This document shows, piece after piece, positions 1 to 64,000 of a DNA stretch of 64,000 nucleotides. The notes under the pieces were generated by a model. It ran no database searches. It saw nothing but the letters and a program-made list of their open reading frames with translations, and was not told the origin of the DNA. Where the stretch lies: contig NC_135763.1 in assembly GCF_052425735.1 (NCBI RefSeq), positions 14,818,001 through 14,882,000 on the forward strand. Direction: 5' to 3'. Both the position numbers and the translations under genes were made by a program. Every line of letters starts with the position of its first letter. Position 1 is the stretch's first letter. The stretch is from Oculina patagonica. Taxonomy: Eukaryota.

Positions 1-86
1 CGCAGCATGCAGAGACATATATGACGAGAAAATGCATTTGATGATTTGCATGCTTCGAATTCAACTCTTTCAGTGCTATTCGCCAT
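1..86 (-). CDS. Possible 5' start of a gene running off the window edge (MANSTERVEFEACKSSNAFSRHICLCML...), perhaps a class A GPCR-like N-terminus
   Basis: ATG in good context (AGAAATGG) at 86, open to the window edge, with an N-S-T sequon. Too short to confirm. Confidence 0.2.
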   Translation of the reverse strand, partial: MANSTERVEFEACKSSNAFSRHICLCML

Positions 87-654
87 TTCTTGTGCTTTGT
101 TGCCAAATTTGATAAACTGTTCCACTAATTGCAGTGTTTTAGTTACAAAACCTCATAATGTTTTCAGCTTTCACTGTGCTTTCTTGCTCCCGCGATCGGT
201 TCTGTTTTCTTTCTTTTTCCTTTCTTTTTCGTATTCCTTCCTCCCCTTTGTCTCCTTTCTTTCTTCGAGAATCCTTATTAACTCTGCGGTATCGGCAAGA
301 AAAGTTAACTATAATGCCTATACTTTTAAAACCCCGATCAATGATGGGCATATCTGCCTAATTTGTCGCTAAGGGAACTCTGACAGATCCATATCAATCA
401 ATTTTCCACCAACAATCTTTACTTTTTCCCTTATTAAGTTCGGCCTGAATTTAGCCAACACTCAAAAATTGAGCCACGTGTGGACAGGTCAACCTTTAGT
501 GTGACGGTTGTTTACCTAAGTACCGTAATGATTCGACTCTCCAATAAGCGCCCATCGCTTGAGTTACATAAAGTAAACAAGCGCACCGGGTCCTAAATCC
601 AATGATTACGGTAATCAAATGTTGACAAACGTTGACTTAATCACCCATTGTTAA

Positions 655-1105
655 GGTCATTACCCTGTATTGCATTGCGCATCCTTACTGCGCAGAATTT
701 TACGTGTATTTAGGCGCGCGCGCGCGCGAACATCAACAAAATGGCGACTTTTTTCTGTGTGGCTTAGTCCGCGAGAGAAGTAAATTGTCACTTTCTCCTA
801 AACGAGTCTGGTGACCTATCAATTTTTTCTCATATTTTTGGTGTAGCGATCAAATTCTTTCTGTAAAATGAAAACAGATCAATTCATGTGTTTGAAAAAT
901 AAATTATCGCTAAAAAAGTGTACTTTGCCAGTACTCGCAGAGGAATTATAAAGGAATTATATGGAATATACATGGTCTTCCTGCTCCTAAACGAATCTGG
1001 TGACCCCCCTTTTTTATTTCAAAATTTAAGTTCCCTCAAAGTAATAAACCAGTAGGCGAAGTTTGGTTAAAAAATTGTGTTCAGTTCTATTTCAGGGCAA
1101 TGACC
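655..1105. mobile_element. Non-autonomous TIR element (Kolobok-like MITE)
   Basis: TIRs GGTCATTACCCTG / CAGGGCAATGACC, flanked by TTAA at 651-654 and 1106-1109. Confidence 0.7.
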
Positions 1106-3106
1106 TTAAAAGAAGCCACGTCACGTCGAATTTCACGGGTTTTTGGTCAAAACTATTCTAAAACTGGTGGTAGGCAACTTAACCCATGAAAAGCATTATC
1201 TTTGAACATCTAATGGTATATATAACCTTAATTTGCAGAGGGAAATTAAACCACGGATAAAAATTATGTCGATTTTTTTTAAGATGCGCAGAAACAACTT
1301 GAAAAGATTAGCCTCAATTTTTCAAGTTGTAATCCATTTCTATCCTTACCATCCACAGCTTAAGACGCTTGTTAAATGTTGCAATACAGCAATTGTTAAT
1401 ATATGGAGCATTATTGTTAGGTTTCCTCCGACACAAATATAAATTTTGGCTGTTCAAAAATCTGTGATAATCCGCGACAAAGCCCCTTAAATAACTCTTC
1501 TGGTCCCAGGCTCAAAGTGTCATTTCGCCTTACGGACTGGCGTACATTTTCATCAATTTTAGTTCAGAAAATTTGGTGTTTCATCAATTAGATACTCCTT
1601 TTGTGATCTTGATTGCTTTATCTGCGAAACCTGTCGTCTAGACAGTGAATTTTATATTGCGAGTAGAAATTGAATATGGGGTCACATTTAATTGGTGTTC
1701 AGTCAAGGTGATCACACTTGGAGTCTTCGTTAGTTCCAACTTTATTTGCAGATTATGTGAAACCGCGGCCTAAAATCTTCCTGAGATCGCTAGCTAGTCA
1801 GGATCTTCCGCAAACCGGGAGACTCGTGGGTTTAAAAACCTACAGTACATAACTTCTGACTGGTCATTAGAGGAACACGTATGCGGAAAAATGTAAACTT
1901 CAACATGTTCAACCGAACCTGTATCTTCAAAGAAAAGAATGTGTAATTTATTAAACACGACTGACACCTTGCGCGAATGTTAATATATAGACAAAATGTT
2001 CAAAGAATAGCTCTGTAAAGTAAACGATTCAGAATTTACAACTAAGTGGAGACGCCTGTGGGAAACAATACAGAAGTAAAGCACCACGTTGTACGGCAGA
2101 GTGCTGTTGTTCTAACTGTTAACTTTCTTTCAGAAAATTGATCTGTTGGGAGGAACATTGTCAGTCATGAGCCGGTAAAAGAAACAGAGCAAAAGTACCT
2201 CAAATGTCGCTCTATAAAATCCTAGTTGAATCGAAAACGGAATAGTTCTTGTGCTAATTGCAAAGCTGTAACTAAACATGTACTTGAATGAACCACCTGG
2301 TGATATATTCGTAACACTTGACACTAGTGTTATTAGAAACAGTGGCTTAACATTACAATAAGCATGCAGCCATCCCGAATAAAAAGTATAAGCTGAGCTA
2401 TCTTAAAATTTTGTAGTCAGCGTACAGCCGTCTTCTGTGCGCAGGCTAGAAATCCTGACGACGGCTGATGCAAATGGACTTAACTGGCTCGAAACTGGCG
2501 TTAATACGATTCAAAAACCTCTTCTTCTTTTCGGCCTGAATGAGTCAATGTGTTTTTTAGAAAAGCCTAATGATATCATAAGGCCTTCGAAGAAAATTGT
2601 CTACATGTACATCCTTAAAAGAATAAAGTTGTTTGTGTTTGTATCGATATCTTATGGTAAGTTTCTACCTTTGTTAATGACCAGTGCGGTCTGCGGTTAG
2701 TATCTCAAAATGTCTTCGTGATAGTTGCCCCATTTCATTATTATTTCTATTTATTATTTATCTTTCCTTCTTCCTTTGTACGCGTATTAAAAGGCTGTAA
2801 AGCAAGATCCTTCCTTTTAGTTTACGAAACACTGTTTAAAGCAAACCATCACTACGAAAAGTCCGGAAAATGTGAACCTTTAAGGAAGCATGACAAAAGG
2901 AAACATGAAAATTTGACAATTGAGATGCCAAAAACAAATGAATAACAACCAATAGATATCTAGCGTGATTTAAATGGAAGGAAATGTTCCAGCGATGACT
3001 AATTACACTATGACTAACACGTATTCATATCACGCGACGCGAACAAAAAGAATAAACGTTCGGTCTTTAGGGCTCTTTTTGCTTAGTAGTGCGATCGTAA
3101 GTTTAC

Positions 3107-3228
3107 CTGGCCCCGGTTGTTTAAAGGACGGATGACACTATTCACCGGATCTACTATCCAGTGGATAGCGTAGTATGTTTTGTCAGCTTATCCATGGATA
3201 GTGATTTATCCACGGAATAGCGTTATCC
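3107..3228. mobile_element. Fragment of an abundant palindromic MITE (ggccccggttgtt...ctatccagtggatag family)
   Basis: Same motifs as the copy at 29200-30710 (ctatccagtggata, gtgatttatcc...atagcgttat). Confidence 0.55.
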
Positions 3229-6200
3229 TTAAGTACCAACAATCAAGAAAAGCTAATTCTAAAACGACAATACGTGTTCTTCCTACCTGCTAGGTTGAAG
3301 GCAGCTCTTCTACGTAAGCTTTTCAATCCTTCCACTGAATTATTCTACGTGAACGCGTCACGGTACGATTCGTGGCCTCAGCTCAGCAACACTGACTGAA
3401 ATAGAAGGTGATCAGACAGTCGTTATAGGTAATTTACTTTGTCGATAATTGATCTGCACTTGTTGTTGAGTGACAACTTTGCTTTCTCGCCTGAAGGGGC
3501 GGTATGTTTATCAGATGCAAAACAATAACAACCCTTTGCAACTCACGTCATTGCAAATATCTGAATGCCTCCCTGGTCAATTCTTAATGTTTTTATCGAA
3601 AAGATGCCATCACTGATATGATAAAATCCTACAGTGTTTAAGACAGTGTGATTTGTGAAGTGAAATTCCACTGATGATACTGATTAGTTGAGCTGAGTTC
3701 TTCACCACTGTAGCCCGGGAGTAGCCGGATGTGCGAAGCCGGAATATTTTCTGCTTATGTAATAGGTGTAATTATGGCGATTTTGGTATTTTTGCCGGTA
3801 TTTTGGAGTGGTGAGTGGTCGTCTAACGTTTTTTGGGGGGTGGTTTAACATATACATCTTGTTAGAGCTGGTCACCCTGCGAAGACAGAGTTCGTGAATC
3901 TCTGTCTCGCAGGGAAGTTAGAGGTGTGACGAGGGGAGCTTTGAGGGATTTGAATATCGAATAAGTTGAGCCATGAAATCCCTTGATGCCTTTTTTTTTC
4001 TTTTCTTTTTGTTTTTACTTGTAACATCAGTTTGCATCTTGAATAAAGAATGTATGTTTTGTTATGTTATGTTCTGGGCATTTCTGAAACTCTTGATTTT
4101 TTTAACCTCCCGATAACTCGAATCAAAAGTCGTTTCCTTTCCCTCAGTAGAAGAGGGACTGAATGGGGTTTAGTTTACATTGGCCAATTTTTTAATGTTT
4201 ACTGTTTTCGGAGAAAACACTGTTTAGTGTTTGGAGGTTTTTTCATGAAAAATTTTAGCATTGTAAGTTCTTATTTGCTCTTAAAAAATCGGGTTAAATC
4301 ACACATGAACTTAGAGAAAATTTCGGATTTCTTCTCGGAAATCTTCGGTAGTCTTGGGACATCTTCGATAGCCTCCGGACATCTTCGGCAGTCTTCGGGA
4401 ACGTTTCATAGTCTTCGGAAATCTTCCCAACTGATCGGAAATCGTCGGAAAATGGCCGAAAACTTCTTCATATACTAAACAAAATAACATTGGCCTTTTG
4501 GAGCAATTTTGTTTCTTTTTGAAGAAGATTTACTGTTACAGTCAATTTTTGAGTCTAATGCTTGCGTGCGCTTTGCGCATGCGCATTAGACTCTTTGTTA
4601 TATGAAAAAAGCTGTTAGCAATCCCAAGGGAATGGTTCGGGATCGATAATCGTTCGCTGTAATGTAGAAAACAATGATCAGCTGCAAGAACGGACTCCGT
4701 ACGGACACGCACGATTAGTTTCAATTAAAAACAGCCAATCAGCGACACGTGTTCCCACGCATAATTAAAAGTTCTTTCTCAAGTCACGATTATTCAACAC
4801 TTGAACAGGACGTAATAATTTTCCAGTTAAGACATTTGTAAGCTTTTTGTGAAAATAAATCTTCGTTTTCAGTTCAGTTAAGCACTTGTGTTTTCGTCTT
4901 GCTTAAAAAGCAAGACGTCTTTGAGAAAAAATATTTCGACGGCGACTCGCGTTTATTTACACAATGCGACCAAATATTTATTTTGTTTTAAAAAATAGAA
5001 AACTTTACCTCGTATTTTGTATTTAAGTCATTCGAATTTTGACCAATTTTTTCTTTACAGTGCAAACAAAAACCTTCAAAAATAAAAGATGTACATGGAT
5101 AAATGTGAATCAAGTTACGCGACTAAATCAAAATGCGTTTGTTTGGCCGCTTTGCAGTATTACACTGTCCCGGCCTTTGCCATACACTGAAATCGAATTT
5201 CATGCTTTTACGACTCTCAGAGATCTTAAGTTCTTCTTACAGCTAGAAAAAATCATAAAATGGTTACATTGATATGGAAGTGATGATTCGGGAAATTTGT
5301 ACATCATGATAAACAGTCTTCGCTCCTGTGTATGGTAGCTCGATAATAATTGCCTAGTTTCCAGCGTTCAAAAGGTCATCATTATATTGACGTGAGCATT
5401 TACACCCGTTTTTAGGAAAATCTGTCACTAAGTGCTTACAGTACAATGGAGTAACAGTCACTATTTCAAGTGCTTTTATTGCAAAATCTGTTTCAAGAGT
5501 CATCATCAAAATGGTGAAAAATCTGAAAGAAAACGATGTGAAGTTCTTCAACCCTTGTTGTAATGAACATGCTTTTTGTAAATCGTCACGCAATCTTGTC
5601 CAAATGTTTAATCGTTTCTGCTTTTACGGACAATACGGAAGAAGTAACATCAACTCCTGTTCATACTTTAAATTTTGTGAAGCATATAACATTTATGACT
5701 GTTTCGTTTTCATCCATAATCATCCACGATGCCCCTAGCTTGCTATAAGCATTTTAAATTAAACTCCCGAACACAAACCTCTAACCAATTTTAACCGGCT
5801 TACGAAAACCGCGCAATCTGTATCACTATGCCATACGGCATTAGACTCATGTCACCCTTGGTGACCTATTTTTTACTGTTAATTTTTTTTTAATGTTTTT
5901 TTTTTTTTATTTTTTTTTTTTAATGTTAAACTGCCTTAAATTTTACTGTTTCATGTTACAGAGCCCTGGGACTAATATTGTGGGCTACAGCAGCAGCTGT
6001 GGCCAAAAATAGGGACAGATGGCGAGCATTGATGTCCGGCCCTATCCCCCACCAGGGGGCAAGGAACTAAGATGTTACAGAGCCACAAAATTAAGTGTTA
6101 TCGAGGTACCCCCATTCAGACCCTCGTAGAACACTGTAACTTTACCCCGAATTTCTTGAACTACCCTTGGAGGTTCGAAAATCAGGATTGGATGTATTTT

Positions 6201-6467
6201 CATCGTATGTCCAACTTGGGCACCGAGTTAACCAACATTGAACATTGCTTATGAATTCATTTCCATAGGTAGAAAAGCAATTCGCCATGTCCCTCTGCTA
6301 ATAGCTTTATACCAATCTGTCCTGTGTGGTTTATTTTCCTGTATAAAATCCAATTAACCCGCATTCAACTGAGCTCATTTTTGCGTTGTTTATGTAGTGG
6401 ATAACCCAATTGACATAATCCGTCCGACTGGCCAAAACACAGCCAATACTGTTAAACAATAGGATTA

Positions 6468-7030
6468 CAGTGAAATCCAGATTTCTCGAACCTCCGCCTA
6501 ACTCGTGACTAACGCGAAACAAAATTCGTTTCCCTTGGATTTTCTTTACACTGAGGTTGACTAGCAATAGAGTTATTTCAGTATAGTTATGACTTAGAGT
6601 TAGAGTTAACAATTGCCAAAATCCTGAATTCAATATTTTGGAAAGCCAAAATCCTGAATTCGAGATTTTGGAATGCCGAAATCTTGAATTCAAGATTTTA
6701 GAAGGGCCAAAATCCTGAATTCAAAATTTTGGAAGGGCCAAAATCCTGAATTCAAGATTTTGGAATGCCAAAATCCTGAATTCACGATTTTGGAAAGGTT
6801 AAAATCCCGAATTCAAGATATTGGAATGCCAATCCGAATCAAGATTTTGGAATGAAAATCCTGAATTCAAGATTTTTGAAAGGCCAAAATCTTGAATTCA
6901 AGATTTTGGCTTAACTCTAACTCCAGACTATAACTCTATGAAGATAACTCTAACAGTAGCCGTCCCCCTTCACATTGTGTTTGAACCACTTTTCTTTTCC
7001 CTTGCATGTTTGAGAAATCGGGATTCCACT
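6468..7030. mobile_element. Tc1/mariner-pogo-type MITE interrupted by a palindrome-array element
   Basis: TA|CAGTGAAATCCAGATTTCTCGAAC at left; GTTTGAGAAATCGGGATTCCACT at right. Confidence 0.55.
6568..6952. repeat. TIR-bounded array of ten ~30-bp units, each a ~26-bp palindrome CCAAAATC(C/T)TGAATTCAAGATTTTGG
   Basis: Units counted from 6615 to 6910; imperfect ~42-bp inverted termini at 6568-6608 and 6911-6952. Confidence 0.85.
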
Positions 7031-7792
7031 CCCGGGAGGGGGAGGGGGAGGTACTTGACCAATGTTTGGACTCAGGACAAAGAAAAGCGTTCGCACTTTC
7101 AATTCTTGCCATTAACGCTGATCACAAGAAAACAATCCCAAAATTTCGGTGAACCTCAGGCCTGAAAATAATCCAAGATGAACGTCTCCGTTTTGGGACT
7201 GCTAAATACTCGACGACAGTCTTTCATCCATACCCTGTCAAGGACGGGTACAGACCCTGATTAGGACAGAAAGACTCGCTTGGAATTATATACCCTGTTC
7301 AGGGCAGAGGGGCCAAAAACCATACCCTGTTCAAAGGCACGTCCCCATAAAGGTGAGTACCGCCCAGATTCCGCTGCACCAGCTGAAATATTTAGTCCAC
7401 AAAGGTGTTCATCCGTCTTTTGAGTGAGAAAATAAGGAGACAACTGGGGACAAAGTTTATTCAAATGTGTTATAATGTTGGTATTTTTAACTGTCGTTTG
7501 AGCCTTCTCTCTTTTTCCGTTAATGGTAATCATGACAGCAAGAAATTGCTCAAAAAAATTTGTTGACATTTTCTTGGCAGATCTGACAGACCGGTATAAA
7601 GCTAGCTGCAATTATAATCCAATATATTACTAGGCTGTCGCAAGACAAAAAGGCAGCCCTAAGCCATTTAAACAGCACATATCCGTTTAATAAAGGGCTA
7701 TTCTTTCGCTTGGCCATCAATCTTGGCAGCCGTCGAAAGCTACTCGACTGTTCAATATTTATGCAAATGTTTACGTGACTCTAGCACTTTAA

Positions 7793-8163
7793 GGTGGCTC
7801 GCGGGTAGTTATTCCGAGTGCACTCGGAAAAACAAACTTTAGGTTATAACGTTTTCGGGAACTTTAACGCCATTGCTTACATTTTAAAACCTAATGATAA
7901 AAAAATATATATATCCGCATATTTTTACTGGATGCGAATTTGTTCAAAAAGGTGGGGTCCAGTTTTAATAAAATCCAATAACATTAAAAATGTTTTACTC
8001 CGTAGTTAAATCGAATCAATTTCAATATATCTACTGAATGGCACCTGAATGATAGGCGAACGTTTTCTTTGAGTTTTATATTCATCGTGTCAGAGCCGAA
8101 AACGTTATGACCGCGAAAATTTGTCATAGACCGAGTGCAGCCCGAAATGAGTACGAAGCCACC
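7793..8163. mobile_element. Kolobok-like MITE
   Basis: TTAA|GGTGGCT ... AGCCACC|TTAA; internal ccgagtgca motifs. Confidence 0.6.
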
Positions 8164-8344
8164 TTAATTCTTAACTTTAAAAAGATCGTGTATATACATC
8201 AAATGTTAGGAGTCAATAAAGTGGGATAGTATTTTGAAGAAGACAGCAATTGAGATAAAACTAGTCACGAATGGGTGATATAGAGTGTTGAACAAACGAG
8301 CAGGAGTGCTTTATCAAGTTTAAAACACGAGGCGCAGCCGAGCG

Positions 8345-8660
8345 TTTAAGACTTGATAAAGGACGAACTGCGACGAGTTTATTGAACGGCTTAAAAAACC
8401 TCTGATGTAGATCTTTTTATTCTTGCACTGATATTTCGATTTTTGGTTACTTTGGCCAAGAAAATAGGACATAAAATTTAGCCGTGTCTTTAGATCTGAT
8501 AAAGACCCGCCTCGTGTTTTAGACTTGATAAAGCACGAAATGCGATTTTATTGAACGGCTTCAAAAGCCTCTGATGTATATCTTTTCATGCTTGCACTGA
8601 TATTTCGATTTTTGGTTACTTTGGCCAAGAAAATAGGACATAAAATTTAGCATTGTCTTT
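8345..8660. repeat. Direct duplication of ~145 bp (period ~173 bp)
   Basis: agacttgataaa...ttattgaacggctt...ggccaagaaaataggacataaaatttagc occurs twice. Confidence 0.85.
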
Positions 8661-10943
8661 ATCAGATATAAAGACACTCATTAAACATTAATTTCCTTTG
8701 TATATTCTTAATGAATTGTTGATGAGTTTTTGAAGCACGTTGAACTGAGATCGTTGATTTTTGATCTTTGAGCGGCTTTAAAAGCATAGAATTTTTATGA
8801 AGATCGTTGTCGGGGCTATATATTAACAATTAGCAACATTCTTAAATTCACTCGATCGTAATGACGGGGTTTTTTACCAGCACATGTACGCTTTTTGGCA
8901 AACAATTCAGTGCAAAGGCAGAACCAGGAGCGAATTTAACGACGCACTAAAATCGAAACTGTAAAAAAGTAAACAGAAATGTACCTTAGGTCTTGCAGAT
9001 GTGGATCTTTAGTGTTCGTCAGGCAACCCTGGGCGAATATTTGACTCTTAACTGCGGCACTTGGATGCTTTCAGAGAAATAAAGCTAAATGTAACCGGAA
9101 ACTAAACGAGCGTTTGCGTTGAACGTTTTAAACCGCACACCCACTCATCGTGCGCAGTTATTTTCCTGTTAGCGTTTTTGTAATTGGTCCACAACAGGTG
9201 TTTTAAATTGCTTGTGTTGATGAAAGGTGACAGCAAATATCCGTTCTTGTCAATGGTATTGATTTACGGGAAACTCTGCTCATTTATTGGTAGCTTGTTT
9301 GTCAGAACTCACATTTACCTTATAATGGGAATATAACGAAGCATTTTAACAACGCGAACAAAATTCACGCGTAATAAAATTAACGCGAATTTAAGAAAAG
9401 GTCTGGTTAAATGCTTATCGTAAACGTGTTTATATTAATTAACATCAATAAAATTAACGCGAATTTTTGAAATTCGCGTTAATAACATGTATCGTTAATT
9501 AAACGTTTTGGTGAGCAGCCTTTTGTTCACTGATGAAAGGCAAAGCCCTGAACGTTTGGAACTGAATTTAAATTTGAACGTGGCACTTTGAATAACACTT
9601 CTCCTCAATTATAAGTATAGCTTTTTGTGCCTACCATCAAGTTCGTGGAATACCGTGAAATCCCGATTTCTAGAAAATAAAATACAAATTATAATACAAC
9701 TTATTAATACAATTTAACTTAGTTAATCACTTCGTCTTAAACGAGCCGAGACAATATTTATATTACCGTATTTTCTCGATTAAACGCCGGGCCCCGAATA
9801 GACGCCGGGTCTCCAAGGTGGAGTGGTAATTAAGCCGTTCAGGCTTTTTTTTGGGGTGTAATATCTTCAGGTAGAATGGCAAAATTCATTCATGTCACAA
9901 ATAATTATTAAAATCCCTTTCTTATTAATATTTTTTTTCCAATAATCTCCCCATTCAAAAAAACCCCCGCTCCACCAACCCGATTTTATATAAACCCGGG
10001 GGGGGTATATTAAAAAAAATATGCGTTGTTTCGCGATATACAAAACTACCTGGAAACGTGGATTATAATAACAATTTACTAATTTACAATTGACACGCAC
10101 ATGTATTTAGCGCTGTGGTGCTAAAGGGATGCACTATCAGAGAAATGTTGCTATATTTTTGTCCAAGCGGTGTTAAATACCTTCGCCCATATGCGCCTAG
10201 AACACCAAAATGAACATATTCAACAAATTGTTTAAGTGCTTTTACCAAGGTACAAGGACAGAATTTGGAAAAGTCTGCCCGACGTTTCAATTTAAAATCA
10301 ACACCTTGTTAGTATAACGAAACAAGACGATTATTTTAAGGTTTCATTGAAATAAAAAAGATGATTTTTAAAAAAAAATCATGCCCAAAACCCTGAGCTT
10401 GATTTACAACTTCGCGATAAATATATTATAATTTCTTTCCAAAAATTCCGAATTCGTAAGTTTAAGGTACAAAAGTGTTTTATTAGCGCCTTTAAGAACG
10501 GAAGTCTCAGTACACATGAACGTCAAAATTTATTAGTACATAAGCATTAATAACCACATCAATAAAAACGCAACTATTTTAACGGAACCAGTTCTAGGTT
10601 TTTTACAGTTTTTTTCCCTCCAATTTAAAACAACGATTGTACATAATTTTCATAATATTACAGCTACCAGATTATTCTAGGAAAAAACGTGCGCATGCTA
10701 GAGCCGCGTGTTACTGTGAGACGTGCTAGAGACTTCTGAGCTTCCGTAAACAGTATAATAAATTATTTAGCGTTTGACCTTTACATTGAAGAACATGAGT
10801 CAGGCACATTCAACTTATAACCAACTGCTTGAAATCGTGTTGTACAATGTGAATGCTCGTTTCGTTGCGACTAGAAGACAGTTTGAAGAGGTTTGTTTAT
10901 CGCGTCTCGTGTCGCTTGTTCGCGACCTTGACTCATTTTTGCC

Positions 10944-11128
10944 TTGCGGGCAAAAAGAAAGACGACAAAGCCTCTCGCCGGAGGGTATTGCACAATAGAA
11001 TTCGGTTTGCATTGTTAAGTGCGGCTTTCTCCAAAAATCGACTTATATCGCCTTTCGCCGGCAAAAAGAAAGACGACAAAGCCGCTCGCCGGAGCGTGTT
11101 GCACAATAGAATTCGGTTTGCATTGTTT
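10944..11128. repeat. Direct repeat of ~73 bp (period ~111 bp)
   Basis: ggcaaaaagaaagacgacaaagcc...gcacaatagaattcggtttgcattgtt occurs twice. Confidence 0.85.
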
Positions 11129-11411
11129 TAACAATGCAATAAGTCTTCCACGTCGAACCCACGAGCATTTTAGCTCATAAATATTAGTAGTGGTTGTATT
11201 GTTTTCTCACTGACTGCTTAACACTTTATAAACTGACAAGAGGAAAGGGTAAAAAACAGCTTACAACCTTACAAGCTTACGATTTCTTAGTCTTAGTGTT
11301 TATCAAAACATTTTAATAGCCAATAAAAATGATTAAATAAACGCAAAATCGAAATAATAACACCAAAAATAATTATAAAAACGGTCTATTGTGGAAGGCG
11401 CGGTGGCCTAA

Positions 11412-11717
11412 AGTCTGGTTCTCATATAATCGTCCCGATCGTTTCTATCGCATCGATCGTTTGCAAATACTGAGACGATCGTAGGCGATCGAAGCGATTG
11501 GAAGCGATCGGGGATTCTCATAGGATCGTCCCGATCGCCTGGTATGAGGGAAGACCTACAAAAACAATCATTTCAGCCCGAGATCCAACATAATGGCAGC
11601 CTTCAATGAAAGAGAAAAACTCGTATTCTTATATCTTCTCAGTTATTGCAGTTTTACGGCGAAGAAACGATCATCAGAGGACAAAAACAATCGGGAAGAT
11701 TATATGAGAACCAGCCT
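11412..11717. mobile_element. PIF/Harbinger-type MITE inserted in the head of a tRNA-derived SINE
   Basis: TIR AG(T/G)CTGGTTCTCATATAATC; TAA TSD at 11409-11411 and 11718-11720. The flanks rejoin to ggcgcggtggcctaa-tggt...gatcgagtggtccgggtt. Confidence 0.75.
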
Positions 11718-12580
11718 TAATGGTGCGCGCGTTGCACCAGATCGAGTGGTCCGGGTTTTAACACTGAACAAAATTGTAAAATGCCTAGAAGCCGATTTCA
11801 AATCGGTATTTAGGCGCTTTCTTGTTAGAAATCAAGAAGGAACTTCATTTTTTCAAAGACTAAAATAACTTCCTTTTTATGGAAGAGTTCCCTTTACACT
11901 TGTAACCTCAAATAATTTTAATCTATCTGCAGTTCGTTGTTCTATGCTGAAAAATGCAGCAATAAAGGCGTTTTATTCAAATTTGTTTAGGTTGTTTAAA
12001 AAAATAGCAAGGCAGCCAAAAGCAATTATTTTTCTTGCAATTTTCTTCTTATTTCCTCTGACATCACATTAGAGAGAGAATAAGGAGTTGGTATTTAAAC
12101 GTAGATGTACTACATATATACAACATTTTTTCAGATATCCTTTCTTGATATCCATCATACATATGGAATCTATTGAAGCAAGTCCTGTAGAGCTCAGTAT
12201 ATACCAATGATGTAACAAAAATTTTACACGAAGGGACTGAACCTAGGAAACGATTTCGCCGCTTTTATCAACTAGCAAAGTCGGTAGAAACCGAGAGCGA
12301 TCGGCATGATCGTTTTAGCATGAATAATACTGAAAGCTAATCGTTTTAACACAGAATATCGATGAAACTGATTTGACGGTTTTTAATACTTTTCACATAC
12401 AATACACTAGCCGGTGACACTAGCAGACATAAGGCGTGGTATGAAATCTTGGCTTCCACTTAAATCTGATTAGAATGAAAGGTTTTTAATCAAGATTTTC
12501 TAAATAATGTAGAGGTTTTTAACTGTATGGATACGGGGCGATGTAAACTTATAAACTTAAAACTTCAATGTGACCTTTCT

Positions 12581-12911
12581 TAGGGGCACCCAACCCAATT
12601 TTACTACAGGTGTTGGAGCACCGTTTTTATATTATACATACATTTATATAAGTGTCCTTTTTGTCCTATTTTTAAACGCTAAGAAAATTGTATCTTTTCA
12701 AACTTCAGAAAATTTTAGGAAACGAAATATTATTAACCGAATTAAAAAGCGGTTGTTGCATTCTCGAAAATCGTAGCTGACCTTTTTTCGTACCCAAAAC
12801 GACATTTTTCTCTCTCCGAAAAAAGCAGGCCATACTTTCCCCATGTCACGAAAGTTTGAGCCAAAGAAATCTCCAGTTTTTCATCACACTCTGGGCTGTT
12901 GGGTGCCCCTG
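12581..12911. mobile_element. MITE with (C/T)AGGGGCACCCAAC TIR and 6-bp TSD, copy 1
   Basis: TSD CTTTCT on both sides; internal sequence homologous to 33715..34103. Confidence 0.8.
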
Positions 12912-13160
12912 CTTTCTGGCGATGAACGGTTTTTTAGTCCTTATTTTAGTATATTTACAGACTCTGCTCAGTCAGTTTAAAATTCGGAAAGTTCTATTTG
13001 CAACTAAGGATGTATTAATATATAAGTTAATAACTACTGTTTAAGACTATCAAGAATCATCTTAAAGTATGAGAAGATTGCTCTATAGTCAAGTCCAATC
13101 AATCCGATCCTTGCTCAAAAATAAAACAGTGCACACCGTATAGTTTTGGGTAACGTTCGA

Positions 13161-14087
13161 TTATTTTTGTCGTTTAGTTTGCTTGGAATTTTTGTCAAAG
13201 ATTTGGTCAATGCTCAATGTGGGTAAGTCAGGAATTCTTAAGTACCTACATCTTTTCATATCTTCATAAAATGTCATTTCCTCCGGAGATTTCTCGTTAC
13301 TGCCAAGCATCGGAAATATGTTCGGTAATGACTTCCACCTATGTGCGACAGGCCTCGGCGGAATCAATAACTCGTCGGTAGATTCATCGGTGGATTCGTC
13401 GGTAGTTGGTGCATCATCTTCGAGTGTGTTCGTATTATTCTTGCTTCGGTTAGCTTCTTTGCTGAATTTTTGCAGACTTTCATTAAATTTCTTCACCTTT
13501 TCGTTAAGAGATTCTGCGCTCTCTTCGACGCGAATGGACGGCACTACGACACCGGCTGAAAATCGTCTTCCCATGTTAGCTTCCTTAAGTGCATTCCCTT
13601 CATCGTGGAACAAGGCACCTTGAGAAATTGTCGATCTTCTGTGAAGAAGTCTCGGACTTACAGCCCCTGGACTGCGGCAAACTGGAGATGGAGGAGGCTT
13701 TGGACCCACGCTTAGCCTGATATTCTGTGACGATTTTGATCTTCGTAAACCAACAACATCACTACCAACTATCATCTGGTTATTTCCACGAAGTCTCGCT
13801 GCTGCTTCTGTAGCCAAGAGCTCGCTTCTTCGACGTTGTACTACAGGGCTTCGCGTCGGAGATGTGGTCGGTGAAGATGGTGGTGTGAGAGAAATTCCGC
13901 CATTCGTTTTGAGGCTTGGCAAGCTAAGTTTGTTTTTCTCTGTGTCCCATCGCATTATTTCCTTGTGTTTTTGCAGCTCCAGATTTGCAAGCTTTGAGCT
14001 AAGTTGGAAATCCTCCTTCCCATTTGCGATCACGTTATTGATGAAAAGGCGATCTTTTTTACCTCCAATTCCACCTTTCCTCGCCAT
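13161..14087 (-). CDS. Single-exon Ser/Pro-rich protein, CCDC190-like (308 aa from the first ATG)
   Basis: Long ORF, ATG at 14087 (MARKGG). N-terminal predicted coiled coil (KEDFQLSSKLANLELQKHKEIMRWDTEKNKL), disordered middle with RRxS sites, and C-terminal MKRCRYLRIPDLPTLSIDQIF resembling the YLR...LSIxEIF end of CCDC190. Family call is from memory, not a search. Confidence 0.7.
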   Translation of the reverse strand: MARKGGIGGKKDRLFINNVIANGKEDFQLSSKLANLELQKHKEIMRWDTEKNKLSLPSLKTNGGISLTPPSSPTTSPTRSPVVQRRRSELLATEAAARLRGNNQMIVGSDVVGLRRSKSSQNIRLSVGPKPPPSPVCRSPGAVSPRLLHRRSTISQGALFHDEGNALKEANMGRRFSAGVVVPSIRVEESAESLNEKVKKFNESLQKFSKEANRSKNNTNTLEDDAPTTDESTDESTDELLIPPRPVAHRWKSLPNIFPMLGSNEKSPEEMTFYEDMKRCRYLRIPDLPTLSIDQIFDKNSKQTKRQK

Positions 14088-15790
14088 ACTGATATTCACT
14101 TCAAACTGATTAAAACCATTTGACCTCAAATGATTGTTCTAGTGCAAAAGGAATTCCATTAAATTTACGTCTGCCCGTCAAAGTAGACGGGTTTCATGAT
14201 TTTAAGCAAACAGTAAGCGTTAAATATTTGTTTTAAGCAATTGTAAGCTCAGAAAGCTGCCATTTGCTGACAGTTTAAGCGCGACTATGTTTGTTTTTCG
14301 AATCAGAAAATGTGCTTTAATTTGACTGAATCGGTCTACAAAAGTTTGAATACATTTTGTGTATTTTATGCCTTATATTTAAATCTTGCTGTTTTCTTCT
14401 GATAGTATAAGAATATGTTTAAATATTCCACAAAGGATCGAACACGCCAGCCGCGACCATTTACCATGCAATTATGATGGCATAGCCAACAAGCGCGAGT
14501 GGAATACCGTAGAATTCCGGTTATAAGCCCTGGGTTTATACATTTTCGTAAGGGTTTTTGGGGGGGCTTATAGGGGGGGGGGTTTATGTGGGGGGGGGGA
14601 TATAGGAGGAAAAAAAAAAATTTTTAAACGCGCGTGGGGAGAGGGAAAAGATATATTTTTTTATTTAAAAAAAAAAAAAAAAAAAATTTCTTTTTTTTCC
14701 GGGGGGGGGGGGGTTATGCGGGGGGGCTATATTGTTTATTTTTTTTTCGGGAGGGGTAAAGGGGGGGGGTGAGGGGGGGGGGGGGGAACAGAAAATAGAT
14801 TAAAAATTCCCACAGCAAAGAAAACGAATAATTTCGATAGCTGACGAGAGAGAGTGTATATTCTTATGAGAGTCGACGAGAGTTTCTCTTGATCGCTTGA
14901 CGGGTGCTTGATCATTTGGCGGTTTGATGTGAATTTTTGCGTACTCTCAGCTTGTTCGACCACGCGCGGTGATAGCCCTGGGAGGGGAGAGGGGGAACTC
15001 AACAAAGTTTCATACGGGGAGACCCCGCCCCGAGGCCCAAACCCTTACCCACCAGTGCAAATTTTCAACAGTCATTGCATCCTGAACAAATGAAAACAGG
15101 GGTACTTACTAGCCGTTTTTATGCAGCGAAATAATAGATCAACTTGTCTTCCACGAATAATCATTCTGTGTATTTAAAGACAAACATCAGACGGATTATG
15201 ACGCCGTTCTTCTTGGTCTCTAACAGTTCTCTAACGACAAGCTATATATGGACTTAGTATGTCTGATAGTTTGTCGTATCCAAACGTTTTGCTGTTTAAT
15301 ATATGTGTTTTACCGTAAGTTGCGGTAAAACACATATAACAGTAAACGCATATTAAGTACGTCTCTAAAAATAGGCCAATTTCAGTGAAACATACTTACT
15401 TTACTTCCTAAGAGTTCATCATGAAAGGCGAAAAAAATGTCAAAATAATGGTACAGCTTCTTTCTTTTCTTCTTTATTGACGATATAAATGTACAGTTTC
15501 ATTTGTAGGAACTTTATTTCTCAACGGCTGGTATGAAAGGGGCCATGCATCAATGACGGGAAAAATATATATCTGTCCACTCTTAATTTGTACAAAGCAT
15601 GGCATGTTGACAAGAAAATTACAATAAATAAGGTAGCTTTAAATAACGTGGATGAAACTTTCTCGAATAATTGAAAGAATCTAACTCTGCGAATCCAAAA
15701 CGCTTGAGCACTTTAATTTGACTTTGACACGACACGATAATTCCGTGGAAATGAATGAATGAATGAAATATTTTATTAAAGTGTTTGAAG

Positions 15791-16048
15791 NNNNNNNNNN
15801 NNNNNNNNNNNNNNNNNNNNNNNNNNNNNNNNNNNNNNNNNNNNNNNNNNNNNNNNNNNNNNNNNNNNNNNNNNNNNNNNNNNNNNNNNNNNNNNNNNNN
15901 NNNNNNNNNNNNNNNNNNNNNNNNNNNNNNNNNNNNNNNNNNNNNNNNNNNNNNNNNNNNNNNNNNNNNNNNNNNNNNNNNNNNNNNNNNNNNNNNNNNN
16001 NNNNNNNNNNNNNNNNNNNNNNNNNNNNNNNNNNNNNNNNNNNNNNNN
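15791..16048. other. Assembly gap (258 N)
   Basis: Run of n. Confidence 1.
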
Positions 16049-16060
16049 ATCCTGATGCTA

Positions 16061-16274
16061 TGTTGTAGGGCAAATTGGTTTTCAGGTGAAAACTGTTTCC
16101 AACCTAGGTTAATCCGTTTAAACCTAAAGATAACACTCTTTTAATCACGGAAAACAATTTGAATTATTTATTGGGATTTTGTTTATCTCATTGTAAGAGT
16201 GTTAGCTTCAAGTTGAAATAGGTTAACCTAGTCTGGAAACAAATTCAACCTAAAAACCAGTTTGACCTGTAACA
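16061..16274. mobile_element. MITE with ~50-bp imperfect TIRs
   Basis: tgttgtagggcaaattggttttcaggtgaaaactgtttccaacctaggttaa versus ttaacctagtctggaaacaaattcaacctaaaaaccagtttgacctgtaaca; partial relative near 32965-33040. Confidence 0.65.
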
Positions 16275-16571
16275 ACTATTCCTGTATTCATCTCACATCT
16301 GATTGGTTTTCCTTTGCGGCACAAAAACACTCCACAAATATCTCTAGTGCTTACGCTTTTCTGATTCGCACTGTAACATCATTACTCTATATTAGTAGCT
16401 ATATATATTTTACATTTCTCTGACTTCTTTGATTAATCATGAAAAATATCAAAAAAAGGGCCTTGGGGCCTAGATACGCCAAAAAATCAGAACAGCATAG
16501 ATGAATAGAAGGATGAATCATGTAATTGGGTGAAAGTCTGAGCAAAAAGCAATTCTCCAAGATGGCAACAG

Positions 16572-17460
16572 TTAGATGGTTGATTCCCTCCGTCGATACT
16601 CAAATTCTTCTGGAAAATTGTCATCAAAAGTCGGAGACTCCGGAACAAAATCAAGATCAATTTCGTCTTCAAATCGAACTGTACGGACGCTTAAATTAGA
16701 GTCACGTGATGCAACTACGGGTGGCCTGTCACATTCATCTGGGTTCCAGTCTTCTCCAGGATTACATGCACCATCAAAAGTAACAGAAGATATCTTTCTA
16801 CTTTCACCCTCGGTGTTGTTTTGACCGTACACACTGTTCTCTTTTGCTTCCACTGGATTGCTGCTAGCGTTAGACAGAGTGCTAAACACTGATGTATTAG
16901 ATCTCGTGCTGATTTTCCTGTTATTGCATTCATCTTCGTCACCAAGCGTTCCTAGACTGACGGTCGATCTGCGGTCGACGTTTTTCTGAGGTCGAAACAC
17001 AATCACGTAGACTTTGGGTAAAAACATACATGTGATGGTCACTGTGGCCGCGACGAGCAAAAACGAGCTCACCAGAATATCTTTATAGTACGTTTGCGTC
17101 GCGTAGTAAGACAAAAAGAACATCAACACGTCCGTCGAGATTGTCATCATGTTGAAAGCTATAAAACGAGCTTCGTTGTAATTACCAGGAACCTTTCTCG
17201 TAAGGAAGGCTTGATATGTGCAAACTAACACCAACCCGCTGTTGAAACCCCACCAGAGAGCCATGTTGTAGTTAGTGTAAGATGCTAACTTGCATTGTAT
17301 AAAGGCTTCGTTTTTCATGTCAGAGTACACGACTTCTTTAAGTTGACCATCTGGGTTTGTAAGTACAATGATTACGCAAATAGCTGTTTCTATGGCAACA
17401 AAGCCGATGATGAAGACAACCATCCATTTGTCGCTCAAACATGGCGGCGTTCCTGTAAAA

Positions 17461-17512
<52 letters not shown>

Positions 17513-20500
17513 AAATAATAAATAATAAATGGTTAAGTAATGGTTAATACTTCATTGCTTGCAAAAGCAGTTAAATTAAGCCGGGTATACACGTGCAATT
17601 TTTATGTGAGAAATGTATTTGATCGTGTAGATGGCTCAACAATTATATATCAACAGTTCAAAGTTAAGTGCGCCAGTAATGACCTTGGACAGCAGAGATA
17701 CAAACAGAGATACGCGCGCATAGTGCCCAGTGGAAGATTGGGAGATTTGGGACCACATAACCTGTCGCAATATTTGCCACATTTTATGTGACGAGTCGTC
17801 TACACGGGCAATTTTTCGTATGTGACAACTTTTATTTGTCACATAAAAGCTAACACGACAGCTTCTCAGCAAATATGTCTGACACAGAAAACATTTTCTC
17901 GCCTACACGAGCAAGTAATAATTTTCACGTAAAAATTGTCACATACAAATTGCTCGTGTAAACTGGCCTTTAGGATTTGAGACCACAGCGGCGTAAAGCT
18001 AAACGGGAGGACATTTAAGTGAAGTTCTATAACGTACCTTTCCTCATGGCTCTTTTACTAAATATCCGGTGTATCCGGTTTGTCTTGACCAGTAATGTTC
18101 CCACCACGATACAGAAGCCGATACTAAACGAGAATAGCACAACTTGGCAAAGCGCCTCCGTTCTTTCCAACAAAATCAAAACCGCCGTCAAGTAATTAAG
18201 GAATATACCAAACAGCAAAATGTAACTAAGGACTTTACTCGATGCCCGCACTATGTGAGTGTTGCCATGACGAATGTAAACAATCTTGATGGACAGGACA
18301 CTGAGGACGCCCACCAAGGCAACCACGCCAACCGATATGCCGGCCGGGTCGCTCAGCTTGACGGCAGTGGGAATTATGGGTAAACAGGCGGTATGGTTGT
18401 CGTTTGTCCAATAACGAGCTGGGCACTGGTGACAAGAGCCGTTCACTGGATTGTACGAAATTTCATTGGTGCCGCAAGGAACGCATTTCCAACAGCAACT
18501 CTGCGAGGTAAAATTCAAAAAAAAAAACAATAAGGAAGAACAGGTTAATGTTTGAATGCGCCCAAATGTAATCTTACGAAAACTCTTACGAATGCTTCGA
18601 ATGAATGTGAGAAGAGTGAACAAGATTGAGTTAAGGGCGAGGAGACAGGGGCTGTTGATGAACTTGTCTTTTTTGGGTTTCCGTGGAGCACCTTTCTGAG
18701 TTCTGAGCCTAATGAAGCTATAGAACACAAGGGGCATTGAAAAGAAAACCAGTATCAATCTGTTCATGATGCTAGTTTGGTCAGTACTCCTTTTTATTAC
18801 ACGACTAAGGTGGTCGAGGGCCAAAACTGAATCAGCCAATCAGATACCCGCCGCGAGGGGAATCAAGATCGAACCGGGGTCGGATGATCGACGCTAATTC
18901 CAGCGCGAAGCGAGATGCAGATCGGAGTGTTGAGAATGACCAACCGAAATAAACTAAAGCGCGCGGAAAAGGCCGCACATTGCCAGGACACACCGGGTAG
19001 CAATCTCACTACACAAAGTCCAGTCGTGTAATCCAAACCAGCCGGGACGAGGGAATTGGCCCCGGGGGCCCGCGCGCCGATCACTGCAAGACCCGGGCCA
19101 ATACGCCCAGTACGGCCCCGCGCGTGGTTAATAAGATATATATAAGTAGGAAACTTGAAAAAATGACTAAGGGCGAGAAAAAGAAACTTGATGTGTAAAT
19201 AAGCAATGAAGAAGGCAGTGTTGGAACTGGATAGGCCAGAGATTCTTCGGGAAGGTAGGTACAATGACTTCATCGTTGCATTAAGATGGCGATCAGAAGA
19301 CGAAAGGACGGTAGGGAGACTTTGAACGACCTGGAGTGGGATAGTGAAAACAATGAGAATGGAGACGGAGTGAGTGACTGAAGTAAGACATAAAACAAGA
19401 AGGGGTCAGCGGTTTTCAACTAACAGACCTGGTGGCGTTCCTCTGAAACCATCCAATGTCCTGGGGGACACTGCTGACCACAAAATGACGTTGGCTCGAC
19501 AGAGTTGTTGAACACTTTTTTCCATAGCAACCTCAATTTGGCCAGATTCAAATGCAGGAATGACACATTCGCAGGCAGATCAAGCACGTTTGACGTGTTG
19601 GAGATCCAGCTGCCGATTTGTTCCCAATGTTCAGTTTCCATGTTTACCACCGTGATGTCATAAGCGCCCAGGCCATTTCCGTTGGAATCGAAAGAAACTT
19701 GACCACGTGACACGCCTGTGAACTTCACGCTCTGGATGCTTTTTAGAAAACCATCATCCCTGCAACGTATAAACTGAAATTTCAGCTTACCGTCCCGACT
19801 TATGCGTCCCGACCCGCTTACCGTCCCGACTTATGCGTTTTCTTTTATGTCAGCGCCTTCGCCTATTGACCACATTGACCCGATCGAACACGCCGCGTTT
19901 TCTAAAGCTCTAAAGCCTCCGTTTTCAGTCGCCGTCCACAACGATAAATTAGGACACCCGGCGTTTTGGAATGTTTCCACTCTGAACGGCGTTTTCAAAT
20001 TTGTTCGATGAACGTTTTTGATCATATCGGTGAGGACTATAGGAGAAAACACACCAACAAAAACGCGTTTACGTGGACGGTGCCTGTGGCATATCTTGCA
20101 CTACCAACTTTTTTTTCTGAAAACATCTTTTGAACCATCGCAAATTTAATATGAAAAAATAACTTTGTAATCGAATCATCTACACAGCTTCAAGCCTGGA
20201 ACATTCTTTGCCTGAAAATTGTCTTCTGATTCTTTTTAACTGAAGGGCGAGACGTTCTTGAAAAAAAAAAACGGGGAAAATCTTGAGGAAAACAAGTGAT
20301 GAGTCACCGAACGTGGCTCATCACTTCAAAAACAAGTTAACTACCAGCTGCTTGTTGTTATGGTAAGACATTTCCATAAGGGTAAGGTTTTGTTAAAGAT
20401 AACACACTGGTCTCTATCTATAGTTACAGCTGCATTAAAGCTGACAGAAAACACAATCAGTTTTTAAAATTCCAACAATAAAAATGTGAACGAGGTGTTT

Positions 20501-23362
20501 TTGGCAATTCATCACTTTTCTTGTTTCTCTTTTCCTTCCTTATTGTCTCACCTTTCAACAAAGGACTTTAGATTTAAAATGCTTTTAAAAATCACTTTCA
20601 TATTTCTCCGCTCGGTAAAGATTTGGAATGTTGTAATATTTTTCTTTTATCGTGCATGGCCATATCAATTAAGTCCTTAATCCGAATAAAACGAGCACAT
20701 AACTGTGAATTATGTATGTTTACGATCGACGTGACTGGAATAACATTACCACGACTGTTGAAAGCCGACTTGAAAGTATCTGAAGTATTTTAGTTGAACC
20801 ATTACAAGTAAAAATGTTTAAATAGTAGAAACAAATTGGACATAAAAACGTTCTTCAAGTGCTGTTCTAAAAGCAAGGACAAACATTATTTCCAACCAAA
20901 AATGGGTTTCGCACATTTCTATTTACAATTATATAGCACTTAAGAGTCGATTAAGAGCTTTCAGGTTGTAAAACTGCGTATCACTTTTCAGCGTTACCAC
21001 TTTCCAAACTCGTTCGTAAAATTAGTTTCTTCTAAGTGGTGTTGAATAGTTCAGTACCAATAAGCTAAAGATTATATCATTTCATGTGTCTCAATATCAA
21101 ATGTGTTGGAAGATTTTAGCGCATTTTTTAAAATAGAATTTAAATGAGGACAACTTGTCACGTACATGGAATGGCTCCATTCAAATCCTTGACTTCGGTC
21201 CAAAAAGGTTTTTACCTCGGTTTATTAACAAAAATGCCGAAAACACTCTTCGATGTATAGACTGTATTTTATCTACGAAAATTAACTATGTCGACTTAAA
21301 ACGTTTTCACCACAACAGTCCCACGATTGATTATAATTTACAATGCATGTGCAATTATATTAAAACTGGCGTTGTCTTTTTGTCCAAGTTTTAACGTTGA
21401 CGGTACCAAGTAATTAACGTCAAAGAGCTAATTCGGTAAGGCAATCTCATACAAAAGAAGAAAATCCTTTTTATGAAATTACGCTGAAAGGTGCTACGCG
21501 ATCATACGCGGCTCTCGATAAATGCGTTGGCACGGATTAAAATATTGCTTATTAAAATAAAACCAGTTTAAACTTGTAAATTGGCAGGTTTCTTAATGCA
21601 TTTCTTAAATTGAATTAACCCAAAAAAATTATTTTAAGAAAAGAAAGAAACTAATTTGCAATTCAAGAGATCAAGGTTATGTCAATGTAGACTATGACAT
21701 GCTATGAAATTAAATGACAGATTCGCTGTTTTCTTTTGAAAAGGAAAAAAAATGCTTGTTTTCCAAGCCATATATGCATATCAACTTAACCCTTGTGGCG
21801 TCTAATAGAGTGGTTTGACTGATGTTTACTACTTTTATTTCTTAGTCGAAAAGCTCGTTTTTTATCCGGCGGGTGAAAATTAAACACTTCGCACAATGGT
21901 ATGACCGTACTTTTAAGAAATTCGTATCCGGACTTTAAAGTATCATAAACCTAAATCTCCAAAAAGTTTATTATTGCGCTTGATAGCTATAAAAGTCGCA
22001 TGCTTCTAAAGTCTTCTGTGAGTTTCTACCAGAGACTACATTTACTGAAATATAATTCAAATACACTGATTTTTTTCCCTACCTGTTTAAGCTTGGAAAT
22101 TCATCTGGTGAGTGTTTGCAGCCTTTGCTTTGCGTACAGTTCAGAAGACTGTGAAGACCGTAGGCTGCCGCATAAACTGCATCAATAACATAAGGCACAT
22201 ACGCGGAAAGTTGTCCGGGATTGTTCAGATGTTGACGTCTATATTCGTCCATCCATGGGCATGCACTGTTACTATCACTATCATTGAAGCGTTCAAAATA
22301 TTTTACGAACTTTTCCGCGTGTCCCTTATGCGGTGTGACACCGACAATCCGTCCCAGCATTTCTTTTGAACTGTGAAACCTGTTTATGGATCCGGTGTAA
22401 TGGTCGGTAGCTATGAACACATAGTCCTTCATTCCGAGTTTATCAAAATACTTCAAAATTAACTCGGTGTCTTCCATCGTCGTGAAAAGCAACACTGCTT
22501 TGGCTTGTGAGTTTTGCTTCGCTCGTATTTCGCCGAGGAAACCTTCAATTTCTCGTGCGTTTGTGTGTTGTGTGAAGGTCCTTTTTACGGCCAGGCAAAT
22601 CTTTGCACCCTTCGAAGCTGAAAGAACGTGTTCGAACGTTTCGATCGCCGATCTACCATAGTCCGTATCGGAGTACAGAACGTGTACGAAATTCCATTTT
22701 AATGCGCGCAAAAAATCAATAACCGCTCTGGCCATGAGAGTGTCCGAGGAGACTGTACGGAGGAAATACTTGAAACGAATTCGATTGCTGAGTAGTCTGC
22801 TTGAAGATGAATAGCTCACGACGGGAACATAAAACAAGCCCGCGAAATTTGCCACCGCCATTGCGACATCGCTCGTTCCTAAACCAACGATAGCAACTGT
22901 CATCGGGTCGTGTGCCAGGCTTCGTTTCGGTCGCGTTCGTTCACACATAAGATTCTCCATGTTTTTCTTAACAAAACTGAAATTCAAGCATTTTCGGATC
23001 GCAAAGTCAACACTGCTACATGTGTCCTTAATGTCTGCACCAATGGTGATACCAGGAAGAATTTTCAAATCGTTGTTGATCTGCTCCAAAGCGTAGAGCA
23101 TGGCTAGAGCTTCCTCGAATCCGCGAATGTTGAATTTACCTTGGCATAATTCGTTCGAGGTAGTGTAGTTGTTTTGCGGGGCGTAATGTATAGGAAACAA
23201 ACCGGCGAAAATGAGGGTTCCATTCATATAAAAATCGCGATGTTTAGCGCTGGTAAAGTTAGCACCATGATACCCTGAATGGCCCGTAGTCAATTGCGGA
23301 ATCGAACAAACCAGTTGAACAAGCAAGTATATGAAGTTTGAAAGGGCACGTAAGTGTCGCAT
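16572..23362 (-). CDS. Class C GPCR (metabotropic glutamate / Ca-sensing receptor-like), 984 aa; exons complement(22083..23362, 19429..19759, 18038..18500, 16572..17452)
   Basis: Signal peptide; Venus flytrap domain (GLFPIH, ILPGITIG-DIKDTC, VSYSSSSRLLS, YFLRTV, LKWNFV, DYG, VIDAVYA); nine-Cys domain (C..C...CCWKCVPC...CHQC...C); 7TM (KTNRIHRIF, RKVPGNYNEARFI, FLPKVYVI). All introns GT-AG with matching phases 2, 0, 1; 2955 nt. Confidence 0.95.
17461..17530. repeat. (AAT)n microsatellite adjoining the GPCR exon 4 acceptor
   Basis: aataataat... read directly. Confidence 0.95.
17578..17990. mobile_element. Harbinger-type MITE in GPCR intron 3
   Basis: aagccgggtatacacgtgcaatttttatgtga ... tcacatacaaattgctcgtgtaaactggcctt inverted termini. 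Confidence 0.65.
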
Positions 23363-25764
23363 CTTAAATATGAACCGCAAAACAGTCAGGTCTTGTCAAT
23401 GGACGTAGTTCGATTTTTAGATGAGTGAAGTTAAACTAAAGTCTCCGGTGTACCCAGATTGCAGGTGTTAAAACAAGAAGCAATATTATCTCAGAGAAAT
23501 TAACAACGCCAAGCTTTTTAAAGATCTACTCTCTTATTGGACGATGTTATGTTAAGATATACTGCCCTGAATGACTTGTTTTGATGGGGAAGTTAAAAAT
23601 GCCCGGCAATTCCACAAAAGCAATTACTTTTCTAGTCGAAATTGACAATTATGCCGCGCGTATAACTGACAAGGATTCAAATGGAAATCAATATTTCAAA
23701 TTTCAAATTGAAGTCTCGCGACGTTAAATTACAAGTTTTTTCGACATCTAACTGCTATGAACGCACCATTCAATTAACCTAATGTATTCACCGTAAAAGC
23801 AAACATATTCTTAGGGTGAAAACTACTTGTTGTTTTCTGAGGCTTAGAAAAATGGTTATCAAATTTTTACTTCGCCGTTTTAATTGCCGTTTTCATTGGT
23901 CCATGGTGTCCTTCGTTTCAAAGAAAAGCAAATAATTGAACATATTTGTTTAAATAAGCTAATGTTATGCTGCAGTCCAACTTAACAAAAGAGAAGAATC
24001 GCACAGCTGTTCTTTGAAAAATTTGATAAATTAAACTTAAACCCACGAAAATTGCAATTTGTTCCTTTCCTATTCAGAAGCCTCCATTGTAGAAAAAAGT
24101 AATTTATTTTCCAATCTGGTTGTCTTTTGTTTCTTTACAAATTTTAAGACTTTCCGGAACTTTCTCTTTTTAGATTTGTATATTTATATTTCATGTTTCT
24201 GAAGGAATATTTGAAACGATTGACACATTTTCCTCGTGATATCCTATAGTAGATATACTGCAAAGTTCTTATAATAGATGATATTGGTTGTATATTTGTT
24301 TTGCAACGTGGTTATCTAACGTAAAGGCTGTAAAATATAGGAAAAGTGCTAAAATACACAAGAACACAAATGAAAAACAAGACACAAATTTATCTCGTTG
24401 AGCCGTTTTTCAGTATTTATTGTGAACTTCAACTTTTCCGGGAAAAGACTCCATGAAGAATTTCGTTAATCCTAAGATATTGTACATTACAATGTAACGA
24501 AAGCGTTTTTATTTTGTTAATTGATCCACTCTAACCAGGAAACAAAATGAACAATAGTAATCAATCATTCAAAATGACGACCACATGGGAAGAGCAATAA
24601 CGAGTCACAGAAACGGCAAATTTCTTTCATGAATATAATGTCAGGGGGTGGTATTGATCTTAATCCTGCAGTCGACGCTATAGTATACCACAAGACTCTA
24701 TAAAACCCCTTTCTATACTGATGTTCTCTCATTAAAATTAGCGAAAAATGCTATCTTCAGGTCCTCAGGAGAGTTATACATTTATTGTAACGGAAAAGTT
24801 TATCATCACGATTTTTCCCTTCGGAAATTTTCACTGCGCAGTGGAATATCTTTTTTTGACTTGTCAGAAAAGCATGGTGCTGAAAACATTCAGATACTGT
24901 CTAGGGCTTTATTGCAATTGCATGCAACTCCTCTGTGATCTGTGGTGTGAAACTGTTAATGATAAATTTAGAAGAAAAAATGGGGAGCGCCACGTAACAT
25001 GTGTGTCATAAGATGGCCACAGGGCACTTTGGCTCAAGTGAAGACTTTGTGGTGAGACCAGATGACAGCAACAGGGAACCCAGCGAATATAGTAATTCTG
25101 GAAGTTAGGAACACGTAGTTGAAACGCGGAATGCAGTACATAATATATGCGACTTAACTATAAATAAGCAACTGACAACATTAACAGGTTTGCCAGGCTA
25201 GGGGATAGCTAGGCTGAGCGTCCATGTTGATAAACAAAAGAGAAAATCAATACTGAAGATGACACGAACCGTGGGACAAAGGAAAATTCTGATTCCCGAC
25301 GGGAATCGAACCCATGGCCTCCCAGATACTGGTTGGGCGCTCTAGCCAACTGAACTACGAGACACTACTACACAAAGATAAAATCCAGTTATATATAAAA
25401 GTGCGTTCCCAATCACATATAACTAAGTCTTAAGCAGCTTCTGACCTTTTTGGGGGATGTTCAATGAATTTTTTGTTGAATTGACGAGAATGTATTAACA
25501 AACCAATAATAAAAGCTACAACCGACGTGTAGAAAGGAGAACTTTAATCATTCCCAGTCCCTTTCCTGCTGGTCAGCAGTTTTACCCAAAGAGGATCGAA
25601 TCAACACAAGTTTGCGAAAAGGCTTGTTGTGATACGATCACAATCTCTACACCGCCGTTGTGCAAATGCCTGCAGTGACACCTCAGAGAGAAGGAGAAAT
25701 TGAACAAGAATGCTTTCCAAACATTGAATGAGTTTTGTGCTGCGTATTTGACACACATCCAGCG

Positions 25765-28700
25765 ATGGCGTTTCACGTTAGCAAGACGAGTATACTAAAC
25801 ACATTGGATTACATTGAAGATGGCCGAGCAGACATATACAAATGGAGTGAAACTAGACAATCAAACCGTAAAGGAATCAGAGGAAAGCTTTACTCGTTCA
25901 AAAAATTGTTCATTGATAAAACTGTAAGCCGAAAGTTTTATTTGTTTATTAGCATTTAAGTTCATCAGATAGAGTTACTGTGATTTGTTGTTTTGGACTG
26001 AAGATTTTTAGCAAAGTTCAATTCCAAGCCAAGTTTTTAATATTGTTTTTGCAGATTTTGCGAAGTTTTGTACATAATCTGACAATAATAGTTTTTCTAC
26101 AAATGGCCCTTGCAGGTAAGTATAAATCATAATGCCATTGTGCCCAATGTGGCATTCCATGGCAGTAACTAAATGACTGTATTTGGCACAAATTTACCAC
26201 AGCCATGTGGTAAATTTGTGTCAAATTAATTTGCATTAAAGTGGCACCAAAGCTTAAAGTGGACGCTATAGCATGTAGTATTCTCCCCTTGAAAGGGACA
26301 CCAGTTCATTTTCAGTCACCCTCTAGCATTTTGAGAGGTTTCCCTACAAGTTTACTAGTACTCTGACAGAGTACCACATACCTTTTGGTGAAAAGAGGTG
26401 CTATTCAGGGCTGTAGCCAAATGAAAAATATTACCAAGCCAATGCCAAAAAAGAAACACTTCTTTCATATTTACCTCCTGCCAGTAATGTTATCTCTTAC
26501 AGGAACATGAAAAAAAAATTATAAATTCAAGATCTTTGGCAAAGCAAGTGCCTCAGTTTACCTGTTCACCTATGGCTCACTATGGGTGTTCTTATCCAAA
26601 AACACAAACAAATTACCCTGGTCATGGCTCCAACCAGGACTGCCTTAATCCAGAGTCCAATGCAGTGACCTTCAGACTACTGTGCCTCTAAATGCATTAG
26701 GGTACTTTTTGTCTTTGTAAAAGGGATACAAAAATCTCTGATTCAAGGTCGTTCAGGGATCAGTGTGTCTGGCTTAATCCCATATTACACACACACCTCT
26801 CTGACTGAAAGGGTGTGTGATAGAGGTCACATGTGTAAGTATAATTTAAAGTTGTTTTCTTCTTTTACATCATCAGCACTTGGAACATTTATGTGCCAGA
26901 CACTTAGTAAGTATCCTATCACAATAGAAATGATGATCAACTAGACAATTTTAGAGACTTCAAGGTTTGAAGTCAAAGTTTCAAGAACCTCTGCTCCTAC
27001 CGAGGGCTGTGGTAACAAGATTGGTTTAAAAGAAGAAAGTTGCACTCATAGTCGTTCATGTGCTTGTAATTCAATCTGTGAAGGTTCCTATAATTGAAAT
27101 TCTGACAGTTGAAAGGAACATATCCCTTAAATTACCCTTGATAGTACCAAACATTCTTTTTTCATTTCATTTTGCAAAATATTGAGAAATAACTACAGTG
27201 TGAAACATGTTGGATGAAGCAATAGTGAGAAGTGCTTTTCCCTTTTGTTGGCATGTAAGGGAATCACAGGTTACCGGCCCCAACATCCTTGCTTGCCCTT
27301 ACAGTTAGGTAGTATCAATTTATACACCTGGGTGGAGAGAGACTGACTATATAATTGTACATATAACATGTCTTACACAAGAACACAAGGTGAAATATGG
27401 CCAGGCTAGAAAACGCCAGCTGACTTTCAATTGCAAACTTCAACACACTTGTGTTGAACAACATCTCTTGCATGCCTTAAAGCTCACTTCATGTATGCAT
27501 TCTTTCAATTCACAGGACTGGACTTTGATGTTCACATGAGTATCTTTGTTTCACCAATTGTATTTCCATTGGCCTTTTCTATTAATGGTTAGTTACAGGA
27601 AATGTGTCCTTATTGTCCTTCAATGAAAATGATAATGATAATGCATTTATGAACATAGTGTAGCACATTAATGACATCATTGTATATGTTCAAATGTGCT
27701 GTACATATGCAGTGTGTAATTTACTACACACAAAGGCCAGACCACAACACTGGGAGCTTGTGCCCCACTCTTTGCAAATAGTGTGTGGGTTCTTTAATGT
27801 CCCCTGCTTTAAGCATGAAGATACAGGAGACAGGACCTACAGTGTATAGTCCTTTTCCGAGAAGACTAGTAATGCCTAATCATTTGTAGAAGTAATTACA
27901 AAGGCAGCACATTCTCCTCAGTTTTTTTAAGACCCTAAGTGTTGGTCCAGTCTGGGGTTCGAACCCTCAACCCTCCCACACACAAATCCCACCAGTTTGG
28001 AGGTTCAAGGTACCAGAAATATTTTTAGTCAAACTCCTCAGGATCCCAAAGGGCTTGGAGTTATAGGTGTCTCGGTGTCCTAGAAATACAGATTCTAGCT
28101 TTCTGTTGAGTTGCCTCAGGGCTTTCTTTGGACTCCAGGCTCCATAGCCAAACCTTGAGGGCTCAGTTATTGTGGAGATAACCCCTTTAGGGCCCTACCT
28201 CCCATCTCAGTGCACGGGTTGCCTGTGTTAGCATTTTGTGGCAAGGGTGCCACTACATGCCGATGATTTCCATACTTGTAAGAAGTTCTAATTGTATTCA
28301 GTGAGTTTCTATTAACTACCTGGTTTAAGGGGTGACCCTTTTGGGTGGAATGACAAGACGGCAATAGTATACTTGTATTTTCCCTAACCAACAAATAAAA
28401 ACTAACCGTAAGCAAACCAGAGTAAAAGCTAACCGCATGCAAACCGGGGTGAAGCTAACCACAAGCAAACCAGAGTGAATTTAACCACAAGCAAACTAGT
28501 GATGTTCTGTCATTTCACCATTCCGCCAAATAGGGTTACCTGGTTAATGTGCTCACCCAGCAAGGAGGAAGTATAAATTACAATGTATGTTCTTGATTGT
28601 TATCTGCTGTATGATGTGCTCATGGATGGTGTTATAGTATGAGCTTATTTGTTAAGACCTTCCCCTTGTGAGCGCAAAACTCTGAACAGTATGTCCTCTC

Positions 28701-31700
28701 CTCTTTCAGTGTCTCCATATTTCTCCTCCCTTCTCTCCCCTCCCCTAACAAAAATATAATTGACATTATTTTAAGAGGGTTGCACTTAATAGCCTTGCAA
28801 CTAACAAACCCCTGGCCCTCGGATTCCAGAACATTGTACAATTTAATACTATTCACTGTTTTTGCTTGCAGCTGATTTTCAGCGGCGTGAAAGGGTTCTT
28901 GAAGACTTAGCACAGTTTAAAGGTGCTCTTGTGGTATTATTTTTCTGCCATAGGGACTGGCTTCAGTCTTCAGGTACATGTAAAATGCTTTAACAGTGTA
29001 CAATGTATAACGGGAAGTAGAATGATAATGATTTTTTAACATGTGGAGATAGTAACGAATACTTGCCATAAGGTGGCCCAAACAATAGCCTCTCTACAAG
29101 CCTTTTGGTTTCCCTTCCCCCAGAACTTTTTCAGCAGTTTTGAATTTTATATATCAAATTTTTAATTTCATGTTATAAAGCGGTTATTTCAACAATGAGA
29201 CCAGGCCCCAGTTGTTCAAAGCATGGATAATGCTCAGGCGGTGTTGGACACGGTTCACGTGACATTTTTCGACCAATCATATGTCACCTTGGTGGAAGCA
29301 ATGGCGGACAATTTTGTCGCGGGATATTAAGAAGGTCTCATCTTTTTCGTGTGATTCCGGCAAAACTTGAACTGTTGTTACGGATTATTTTATTGGAGGT
29401 GGAAGAATAATACCTAGGTCAGTCATCTGTCAAGTTCTGAATTAAGGGAAGCGAGTTTTCTCTCAAAACTAGTCGATTGAAATCATGCTATATGGTAAAG
29501 GGTTGTTTGGCGCAAGCGTTCGACGTCAATGAACATATGGTCATTTCTTTACAAACAAGGATTAGTACTGTAGATTATTTTTGCATAGGACTTAAGTTTG
29601 ATAGTTGAACTTTAAGAAAAGTGCGGTGGGCCCGGGGCGGGCCCCGCCGTTTTAACGGTCAAATTTGGACTTGCAGTTGGGTTTTTTTCCTTGATATGTC
29701 ACTCAGTTCTCTTCCATTTCACGGCATTTTGCGGGAGTTGATGGTGTGATTTCTGTCGATGTTCTTACAGGACAAGGGCTTAATTTGGTACTCCCGTTCA
29801 TGTGTATTTATATTTTAATGTTCACTTGCCATTTTTGTTATTGTAGTGTTTATATCATCCTTTTGTTAAGCCGATATTTGGCATGTCGGAGCGATTGCCC
29901 AGCCACAGGCAGTTGAACTATAATGCTCCCGCAGTCCCGCAGTCGACGAATACACATGTACACTTATCAGCTTTGTCCAACACGCTTTAATAAGAACGAC
30001 AAATTTGCATGTACTCCACTTATACTTGAGAACGATAAATATACATGTGTTCCACTTATCCTTCGCGCAACTCGCTAGTTTTGTTTGACCGATACTCGGC
30101 ATATCTATCAAAACGGCCATTGGGCCCTCCAAGTAAAACAACTCAGCAAAAAACCATCAAAAACCACAATAGGGCGAACTGCGTTGGCCAGCAGTACATC
30201 GACGTGCTTCATTCATTACTCAACATTTCTGAAAAGCAAAGCGCCAAAGATAAGTTCAATTTTAGCCCGTTTACTTCTATCACAAACGTGCTAGAATCGA
30301 ATAATATTTCCAATAGTCGACGAACCGCGATGTTTCTAATCCAAAATATGAGTTGTTCCGCCGTAAATGTTGTCTTTATGAATCCAGCAATACGCATCTA
30401 TGATCATCTATACGTGCTACTAGGCTCGCGAAAGATTTGATATGGATTTCCTACAATATTTCTTTCAGCATTGGAATATCTTCGCACCGCGAAGAGATGT
30501 TTACAGTTCGGCGGTCAGACGATAATAAGTGCAATTGAAAATTTCTTCTGGCATGCTTTGCGAGTCGTGTCCAACACCGCCTGGATAATGCTATCCACCG
30601 CATAAATCGCTATCCAGTGGATAAGTGTTAACAAAACAAACTATGCTTCCTGCTGGAAAGTGATTTATCCCATGGATAGTGTTATTCATCCTTTTAACAA
30701 CTGGGCCCAGCACTGTGAGAGTGTCTCGCCCAAGAACACAACACAAGGGCTTGAGCCCAGACTGTTTGATCCAGAGTCCAGTGTGCTAACCATTAGGCCA
30801 GGCCAATGCGTCTCCCATTCATAATTTGTAGCAGCCATTTAAATTTCTTTTTATGAAACAAGTATTTTTTGTATCGTTCCCAAAACGTACTGAATTACAA
30901 AGTTAACATTTCTTACTATAATCTGGGGATCCTTTTGAAATCCTAAGAATATTCTAAGAGATGGAATGCTTTGGGGAAGGGAGATGCTTCTACGAACTAT
31001 AGTTACTTGTCAATTTATCCTGTTTATTTATCCTGTTTTCATTTTCTTCCAGGTTTACCTAAAGATTTTCTGAAAACTGTAAATACTAAGTTAAAAGGTT
31101 TGGTTTTGAATATCAAAGAGTATCTATTAACTGAGAAACTTATGAGGAGGAACTTTATTCTTTCAGTAAGTAAACCTAAGACGTTTTTTTACCACATTAA
31201 CAGTTAGGATTAAAGTAAAAGGTTAATTCTGCATTCAAGCCTAGTGGCCCGTTAGGTCAGAGCTCATCCCAATTCCTATAGCATGAAGCGACTAAGAGTA
31301 TTTCTATCCCCTCCTTAATGGGATGCTAGTCCATGGCAGGATTATCCCAACATTTAATTTGCTGGTACCCATTTATACACCTGGGTGAAGACATGCACTG
31401 TGAGAGTAAAGTGTCTTGCTCAATAACACAATGCAATGATGCTGGCCAGGGCTCTAACACAAACCGTTAGATCTGGAGTTCAGCATAAAATGTACAGTAC
31501 TTAACCATAAGGCCACCATGCCTCTCTCATTAACAGTTAGACTTGTGCTCAATGTTATCCAACAATATCTTTTTAGTGAAATCTAATGTCATTTCGTGTG
31601 TGTCATAATTTTTCAGGTAATTTATGAAGATTTGAGTGATATAAGCCAGTTGAATGACAAGATAAGATGTTCAAGTTTACCGCACAATTCTCCATTACTA

Positions 31701-34700
31701 ACCAGACTTATTCACTATCACAAGTGAGTTATTATCTCCTTTTGGAAATCTTTGATGAAACATTTTAATTAAACCCCTAAAGAGGATTAATCTGGGTGCG
31801 GCTTAAGCTTCCCCCCCCCCCCCCCTCTCAAAGGATATAATATTTCATGCATGATTGGTCTAGACTGCCAACACAGTACGACAGTGCTTTTTATTTCTTC
31901 GCATGCAACCCTAAACAAGACCCTGATGCCTTATAAAAAATTGGCATTTTGTCCTGGACTAATTGGTATGTGAGACCAAAATCTGTAATTTACATCCTTA
32001 AAGGGGCTGTGTTACCAACATTGAAAGTGCTACCTGAAAATCCAATGAAGGTGTTGGGATTTATCCACTTGTAGTGGCCTGGCCTCATGGCTAAAATGTA
32101 CTGTACTAGTCATGAAAAAAAATTAATATTAAATAATAATTGAAATAATTGGTGATGACAAACATACACATGTATGATTCAGAAATGTACTGCACATGTG
32201 AACTGAGGTGAAAAGGACAAGGAGAAAGAGATCTTTGTGGTTAAATTTCAACTTAAGCAGTTGGAACCTATGACCTCTGCAATTTCCTGCATGTATAAAA
32301 GTAATCTACCGGCATTTCTAAAGTTGCTCTCAGATGGACACCAGAGGGTAAAAGAAAAAGAGGCCTTCCAAAATCCACCTGGAGAAGAACTGCAGAAGCA
32401 GAACTTCAGGCTCTAAATCTTACCTGGGGGCAAGTTTTGCAGCTTGAAAAGGACCAACAGTAATGGAGGCGACTTGTTGATGCCCTATGTGCCACTGGGC
32501 GTTTAAAGGATTGATGATGATGATAAAATTATGTGTTTCTGGTTCATCATAAGTCAATTCAACATAGTAGTGATATATATTTTGTAAGTCATACTGGTGT
32601 TCAGGTTAACATAACAGACGGCCTTCACATGACAAACTATTGGCCAACGCGTGTTGGCAAACTCAAGTTGGTGCGTGTGAATGACGCAGCAACGGCAAAT
32701 AAGTTGGCCGACTGTTGGCGACATAATAGAACTTGTCTCTATTCTCACCAACAGTTTGCCAACTTGTTTGACAACTGTTCTTGTGCCGTTCACACATACC
32801 AACTTGAGTTTGCCATCATGAGTTTGCCAACTTTAGTTTGTCGTGCAAAGGCCGCTTTGCAATGACATGAAGCAATTTGAATTTTAATAAATAAATAAAT
32901 AAATTAATTAATTAATTAATTAGGATTTCTTTTTAATGAATTCAAAATGTTTTATGTCATTGTAAGAGTGTTATGTTCAGGCTCAAACAGATTACCCTAG
33001 GTTGGAAAAAAATTTAACCTGAAAACCAATTGGATCTTTATCATACAGTGTATGCACTATGTATAAGCCATTTTAAATTGCAATCCACAGCTTGATGTGT
33101 CATGCATTTGAGAGACTCCGTGTGATCAGGGAATACCGCTCTCCACGGACCATTCGTTCATTCACTAAAGTGTTTATCTTCCTGATGCCCATTGTACTGT
33201 CTCCGTATTACGTGCACATGGGTATAAAGTCCGGGAACATGTGGAGTCCTTATTACATAGCCGTGCTGACATCATTTATCTTTGGTACATTACAAGGTGT
33301 TCAGGATGTGTTAGATGATCCGTTTGATGGGATAAGTGAGGATGATATTAATCTTGGACAGGTAAGAAGCACACATAATCCTTCAGAAATGGAAGCCTGT
33401 TGAACGGTCTTTGTTGACATTATTTCCTCGTGAGAATAAATTACATAAGTAGAAATAAACCATGATCTGTCGCGAGTCCGTGAATTTGATTGGCTGTGCC
33501 ATTGTTGACTACGATTTGCTGATAGTCAACGCTCGTGTTTGTTTTGTCATGATTCAGGATTTTAGTTGAACATTTAGCTGGGCAAATTCTCCTTCGAAGC
33601 CGCTGTTTGATCATCACACCGCTTTTTCCACACTGACTATATTATGTATAGCGAGGAGAAGCAAAAAGTACCATAATTTTTAGTTAGTTACTGAAAAATA
33701 CTTAGTACTTCGATCAGGGGCACCCAACGAAATAATTGTACTAAAGGTGTCGGAACACCGTTTTTTTGTGCGCTTTAAAGCCTTATTTTTAAACGCTAAG
33801 AATAGTGTATCTTTTCGCATACGCTAGCTAAACTTTCAAACTTCAGAAAATTTTAGGGAACGAAATATTATTACCCAAATTTATAAGTCGCTGTTGCCCT
33901 CTCGAAAATCGTAGCGGGCCTTTTTTCGTGCCCAAAACGATATTTTTCTCTCTCCGAAAACAGCAGGCATTACTTTTCCCATTGTCATGAAGGATTGAGC
34001 TGTAGAAATCTCCAGTTTTTTATCACACTTTAACCCGAGAATCGTAGGCGATTATAGGTCTTCCGAACAGATATTCACCGAAACGATCCGTTGGGTGCCC
34101 CTGTTCGATATTTTCTCATTAATTTAAGAACGGAATGTACTAAAACACCTAACACCGGAAAACACTGGAACAGCGCGCAGTACAGACACCCTTAAAGAGC
34201 GCACTATTCACTTCCGAGCCTTAAGCTTAACGAATAACGGAACCCTAAACTTACCACAGTTTTGGCATTCTGGGGTGTTCTGTGTTCCGGGTTTTAGTAC
34301 ATGCATTCACTAACAGTACAATAATTACACTTCCATCAGTCAGTAGCTTACCACATCGTGACAGACCACGTCCAGAAAAGATTTTTAGACCTCGTTTTTA
34401 TTTGTCTCTTTATTCAGCTGGAAGACTGGACAGCACAGTCGCTTCTCACAAACAGAACCATCACCATTGGTCGCTTCACTGTGACTACAAAAGGAAAAGA
34501 AAAAATGGAACTCAGTGACAGTGACGATGATGACGGGCCGAGTCCCATGATACTCCACCCGCCTAAGGTGCAACACAAACGGAAGCCCATCCTCAGGAAA
34601 CCGAGCTTCCGCAGGGTGGAGCACGGGGAGGAAAACCCCGACCAGGCCCATCGAAAATTGTCCCTCTATCCAGAAACTGCTTCACGCTTGGAAGACTTAA

Positions 34701-37052
34701 CGCGTCGTGGGCTCACCGGAAGTACAACGATACTTCCGGGAATGAAACTAAAAAGGTCCAACAGCGATAGCCTGACCGCTAGCAACTCGCGTGCATCGCT
34801 GGCTCAGGAGTTTTTTAGAGCTCAGGGAATGGACAGTAGCGGACGTGACTCGAAGAAGGTTTCGTTCTCGACAGGAACCCGTGGTTTGTCAGATGACCAA
34901 GGCGAATCTGACAACGAGGACAGTGTTTTTGTTTCTCCCAGATCCCATTCCGACCCATCTAAATATTCGCGGCCATCTTGGATGTTAGATGAAAATGAAC
35001 CATTGTTAATTTCTTTAGACAGTAGATCCGGCTCTTCTGAGACTGGCACCAGTTCCCTTAACACCCCTGAGATGAACCGAAGGGCGCTCCCTGAAGATCT
35101 TTTTGAAGGACTTAAAAATTCTCCTGGCACGAATTTAGTCGATATGCGTTTTTCCGTAAACAAGAAAAAGGGTAAACCTCCTCTAGCGAGTTTGTTCGAC
35201 ACAGATCCAGGACATTCTGTTGATAGTACCGACGGACCTGCTCCCCCTGAGCCAAGTCAACCGGCTTCGATGCCTTCGTCTTTACAAAACTTATTTGGTC
35301 CTCCACGAAATCCCAACAAAGAGGTACCCGCACCTAGCGGCGGCTCGTCCCTTCCCGAGAGACCTCGCCCGCGGGTTCTTCCCATATCTCCTTTGGCACG
35401 TCCCGAAAGTCCACCGACTTCTCGTTCCAATGTCCCCTCATTGCCGGCATCTCGGATCAGCCGCTCGGCTCCAACCTCACCTGAACAAGAAAGATGGAAT
35501 GCCTTTCGAGGAATTTCTGCTCCGTTGACTCCTTCGCCGGAAGATGCGGTCGCTATTCCTTTGAAATCGGTAACTCGGAAAACGTCGGCTGACATTCCTG
35601 TAAGGAAAAAGTCCAGTGATTCGACATCCGGGAATTCAAGGTTTGCGGTCAACGCTCCTGCCCAGACTCCTGCAGTAGAAAATGTAGGACAAGTTTCGGA
35701 TGATCCATTGCCAACCTCCAAAAGGAAAAAGTCTAGTGACATTTCTTCTTTGAATTCAAGGTTTGCAGTCAACACCAGTGCCCAGACTCCTGCGGTAGAT
35801 AATTCAACACAAGTTCCGTTGGCACCTGAAAAATCTGGGACAGACGACAGCACGACTGCTTCCAAGCCAATTGATATGCCAAGATCGAGGGTAAGAAATC
35901 TCTAGATTTATTCTGTAGGACTGTACTTTCCTATTTTATGTGCCACCTTCCTTCAAGCCCCGAGAATGATCAGTATTTAATCATTAAATCATTAAAGTTT
36001 TTCCTAACACAATCAGTACATTGTCAGGCATACAGACACAGGTTATAAGAACAACAAAAGTCATTGATGTGTTTCCAAATTCTTAGCCATAGCATTAAAA
36101 GAAATGTATTTCAAATAGTACGGAGAATTGATATCGTGATCAGAGTTCCAATGTCGATGATGTACTACTGGAGTTATATCTTCAAAAACAGCATTTTTAT
36201 CGACCCCTTTACAAATAAGAGGAAATTCCAGAAAAAAAGGCTTTAAGGCTGGTTCTCATATGATCGCCCTGATCGCAGCCTTAAACAAGCTGGGTGACCT
36301 CCATGACAACTTTTTTTGATAGGATAAATTGACCACTGTGGCACATTTGGAAAGAGTACTCTCTGAGTGTTTTGCTCCGACGAAGGGCTAAATTCGCTAC
36401 GGCGGAAACTGACCGACCCATCGACTGAACTGCTAGCATTCGCGTTTCGTTTTGGGCATAAAATATACGTCGTTACATCTCTTAGCCTTCAATGCAGGTG
36501 TATTCTTTAGCGCCGCAAGCCGATTTTCAGTGAGCGTACAAGCGCCATCTTGGATTCAATAGGGAGTAGGAGTGAGGCCAATTACGCGAACAAAATGATT
36601 CAAGGCTCGCCCATGAAAACGTCTGCATTGCAGGTTATTCATCTCTCAACCCAAAAACATAGGGAAAGATGCTCGGAATTTAGGATGGAAGACAAGTAGA
36701 CAACAGACTCTTAAGCTAAAAATTTTTTTAGAGTTATCACAAACTGTTTCTCCTCATTGACATGTGATCAAACTTTCCTCTGCAGTTCAATGTCGCCAGG
36801 CCTACAAATGATGTTATTAATGCTGAGAAACCTAGAGAAGACCAGCCGCTTGTGACGTCAGGTTTTCCGAATTACGGTGTCACGGACCCCTCCCCTCCCC
36901 AGAGCGTTCAAAGCACACCATCGTCTAGATTCAAAGTGAACAGTCCAAGAAAAACTTCACAGCAGACTGTACGAGAAGGTGAAGAAGAGACTAAGCCCGA
37001 CTCTTTTCAACTCTTGACCCTTGACGGTGACAGCACTGAGGTTTTCATTTAA
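25765..37052 (+). CDS. Bestrophin-like (prokaryote/protist-type) putative anion channel with long disordered C-tail, 884 aa; exons 25765..25923, 26055..26115, 26877..26906, 27516..27587, 28872..28973, 31053..31165, 31617..31723, 33091..33361, 34418..35890, 36786..37052
   Basis: All nine introns are GT-AG with consistent phase, giving a 2655-nt ORF. Four hydrophobic segments; SPIVFPLAFSINADFQRRE after TM2; AFERLRVIREYRSP; LQGVQDVLDDPFDGISEDDI, equivalent to the bestrophin E(D/N)PFG..D acidic motif. The exact start codon is less certain. Confidence 0.85.
27722..27975 (-). mobile_element. SINE-like repeat in an intron
   Basis: caaaggccagaccacaacac...gtgtgtgggttctttaa...gggttcgaaccc (tRNA B-box-like end). 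Confidence 0.5.
29235..30583. mobile_element. 1349-bp non-autonomous DNA transposon with 18-bp perfect TIR and 9-bp TSD, nested in a MITE (29200..30710)
   Basis: TIR CAGGCGGTGTTGGACACG / CGTGTCCAACACCGCCTG; TSD GATAATGCT at 29226-29234 and 30584-30592. Confidence 0.9.
31230..31526 (-). mobile_element. tRNA-derived SINE (reverse copy)
   Basis: Reverse complement of the 45889-46125 repeat (gggatgctagtcca, ggtacccatttatacacctggg, gtgtcttgc..aa.aacacaa). Confidence 0.7.
32618..32856. mobile_element. Harbinger-type MITE
   Basis: cggccttcacatgacaaact ... agtttgtcgtgcaaaggccg inverted termini with internal gttggc/gccaac repeats. Confidence 0.6.
33715..34103. mobile_element. MITE with CAGGGGCACCCAAC TIR and 6-bp TSD, copy 2
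   Basis: TSD TTCGAT at 33709-33714 and 34104-34109. Confidence 0.85.
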
Positions 37053-38392
37053 TGTTGTGGCGGAAGTCTGGTACGAGTAAAGGAAGTTGTGCAGACCCAG
37101 TCTTTCCCGTCGGCGCTGGGAATCATACATTTCATTTTCATTGATGAAAATGTGGACACGACGGCCTGAAAAGAAGCCTCCTGTTAAAGGACGATGATGG
37201 TGTCCGGGCGTTTTCTCGTATCTTTCCATTTCTTGGCTATTTTGAGAAGTCATGTCATAATGCCAAGCTCGACTCTCAATGCGAAAAGGGACGGGTATCC
37301 CACGATATGACTTTAATCTTCGGAGGCTGTGTGATTTTTTTTAACCAATCAACGGGGCATATTGTAAGTTGTTTGAAATCAACAGCATCGTTCATGACAG
37401 TTGTTAGCCTGAACAAACACGCCTCTCTTCGCCGCTTAATTCTTTATTGTCTAAGAAACGGCCCGACGAATTCCATATTTATGACATAGCTATGCAGAGA
37501 TCCGTGTAATGACTCCTAGTGCCCGTTGCTTGCTTCTGCATTGTCACGCCCAGCTAACAATCAGTGTGGGAAACTAAAGGGATCTCTGTAGACCTTCTTC
37601 ATCGGTGAGGAATTTGTAAGTTTGAATTTTCGAAATATCTCAGGGAAGGAAATTGACACGCGAAAAAAACGTCATTTTTCTCAGGCTAACCATTTGTTAG
37701 CCTACAATATTGGTTGAGTTATAACAACTTGTTAAGGAATTAGAGCTTAAAGGTTAAATCAGGGGGAGAAAGTGTACAAATGATTTTAACAGGTTACTGT
37801 TAAACCTTGTTTGCTGTCACTCCTAATTATTTGTGATTCGGGTTTTGAGGAGTCAGATTTTTCACAGATTAACATTTGTATTATAAAGTTGGATTGCCTT
37901 AGTTTTTGGAATAAAAATTTCTTTTTTAAAATTGGTTCAGCAACGAACTAAAACGGATTTTCTACCTACAACATAACCTTTAGTCTTTGTATTTACCAAA
38001 TAAGAAAGTACATAAGAGAATATATTTTTCAAAAAATGAAAAATTTTCTGTTTTTTCCTAAATCTTCTTCTTAAAACTTGCTGATCCAGTTCAGAAATTG
38101 TTACTTAATTGATATTAAGCTAACTGTTTAGTTAGAGACGTTACATAACAAAATAAGCTAACACATTTTCAAAAGTTGCAAAAAAATATTTGTGTAGTTT
38201 ACAAATCTTTAATTTGGGAGCTCAAAATTTTAAAATAAAATGGAATATTTAAGACGGAATCCACTAGGAAGTCGAGTAATATTTATTAAAGTTGGACAAA
38301 AATCAATTTTCAGAATAATTTAAATCCTATTGCGTTATTTCCTACCCTTAATAAAAGGTAAAGATGTAAGTAATTATCCGTGATAACACCAA

Positions 38393-38828
38393 CAACAATT
38401 TCTTATCAGAGTCTGAGAAAATGAATTTCAAAGTTTACAAGGTATGGGCAAAATCTCACGTGTAGCCATTTTGTAAATTCGTCTTAAGCGATTCAGTGGA
38501 ATTCAGCGGAACTTCAAAATGTGTTTTCGATGTGTGGTGTTGTTAGAAAAGATTTCTTTTGATAAGATATTTGAAGCAGTAACAAAAAAGTTTGCAATAA
38601 GGTGGAAATAATTCTGGTACAACAATTTCTTATCAGAGTCTGAGAAAATGATATTTAAAGTTCACAAGCTATGGGCAAAAGCTTACATCTTTTAAGCGAT
38701 TCAGTGGAATTCAGCGGAACTTCAAAATGTGTTTTCGGTGTGTGGTGTTGTTAGAAAAGATTTCTTTTGATACGATATTTGAAGCAGTAACACAAAAGCT
38801 TGCAATCAGGTGTAAATAGTTTTGGTAC
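38393..38828. repeat. Tandem duplication, period ~210-228 bp
   Basis: aacaatttcttatcagagtctgagaaaatga...ttaagcgattcagtggaattcagcggaacttcaaaatgtg...tggtac occurs twice. Confidence 0.9.
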
Positions 38829-39711
38829 ATAATTTTGTCCAATAACTACTCGAAGTCCTGGCGGATTTCCTCTTAATATTCAACAATGGTATGCCAGTTA
38901 CACAAAGAGCAAAGATGATTTCTGATCATACTTTTCATATTTCTGATTGCGGGATAGAAATTAAACCTGTTTAGTTCATTGTTATTCGTGTCCAGTTTTT
39001 TATTTGTATGATTGTAAAACCTCACTAAGATTCGTTTTACAGTTCAACAGGTGTGATTAATATCGCAAAAGCTATACTTTTCTATAGGTTTCTTTATTGA
39101 GTTTTGTATTCTTAACTTTGTGAATTATGCGGTTATTTGGATGAAGTTGTATAAAAAAGGTATCTTTACGTGCATGAAGCGGTTACTGATAGAGGAATCC
39201 AAACTGGTCTCCTGGCATACGTTGAAAGTCTTTTGCTATGTTAAAAAAAACTGGCCTTTGTAATAAACTGCTGTTGTATACACGCATTGCAGACCTATTT
39301 TCGATTACACTCTGCAGGGAAATATTTGAGGGTTAATTATTTATTCAATAGTAGATTTGTTGAAGCGATGTTATGAGAATTAAGAGTCTATTTTAGTAGA
39401 GAAAATTTCCTACAAGTTGTAAAAGAATAAACAACATTAAAAAATAAATAAATACAAAAAAAGTCTATTTTTTTCTGATTTTTTTTAAAATAAGGACACA
39501 AATGTTTTCCAGTTTGCCCGCGCGCGCAACATTTGTTTCGGACTCAAAATTTGTTTTTCAGAAACATTTTAATTTAGCTTTAATAATTTAAATGGTGATT
39601 CGAAATTTTGTGTTCGCAACAAATGCCTCCCGGTTTGTGTAGAATGGAAACAAAACATCTGTTTTTTGTCTGGCTTGTTTGCTCACCCTAGAAACATCAC
39701 GAGCAACAATA

Positions 39712-40029
39712 CCGTAAAATTCCGGTTATAAGCCCCCCCGGTTATAGGCCCATCTACGTGTAAACAGAAAAATACATCCGATTATAAGCCCCCCCCCCCC
39801 CCAGATATAAGCCCCCCTCTACCGGATGACAGTACTGAACAGGGCTAAATGTTGTTTTTTATGCGTTTTTAGCCTAAATACGTATTTCGATCAACACTGC
39901 CGTGGTTCGTTTCGAAACGTTTTATTCCGCTTATAAGCCCTCCCGGATATAAGCCCCTCCGCTTATAAGCCCACACAAAACCCCTTACGAAGTTGTATAA
40001 GCCCAGGGCTTATAACCGGAATTTTACGG
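39712..40029. mobile_element. Tc1/mariner-type MITE nested in another MITE (~39497..40120)
   Basis: Perfect TIR CCGTAAAATTCCGGTTATAAGCCC with TA TSD; relatives at ~42277..42608 and ~14506..14730. Confidence 0.85.
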
Positions 40030-41908
40030 TATGTTTCCCGGTTTGCGCTGCATGGAAACGAACAACTGTTTTGTGTCCCGCCCTTTGCCCACCCAAGAAA
40101 CATCTTGAGTAACAATGTACTCGGGAGGCTCCCCCAGGGGTTTCAGTAGCCTGCGTCACCTCTTCCTTTCCCTCCCCTTTTTACGCCTGCCTCGCAGGCT
40201 AGGAACAAAAGCATATTTTAGGGGACAGGAAACACCAATATGATAAAAAAACTTTTAGGGGAACACAAGACAAATGTTGTTGGGAAGAGAGGAACATGGG
40301 CCCCTTCTGGGAGACCCTTACTAGGGGTCCAATCCATTGACCCCTGGAACAACATACGTAATACTGATTCATGTGACCATTCAAATTGATTGTTATTGTG
40401 AAGTGCAAAGAACGGCATCCAATATATGATCAACAAATGACTGAACAATGCTCAGGACCCACAACAATTAACACGACCACATTTCATTACTTTTAATTGT
40501 TCATTTGAAATTTGAATAAAAATTAACTATTTTCGTCTTTTGTTTGATTAGGGAACAATGTGTTATTGACACATCTCTCAATAGAACCGGATTATTCCTT
40601 GTCTTGTGACACGAAAAGCTGTGTTTATTTTCTCTTAGTTGAAAGACGTTCTTTTCTCGTTCGTTTTGAAGCGACGTTTACTCTGATCAGCAAAGACCGC
40701 AGCAGCGGATTTTCTTTCATCGCCCTTTAAACAAAGGAATCAAAGCGCGATTTTCTGGGTAAGTATTTTATTTAGCATATACTAGTAGTAACGGAGGTAT
40801 TTATCGGCTTTAATTGAAAATCGCTTTTCGAACATCGCAGCTCGACTTGACCTGATCTTACGGTCTTACGCGTTGCCTTAGAGATGCAATTTTGTCTTCA
40901 AATATGTGCTTAAAAGGAACAGCCTAAGACCTCAGTTTAAACAACCGATTGTCGGGCTTAGTTTTGATGTTTTTGCTTATCCGGGATGAACCATAGTGTC
41001 AATGAGCTTTTGCTCATACCACAGTTGCTACGAATGCGGATTGAGTACGACAAACGGAGTTTTCATTGTAATAGTAGTCGGTAAACCGAGGATCGAGCCT
41101 TCTCGTCTCGCATTCGAAAATTGCCATGAAAAAGTCATAAAAATTGGCTGATTTAGTTATTGGCCCTCGGACCACCTTAGCCGTGTAATAAAATGTGAAT
41201 AGGTCACTGGACAAAAAATCGAAAAAAAAAACTAACGATCAGTAAGCCTGGATCTAGGCCGCCAGAGCATTCGGCTTATTCGGCTCTGTGGATCCGGGTT
41301 ATTACCTTACCTCTGTGATGTAAGCCGGAATACATCCTGTAGATTCAAGTACTATTTGAATAGAAATAGGTAGAAATTGTAGTTTTATCAAGCACATAAT
41401 TTATGATTTGATTTATTTCCTTCATATATATATAACTGAATGACTCGAGGCAGATTCGTTCTTGAAAATCAGATTTACTAACAAAGCTAATACTTATAAC
41501 TGTTTATTCATCTCCATTGCAGTTAAAAACAGAAATAAAGGAATACAGTACATTCAGTTTTAAAAGTGGTGATAAAATTTTACGGTTGTAGTCAGCAAAT
41601 CCCGAAATGTAACCAAAACTCCGCCTAACGACTTCAAACTTAGTAAACTTCAAATGAATAGAAAGAGTAAATTACAAACAAATGAACTCCGACACATTAT
41701 CACAGACATAAGATTGTCTGCGACTGCACTGAAAATCCAAGAACATTGTTTTGTTTTCAAAATTGTGAAGCTGAATTTCTAGATCTTTGCAGGATATCCA
41801 TTGTTTTCATTTTTTCCTCAGTAAAAAGTTTATATGTGTCAGATGTCTATATAGATTGCAGTAAAGTTGTGTCTAAAAAGGACCTTGCTTCCTACCAGTT
41901 TAAACAGT

Positions 41909-44055
41909 ATGGAGAGTGCCAAGGAAGAAACGAAACGAAATAAACTCAAAAATGAAAGCGAGCCTATTGAACAGATTAAAGAGGAGAACGAACCCTCAAG
42001 TCCTTCCATTTACGCTGTGGTAGCAGCCCATTCTTTATCAAGAGACATAAAACAGAAGTCACTACATTTAATTAAAGTCAAACGGCGGCACGGAGACTGG
42101 GGACAGTTTGACTTGACGCATGCGTGGTCACCAGAAGACTTGATGAGCAACATGGGAAGTCGTCATGGCAGTGCACTGACACGAGACAGCTCATTGGCTG
42201 ATGAAAATTTGACAATGGCTCGACCCTTTGTTATGGAACCGCCGAGAACCTTTCAGGTTTGTTTCCTCGCCTTATCTCGTACAATTCCGGTTATAACCCC
42301 CCCCCCCCCCCTGGTTATAGGCCCATCAACCTGGAAACAGAAAAATACATCCGGTTATACGCCCCTCCCCCCTTCCTGCTTGATGACAGCACAAAACAGT
42401 GCTAAATGTAGCTTCATTATGACTTTTTAACTCAAAATCTTATTTCGATCAACATTGCGGTGCATGTTTCGCATTTTTTTTATTCAGCCTATATAAGCAC
42501 CCCCTCCCCCCCCCCGCCCCGGGCATAAGCCCTCCCGTTTATAAGCCCATCTAAAATCCTTTACGAAGTTGTATAAGCCCAGGGCTAATAACCGGTATTT
42601 TATGGTATTCCCCACGTTATGTGGAGGTTCGGGTTAACAGTTTTGCCCAGGATGAAGTGATTTGTACTACTGGATAACGAAGTATTTTCTAACCACCACT
42701 TCTCTGTTGTGACATTTTGTTTTCCTGTCCATCTCAGTGGACCGAGCGGCTAAAATGAGGTGCAAATAATGTCAAACTTTAGACTTAATTTGATCAGAAA
42801 GTTAATCTGTTGTTGCCCATCGTAAAAACGTTATAGCTTGCATGTGACAGGACCCAATCCAACACCTACCCATCCGGCCTAAGAGGGTATGTAAACCTTA
42901 TCCCCAGGAGCTTTTTGTCCGGGCACCAAGCATCAAGAGCCCCTCGTCCTCATGACGAGGTTGGGCAAAATTTCAATACAGCCGAACCTCTTACAGACAC
43001 CAAAGGGGCAGAGAAAAGTGTCCGTATTATGGAGGTAGAGTTTATATTAAATTTGGTCTCTTTCGGACAAAATGTAATTTCTGACGTTTGAATGAATGAA
43101 TTAGGCAGCAGAAATTACTATTCTGACGGCACGGTTGAGAGGTTCGCGGGTTGTTATGGGATGCCTAGGTATATATAGGTTTTGGCGGGAGATTTAGGTC
43201 ATTCTACGTCGTCAGTCCTCGTCTTCGCTTGCTTTTCTTTTTTATTTAAAGTGTTGTTTGTTCAGCTTTTGTAACTAGTCTATTGAAAAATGCTCTAGAT
43301 TATTTAGTACCCTTTCTCTCGGGGTCTCGTGCTGCTGCATTAGATGAGGAATACGTTTCCACTTATTTTTGGCCACTTCTAAAGGGTGGTTTTTAGTGGT
43401 TTTTCGTATCTGGCGTAGCACACAACTTTTAAAATACTCTTAGAACGAACTGTTGTTTTTTTGCAAGATTCAAGATTGTAATCAGGATACATTTTGTATC
43501 AGATGACTGTATTAGGACACATTTTGTATCAGATGGCTGTATCAGGATACATTTTGCATCAGATGACTGACTGACGCATCCTAAATATAAAACTCTTCAC
43601 ATTGAATGTCTCGTGTTAGTGTAGTCAGAATGTGACGTGTTCGTAAAAGGAAGGTGTCCGTATTATAGAGGTGTCAGTCCGTAAGGAGAGGCTCAACTAT
43701 ATTCTTGTTACAAGTTGTTTGCAAATAAAGACATTTTTTCTCCTAGGAACACAGAGTCAAACCAATTATTCAACACGTTCTTGAAACAAACCTGAATGAT
43801 AAAGAGTACGACCCAGCCTTCTGCAAAGACGCCGCTGTTAAGATGACCGAGGAGATCAAGGAACGAGTAAAGAAACTTTGTTATCCTCGATACAAATTCG
43901 TTTGTCACGTGACTGTAGGAGACATCAATCGACAGGACGTTAAAATTGTGAGCCGCTGTGCCTGGGACCCAGCGGTTGACCGTTTTGCGCAGTATCAATA
44001 TCGGAGCTACCATCTGTACGCCGTGGGGGTCGTTTATGGAATTTACTGTGAATGA
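41909..44055 (+). CDS. Tctex-1 domain dynein light chain (TCTEX1D/DYNLT4-5-like), 218 aa; exons 41909..42256, 43747..44055
   Basis: Spliced FVMEPPRTFQ|EHRVKPIIQHVLETNLNDKEYDP...KERVKKLCYPRYKFVCHVTVG...SRCAWDPAVD...VVYGIYCE*, a typical Tctex-1 domain; GT-AG, phase 0. Confidence 0.9.
42277..42608. mobile_element. Tc1/mariner-type MITE in the Tctex intron
   Basis: Homologous to 39712..40029. Confidence 0.75.
43478..43570. repeat. 30-bp minisatellite, 3 copies
   Basis: tgtatcaggatacattttgtatcagatgac units. Confidence 0.85.
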
Positions 44056-44430
44056 GAAGATTATTTAAGAGGGGAGAGGGACAGGAGGGTAAATCTTCCC
44101 GCTCCCTACATTTTTGGACTCGATTTCTCCCTCCTCCCTATTCTGTTCCTCTCCCCTCCCCCAATTAAGAAGACACTGGTATATTTAATATGAAAATTCA
44201 TTAAAGAAATTGCGAATTCCACGCTTAAATTACGCGAAAAACCTAGGTCAGACTAATAGCGAAGCATGAGTTCGATATCGGCTCCCAACTGAAATTTAAC
44301 GTAGAATTTAGTAAAATGATAAAGTTTTGCTGAATCGCAGTTTTTTGTAAACAAGGAAGAGATTCTCTTCTTTCTGTTACTCTGTAAGAAACCTTATCGG
44401 CACTCTCGCGAAAGCCACTCTCGAGTTTAA

Positions 44431-44699
44431 GGGCCCGATTATATGGCGAATTATAGTCCGGTTTGCCGGGCTGGAATTTTGTTGCTATTACATGGAGAAT
44501 TTCAGAAACGCGATTACATGAGGTTTTTTAGCCCGTTTGCCGAGCTGGAAATTTCAGCCCGGGCTGTAATTCGGCCCGGGATGAAACTTTCTTCATGTAA
44601 TCACAGACGTGTTTTTAAGAAGATTTGTTTAAGAAGCCGGGCTAAAAAATCTCAGCCTGGCAAACCGGGCTGAAATTCGCCATGTAATCAATCAGGCCC
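44431..44699. mobile_element. Harbinger-type MITE
   Basis: TAA|GGGCCCGATTATATGGCGAATT ... AATTCGCCATGTAATCAATCAGGCCC|TAA. Confidence 0.7.
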
Positions 44700-44707
44700 T
44701 AATTTTA

Positions 44708-45388
44708 AGGTCTGGACACACTAGACGACAAGTCACTGCGACATGTCGCATGTTGCCTCGTGTGATATCGTGCATTCGTGGGACAATTTCTGTCGCTATG
44801 ACAGAATGTTGTCGCTGCGCTGTGTTGCACGAATTCAAACCAGTTTGAATTCGTGCGACAAAATGAGCGAAGCAGCTTTGTCGATGCGTGTGTACCCCAG
44901 GGGGGGGTACCCCAGGGGGGGGTACTCCGGGATCCAAGTGACGGGGATGTGCGAAGGATTTTTTTTGGGGTCGAAATTTTCGATTCCGGGATTTTTTTGG
45001 GTAGAAGAATTTGGCAGGTTTAGGGGTAATTTGACTAGGGATTTTTTTTGCGTTTTTTGGGGTCCAGGGATTTTTTTTGGGTAATGTCGGGAGACTTAGG
45101 GATTTTTTGGGCCCTGAGTTTTGCCTCCATTCGATCATCCCCGTCACTTTGATCCCGAAGTACCCCCCCCCCCCTGGGGTGTGTACACGTCTGCGACAAG
45201 CTAATTAAGTCGCTGCGACAAAACATAAATTATAAAACCAATAAGAGAGCGTCATGTATTTCACATTCCCACTCTTAAAAATTCGCTGTGTGAGCACCGA
45301 ACAAGCGCCTTGTTTTGAAGCAGTACACACGGAGCGACTTGTCGCAGAGACATGCCACTGCGACTTGTCGCCTAGTGTGTCCCGACCT
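44708..45388. mobile_element. Harbinger-type MITE carrying a nested CCCAGGG-terminated MITE (44896..45178)
   Basis: Outer TIR aggtctggacacactag.cgacaagtc with TTA TSD; inner TIR cccagggggggg.tact.cgggatc.aagtgacggggatg with GTGTGTAC duplicated on both sides. Confidence 0.75.
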
Positions 45389-45888
45389 TTATGTTATGTA
45401 TCTTTTATGTTATGTATGGCCCACGTCAACTGTCAGTACTGTCAAAAGTAAACAAATAAACAGAGATTAAAGAAAACTTCGGTCTCTAGAGAAAGCATTG
45501 AATTTGGTTTAAAAGCTGGGTGAATTAATAACTTCCGGTTTGTTTGTTTGTTTGTTTTTGTTTTTGTTTTTGTAGGAGGCGCGTCACTCTATTTGTTCTG
45601 CCTTCAGAGAGTTACACTTGAAATCTGTAAGGGCTTCAGCTAACGTAGAAAAGAACTCGTCCTCGCAGTAAACGTGACTCGTCTTTGCCATTACCAGCTT
45701 CTGACCGGACGTCTCGTTATAATACGACAACCAATCAGTCCACACTGCTCCATTGAGTATTGTTTCTCGACCAATCAGACAAAAAACCAGAATCTGGTTT
45801 TTTTACATGTTTTTCGACAAGCAAATGTATCATGCCCTCCTTCCCCCGCAGCAGTAGTAGGGAGGGAGGGTATGATTTCAGGTTAGGC

Positions 45889-46125
45889 TTGGCCGGGGTC
45901 ATTGTGTTGTGTTCTTGGGCAAGACACGTTACTCTCATAGTCCCTTTCTCCTTTCTCCTGACCAGGTGTATAAATGGGTACCGGCGACATAATGCTGGGG
46001 GGTACCCTGCGGTGGACTAGCATCCCATTTAGGGGGGGGGGGGGGGAGTAGAAATATTCCTAGCCGCTGAATGCTAATAGAAACCGGGATAAGCTAAGGC
46101 AAGTATTGGTCACTTGGCTCTAGGC
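45889..46125 (+). mobile_element. tRNA-derived SINE body
   Basis: cattgtgttgtgttcttgggcaagacac...ccaggtgtataaatgggtaccgg...ggactagcatccca; several relatives in the window. Confidence 0.7.
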
Positions 46126-46554
46126 TTCCCTTTTTGTTTTTGGCTTTTCTAATATTGACACTGATTTTGAAAGAGCTTGACGTGAAAACGATTTTCAAAA
46201 AGTGGCCGTGGCTCTATCTAATAGAATCGCTATCACGTAAAAGTGTTTATCAAAAACCACGCAGTCCACTCTATAGTGATTTATCCAGCACACATATCGG
46301 AACGCGATTCTTGCACATTTGACTAAGGTGTCCTGTGAGTACCGCCATAGCACAAGGCGCGTTAAACATTTGCGTGAGCTAGTGGATCGCGTGGAAGCTG
46401 CATGGCGCTCAACATGTGGTCAAGCAAATCTAGGGTATCTAGCGAAGAGGACAATAAAGTATGTCATTCGTATAACTTACTTTAATGCGATAAGTGACAT
46501 CAATATTTGGTGGTGATTTGCAACAGATACATTTTTGGGTGTCAAAATCATTTT

Positions 46555-46988
46555 AACACCCAAGTCACTAATGCAGGAAAGCAATCCGTCACTTTCATGG
46601 CAATTGATATTTGGAAAGACCTTCCATCTTCTTTGAAAGACTTAAGTGTGTTAGTATTTCCCAAGCAAATAAAACGTTACCTCCTGTCAGAACAAAACCT
46701 AAACTGATTTTCCGTTAAACTAAGTTTGTAAAGTCGTAAGTCCTCTTCCCTATTGTTACTTATTAATCACCTGCTTTTTATACTATTGATGGCATTAATT
46801 GTATGGGGAGCTAACTTGAAAACCTAGCTACCGGTTCATTTAGCTCCCCAGCTCAATACTTAATTAACTACAAATTCCTGTAATACCTTATTTCTATCTA
46901 ATTAAGAATACGAACACAACTGTAAACTTTAATATGAGCTAAATAAAATTATTATTATTATTATATTATTATTATTATTATTATTATT
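46555..46988 (+). mobile_element. 3' fragment of a CR1/L2-group LINE
   Basis: ORF2-like C-terminus TNAGKQSVTFMAIDIWKDLPSSLKDL..FPKQIKRYLL*, a 3' UTR stem (gggagcta...tagctccc), AATAAA and an (ATT)n tail. Confidence 0.75.
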
Positions 46989-47183
46989 TTAATGCATGGT
47001 TAAAGAACTACAAGGATTCAAGGATTTTGCACTATCGACGATATGTCGATGACACTTTTTGTGTGTTTGAGACAGAGCAAGACGCTGTGTCATTTTACAA
47101 CTTCATCAATTCTCAAAACCCGAACATACGTTTTACCATGGAGAAAGAGGTAGATCATAAATTAGCATTCCTAGATGTCTTAG

Positions 47184-47761
47184 TGTGACAATAACAGCGC
47201 GCGCATAGATACAAAGAAATTTAAAACGTATTCATACGCGCGCGCGCTTCTATCGTTGCAAAAGTTTCCGTTTATCACGAAAGCGCACACGAAAGTGTCG
47301 CGCCACTTGCTGGTTATAAGGTTGCGTTTTTTTTGCCTCCTGAGATCAGTTGGCGTAATAACTATAACTCAAGAAGTAAGCACAAATCTTGCTCAGTGAT
47401 CAAAGGCAGCACAAGGTAAATATTTTCGCTTTTTACGCTATCTTAGTTTGTTTACCTTTTCGCTTTAATTGCCTTGCATCCTTTATTCGCTTAGTTTTTA
47501 TTTTATCGCTTATGTTTGTAATTTTAGACTTAAGTTTCTAGGCAAGGAAAACGTTGCACACGACACTGTGAACCGGTATTTGTAATCTTTAATTTTACTT
47601 TTCGTTGTGTAACCTTTAAGCGCATAAACGTATTTCTTTCTAATTTTTTACGACCGTTTGTAATTTTCTTACCTTTGTATTTTAGTTCTCACGTTATTTA
47701 TGGAATTAAATATCAGTTTGTGAACGCTGTTGTCAAGTTACACTGGATCACTGTGGCAATA
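47184..47761 (+). repeat. 5' LTR of the BEL/Pao element (578 bp)
   Basis: Direct repeat of 54232..54808. Confidence 0.95.
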
Positions 47762-48191
47762 GTGAGAACTTGCTGAACCACAACAAGAACCGAAGAACGA
47801 AGACACCAGCAAGTCAAGCGGACAAACAACTGAAGGTCAAGCTCGTAACAACCCAAGGTCAAGTCAAGCGTGAAGTTCAAGTTGCAAATCACGAAGTCAC
47901 AAGTCACAAAGTCAGTCACAAGTCACAAGTCAAGCGACGGAAACCATAAGTAAAGTTAATTTAAGAGTCTTTAGTTGCAAGAACACTACAAGAGACATTG
48001 TCTAAGAGATTCTGCAACATTGCAGAAATAAGTTTAAGTGATTGCATTTAAGTTAAGTTCACGCTTCATAAATAATTACTTGTCGCGTTACGCGGCCTCT
48101 AAGGAATACTTTACAGTTGTGTAGTCTAATCTTAAAGTTAAGAAGAAACTATTTAAGCATAATTAAGATTTACTTAGTCAGAATAGTCAGA

Positions 48192-51100
48192 ATGACTAGT
48201 TCAGAAAGTCAAGTTGAAGTACAAAGTGAACAAGTAGATTCAATTTATAGTGTAGATAGTTTAAGCGCAGTTTCTATCCAAGAGCAAACGCGAATTACTC
48301 GGGCTAGAACACTTACCGAAAAGGGCCAAGCCTATCAAGAAAAATTCCAAAGAGATCGACAGAGAGAAGAAGATCAGCTCGTAAGGAAATTCCACGAAAC
48401 CCATGAAGCATGGAAAAGGCAAGCGGAAGACATCGAGTCGTCCATAGTCAATCAGCTACCCTCGTCAGAAACAGAAAGAAAAGAAGCCATTCTACGCTTA
48501 AAGGAGCTACGCGAGAATACTCAGAAGAATTACGAGAAATTACGAAAGGTTCGACCTCCGAGTCAAGAAATTCGCCAAAAATGGACGCCTGCGACGCTCT
48601 GACGCAAACCCTGGAACATGAACTAGAACGACAATTTTAAAATCGAGAGCGAACTAGCGTTGCGCAACGAGCAAGATAGAGGTTCTGTCCGAAGTAGAAT
48701 ATCCAGCAAAGCATCAACAAAGTCAAGTCGGTCAAGAGTCAGTAGGTCCTCAAAGGCTTCTTCCCTCATCGACGTAAAGAAAGCCGATGCTGCTGCAGAA
48801 CTAGCCGCAAAGGAAGCCGAATTTAATGCCCTGCAAGAACAAGCAAAACACAAGGAATACATCGCCAAAATGGAAGCGCAGCTCCGGGCCGAAACAACAA
48901 GGATTGAAGCAGAACTGGCGCGAAGAAAACTGGAATTGGAACAGAGCGAAGTAAAGAAGCAAATGCAAAATAGAAAGAGCAAAGCTTAAGGCTTACCAAG
49001 AAGCCGAAGAGTTTGCAGACGACATAGTTTCGGTCGAAGATGATATCCGGCGCATTTCTCCAATTCAGCCACAATATGAGGCAGCTTCAGAATCCCTAGT
49101 ACTACTGCCGCAAGAACAAAGGCACTTAACAAAGGATGCAAACACCTCAAATTCTGCGACGCAGCGCACTCAACAGCATCGCAACATTGATCAGTCTCCT
49201 ATCACACCCGAAAACACTGGTCTTTCATATGATCAAGTGCAACCGCAAGAATCATCAAACACCGATTCCACCGCCGCGATTATCACCGCAATTACCGAAT
49301 CATTCAGCATGAGTCGCCTCCCAGCGCCCGAACCTACCATCTTCAGCGGTGAGCCTGTCCAGTATCCAGATTGGAAGTCATCTTTTCACGCGATCATACA
49401 CCGAAAGAACTTATCGGCAAGTGACAAAATGTACTATTTGAAAAGATATTTGAGAGGACCTGCCAAGGAAGCCATCAGCGGTCTCTTTCTGCAAAATTCA
49501 TCGGAAGCCTATGAACGAGCGTGGAACATCCTAGACGAGAGGTTTGGTCACCCATTTGTAGTAGCTAAAGCGTACAGAGACAAGCTACAAAGATGGCCAA
49601 AGATCGGTATTAAAGACCACCAAGGCCTCAGAAGATTTGCCGACTTCTTAGCAAGTGAAAAAACTGCAATGCAAACAATCGAGGATCTAAAAGTCTTAAA
49701 TGACTACATGGAAAACCAAAAGCTTCTCTCCAAGTTACCGGACAGCCTTGTCTCGAGGTGGAACAGAGAAGCCACAAGAGGAATAAAAGAAGAGAAGAAA
49801 TACCCAGATTTTAAGGCCTTCACGTCTTTCGTCAATGCTGAAGCGGATATCGTATGCAATCCTATTTCTTCCTGCTACGCTGTAAAGGAGGCAGAAACGA
49901 CATCAGACAGCACGCATCAAGTACCGCCAAGGTCGAAGGACTTAAAAAGCAAGACTGTTCACTCCGCCAAGACTACGGAAGAGAATTCTAAACAGCCGAA
50001 TGAAACGCCAAAGCAGCAACCGCAATGTACCTTCTGCAAGAAAACGAATCATCAGTTGGATGCCTGCTTAAGGTTTAAGACTGAGACACTCGAGAACAGA
50101 AAGAATTTTGTTAAAGAAAACAGGCTTTGTTTCGGATGTTTAAAGAAGGGTCACATGTCCAGCGATTGTAAGAGGAAGTTAACTTGTTCATCATGCAACA
50201 AAAAGCATCTCACATGTCTTCACGAAGAAAAAAGAGAAACGAAAAAGAAAGAAGAAAGAAGTGAGGAAGAGGAACCCACAGATGTTCGCAAGTCAACCTC
50301 GTGTGCATCACAAGGGACCTCAAGTGCAACTACGTCAATGATAGTTCCTGTGTGGCTATCATCGTCTACGAAGCCCGATAAGGAAGTACTGGTTTACGCA
50401 GTATTAGACACTCAAAGTGATGCAACCTTTATTCTTAAGGAAAAGTGCGACGAGCTCGACGCAGAAGCACAACCGACAAAGCTTCGGCTGAGTACTATCA
50501 CTAGCCAAGAGTCAGTCATCGACAGCGAAAGAGTTACAAATCTTCAAGTAAGAGGATACAATTCCGACCTTAAGATCTCAATACCAGTCGCCTACACTAG
50601 TACGTCGATCCCCGCCGATGAAGACCACATTCCGACTAAAACCACCGCTAAGAACTGGGATCACTTGCAAACGATTGAAGACAAAATGCATAACTTATTG
50701 GACTGCGATGTTGGTTTGCTAATTGGATACGACTGCTCTCAAGCTTTAGCCCCAAGAGAAGTTATCACCGGCGAGAGTAATGAGCCATATGGTATAAAGA
50801 CAGATCTCGGATGGAGCATCGTAGGTGGTAACGACGTAAAGAGTGAAACTTCCTTTTGCCACAAAGTTGCCGTAAAGGAGCTACCTGCTGTGCTTATGAG
50901 CGATGTCGTACGAGTCCTTGAGTCAGACTTTAAGGAAAACAAAGATGATAAGAAGACTTCTCAAGAAGACTTGCAATTCCTCAAAGTTATGGAAGAAGGG
51001 ATCGGAAAGACCGAAAACGAACACTATGAAATGCCACTACCATTCAAAGACCGGCCTCTATTGCCTGACAACCGCTCGATGGCGCTAGCTCGCCTTGAAT

Positions 51101-54100
51101 ACCTCAAGCGCAAATTTCTGAAGGATTCCAAGTATAAAGAAGATTACATCAAGTTTATGAACGAAGTATTCAGCAGAGGAGATGCCGAAGAAGCACCGAC
51201 GCTTGTGCAAGAAGAAGGAGTGAAGTGGTATATACCTCATCATGGTGTCTATCATCCGAAGAAAAACAAGATTAGAGTCGTGTTTGATTGCTCTGCGAGG
51301 TTTAAAGGAACTTCCTTGAACGATCATCTACTCAGTGGACCAGACCTCACTAACAATTTGACAGGCGTGCTGTGCAGGTTCAGGAGATATCCTTACGCTA
51401 TCACTTGCGACGTGGAGAAGATGTTCCACCAATTCATGGTTTGTCCAAACGATCGAGATTATTTGCGATTTCTGTGGTGGCCTAATGGTGACTTTAAGCA
51501 AGAACCTAAGGAGTACAGAATGAAAGTCCACTTGTTCGAAGCAACATCATCGACTGGTTGTGCCAGCTACGGCTTCAAACATATGGCAAGTCAAGAGAAA
51601 GAAGCGTACCCTTCAGCGGCTCAGTTTATCACGCACGATTTCTACGTAGATGACGGACTGTCAAGCGTCGAGTCCGCAGAACAAGCAAAGGAACTCATTC
51701 AGGGAGCTCGTGAAATCTGCAAGAAGGGTGGCCTTCGTCTCCATAAGTTCATTTCAAATGACCGTCAAGTACTCGAATCGGTACCGAAGAGCGAAAGAGC
51801 AGCGGATGCCATGATGGACCTGCCATCCGAACAACTTCCAATAGACAGAGTTCTTGGGGTTCAATGGTCAGTGGAGTTAGACTCCTTCAGCTTCTCCATT
51901 GTTCTTAAGGATCAACCCTTAACTAGAAGAGGAGTACTAGCGTCAGTAGCCTCCGTCTACGATCCCCTTGGATTTCTGGCCCCCTTGGTTCTAAGAGCTA
52001 AAAAGATACTGCAAGAAGTATGCAAAAAGGGCGTCAGCTGGGATGAACCTCTGCCTGAAGAAGTCCGGCCAAGGTGGGAGCGATGGAAGCGGGATCTTCT
52101 ATGTCTCAAAGAATTGCAAATTCCAAGATGTTTCGCACCAGTCACGATGAGCCAAGAGAGGAAGTACGAGTTACACAATTTTGCTGATGCAAGTACGTTC
52201 GGATACGGACAGTGTTCTTATCTCAGAGTAAAGGACGACAAAGAAAATGTGAATGTCTCTCTGGTAATGGGGAAGTCCCGCGTCGCTCCATCGAAGATCG
52301 CCACAATACCAAGGTTGGAACTCACCGCTGCAGTTGTTTCAGCGAAGGTCGGCTCAATGTTGCAAGATGAATTAAACCTTGCCAATCTGAAACAGTACTT
52401 TTGGACTGACTCTAAAGTTGTACTTGGCTACATTAACAACGACGCCAAGCGATTTCACACGTTCGTTGCCAACAGAGTTCAGTTAATCAGATCCAACACC
52501 GATACCAAGGGATGGCGATACATCGACACCAAGAACAATCCTGCAGATCACGCCTCCAGAGGCTTGAACGCCGAAGAACTCATGAAATCCAACTGGTTCA
52601 GTGGACCTGCATTTCTCTGGGAAAAAGAAATCTCGTCTGACAAGCAAGAGATCCATGAAATTAAAATTGGACCCCGAGGTTAAAGCTACGGTACGAGCAA
52701 CTTGTGCGGTCAAGAAATCCTTCAGCCTCGTCGACATTGTGTCAAAATTCTCCAGTTGGACAAAAGCAGTTGGCGTGGTTTCGTACCTGAAGAGACCCTT
52801 CAAGAAAAACAAGCCAAAAACGATCGCCACAACAGTAAGTGAAAGACAAGAAGCTGAAATGCTTATTTTCAAGGAGCTACAGCACAATACCTTCAAGAAT
52901 GAAGTTCTCAGCCTTATTCGCAAGGAACAGCTACCAAGACAAGTTCCCTCGTTAAGTTGGATCCGTTTATTGATGAACGAGGACTAATAGGAGTTGGTGG
53001 GAGACTGGAAAACTCTACCTTGCCATTCGATGTTAAACACCCGATAATCCTGCCAAGACATTCCCACGTGACAGAGATGATCATCGACCACTTTCACAAG
53101 AAGGTCAAACATTCAGGAAAGGGAATGACTATGAATGAAATTCGTTCTCATGGAATATGGATTCTTGGCCTTAATGCCGCGGTAACGTCCCACATATACA
53201 AATGTGTGAAATGCAGACGTCAAAGACGACCAACAGAAGGCCAGAAGATGGCAAACCTTCCCGAAGATAGAGTGGAGTCAACTCCGCCCTTCACGTACTG
53301 CGGAATGGATTGTTTTGGGCCATTTACGATAAAAGAAGGAAGGAAAGAGTTGAAGAGATATGGGTTACTATTCACATGCATGAGTTCTCGAGCGGTACAC
53401 ATTGAAACTCTGGATGACATGACGACCGATGCTTTCATCAACGCTTTAAGGTGCTTCACTGCAATTCGAGGACCCGTCCAACAGCTAAGGTCCGACCAAG
53501 GCTCCAATTTTGTAGGAGCAAGAAACGAGCTTGCAACTGCCATGAACGAGTTGAACAACGACAGGATTCAGACATATTTGACGAACAATCGCTGTGAATT
53601 TGTCATGAATGCCCCACATTCCAGTCACTGGGGAGGAGTATGGGAAAGACAAATTAGAACCACGAGAAGCGTCCTGAACACTGTTCTCGACGATTTCAAA
53701 AGAAGACTAGATACGTCTTCGCTTCGTACATTCTTGTACGAGGTCATGGCCATAATCAACAGTCGACCATTGACCTGCCAATGCCTGAACGACCCGAAGA
53801 GTTTAGAGCCTCTAACTCCGAATCATCTGCTAACAATGAAGAGTAAGACACTTTTTCCACCTCCTGGAAATTTCGTCAGAGAAGATGTTTACGCTCGGAA
53901 ACGGTGGCGACGAGTTCAATTTCTGGCGCAGCAATTTTGGAGTAGGTGGCGAAAGGAGTACCTCATCAATCTGAATTCAAGACAGAAATGGTTCGCGCCG
54001 AAGAGAAACCTGAAAATCGGAGACACAGTAATTGTGAAAGAAGACGTTCCAAGGAACGAGTGGCCACTTGGAAAGGTCATACAGACCCGGTCAGATAAAC

Positions 54101-54216
54101 AAGGACTGGTTCGATCAGTAAGGATCCGACTAGGATCTAGGGACTCCCAAAGGAACGGACATGACGCCATCGAAAGACCAATACAACAAGTAGTCCTTCT
54201 CATGGTCAAACCATAA
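48192..54216 (+). pseudogene. BEL/Pao gag-pol polyprotein, broken by frameshifts and a stop (main ORFs 49237..52683 and 52957..54216)
   Basis: Three zinc knuckles (CTFC..H..C, CFGC...H....C, CSSC...H...LH), protease LDTQS, RT FYVDD, RNase H FADAS/TIPRLEL, integrase HHCC + D,D,E (MDCFGP, SDQGSNF, GVWER), C-terminal FWSRWRKEYL. Breaks near 48580, 48640, 48970, 52670 and 52945. Confidence 0.92.
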
Positions 54217-54231
54217 ATAATTTGGTGGGAG

Positions 54232-54808
54232 TGTGACAATAACAGCGCGCGCATAGATACAAAGAAATTTAAAACGCATTCATACGCGCGCGCGCTTCTA
54301 TCGTTGCAAAAGTTTCCGTTTATCACGAAAGCGCACACGAAAGTGTCGCGCCACTTGCTGGTTATAAGGTTGCGTTTTTTTGCCTCCTGAGATCAGTTGG
54401 CGTAATAACTATAACTCAAGAAGTAAGCACAAATCTTGCTCAGTGATCAAAGGCAGCACAAGGTAAATATTTTCGCTTTTTACGCTATCTTAGTTTGTTT
54501 ACCTTTTCGCTTTAATTGCCTTGCATCCTTTATTCGCTTAGTTTTTATTTTATCGCTTATGTTTGTAATTTTAGACTTAAGTTTCTAGGCAAGGAAAACG
54601 TTGCACACGACACTGTTAACCGGTATTTGTAATCTTTAATTTTACTTTTCGTTGTGTAACCTTTAAGCGCATAAACGTATTTCTTTCTAATTTTTTACGA
54701 CCGTTTGTAATTTTCTTACCTTTGTATTTTAGTTCTCACGTTATTTATGGAATTAAATATCAGTTTGTGAACGCTGTTGTCCAGTTACTCTGGATCACTG
54801 TGGCAATA
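54232..54808 (+). repeat. 3' LTR of the BEL/Pao element (577 bp)
   Basis: Direct repeat of 47184..47761. Confidence 0.95.
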
Positions 54809-55493
54809 CTTAGTTCATAACAATCCTCTTTATCTCCAGACTTCAGTTTTCCGTAAGAAAACGTTCACAGGGCTCCTTATGAACTATTTTAGTTTTACTG
54901 CATTCTCTTACAAAATTGGTCTTGTAAGAACACTGGTTGACAGGGTCTACAAAATCAACAATTCCTGGTTGGGCTTTCATGATGATATTAAGAACCTCAC
55001 TCGTATCCTACGTAAAAACCTTTTCCCTGTTCATATTATAGATAAGGTTGTCAACCAATACGTAAGCAGAGCTCAAGTTCGCCCATCAGAAAGCTCTCGG
55101 GTTCAACAACCCGTTTCATCTTATTATTTTAAGTTACCTTATGTAGGATCCTTTTATGCAGAAGCTCAGAGGAGATTGCGTAAACTTGTCCACCGTTATT
55201 GTACTAACTTTGAAATTAAGTTAGTTTTTTCGTCTTTTAAAGTGAGTAGTATGTTCAGTGTGAAGGATCCTGTTCCTCTCGATCTCCGTTCGCGCGTTGT
55301 CTACAAATTTTCTTGTGCAGGATGTAATGCCTGTTACATCGGCGAAACTAGCCGTCATCTTTCAACGCGCATTCGTGAGCATCTGAGTAGGGACAGAAAC
55401 TCACACATTTACCAACATCTGCAGCAGGCTGAGGCATGCCGTAGGCTTGCATCTAAGAACTGCTTTTCTATTGTAGATTCCGCACTAAATAGA

Positions 55494-56513
55494 TGTTAGA
55501 GCATATTTTATGAAATTTAAGCTTTCGCGTGAGTAACGGAAACTAGCGTTACATATAAAGATTAACGTAAACAAACATTACGCAATTCGCAAAGCAACCT
55601 TGTCACGTTAATCCTCGCACGTGTGTTGGGCAGAAGTTCCCGCGAGAAAAATGATGTTATCAAAAGCTTTTCCTTTGCATGGTTTACGCTGTGTATCGGC
55701 AAAAATAATTATTTCCTTTTCGGCAAACCCACAGCTTTGTCCTGGGGATCGATTAACCTTTAATAAGTGACCGAAATAGTCACAGGCCCAGGGCAGTGTT
55801 TGACCCGCGAGGTTAACTCGTCAAGGTTGTACAATTAGGATTATCGCTACGAATATTTGTTGATTAGTTTTAGTAATTCATAAGTATAGTGGTTGATTAG
55901 GGTTAGTAATTTAGCTTTTACGCCTTCTCAGAGTTAGTACGTGCACGTACTGTTTAGGGATTACGGAAAACCGCGACTCCACGATAAATTAGGTAATCTC
56001 GGTATCTTCTTTTGGTCGGGCCCGAAAGTGTTAAATTCGTTATCACTTCTGGGCACAGCCCGAAGATGGTTACCGCAATTTCTGATAAGCTAAGGTGTTA
56101 ACGTTGTTTATAAAGTTAAGCATCACGTTCGTTACTGTTTTCTAGGCTTTTACCCCGCCAAAGCTGTGATCGGGTTTTCAGGGTTTTTGAATCTCTATTT
56201 CTTAGAGCATTCTGGTTGAGTTTACCCTTTTCAATTACTTTTACTTTGGTTTTAGAAACGCGTGCTTTGCCACCGTTGTTCCTTTGTTCTATGTCTCACT
56301 TCCGAAATACCTTTACCGCCTAATCACAGCTCTGGTGTGTACGTGAATGCGTAGGTATTTAATCGCTAGTTTTCGCTAGATCAGTTCAGGTGTGAGCCGG
56401 TAACGGCTAGTTATAGAGCTCAAATAAACAAGATGCTGTGCTGAAGTATGAAGTTACGTCCTTGTCGTCCACATTTCCCCTGATTGAGAAGACTACAAAT
56501 CTGTCTGGTAGCA
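55494..56513 (+). mobile_element. Solo LTR (1020 bp, probably Gypsy-type) inserted in the PLE endonuclease domain
   Basis: TG...CA termini, 4-bp TSD TAGA (55490-55493 and 56514-56517), AATAAA near 56422; removing it restores the PLE frame. Confidence 0.85.
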
Positions 56514-56873
56514 TAGACTACAGCTAATTTTAAAAGAGGCTGTCCACATCCGCTGGGAAAACCCCACGTTAAATAAGCAGCTCAAACATGCTGACTTAAC
56601 TCTTTCATTTTAGTATTATGTTATTTTCTTATAAATAAGTGTCGTTTAATTTAATTTAATTTTTTTTTGCATCATTTTGTGTAATAATTGTAATTTACTT
56701 AGTTATTTTTACTGTTTAATCTCTTTGCCGTGTATTTATACTCGCGCGCATTGTTCCATGTCTCGCGCATTTAAATGCCGCACGTTAAATTTAAAATGTA
56801 TCACGAATGTTGCGTATCACGCATGTTACGCCATTGCTTGTAAAAAATTCAATTTCAACTGTAAACGATCCCA

Positions 56874-56913
56874 CAACTGAAGATGATCGTTGGAACGATC
56901 GAAACATGTCTTG
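56874..56913 (+). ncRNA. Minimal type I hammerhead ribozyme in the PLE 3' region
   Basis: CAA-CTGAAGA-T-GATCGTT-GG-AACGATC-GAAA-CATG-TC-TTG: stem I CAA/TTG, core CUGANGA, 7-bp stem II, GAAA, palindromic CATG stem III, GUC cleavage site. Confidence 0.85.
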
Positions 56914-56983
56914 CAAACTAAAAGTTGTTGTAAAATAATAAAATTTTTCTAAACAAACTTGCACGCGCTGTGTAGACACTTCA

Positions 56984-58751
56984 CTATTTTAAGCTGTGCT
57001 TCAAAATAAACTTCCGTCGGTGTCTGCACGTCGACACCAGTTCATTACGCTTATTTAGCGTTGCTAAATTTGACTTCGTAATAATAATAATAAACTTCTC
57101 TGTTGTGCACAGGTTGCAACGCTTCACAATGTTCGTGTAAGATTTCGCTCTTGCCAGAATTTTCCAATTGATTACAAAATGTTCTCTTTTGTTTTTTAGT
57201 TCCCAGACGTACTTGCTTAGTTCTGTGTCATTTTTTCTTTGTTCGTTTTTGAATGTCGTCTGGTGGTTTCTCCACCTCGATTTAAATTCTGTTGCTGTAA
57301 GCCCCACGTACGATTCACATTTATCACTTGTTGTGACGACTGCTTGGTAGACTATTTCTTTAGAGAGACACTCTCCGTTGAGGGGACACTCATCCTTTTT
57401 CCTACAGTTGCACCCAGTTCTTGCCGCTTGATCTTGTGGCGCCTTTGTGTTTGTTCTCAAAATGGCCTTGTTGTGCCCATCAATAATCTGTTGTATGTTC
57501 GGCATGCAACTGTAGCTTAATTTCAGAGTGTTTCTGTTGAAGATCTTTCTCAATTTATGCCCTACCGTAAAACACTTATCGATTAGACGGATAAACTGGC
57601 GTCCTATGTTGGATTTAACATTCTTATTGAACGGTGGGTTAAACCAGATTACATTTCTAGGTCGATTGCATTTTTGCGAAGGTGGTCTTTGTGGTGTAGG
57701 CTTAAACTCAAGTATGTAGTTGTATCCGCTCTTGTTAAGCGCTTCCTGGTAAGGTGTTGCCGCTTCGGTAAATGCGTCTTCATCGGATGAGATTTCCGAA
57801 AGTCTTCTGTTTACCGATTCAGGAATGTTTTTAATGATGTTGGGCGGATGATTTGACTGCCGGTGCACATAAAGAGGGGTATTCGCTAGCTTCATGTATG
57901 GTTTGAATTTCCCGGTGTTCAGATCGAAGGTTACGTCCAGGAAATTAACCACTTTCTTGTTGGCCTCAATTGTAATTTTTAGGTCGTTCTTGGCGAATAC
58001 CTTGCATATTTCTTTTTTCACTCTCTCGATCTCTTTTGGCGTTTGTTCTAGAATTGTCAGTCCATCGTCCCTGTAAAGGCTGATTTCTAGACCGGGAATT
58101 TCCTTTAGCTGCGAGAGGAGATAACAACCGACTAGTTCGCAAGTCTCTGCTCCGTCGTAGCTGCCCATGGTTACGTCAAATATATATAGCGTGGTGGAAG
58201 ATCGCTTTTCCCATGGTTGGCCGTTACTAAACAGGAGTGAGTGCTTTGCATTGATGATGGTTTGACGGTAGTTATCTGTAATGGTCACGTGCTCGGATGC
58301 AAACTTGAGTGCTTTCTTCAAAAGCGCTTTCGTTATTGAAGGATAGAATTCAACCACATCAAAACATATAAATGCTAAACCACGTTTGTTTGTTAGTTCC
58401 TTAAACCACTGTATTACGGAGTTCGTGTTCTTCCATTGGTTTACGCTTGTGGCACTAACGAGTTTCTGGTTGATCTTTTCCAGGATTTGTTTGCTAATTG
58501 GTGTATTTTGGTTTGTTGGCAAAATTATTTTTATGATCTTTTAGAGTAATGAAAGCTTCCTTCGTAGCTATTGATTCAACCCGGTCGTCAATGTTTAAAT
58601 TTTGGGTGATGACTTTTGCCTCTCCATTGATCTTATGGATTTGTTTCTCGTCTGCCTTTTTGTAGGTCTTAGTTACATTAGCATGTAATAACTTGTTGTA
58701 TTCAGCGGTATCAAGTTTGTAAAACTTACAAACTTGATACCGCTGAATACA
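56984..58751 (-). mobile_element. Second Penelope-like retroelement (RT YRDD + GIY-YIG), 5'-truncated; ORF 56984..58522 plus frameshifted upstream part
   Basis: FDVVEFYPSI, MGSYDGAETCELVG, LYRDDGL, NFLDVT, WFNPPF, CNCRKKDECPL, VYQA..YVGLT..FKSRWRNH, CNLCTTEK...LNKRNE...CRH. Confidence 0.9.
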
Positions 58752-59174
58752 TATGGGTTATTGACCAAGCGTGAGGTCAAGATGGCAGGATATTCGTCTC
58801 GGTCCATAAACACGCAAAAAAGAACTTGGCCAATATCCTGCCTTCTTGACCCAACAAGCTTGGTTTTATTAATATATGACTTTTTTCGAGTACTGAAAAG
58901 GAAGCCAGTTGCATGCACATTTAAAGTTGGCGCGTATTTTGTCTGAATATTTATTTTCGGATTCCTGATAAATTGTTAATTTTATAAAATGGAAAAAACG
59001 GATATTCCCAAAAGATCACAAGGACAAGTATTTGATTCACAAACTTGAATGGCTTTTTATGACATGTATATTAGGCTTTTCAACGCAAGGAAAGACGTTT
59101 CACAAAGATCCTAAGTTTGGTGATAAATTATTAAACTTGTCATTTTAGCCAGAAAATTATTTTCAGACCCTGGG

Positions 59175-59293
59175 ACCCCGCGTTTTCTACAGACCCCGGG
59201 ACTCCGTGTTTTCCACATCCCGTGTTTTCCACACCCCGCATTTTCCACACCCCGTGTTTTCCACATCCCGGGACCCCGGCCCCATGTTTTCCA
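59175..59293. repeat. Short tandem repeat of ~15-bp cccgtgttttccaca units
   Basis: Read directly. Confidence 0.8.
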
Positions 59294-59403
59294 CTAATCC
59301 ATTAAAACCTGATAAAACACACAACAGACTGAACTATATTCCCTCTCAAAACAGCCAAATGAACACTTTACTGACAGGATTTCATTGCAATTTTAATGAA
59401 CAG

Positions 59404-59793
59404 AATGTACCAAAACAGCACAACCAGGATGACTGTGGCGTATTCGTGTGCATGGTAAGACAGTCTGTTCTTGTTTCTGGGTTGTTATTTATATCAGATG
59501 CAACGTATTGCAATGAAAAATGTCTCTAAGCTCATTACTAAAATTTGGAGGCTAAATCAGTGTCCACTTGAGTTAAATGACATAATTTTTCAGTTTGCAG
59601 AGCTTATCAACAGGGTAGCAACTCTGAACTTTGCTCAGGTATTACTGGTAATAACCATTCGCAATTGTCGACACATTTAAATAATCTACAAACACAATCT
59701 TTCCATTTACTGATGGTATCTTTTTTAATTAAGAATGACATCCCTGCCTTGGGAATACAGATCAAGAGACAACTTATGCAAAATTGCCTCTAA
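59404..59793 (+). pseudogene. C-terminal three exons of a Ulp1/SENP-type (C48) cysteine protease: 59404..59454, 59594..59638, 59734..59793
   Basis: NVPKQHNQDDCGVFVCM|FAELINRVATLNFAQ|NDIPALGIQIKRQLMQNCL*; QxNxxDCG catalytic motif, GT-AG phase-0 introns; no upstream exons recognised. Confidence 0.7.
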
Positions 59794-59894
59794 GAAACTT
59801 ATACATGACAGTTGACAGTGAAAACATTTCATAAGAGCAGTCTTCTGTGTAATAGCAATCCAGAGGAGACTTAACTATATGTCATATACTAATA

Positions 59895-60330
59895 TATATG
59901 AAGTGTGCCCCTCTGAACAGTTTTATGTTCTTACATAGTACCAGTTAGGGGGGCAAGTCAACAATTTAAAACAGACACGCTTATGAGTTTCTGATCTTAA
60001 GTAGCAAGAACCTAAACAGAAAAGCCAATGTGACTGTAGACTTAATGGAGGTCATAGACTTGTATATGGTACCCTTGTATATGAGGTGTGACCTTCTGAG
60101 CGGTACTACCTTCTTACATAGTACATGTCAGAGGGACAACAACACAATAAATAAATTTTATATCCAAAAATGTTCTAATAATCTCTGATCTAGCAGACAC
60201 CTAAACAGCAAGGCCTGTGATTGTTTAAAAAAAAAAATCAAGCAAGACTTTACGGAGGTAATATACTTATATATGAAGTGCGACCCTCTGAGCGGTACTA
60301 CCTTCTTACATAGTACCGGTCAGAGGGACA
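59895..60330. repeat. Three degenerate ~60-bp repeats spaced ~185-190 bp apart
   Basis: tatatga(a/g)gtg...ctctga...ttcttacatagtac...ag(a)ggg at ~59895, 60078 and 60270. Confidence 0.7.
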
Positions 60331-61276
60331 CAAGTTAGCTCTATCCTACACGCGAACTGATCTCATTCCTATATAGTAGAACGAATGCTTTTCAAACGAG
60401 CCTCTTAGTGCTCGTGAAATCCGATTTCCAACCTAGCATATTTAAAAAAAAACATACTTTTCTTCGTATTATCTTCCTTCCTCCTCGATGCGAGTTTGTA
60501 GCCACAAAACAAGTCAAGAATGAGACGCCATATTGGATTTACCGAGAAATTTCCGAGAGCCACCGAGTCGGAAAGTCATCTCCAGTACTTCTCGGCTGTC
60601 CCTCTGTGCGGTCCTATTTAGGCACAACCCAGAAACTGCCAGCACTCAAAGGATAAAAGAAATTTGACTGGGATAAAGAAGGTGCAAATATTCACTGAAG
60701 GTAAAAATACATTGAAAAACAAGAAGCTTGAGAAGCTTGAGAAGCTTAAAATCGGGCGCTTAATAATTAGCTATCTGTTTTGACTTGAAAGGCAGGGTAC
60801 AGTACAGTAACAATCACTGGAAAAACAGTCACTTAAACCTATTCAGGCCGGGGGAGGGGGGCTTTTGAGGCCCGCGCTGACTTTGGGCGCTTATAACTTT
60901 TTCAAGTTTCAACCAAACGCTGCCAAACTTTGCGCGTTTATCTAAAATTTATCTCGCAATAATTTGGTAGGATTAGTTATTGTGCCAGTAACTTGAAATC
61001 ACCATGGCAACGTCATTTTGACAGGCTTGTTTTCCCAAATTTGAATTTTTCGTGTTTCTATTTAATAATGAAAATCTGGACTGTTTTCAAGATTGCATTA
61101 TTACTTAATGACATAATGGTCTCAATTTATAAAAATATATTTCGCACAATACAAATAAACGATTGAACTAGACGTCTAGAAAATATAAATTTGTAACACT
61201 TAATAAAGTGCAGCCTTTTCGCAATACTTAATAAAGGCGGGTTTTTTACCTGAAGACCAATTTTTCCAACGCTTTA

Positions 61277-61496
61277 GGTGGCTGACGCATTTCAGTATTT
61301 TCCAGCCCTTACACTTTAATGGAACAGTATACAACTCCTAATCAGGTAACTACTATTGTCAAGAAAATGATCACAACTTATTGACCAATGATTAGGTATT
61401 TGTTTCATACCATTACTGTAATAGCAACTGGTGAAGAATAGTAGTACTGACCCAAAGTATAAGGGCTGGAAAACACTGAAAACCATTTCAGCCGCG
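61277..61496. mobile_element. Small inverted-repeat element
   Basis: tttcagtattttccagcccttacacttt versus aaagtataagggctggaaaacactgaaa. Confidence 0.6.
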
Positions 61497-64000
61497 TTTC
61501 AAGGAATCCAAAAAAGCTTTACTTATCCCATATATATTTGTTTTGCAGTATTTTGTTAATTTTTAGACGATTTCGGGGGATGTCTGGGAGGCGATAGTTT
61601 TTCTCAAAGGATTAGTAAAATTTAGACAAATAAGAAATATTGGAGATTTTATGTGATTTTAAAATTTGAATTTGAAGTTAAAAATTGGTGGACGGACACC
61701 AAACAGTCTCCTGACAACCCGGAGTGCTCTTGCGAGGGGGTCAACTGTTTGGAGGTGTTTCCATTCTTTTCTTCCATCCCTTCTTTAAATCTCTTAAAGT
61801 TCCATTCAAATTCAGGTAGAACCCCACCTTAAGTTTTGTTCTTGTGAGAAAACAACAGAAGTCAAAGGTTGCGTGATATAACCAAGCATGGATTTTAATT
61901 CTCCCTCCCTTTCCATCTCCTTAGCCTTTCACCCCCACCTGTCCCTCCCTTTCTACTCTCATTCAATTTAATGTTTGTTTAAATTTCCTAACCAATTCAG
62001 TATCGTACTAATCTGTGCCAAGCAAACAGATAATAACAGAAATTTGCCTTAATTTTGATTTCCCATACCAAGACCTTAGAGTATAAACCGCTAATAAAAC
62101 AAAACACACTTGATAATAATTCTCTGAGGTTATACACCTTGCAGTATTAACGTACTAACGAACTTGATAACAAACCCCATGTCGTACTAAGGATTTTTAC
62201 TGATCAACATAGAAAATAAGTTCACAATGGTTTGTTCCCAAAACGTTTTTTACTGTACAGAGGGTCTGTATATTGACCTGTAACTTGTATACCGTATTGA
62301 AAAATTCAGAACGAACCGACTTCTGCCCGCTACCATGATATCATGTTGAAAAATTAGCTCGTTCGAAACCGTAGCAAAATCGTTAGAGACAGACAAGATA
62401 CAGCCGTTTACTGGCAGTCTTTGAAAATCCTGAATTTCTTCAAAATGAGCCAAAATAAAGTTTTAAAATTTCCGTTATCAATATGGTTCTTATCTTTTTA
62501 TTCAATTCTATGAACTGCTTTTATGCAGTACTGTCCACAAAGATTTCAATTTCCTCAAAGTTTCGGGACAAATGGATACAAAATATTTCGCGCAGAATGT
62601 AATTTGATTAAGCGAATGTTTTCACGTCTATAAATACTTTAAGCAGTGAATGAAAACCGTTTTGTTTTCATCGATGAGAACCACTTTCAAATAGTTAATG
62701 CATAAAAAATAACAATCAGACCAGAATACAATAATTATTAATGTAAGGTCTCGCTATTATGTCTCGGCAGAGATACTTCTTTTTTGCAAGTTCAAATGTA
62801 TGCAAATTTCGTGTGAAATGTAATTCGATTCCATTGTCTTGTTTACAAACTCTTTCTTAAGAAAGTTGTATTTTCGTGAATAAAACCCATTGGCCTGTTT
62901 TGTTTTCCTGATCATGTTTGTCTGTGATTTTTACAAAACATGTGGTCTTTTTTTTTCGGAACTTTAAGTTGTACAAAAATTCCTATTTTGAACACAGATG
63001 TCACTTCCGGAATTTCTCATCTAAAATTCAATTGGTATTTAATTATAATTATTCGAAGTTTTCATTTTCAAGTCATCTTTGCATTCGATAGCTTTACTGA
63101 TCTCGTAAAAAATTCCATTCAAGTTCACACCAATACTGTACATTGCCAATGTTTTTCACTAGTCAAATCTAAAATATATCCAAACCATGTTATGCAAACA
63201 TTCTACTCTTTGTGACAGGCGACTTTGACGCCCAACTGTGCGGAAATGAAAATCGACATACTTCTTGCTAAATATATAAAAAATAGTTTTAAAGTGGAGT
63301 CCGCCTCAAAAAAATGTACCGCCAGATCACACTGCTATTTGTAGAAACCAGCAAAGCGTCTAGTTTCAAAGTTTCCCACAAAAACATTGCGTGACATAAA
63401 TGACGTTACCCCTTTTATTTACAAAAATAGCTTCAACTTGTCAAAGCAACTACAGTTTCACAATGGTGATTATTAGTACTTTACCCCTTAAGCTTTTTTC
63501 TCTGTCCTCCCGCCGAAGCAAAGAAGAGAACCAGATTGCAGATTAGCCCAAAAGTCGACCCAGTGTTCCTACAACGATTTACTGTCAAAACTGAAATGAA
63601 ACCGATTGGTCCAGGCTATCCCCGTCATTTTTAGCCGACAGGAGACTATCGTCTAGGACGACCAAAGGGTAAACTATAAATCGGCCACGCCCGATTAAAA
63701 AGCTGATTCTCAAAAAATCTGCCACAAAAGGAAATTGACAAAAACAATATGAAAACCATATATCGAAAGTTTCTTATTCTTGGCTTGCACGTGACGTCAG
63801 AGATGTTTACATATTTGGGTATCCGCCATATTGGTGTTCCACCGCGGGTGAAATTTACATATGTTTATATGCCATCGCTGTTGAATGACTAGAAATTTCA
63901 ATGGATTCTCCGGAAAACAAACGTGTTCCTTCAATAAATGAGCTTTGTAGTACGATTCCAGTATTATCTGAGTATTGCAGAAAACTCGACGACCACGTTA

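Follow-up and report, generated by a model that had tools for sequence, protein, structure and literature searches.

Candidate OSR1/SPAK-docking RFxV motifs in the predicted disordered tail of a coral bestrophin-fold protein

The window, a 64,000-nucleotide stretch of the Oculina patagonica genome, carries LOC144656007, a single-copy gene for which a unique chain of ten exons with GT-AG introns (25765-37052) exactly reproduces the 884-residue NCBI protein (Table 1). Exon 9 begins with the end of the folded domain, namely helix 304-314 and a hairpin, and then continues into a long disordered tail. The segments 34418-35890 and 36786-37052 translate into 579 open residues ending at a stop codon, in agreement with the tail of about 580 residues in the original prediction, which had also rightly called it Ser/Pro-rich (15% Ser, 11% Pro). 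Both splices, 33361/34418 and 35890/36786 (GT..AG), are present in spliced contigs from runs X1-X3, which come from three studies, and one contig of 2817 nt covers channel exon 8 together with exons 9 and 10, confirming that the tail exons are joined to the channel exons. That the domain and the tail might be separate proteins united by an artefact of the gene model is vanishingly improbable, and we rejected this reading: no point in its favor was found, and it is contradicted by this contig, by the joints seen in all three runs, by orthologues of 846 and 861 residues, full-length and derived from transcripts, whose architecture is the same, and by hydrozoan-type homologues in which domain and tail lie within one uninterrupted ORF.

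Table 1. Positions of LOC144656007 exons and of features of its tail in the window
Feature	Position	Strand	Residues or content	Basis
Coding exons 1-8	25765..33361	+	1-305, bestrophin-fold membrane domain	
Exons 1-4	25765-25923, 26055-26115, 26877-26906, 27516-27587	+		GT-AG chain
Exons 5-8	28872-28973, 31053-31165, 31617-31723, 33091-33361	+		GT-AG chain
Exon 9	34418..35890	+	306-796	Translation, spliced contigs
Beta hairpin TITIGRFTVT	34457..34486	+	319-328, with motif 1	Predicted structure
Motif 1, G-RFTV-T	34472-34483	+		Translation
Top-conserved tail island GLTGSTTILPGMKLKRSNSDSL	34709..34774	+	403-424	Coral alignment
KKVSF, PP1-type RVxF motif	34853..34867	+	451-455	Translation, coral alignment
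Motif 2, RFSV	35147..35158	+	549-552	Coral alignment
Tandem duplication	35602..35818	+	Copies 35602-35698 and 35722-35818	Repeat search, family D1
Motif 3, RFAV	35639-35650	+	First repeat copy	
Motif 4, RFAV	35759-35770	+	Second repeat copy	
Motif 5, RFNV, interrupted by intron 9	35888..36794	+	R 35888-35890, FNV 36786-36794	
Exon 10	36786..37052	+	797-884 and stop codon	Translation, spliced contigs, exon chain
Motif 6, RFKV	36927..36938	+	844-847	Translation
C-terminal EVFI	37038..37049	+		Sequence comparison

The N-terminal 315 residues are predicted to adopt a bestrophin fold (AF2 model, pLDDT 88.8, pTM 0.83). When this model was compared with the PDB using Foldseek, all 50 of the 50 matches listed were KpBest chains with a probability of 1.0 (TM 0.55/0.66, and up to 0.57/0.72 among the matches listed), while all 30 matches in AFDB Swiss-Prot were YneE, VCCN or bestrophins; the closest folds among the matches listed are KpBest, YneE and VCCN1. 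At threshold, neither the whole coral protein nor residues 1-330 gave a match to the bestrophin families of Pfam (PF01062, PF25539). Exon 8 alone recovered PF25539 with E = 0.21, and 42 of 71 relatives match this family at E <= 0.01 (best 1.5e-7). The fold of coral residues ~52-314 is common to KpBest, YneE, sll1024 and VCCN1/2 (PF25539, Bestrophin_2; Foldseek probability 1.0), and the coral signature D-D-P-F-D-G..E-D-D-I aligns with L-E-D-P-F-G of KpBest, at a sequence identity of 13-19% to the bacterial and plant homologues. F100, invariant in the 71 relatives, and F104, at least 90% conserved, align with pore-neck positions of KpBest, but in a weak alignment, an HMM segment of 2.2 bits. The bacterial and plant homologues are about 300-410 residues long and hence leave no room for a tail of 550 residues. 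The animal BEST1-4 (PF01062) share the superfamily fold and possess long, divergent regulatory C-terminal tails, but are more distant from the coral protein than the bacterial/plant type (TM by hit 0.26-0.45, AFDB ranks 11-30). Judged by the model and its matches, LOC144656007 is predicted to be a bestrophin-fold membrane channel, as had been proposed, and it probably assembles as a pentamer like its relatives. To call it an anion channel is to assume its selectivity: YneE and VCCN1 are annotated in Swiss-Prot as anion channels, whereas KpBest, the nearest solved relative, has been reported to be cation-selective.

All six RFxV cores originally proposed for the tail were recovered in translation, at the positions first given for them. 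Five of them are preceded by G or S, the exception being motif 2, where Oculina has M but 38 of the 41 corals in the alignment have G. Motif 5 is indeed formed only across the splice between exons 9 and 10, the joint seen in the three runs. As a count of independent sites, six is nevertheless too high: two of the motifs form a tandem-duplicated pair, and another is part of a predicted β-hairpin. Specifically, a direct repeat of 97 nt (period 120 nt, 77% identity) carries motif 3 in one copy and motif 4 in the other, each copy encoding RKKSSD...NSRFAVN...AQTPAV, and therefore the motifs have at most five independent origins; besides this duplication the repeat search found no DNA-level repeat connecting the other motifs. 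Motif 1 may be a structural hairpin instead of a docking site, its strands being modeled at 319-322/325-328 in the domain model and at 320-322/325-327 in the full-length model (pLDDT about 64-82). Residues 335-884 are predicted to be disordered (pLDDT < 50 and lacking secondary structure in the full-length AF2 model), and motifs 2-6 lie in this region, with none of them packing on the channel domain. By analogy with bestrophin topology, the motifs of the tail would be placed in the cytosol. The basophilic Ser sites reported earlier (RKPS, RKLS, KRSNS, RKTS and RKKSS) are likewise all found in the tail.

The composition of the Oculina tail gives an expectation of 0.10 matches to RFx[VI] against the six observed, and no more than 4 occurred in any of 200,000 shuffles. 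Over the 27 tails of the family, whose counts are phylogenetically non-independent, 36 matches are observed versus 1.93 expected, and the controls KFx[VI], RYx[VI], RLx[VI] and the reversed motif all occur at expectation. The excess of RFx[VI] is thus real, specific to the motif and beyond chance.

Conservation of the motifs presents a divided picture: RFxV recurs across Cnidaria, in divergent hydrozoan and other tails, whereas within the stony corals it exceeds the tail background only marginally. In Scleractinia the R, F and V columns of motifs 2-4 have a conservation of 0.77 versus 0.62 for the tail background (p about 0.05), and the islands at residues 359-370 and 403-425 are far better conserved than these columns. 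Across 41 coral sequences motif 2 keeps R in 38, F in 35 and V in 33, and reads GRFSVNKPKG in Acropora. The site of motifs 3 and 4 has a single RFAV in the relative P0015 and RFAI in Acropora, that of motif 5 reads RFNV, RFDV, RFSL or RFTL in transcript-derived orthologues, and at motif 6 the other robust corals have RFKV or RFQV. In Acropora motif 6 is lost (SRLQR there) and the RFAV unit is down by one copy, leaving three canonical motifs and one RFTL. The G-R-F-x-V-[STN] of motif 1 is found in Hydra, Hydractinia and about 15 further homologues, with T, Q, K, H or N as x, and Hydra and further homologues again have a distal S-RF-K-[VL]. The tail of Hydra contains GRFQVS, VRFCVN and SRFKVN, that of Hydractinia GRFQVS and SRFHIF, and that of homologue P0043 three RFxV-type motifs, and the tails with these recurring motifs are otherwise only 16-23% identical and barely alignable. 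A distinctly improbable reading of this pattern is that the motifs arose neutrally while a low-complexity tail underwent internal duplication and drift, and have no specific function. It would accommodate the recent tandem origin of motifs 3 and 4, the S-R-F-x-V-N/A flavor common to motifs 3-6, which could derive from one ancestral unit, the variation in copy number between lineages (6 in Oculina, 3-4 in Acropora) and a conservation among corals that barely exceeds background; yet it is at odds with the recurrence of RFx[VI] at comparable positions in hydrozoan tails that are only about 17-20% identical, where R, F and V are kept and x varies, with the family-wide excess over controls that stay at expectation, and with the want of a connecting DNA-level repeat outside the one duplication.

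A stronger, though still unlikely, alternative is that R-F-x-V/L marks β-strand peptides whose partner is not a CCT domain, their likeness to CCT ligands being coincidental. The partner could be the channel's own cytosolic domain, with the peptides as tethered auto-inhibitory or inactivation elements like the C-terminal inactivation peptide of BEST1, or another β-augmentation domain. Motif 1 pairs as a predicted hairpin beside the folded domain, and strand 1 of this hairpin itself conforms to R-x-[FI]-x-[VI]. Moreover, V is frequently replaced by L in orthologues, with RFxL in place of RFx[VI] at 8 orthologous sites, and a generic hydrophobic strand fits such replacement better than a V/I-specific CCT pocket does; to our knowledge Leu is not among the residues established for CCT ligands. 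The extreme C-terminal [DE]-[VI]-F-[IV], which recurs in corals, Hydra, Hydractinia and further homologues, together with the other conserved islands, indicates that the tail has several partners. Against this, the excess is R-F-specific, the KF, RY and RL variants being unenriched, and motifs 2-6 are predicted to be disordered and unpacked against the domain. We know of no other domain that reads exactly R-F-x-V.

The R-F-x-V/I core is the ligand consensus of CCT domains (PMC12413468; bioRxiv 10.64898/2026.04.15.718729), and the flanks of the coral motifs can be set beside the known preferences: OSR1 prefers Gly at -2 and disfavors proline (Taylor et al., PMC12413468), and a G-to-S change at -2 of a WNK4 peptide decreased its affinity (PMC12413468). 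Proline is absent from -2 to +3 around all six cores, and motif 1 has the preferred G at -2, as does motif 2 in most corals; motifs 3-6 have S there, a point against docking. Taking all lines together, the RFxV motifs of the tail are about as likely as not to be docking ligands for OSR1/SPAK.

Potential partners were sought with the PF12202 profile, which matches at three loci of the coral genome. One is an OSR1/SPAK gene with the T-loop KVRKTFVGTPCWMAPEV, the T-loop exon lying 8 kb upstream of the CCT exons. This CCT domain is split across several short exons, and keeps all six peptide-contact residues (I450, F452, D459, E467, L468 and L473), as taken from bioRxiv 10.1101/2021.08.19.456998. 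WNK CCT1 exons are found at two loci, and WNK CCT1 also binds RFxV (bioRxiv 10.64898/2026.04.15.718729). Judging from these exons, partner domains with an intact pocket exist in this genome. A long open exon of the coral WNK encodes RFxV motifs of its own, KRRFTV and QGRFIVS, which suggests that this animal uses the docking system.

The PP1-type motif KKVSF is present where it had been predicted. Throughout the 41 coral sequences it takes the form K-[KR]-V-x-F, with K451, V453 and F455 invariant in all 41 and x varying between W, S, K and T; KKVSF is also carried by homologue P0052. The region has a pLDDT < 50, and the motif fits [RK]-x(0,1)-[VI]-{P}-[FW] in a predicted disordered region. Given that a single RVxF motif is unremarkable by chance, its weight lies in its conservation across the corals. 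In a 7-residue window the conservation of the tail reaches its maximum, 1.00, at residue 412, within the island GLTGSTTILPGMKLKRSNSDSL, the hydrozoan counterpart of which is G-N-T-T-I. Candidate phospho-acceptors of the Ste20 type in this island are T408/T409, with I410 directly after them.

Taken together with the fold, these features make it plausible that the coral protein is a new target of the OSR1/SPAK-WNK pathway, and the original prediction of a WNK-SPAK/OSR1 effector is partly supported. The cytosolic disordered tail of ~550 residues would then be a regulatory docking platform on a bestrophin-fold channel, on which the repeated [G/S]-R-F-x-V could serve as ligands of CCT-class domains, namely the C-terminal domain of OSR1/SPAK and possibly WNK CCT1. 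The docked kinase would phosphorylate Ser/Thr sites of the tail and PP1, recruited to the invariant K-K-V-x-F, would undo this phosphorylation, with a possible effect on gating and a possible physiological role. Our literature search found no paper connecting bestrophins with RFxV or describing RFxV-based regulation of a bestrophin.

Such a logic would be shared with the NKCC1 N-terminus and with CLH-3b of C. elegans. The N-terminal region of NKCC1 (SLC12A2) is disordered and cytosolic, combines RFxV docking of SPAK/OSR1 with an RVxF PP1 motif, and has its phospho-acceptor Ser/Thr some tens of residues from the docking motif. The coral tail resembles it as a disordered region joining R-F-x-V and RVxF in an ion-transport protein, but NKCC1 is an APC-fold cotransporter with 1-2 motifs, whereas the coral carrier has a bestrophin fold and 5-6 motifs in its C-terminal region. 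In CLH-3b, a ClC anion channel, inhibition by GCK-3, the SPAK/OSR1 orthologue, requires docking, and the kinase phosphorylates Ser residues that lie 70-75 residues downstream of the motif and always precede a hydrophobic residue (PMC2606941). CLH-3b is thus a channel with a SPAK-binding motif in its cytosolic C-terminal region, and the coral T408/T409-I410 lie at a similar place, ~85 residues past motif 1; it differs in its ClC fold and single docking motif, and regulation of the bestrophin-fold coral protein is predicted by analogy. The closest parallels for multiple motifs are the WNK C-termini and the long TSC22D isoforms, which like the coral tail are long and disordered with several CCT-binding motifs, and which form multivalent scaffolds uniting OSR1/SPAK, WNK and NRBP (bioRxiv 10.64898/2026.04.15.718729). 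These scaffolds are soluble signaling proteins, whereas the coral motifs are attached to a predicted membrane channel.

The tail reading frame is identical (100%) to the NCBI entry "uncharacterized protein LOC144656007" (884 aa), and a splice-site search recovered exactly one GT-AG chain, comprising ten coding exons, that yields this protein. The six RFxV motifs and the PP1-type motif KKVSF of the original prediction were all found in its tail at the expected positions (Table). The joints 33361/34418 and 35890/36786, with GT..AG ends, are present in contigs of three sequencing runs from three studies (X1-X3), and one contig of 2817 nt carries exons 8, 9 and 10 together. Hence the tail exons are joined to the channel exons in transcripts, and the idea that the gene model is an artefact is contradicted by these spliced contigs to the point of being practically negligible. 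Confusion between paralogues can likewise be set aside, because LOC144656007 is single-copy in the 529-Mb assembly. The unspliced form is present in X15, a DNA-like run, where the repeats within introns 8 and 9 reach depths, summed over many contigs, of thousands to tens of thousands, with many loose ends.

Coordinates of features in the window (coding exons from the GT-AG chain search)
Feature	Window position	Residues
Run of 258 N (assembly gap or masked stretch)	15791-16048	
Coding exon 1	25765-25923	
Coding exon 2	26055-26115	
Coding exon 3	26877-26906	
Coding exon 4	27516-27587	
Coding exon 5	28872-28973	
Coding exon 6	31053-31165	
Coding exon 7	31617-31723	
Coding exon 8	33091-33361	
High-copy interspersed repeats, intron 8	33685-34232	
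Coding exon 9	34418-35890	
Motif 1, RFTV	34472	
Island KRKPILRKPSF	34577-34609	359-369
Island GLTGSTTILPGMKLKRSNSDSL	34709-34774	403-424
KKVSF	34853-34867	451-455
Motif 2, RFSV	35147	
Motif 3, RFAV	35639	
Motif 4, RFAV	35759	
Motif 5, RFNV (split by intron 9)	35888	
High-copy interspersed repeats, intron 9	36151-36287	
Coding exon 10	36786-37052	
Motif 6, RFKV	36927	
C-terminus EVFI	37038-37049	881-884

Since Pfam gave no bestrophin match for either the whole protein or residues 1-330, the fold was established through relatives and structure. Exon 8 alone matched PF25539 (Bestrophin_2) at E = 0.21. With residues 1-315 as query, exhaustive HMMER searching gathered 963 relatives; of the 71 that were sampled, 42 match PF25539 at E <= 0.01. 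The AF2 model of the domain, built on the HMMER alignment, is confident (pLDDT 88.8, pTM 0.83); Foldseek comparison with the PDB returned chains of KpBest, the Klebsiella bestrophin homologue, for all 50 among the matches listed (probability 1.0, TM up to 0.57/0.72), and all 30 among those listed from AFDB/Swiss-Prot belong to the bestrophin superfamily. The "bestrophin-like" designation was thus well chosen, and the N-terminal domain of LOC144656007 is a bestrophin-fold domain. The AFDB/Swiss-Prot matches listed rank from bacterial YneE and sll1024 through plant VCCN1/2 to animal and nematode bestrophins, and the coral domain is closer to the bacterial/plant type than to the animal RFP-TM type. 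Profile searches against PDB sequences gave weak matches to KpBest alone (E 0.07-0.2), a mere hint for the pore neck: the family signature D-D-P-F-D-G..E-D-D-I aligns with L-E-D-P-F-G of KpBest, and the invariant F100 and near-invariant F104 coincide with its pore-neck positions in a very weak alignment segment. YneE and VCCN1 are designated anion channels in Swiss-Prot, and KpBest is reportedly cation-selective.

The tail is rich in serine (15%) and proline (11%), and its composition predicts 0.10 occurrences of RFx[VI] in 579 residues; the maximum in 200,000 shuffles was four, which rules out a chance origin of the count. As a guard against post hoc choice of motif we asked how often any gapped triplet with an expectation <0.25 attains at least five copies, and this occurred in 8 of 5,000 shuffles. 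Motifs 3 and 4 constitute one duplicated unit, as both lie within copies of a 97-nt direct repeat spaced 120 nt apart. Across 27 family tails RFx[VI] was observed 36 times against 1.93 expected, a count of non-independent events because the tails are related, and RFxL 8 times against 1.27. The control motifs KFx[VI], RYx[VI], RLx[VI], FRx[VI] and the reversed motif occur at or near expectation in the same tails, which excludes a generic basic-aromatic composition bias. We know of no denser RFxV array on any membrane protein.

The 97-nt repeat is what might be expected if the motifs were neutral products of duplication, and here the conservation of the tail is pertinent. We aligned 42 stony-coral sequences and scored each column by its identity to Oculina. 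The mean score was 0.77 for the R, F and V positions of motifs 2-4 and 0.62 for the disordered background, a marginal difference (p ~0.05 by resampling). Acropora tails, 42% identical to that of Oculina, retain RFTV, RFSV and RFAI and have RFTL at motif 5, whereas motif 6 and one of the RFAV units have been lost. RFx[VI] is found again in hydrozoan and other tails at 16-23% identity, typically as a distal S-RF-K-[VL]. The evidence for RFxV islands standing out from a divergent background is stronger at greater evolutionary distance than within the stony corals, where it is marginal; we consider the neutral origin improbable. The PP1-type motif K-[KR]-V-x-F is invariant in 41/41 sequences, with x variable. 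The two best-conserved islands of the tail, KRKPILRKPSF and GLTGSTTILPGMKLKRSNSDSL, are neither of them RFxV motifs; the latter is invariant in 41 corals and has the hydrozoan counterpart G-N-T-T-I.

From residue 335 to the C-terminus at 884 the full-length AF2 model has pLDDT <50 and lacks secondary structure; motifs 2-6, KKVSF and the basophilic serine sites are accordingly predicted to be disordered. For motif 1 a hairpin is predicted (319-322/325-328, pLDDT ~64-82), with G-RFTV-T as its second strand; in many relatives the first strand follows the same alternation, R-T-[I/F]-x-[I/V]. This juxta-domain G-R-F-x-V-[STN] is the most widely conserved RFxV of the family, being present in Hydra, Hydractinia and ~15 further homologues with x as T, Q, K, H or N. 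Its pattern is as consistent with a WNK-type G-R-F-x-V ligand as with a strand of which one face is buried. A different partner for the motifs, such as the channel's own cytosolic domain, is accordingly an alternative, which we regard as unlikely.

Docking to CCT, the peptide-binding domain of OSR1/SPAK and WNK (CCT1), is a reading with which the motifs appear compatible. A CCT ligand adds as a β-strand, proline near its core is disfavoured, OSR1 prefers Gly at -2, and in a WNK4 peptide Ser at this position is weaker than Gly (PMC12413468). WNK peptides have Ki values of 2.5-13 uM in the same study. Canonical RFxV also binds WNK CCT1 (bioRxiv 10.64898/2026.04.15.718729). None of the six motifs has proline between -2 and +3, and four have Ser at -2. 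The tail motifs seem therefore to fit the published rules, and we hold the chances that at least one is a true CCT ligand to be evenly balanced.

The partner domains are encoded in the same genome, where three loci match PF12202 (OSR1_C). At two of them the match is a WNK CCT1 exon directly after the end of a kinase domain; the third, on the minus strand near G000:C7 12.5529-12.5539 Mb, is the CCT of OSR1/SPAK, split over several exons of ~17-23 codons each, with an exon bearing the OSR1/SPAK activation loop, DFGVS...KVRKTFVGTPCWMAPEV, 8 kb upstream. The coral CCT exons keep every one of the six residues that are listed as contacts of the GRFQVT peptide (I450, F452, D459, E467, L468 and L473; bioRxiv 10.1101/2021.08.19.456998). 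Both KRRFTV and QGRFIVS occur in an open exon of 520 codons that lies ~10 kb downstream from one of the WNK CCT1 exons; together with the partner domains, this indicates that the motif-domain system is in use in this coral. The kinase-end/CCT1 exons of the two WNK loci (G000:C10 ~10.05 Mb and C8 ~6.38 Mb) are nearly identical (L001 1402-1665, L002 1342-1662), suggesting a recent WNK duplication in Oculina patagonica.

NKCC1 is the model for the combined logic of RFxV kinase docking and PP1 docking. By analogy with it and with CLH-3b/GCK-3, the RFxV motifs would bring OSR1/SPAK, and perhaps also WNK, to the tail, and KKVSF would bring PP1. Regulation of CLH-3b requires docking at a SPAK motif; the serines that accept phosphate lie 70-75 residues downstream, each followed by a hydrophobic residue (PMC2606941). 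In the coral protein T408/T409-I410 lie in the invariant island, ~85 residues after motif 1 and ~40 before KKVSF, and are candidate phospho-acceptors; docking could be tuned by the RKKS sites that precede the RFAV motifs by twelve residues.

A literature search found no paper tying the bestrophin family to RFxV or OSR1/SPAK docking, and one on bestrophins with coral calcification and cnidarians returned nothing relevant and no description of this cnidarian family. Membrane proteins known to be targeted by WNK-OSR1/SPAK comprise SLC12 cotransporters, a single ClC channel of a nematode and certain Kir channels. The regulatory logic is already known from NKCC1 and CLH-3b; new are the fold of the carrier, how many motifs it bears and the lineage in which it occurs. 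We tentatively propose, as a possibility that is on balance doubtful, that a cnidarian-wide bestrophin-fold clade serves WNK-OSR1/SPAK directly as a membrane effector and as a multivalent scaffold, so that in corals chloride/volume sensing is coupled to a flux of anions (Cl-/HCO3-) or cations. If so, each pentamer would carry as many as 25-30 RFxV sites plus five PP1 sites, and kinase and phosphatase could therefore be concentrated at the channel. It would be the first bestrophin-superfamily member linked to this pathway and a new effector class, with an RFxV array and an invariant PP1 motif on a bestrophin-fold channel, offering a tractable model for multivalent CCT docking; the coupling would then be older than Bilateria. 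The uncharacterised family, with members in Cnidaria and choanoflagellate relatives, is noteworthy in itself, as its coral protein goes unrecognised by Pfam, and it may be of importance to corals in osmoregulation, symbiosis or calcification.

The Hydra, Hydractinia, Actinostola and Monosiga homologues were assigned by cluster. The choanoflagellate protein from Monosiga brevicollis (P0081, 1013 aa) shares the bestrophin-like domain (38% identity), but RFx[VI] is absent from its tail of 700 residues; the long tail may have arisen before the motifs. Domain and tail are single uninterrupted ORFs in two other homologues, P0052 (a TARA metagenome scaffold; L004 1001-2971) and P0047 (L005 1001-3319), as against ten exons in the coral gene, and intron content therefore varies widely within the family. 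The C-terminal EVFI is part of a recurrent [DE]-[VI]-F-[IV]-COOH ending, with EVFI/EVYI in corals, EIFI in Hydra and Hydractinia, and DVFV or NVFI in other homologues, which could be a PDZ-type or export signal.
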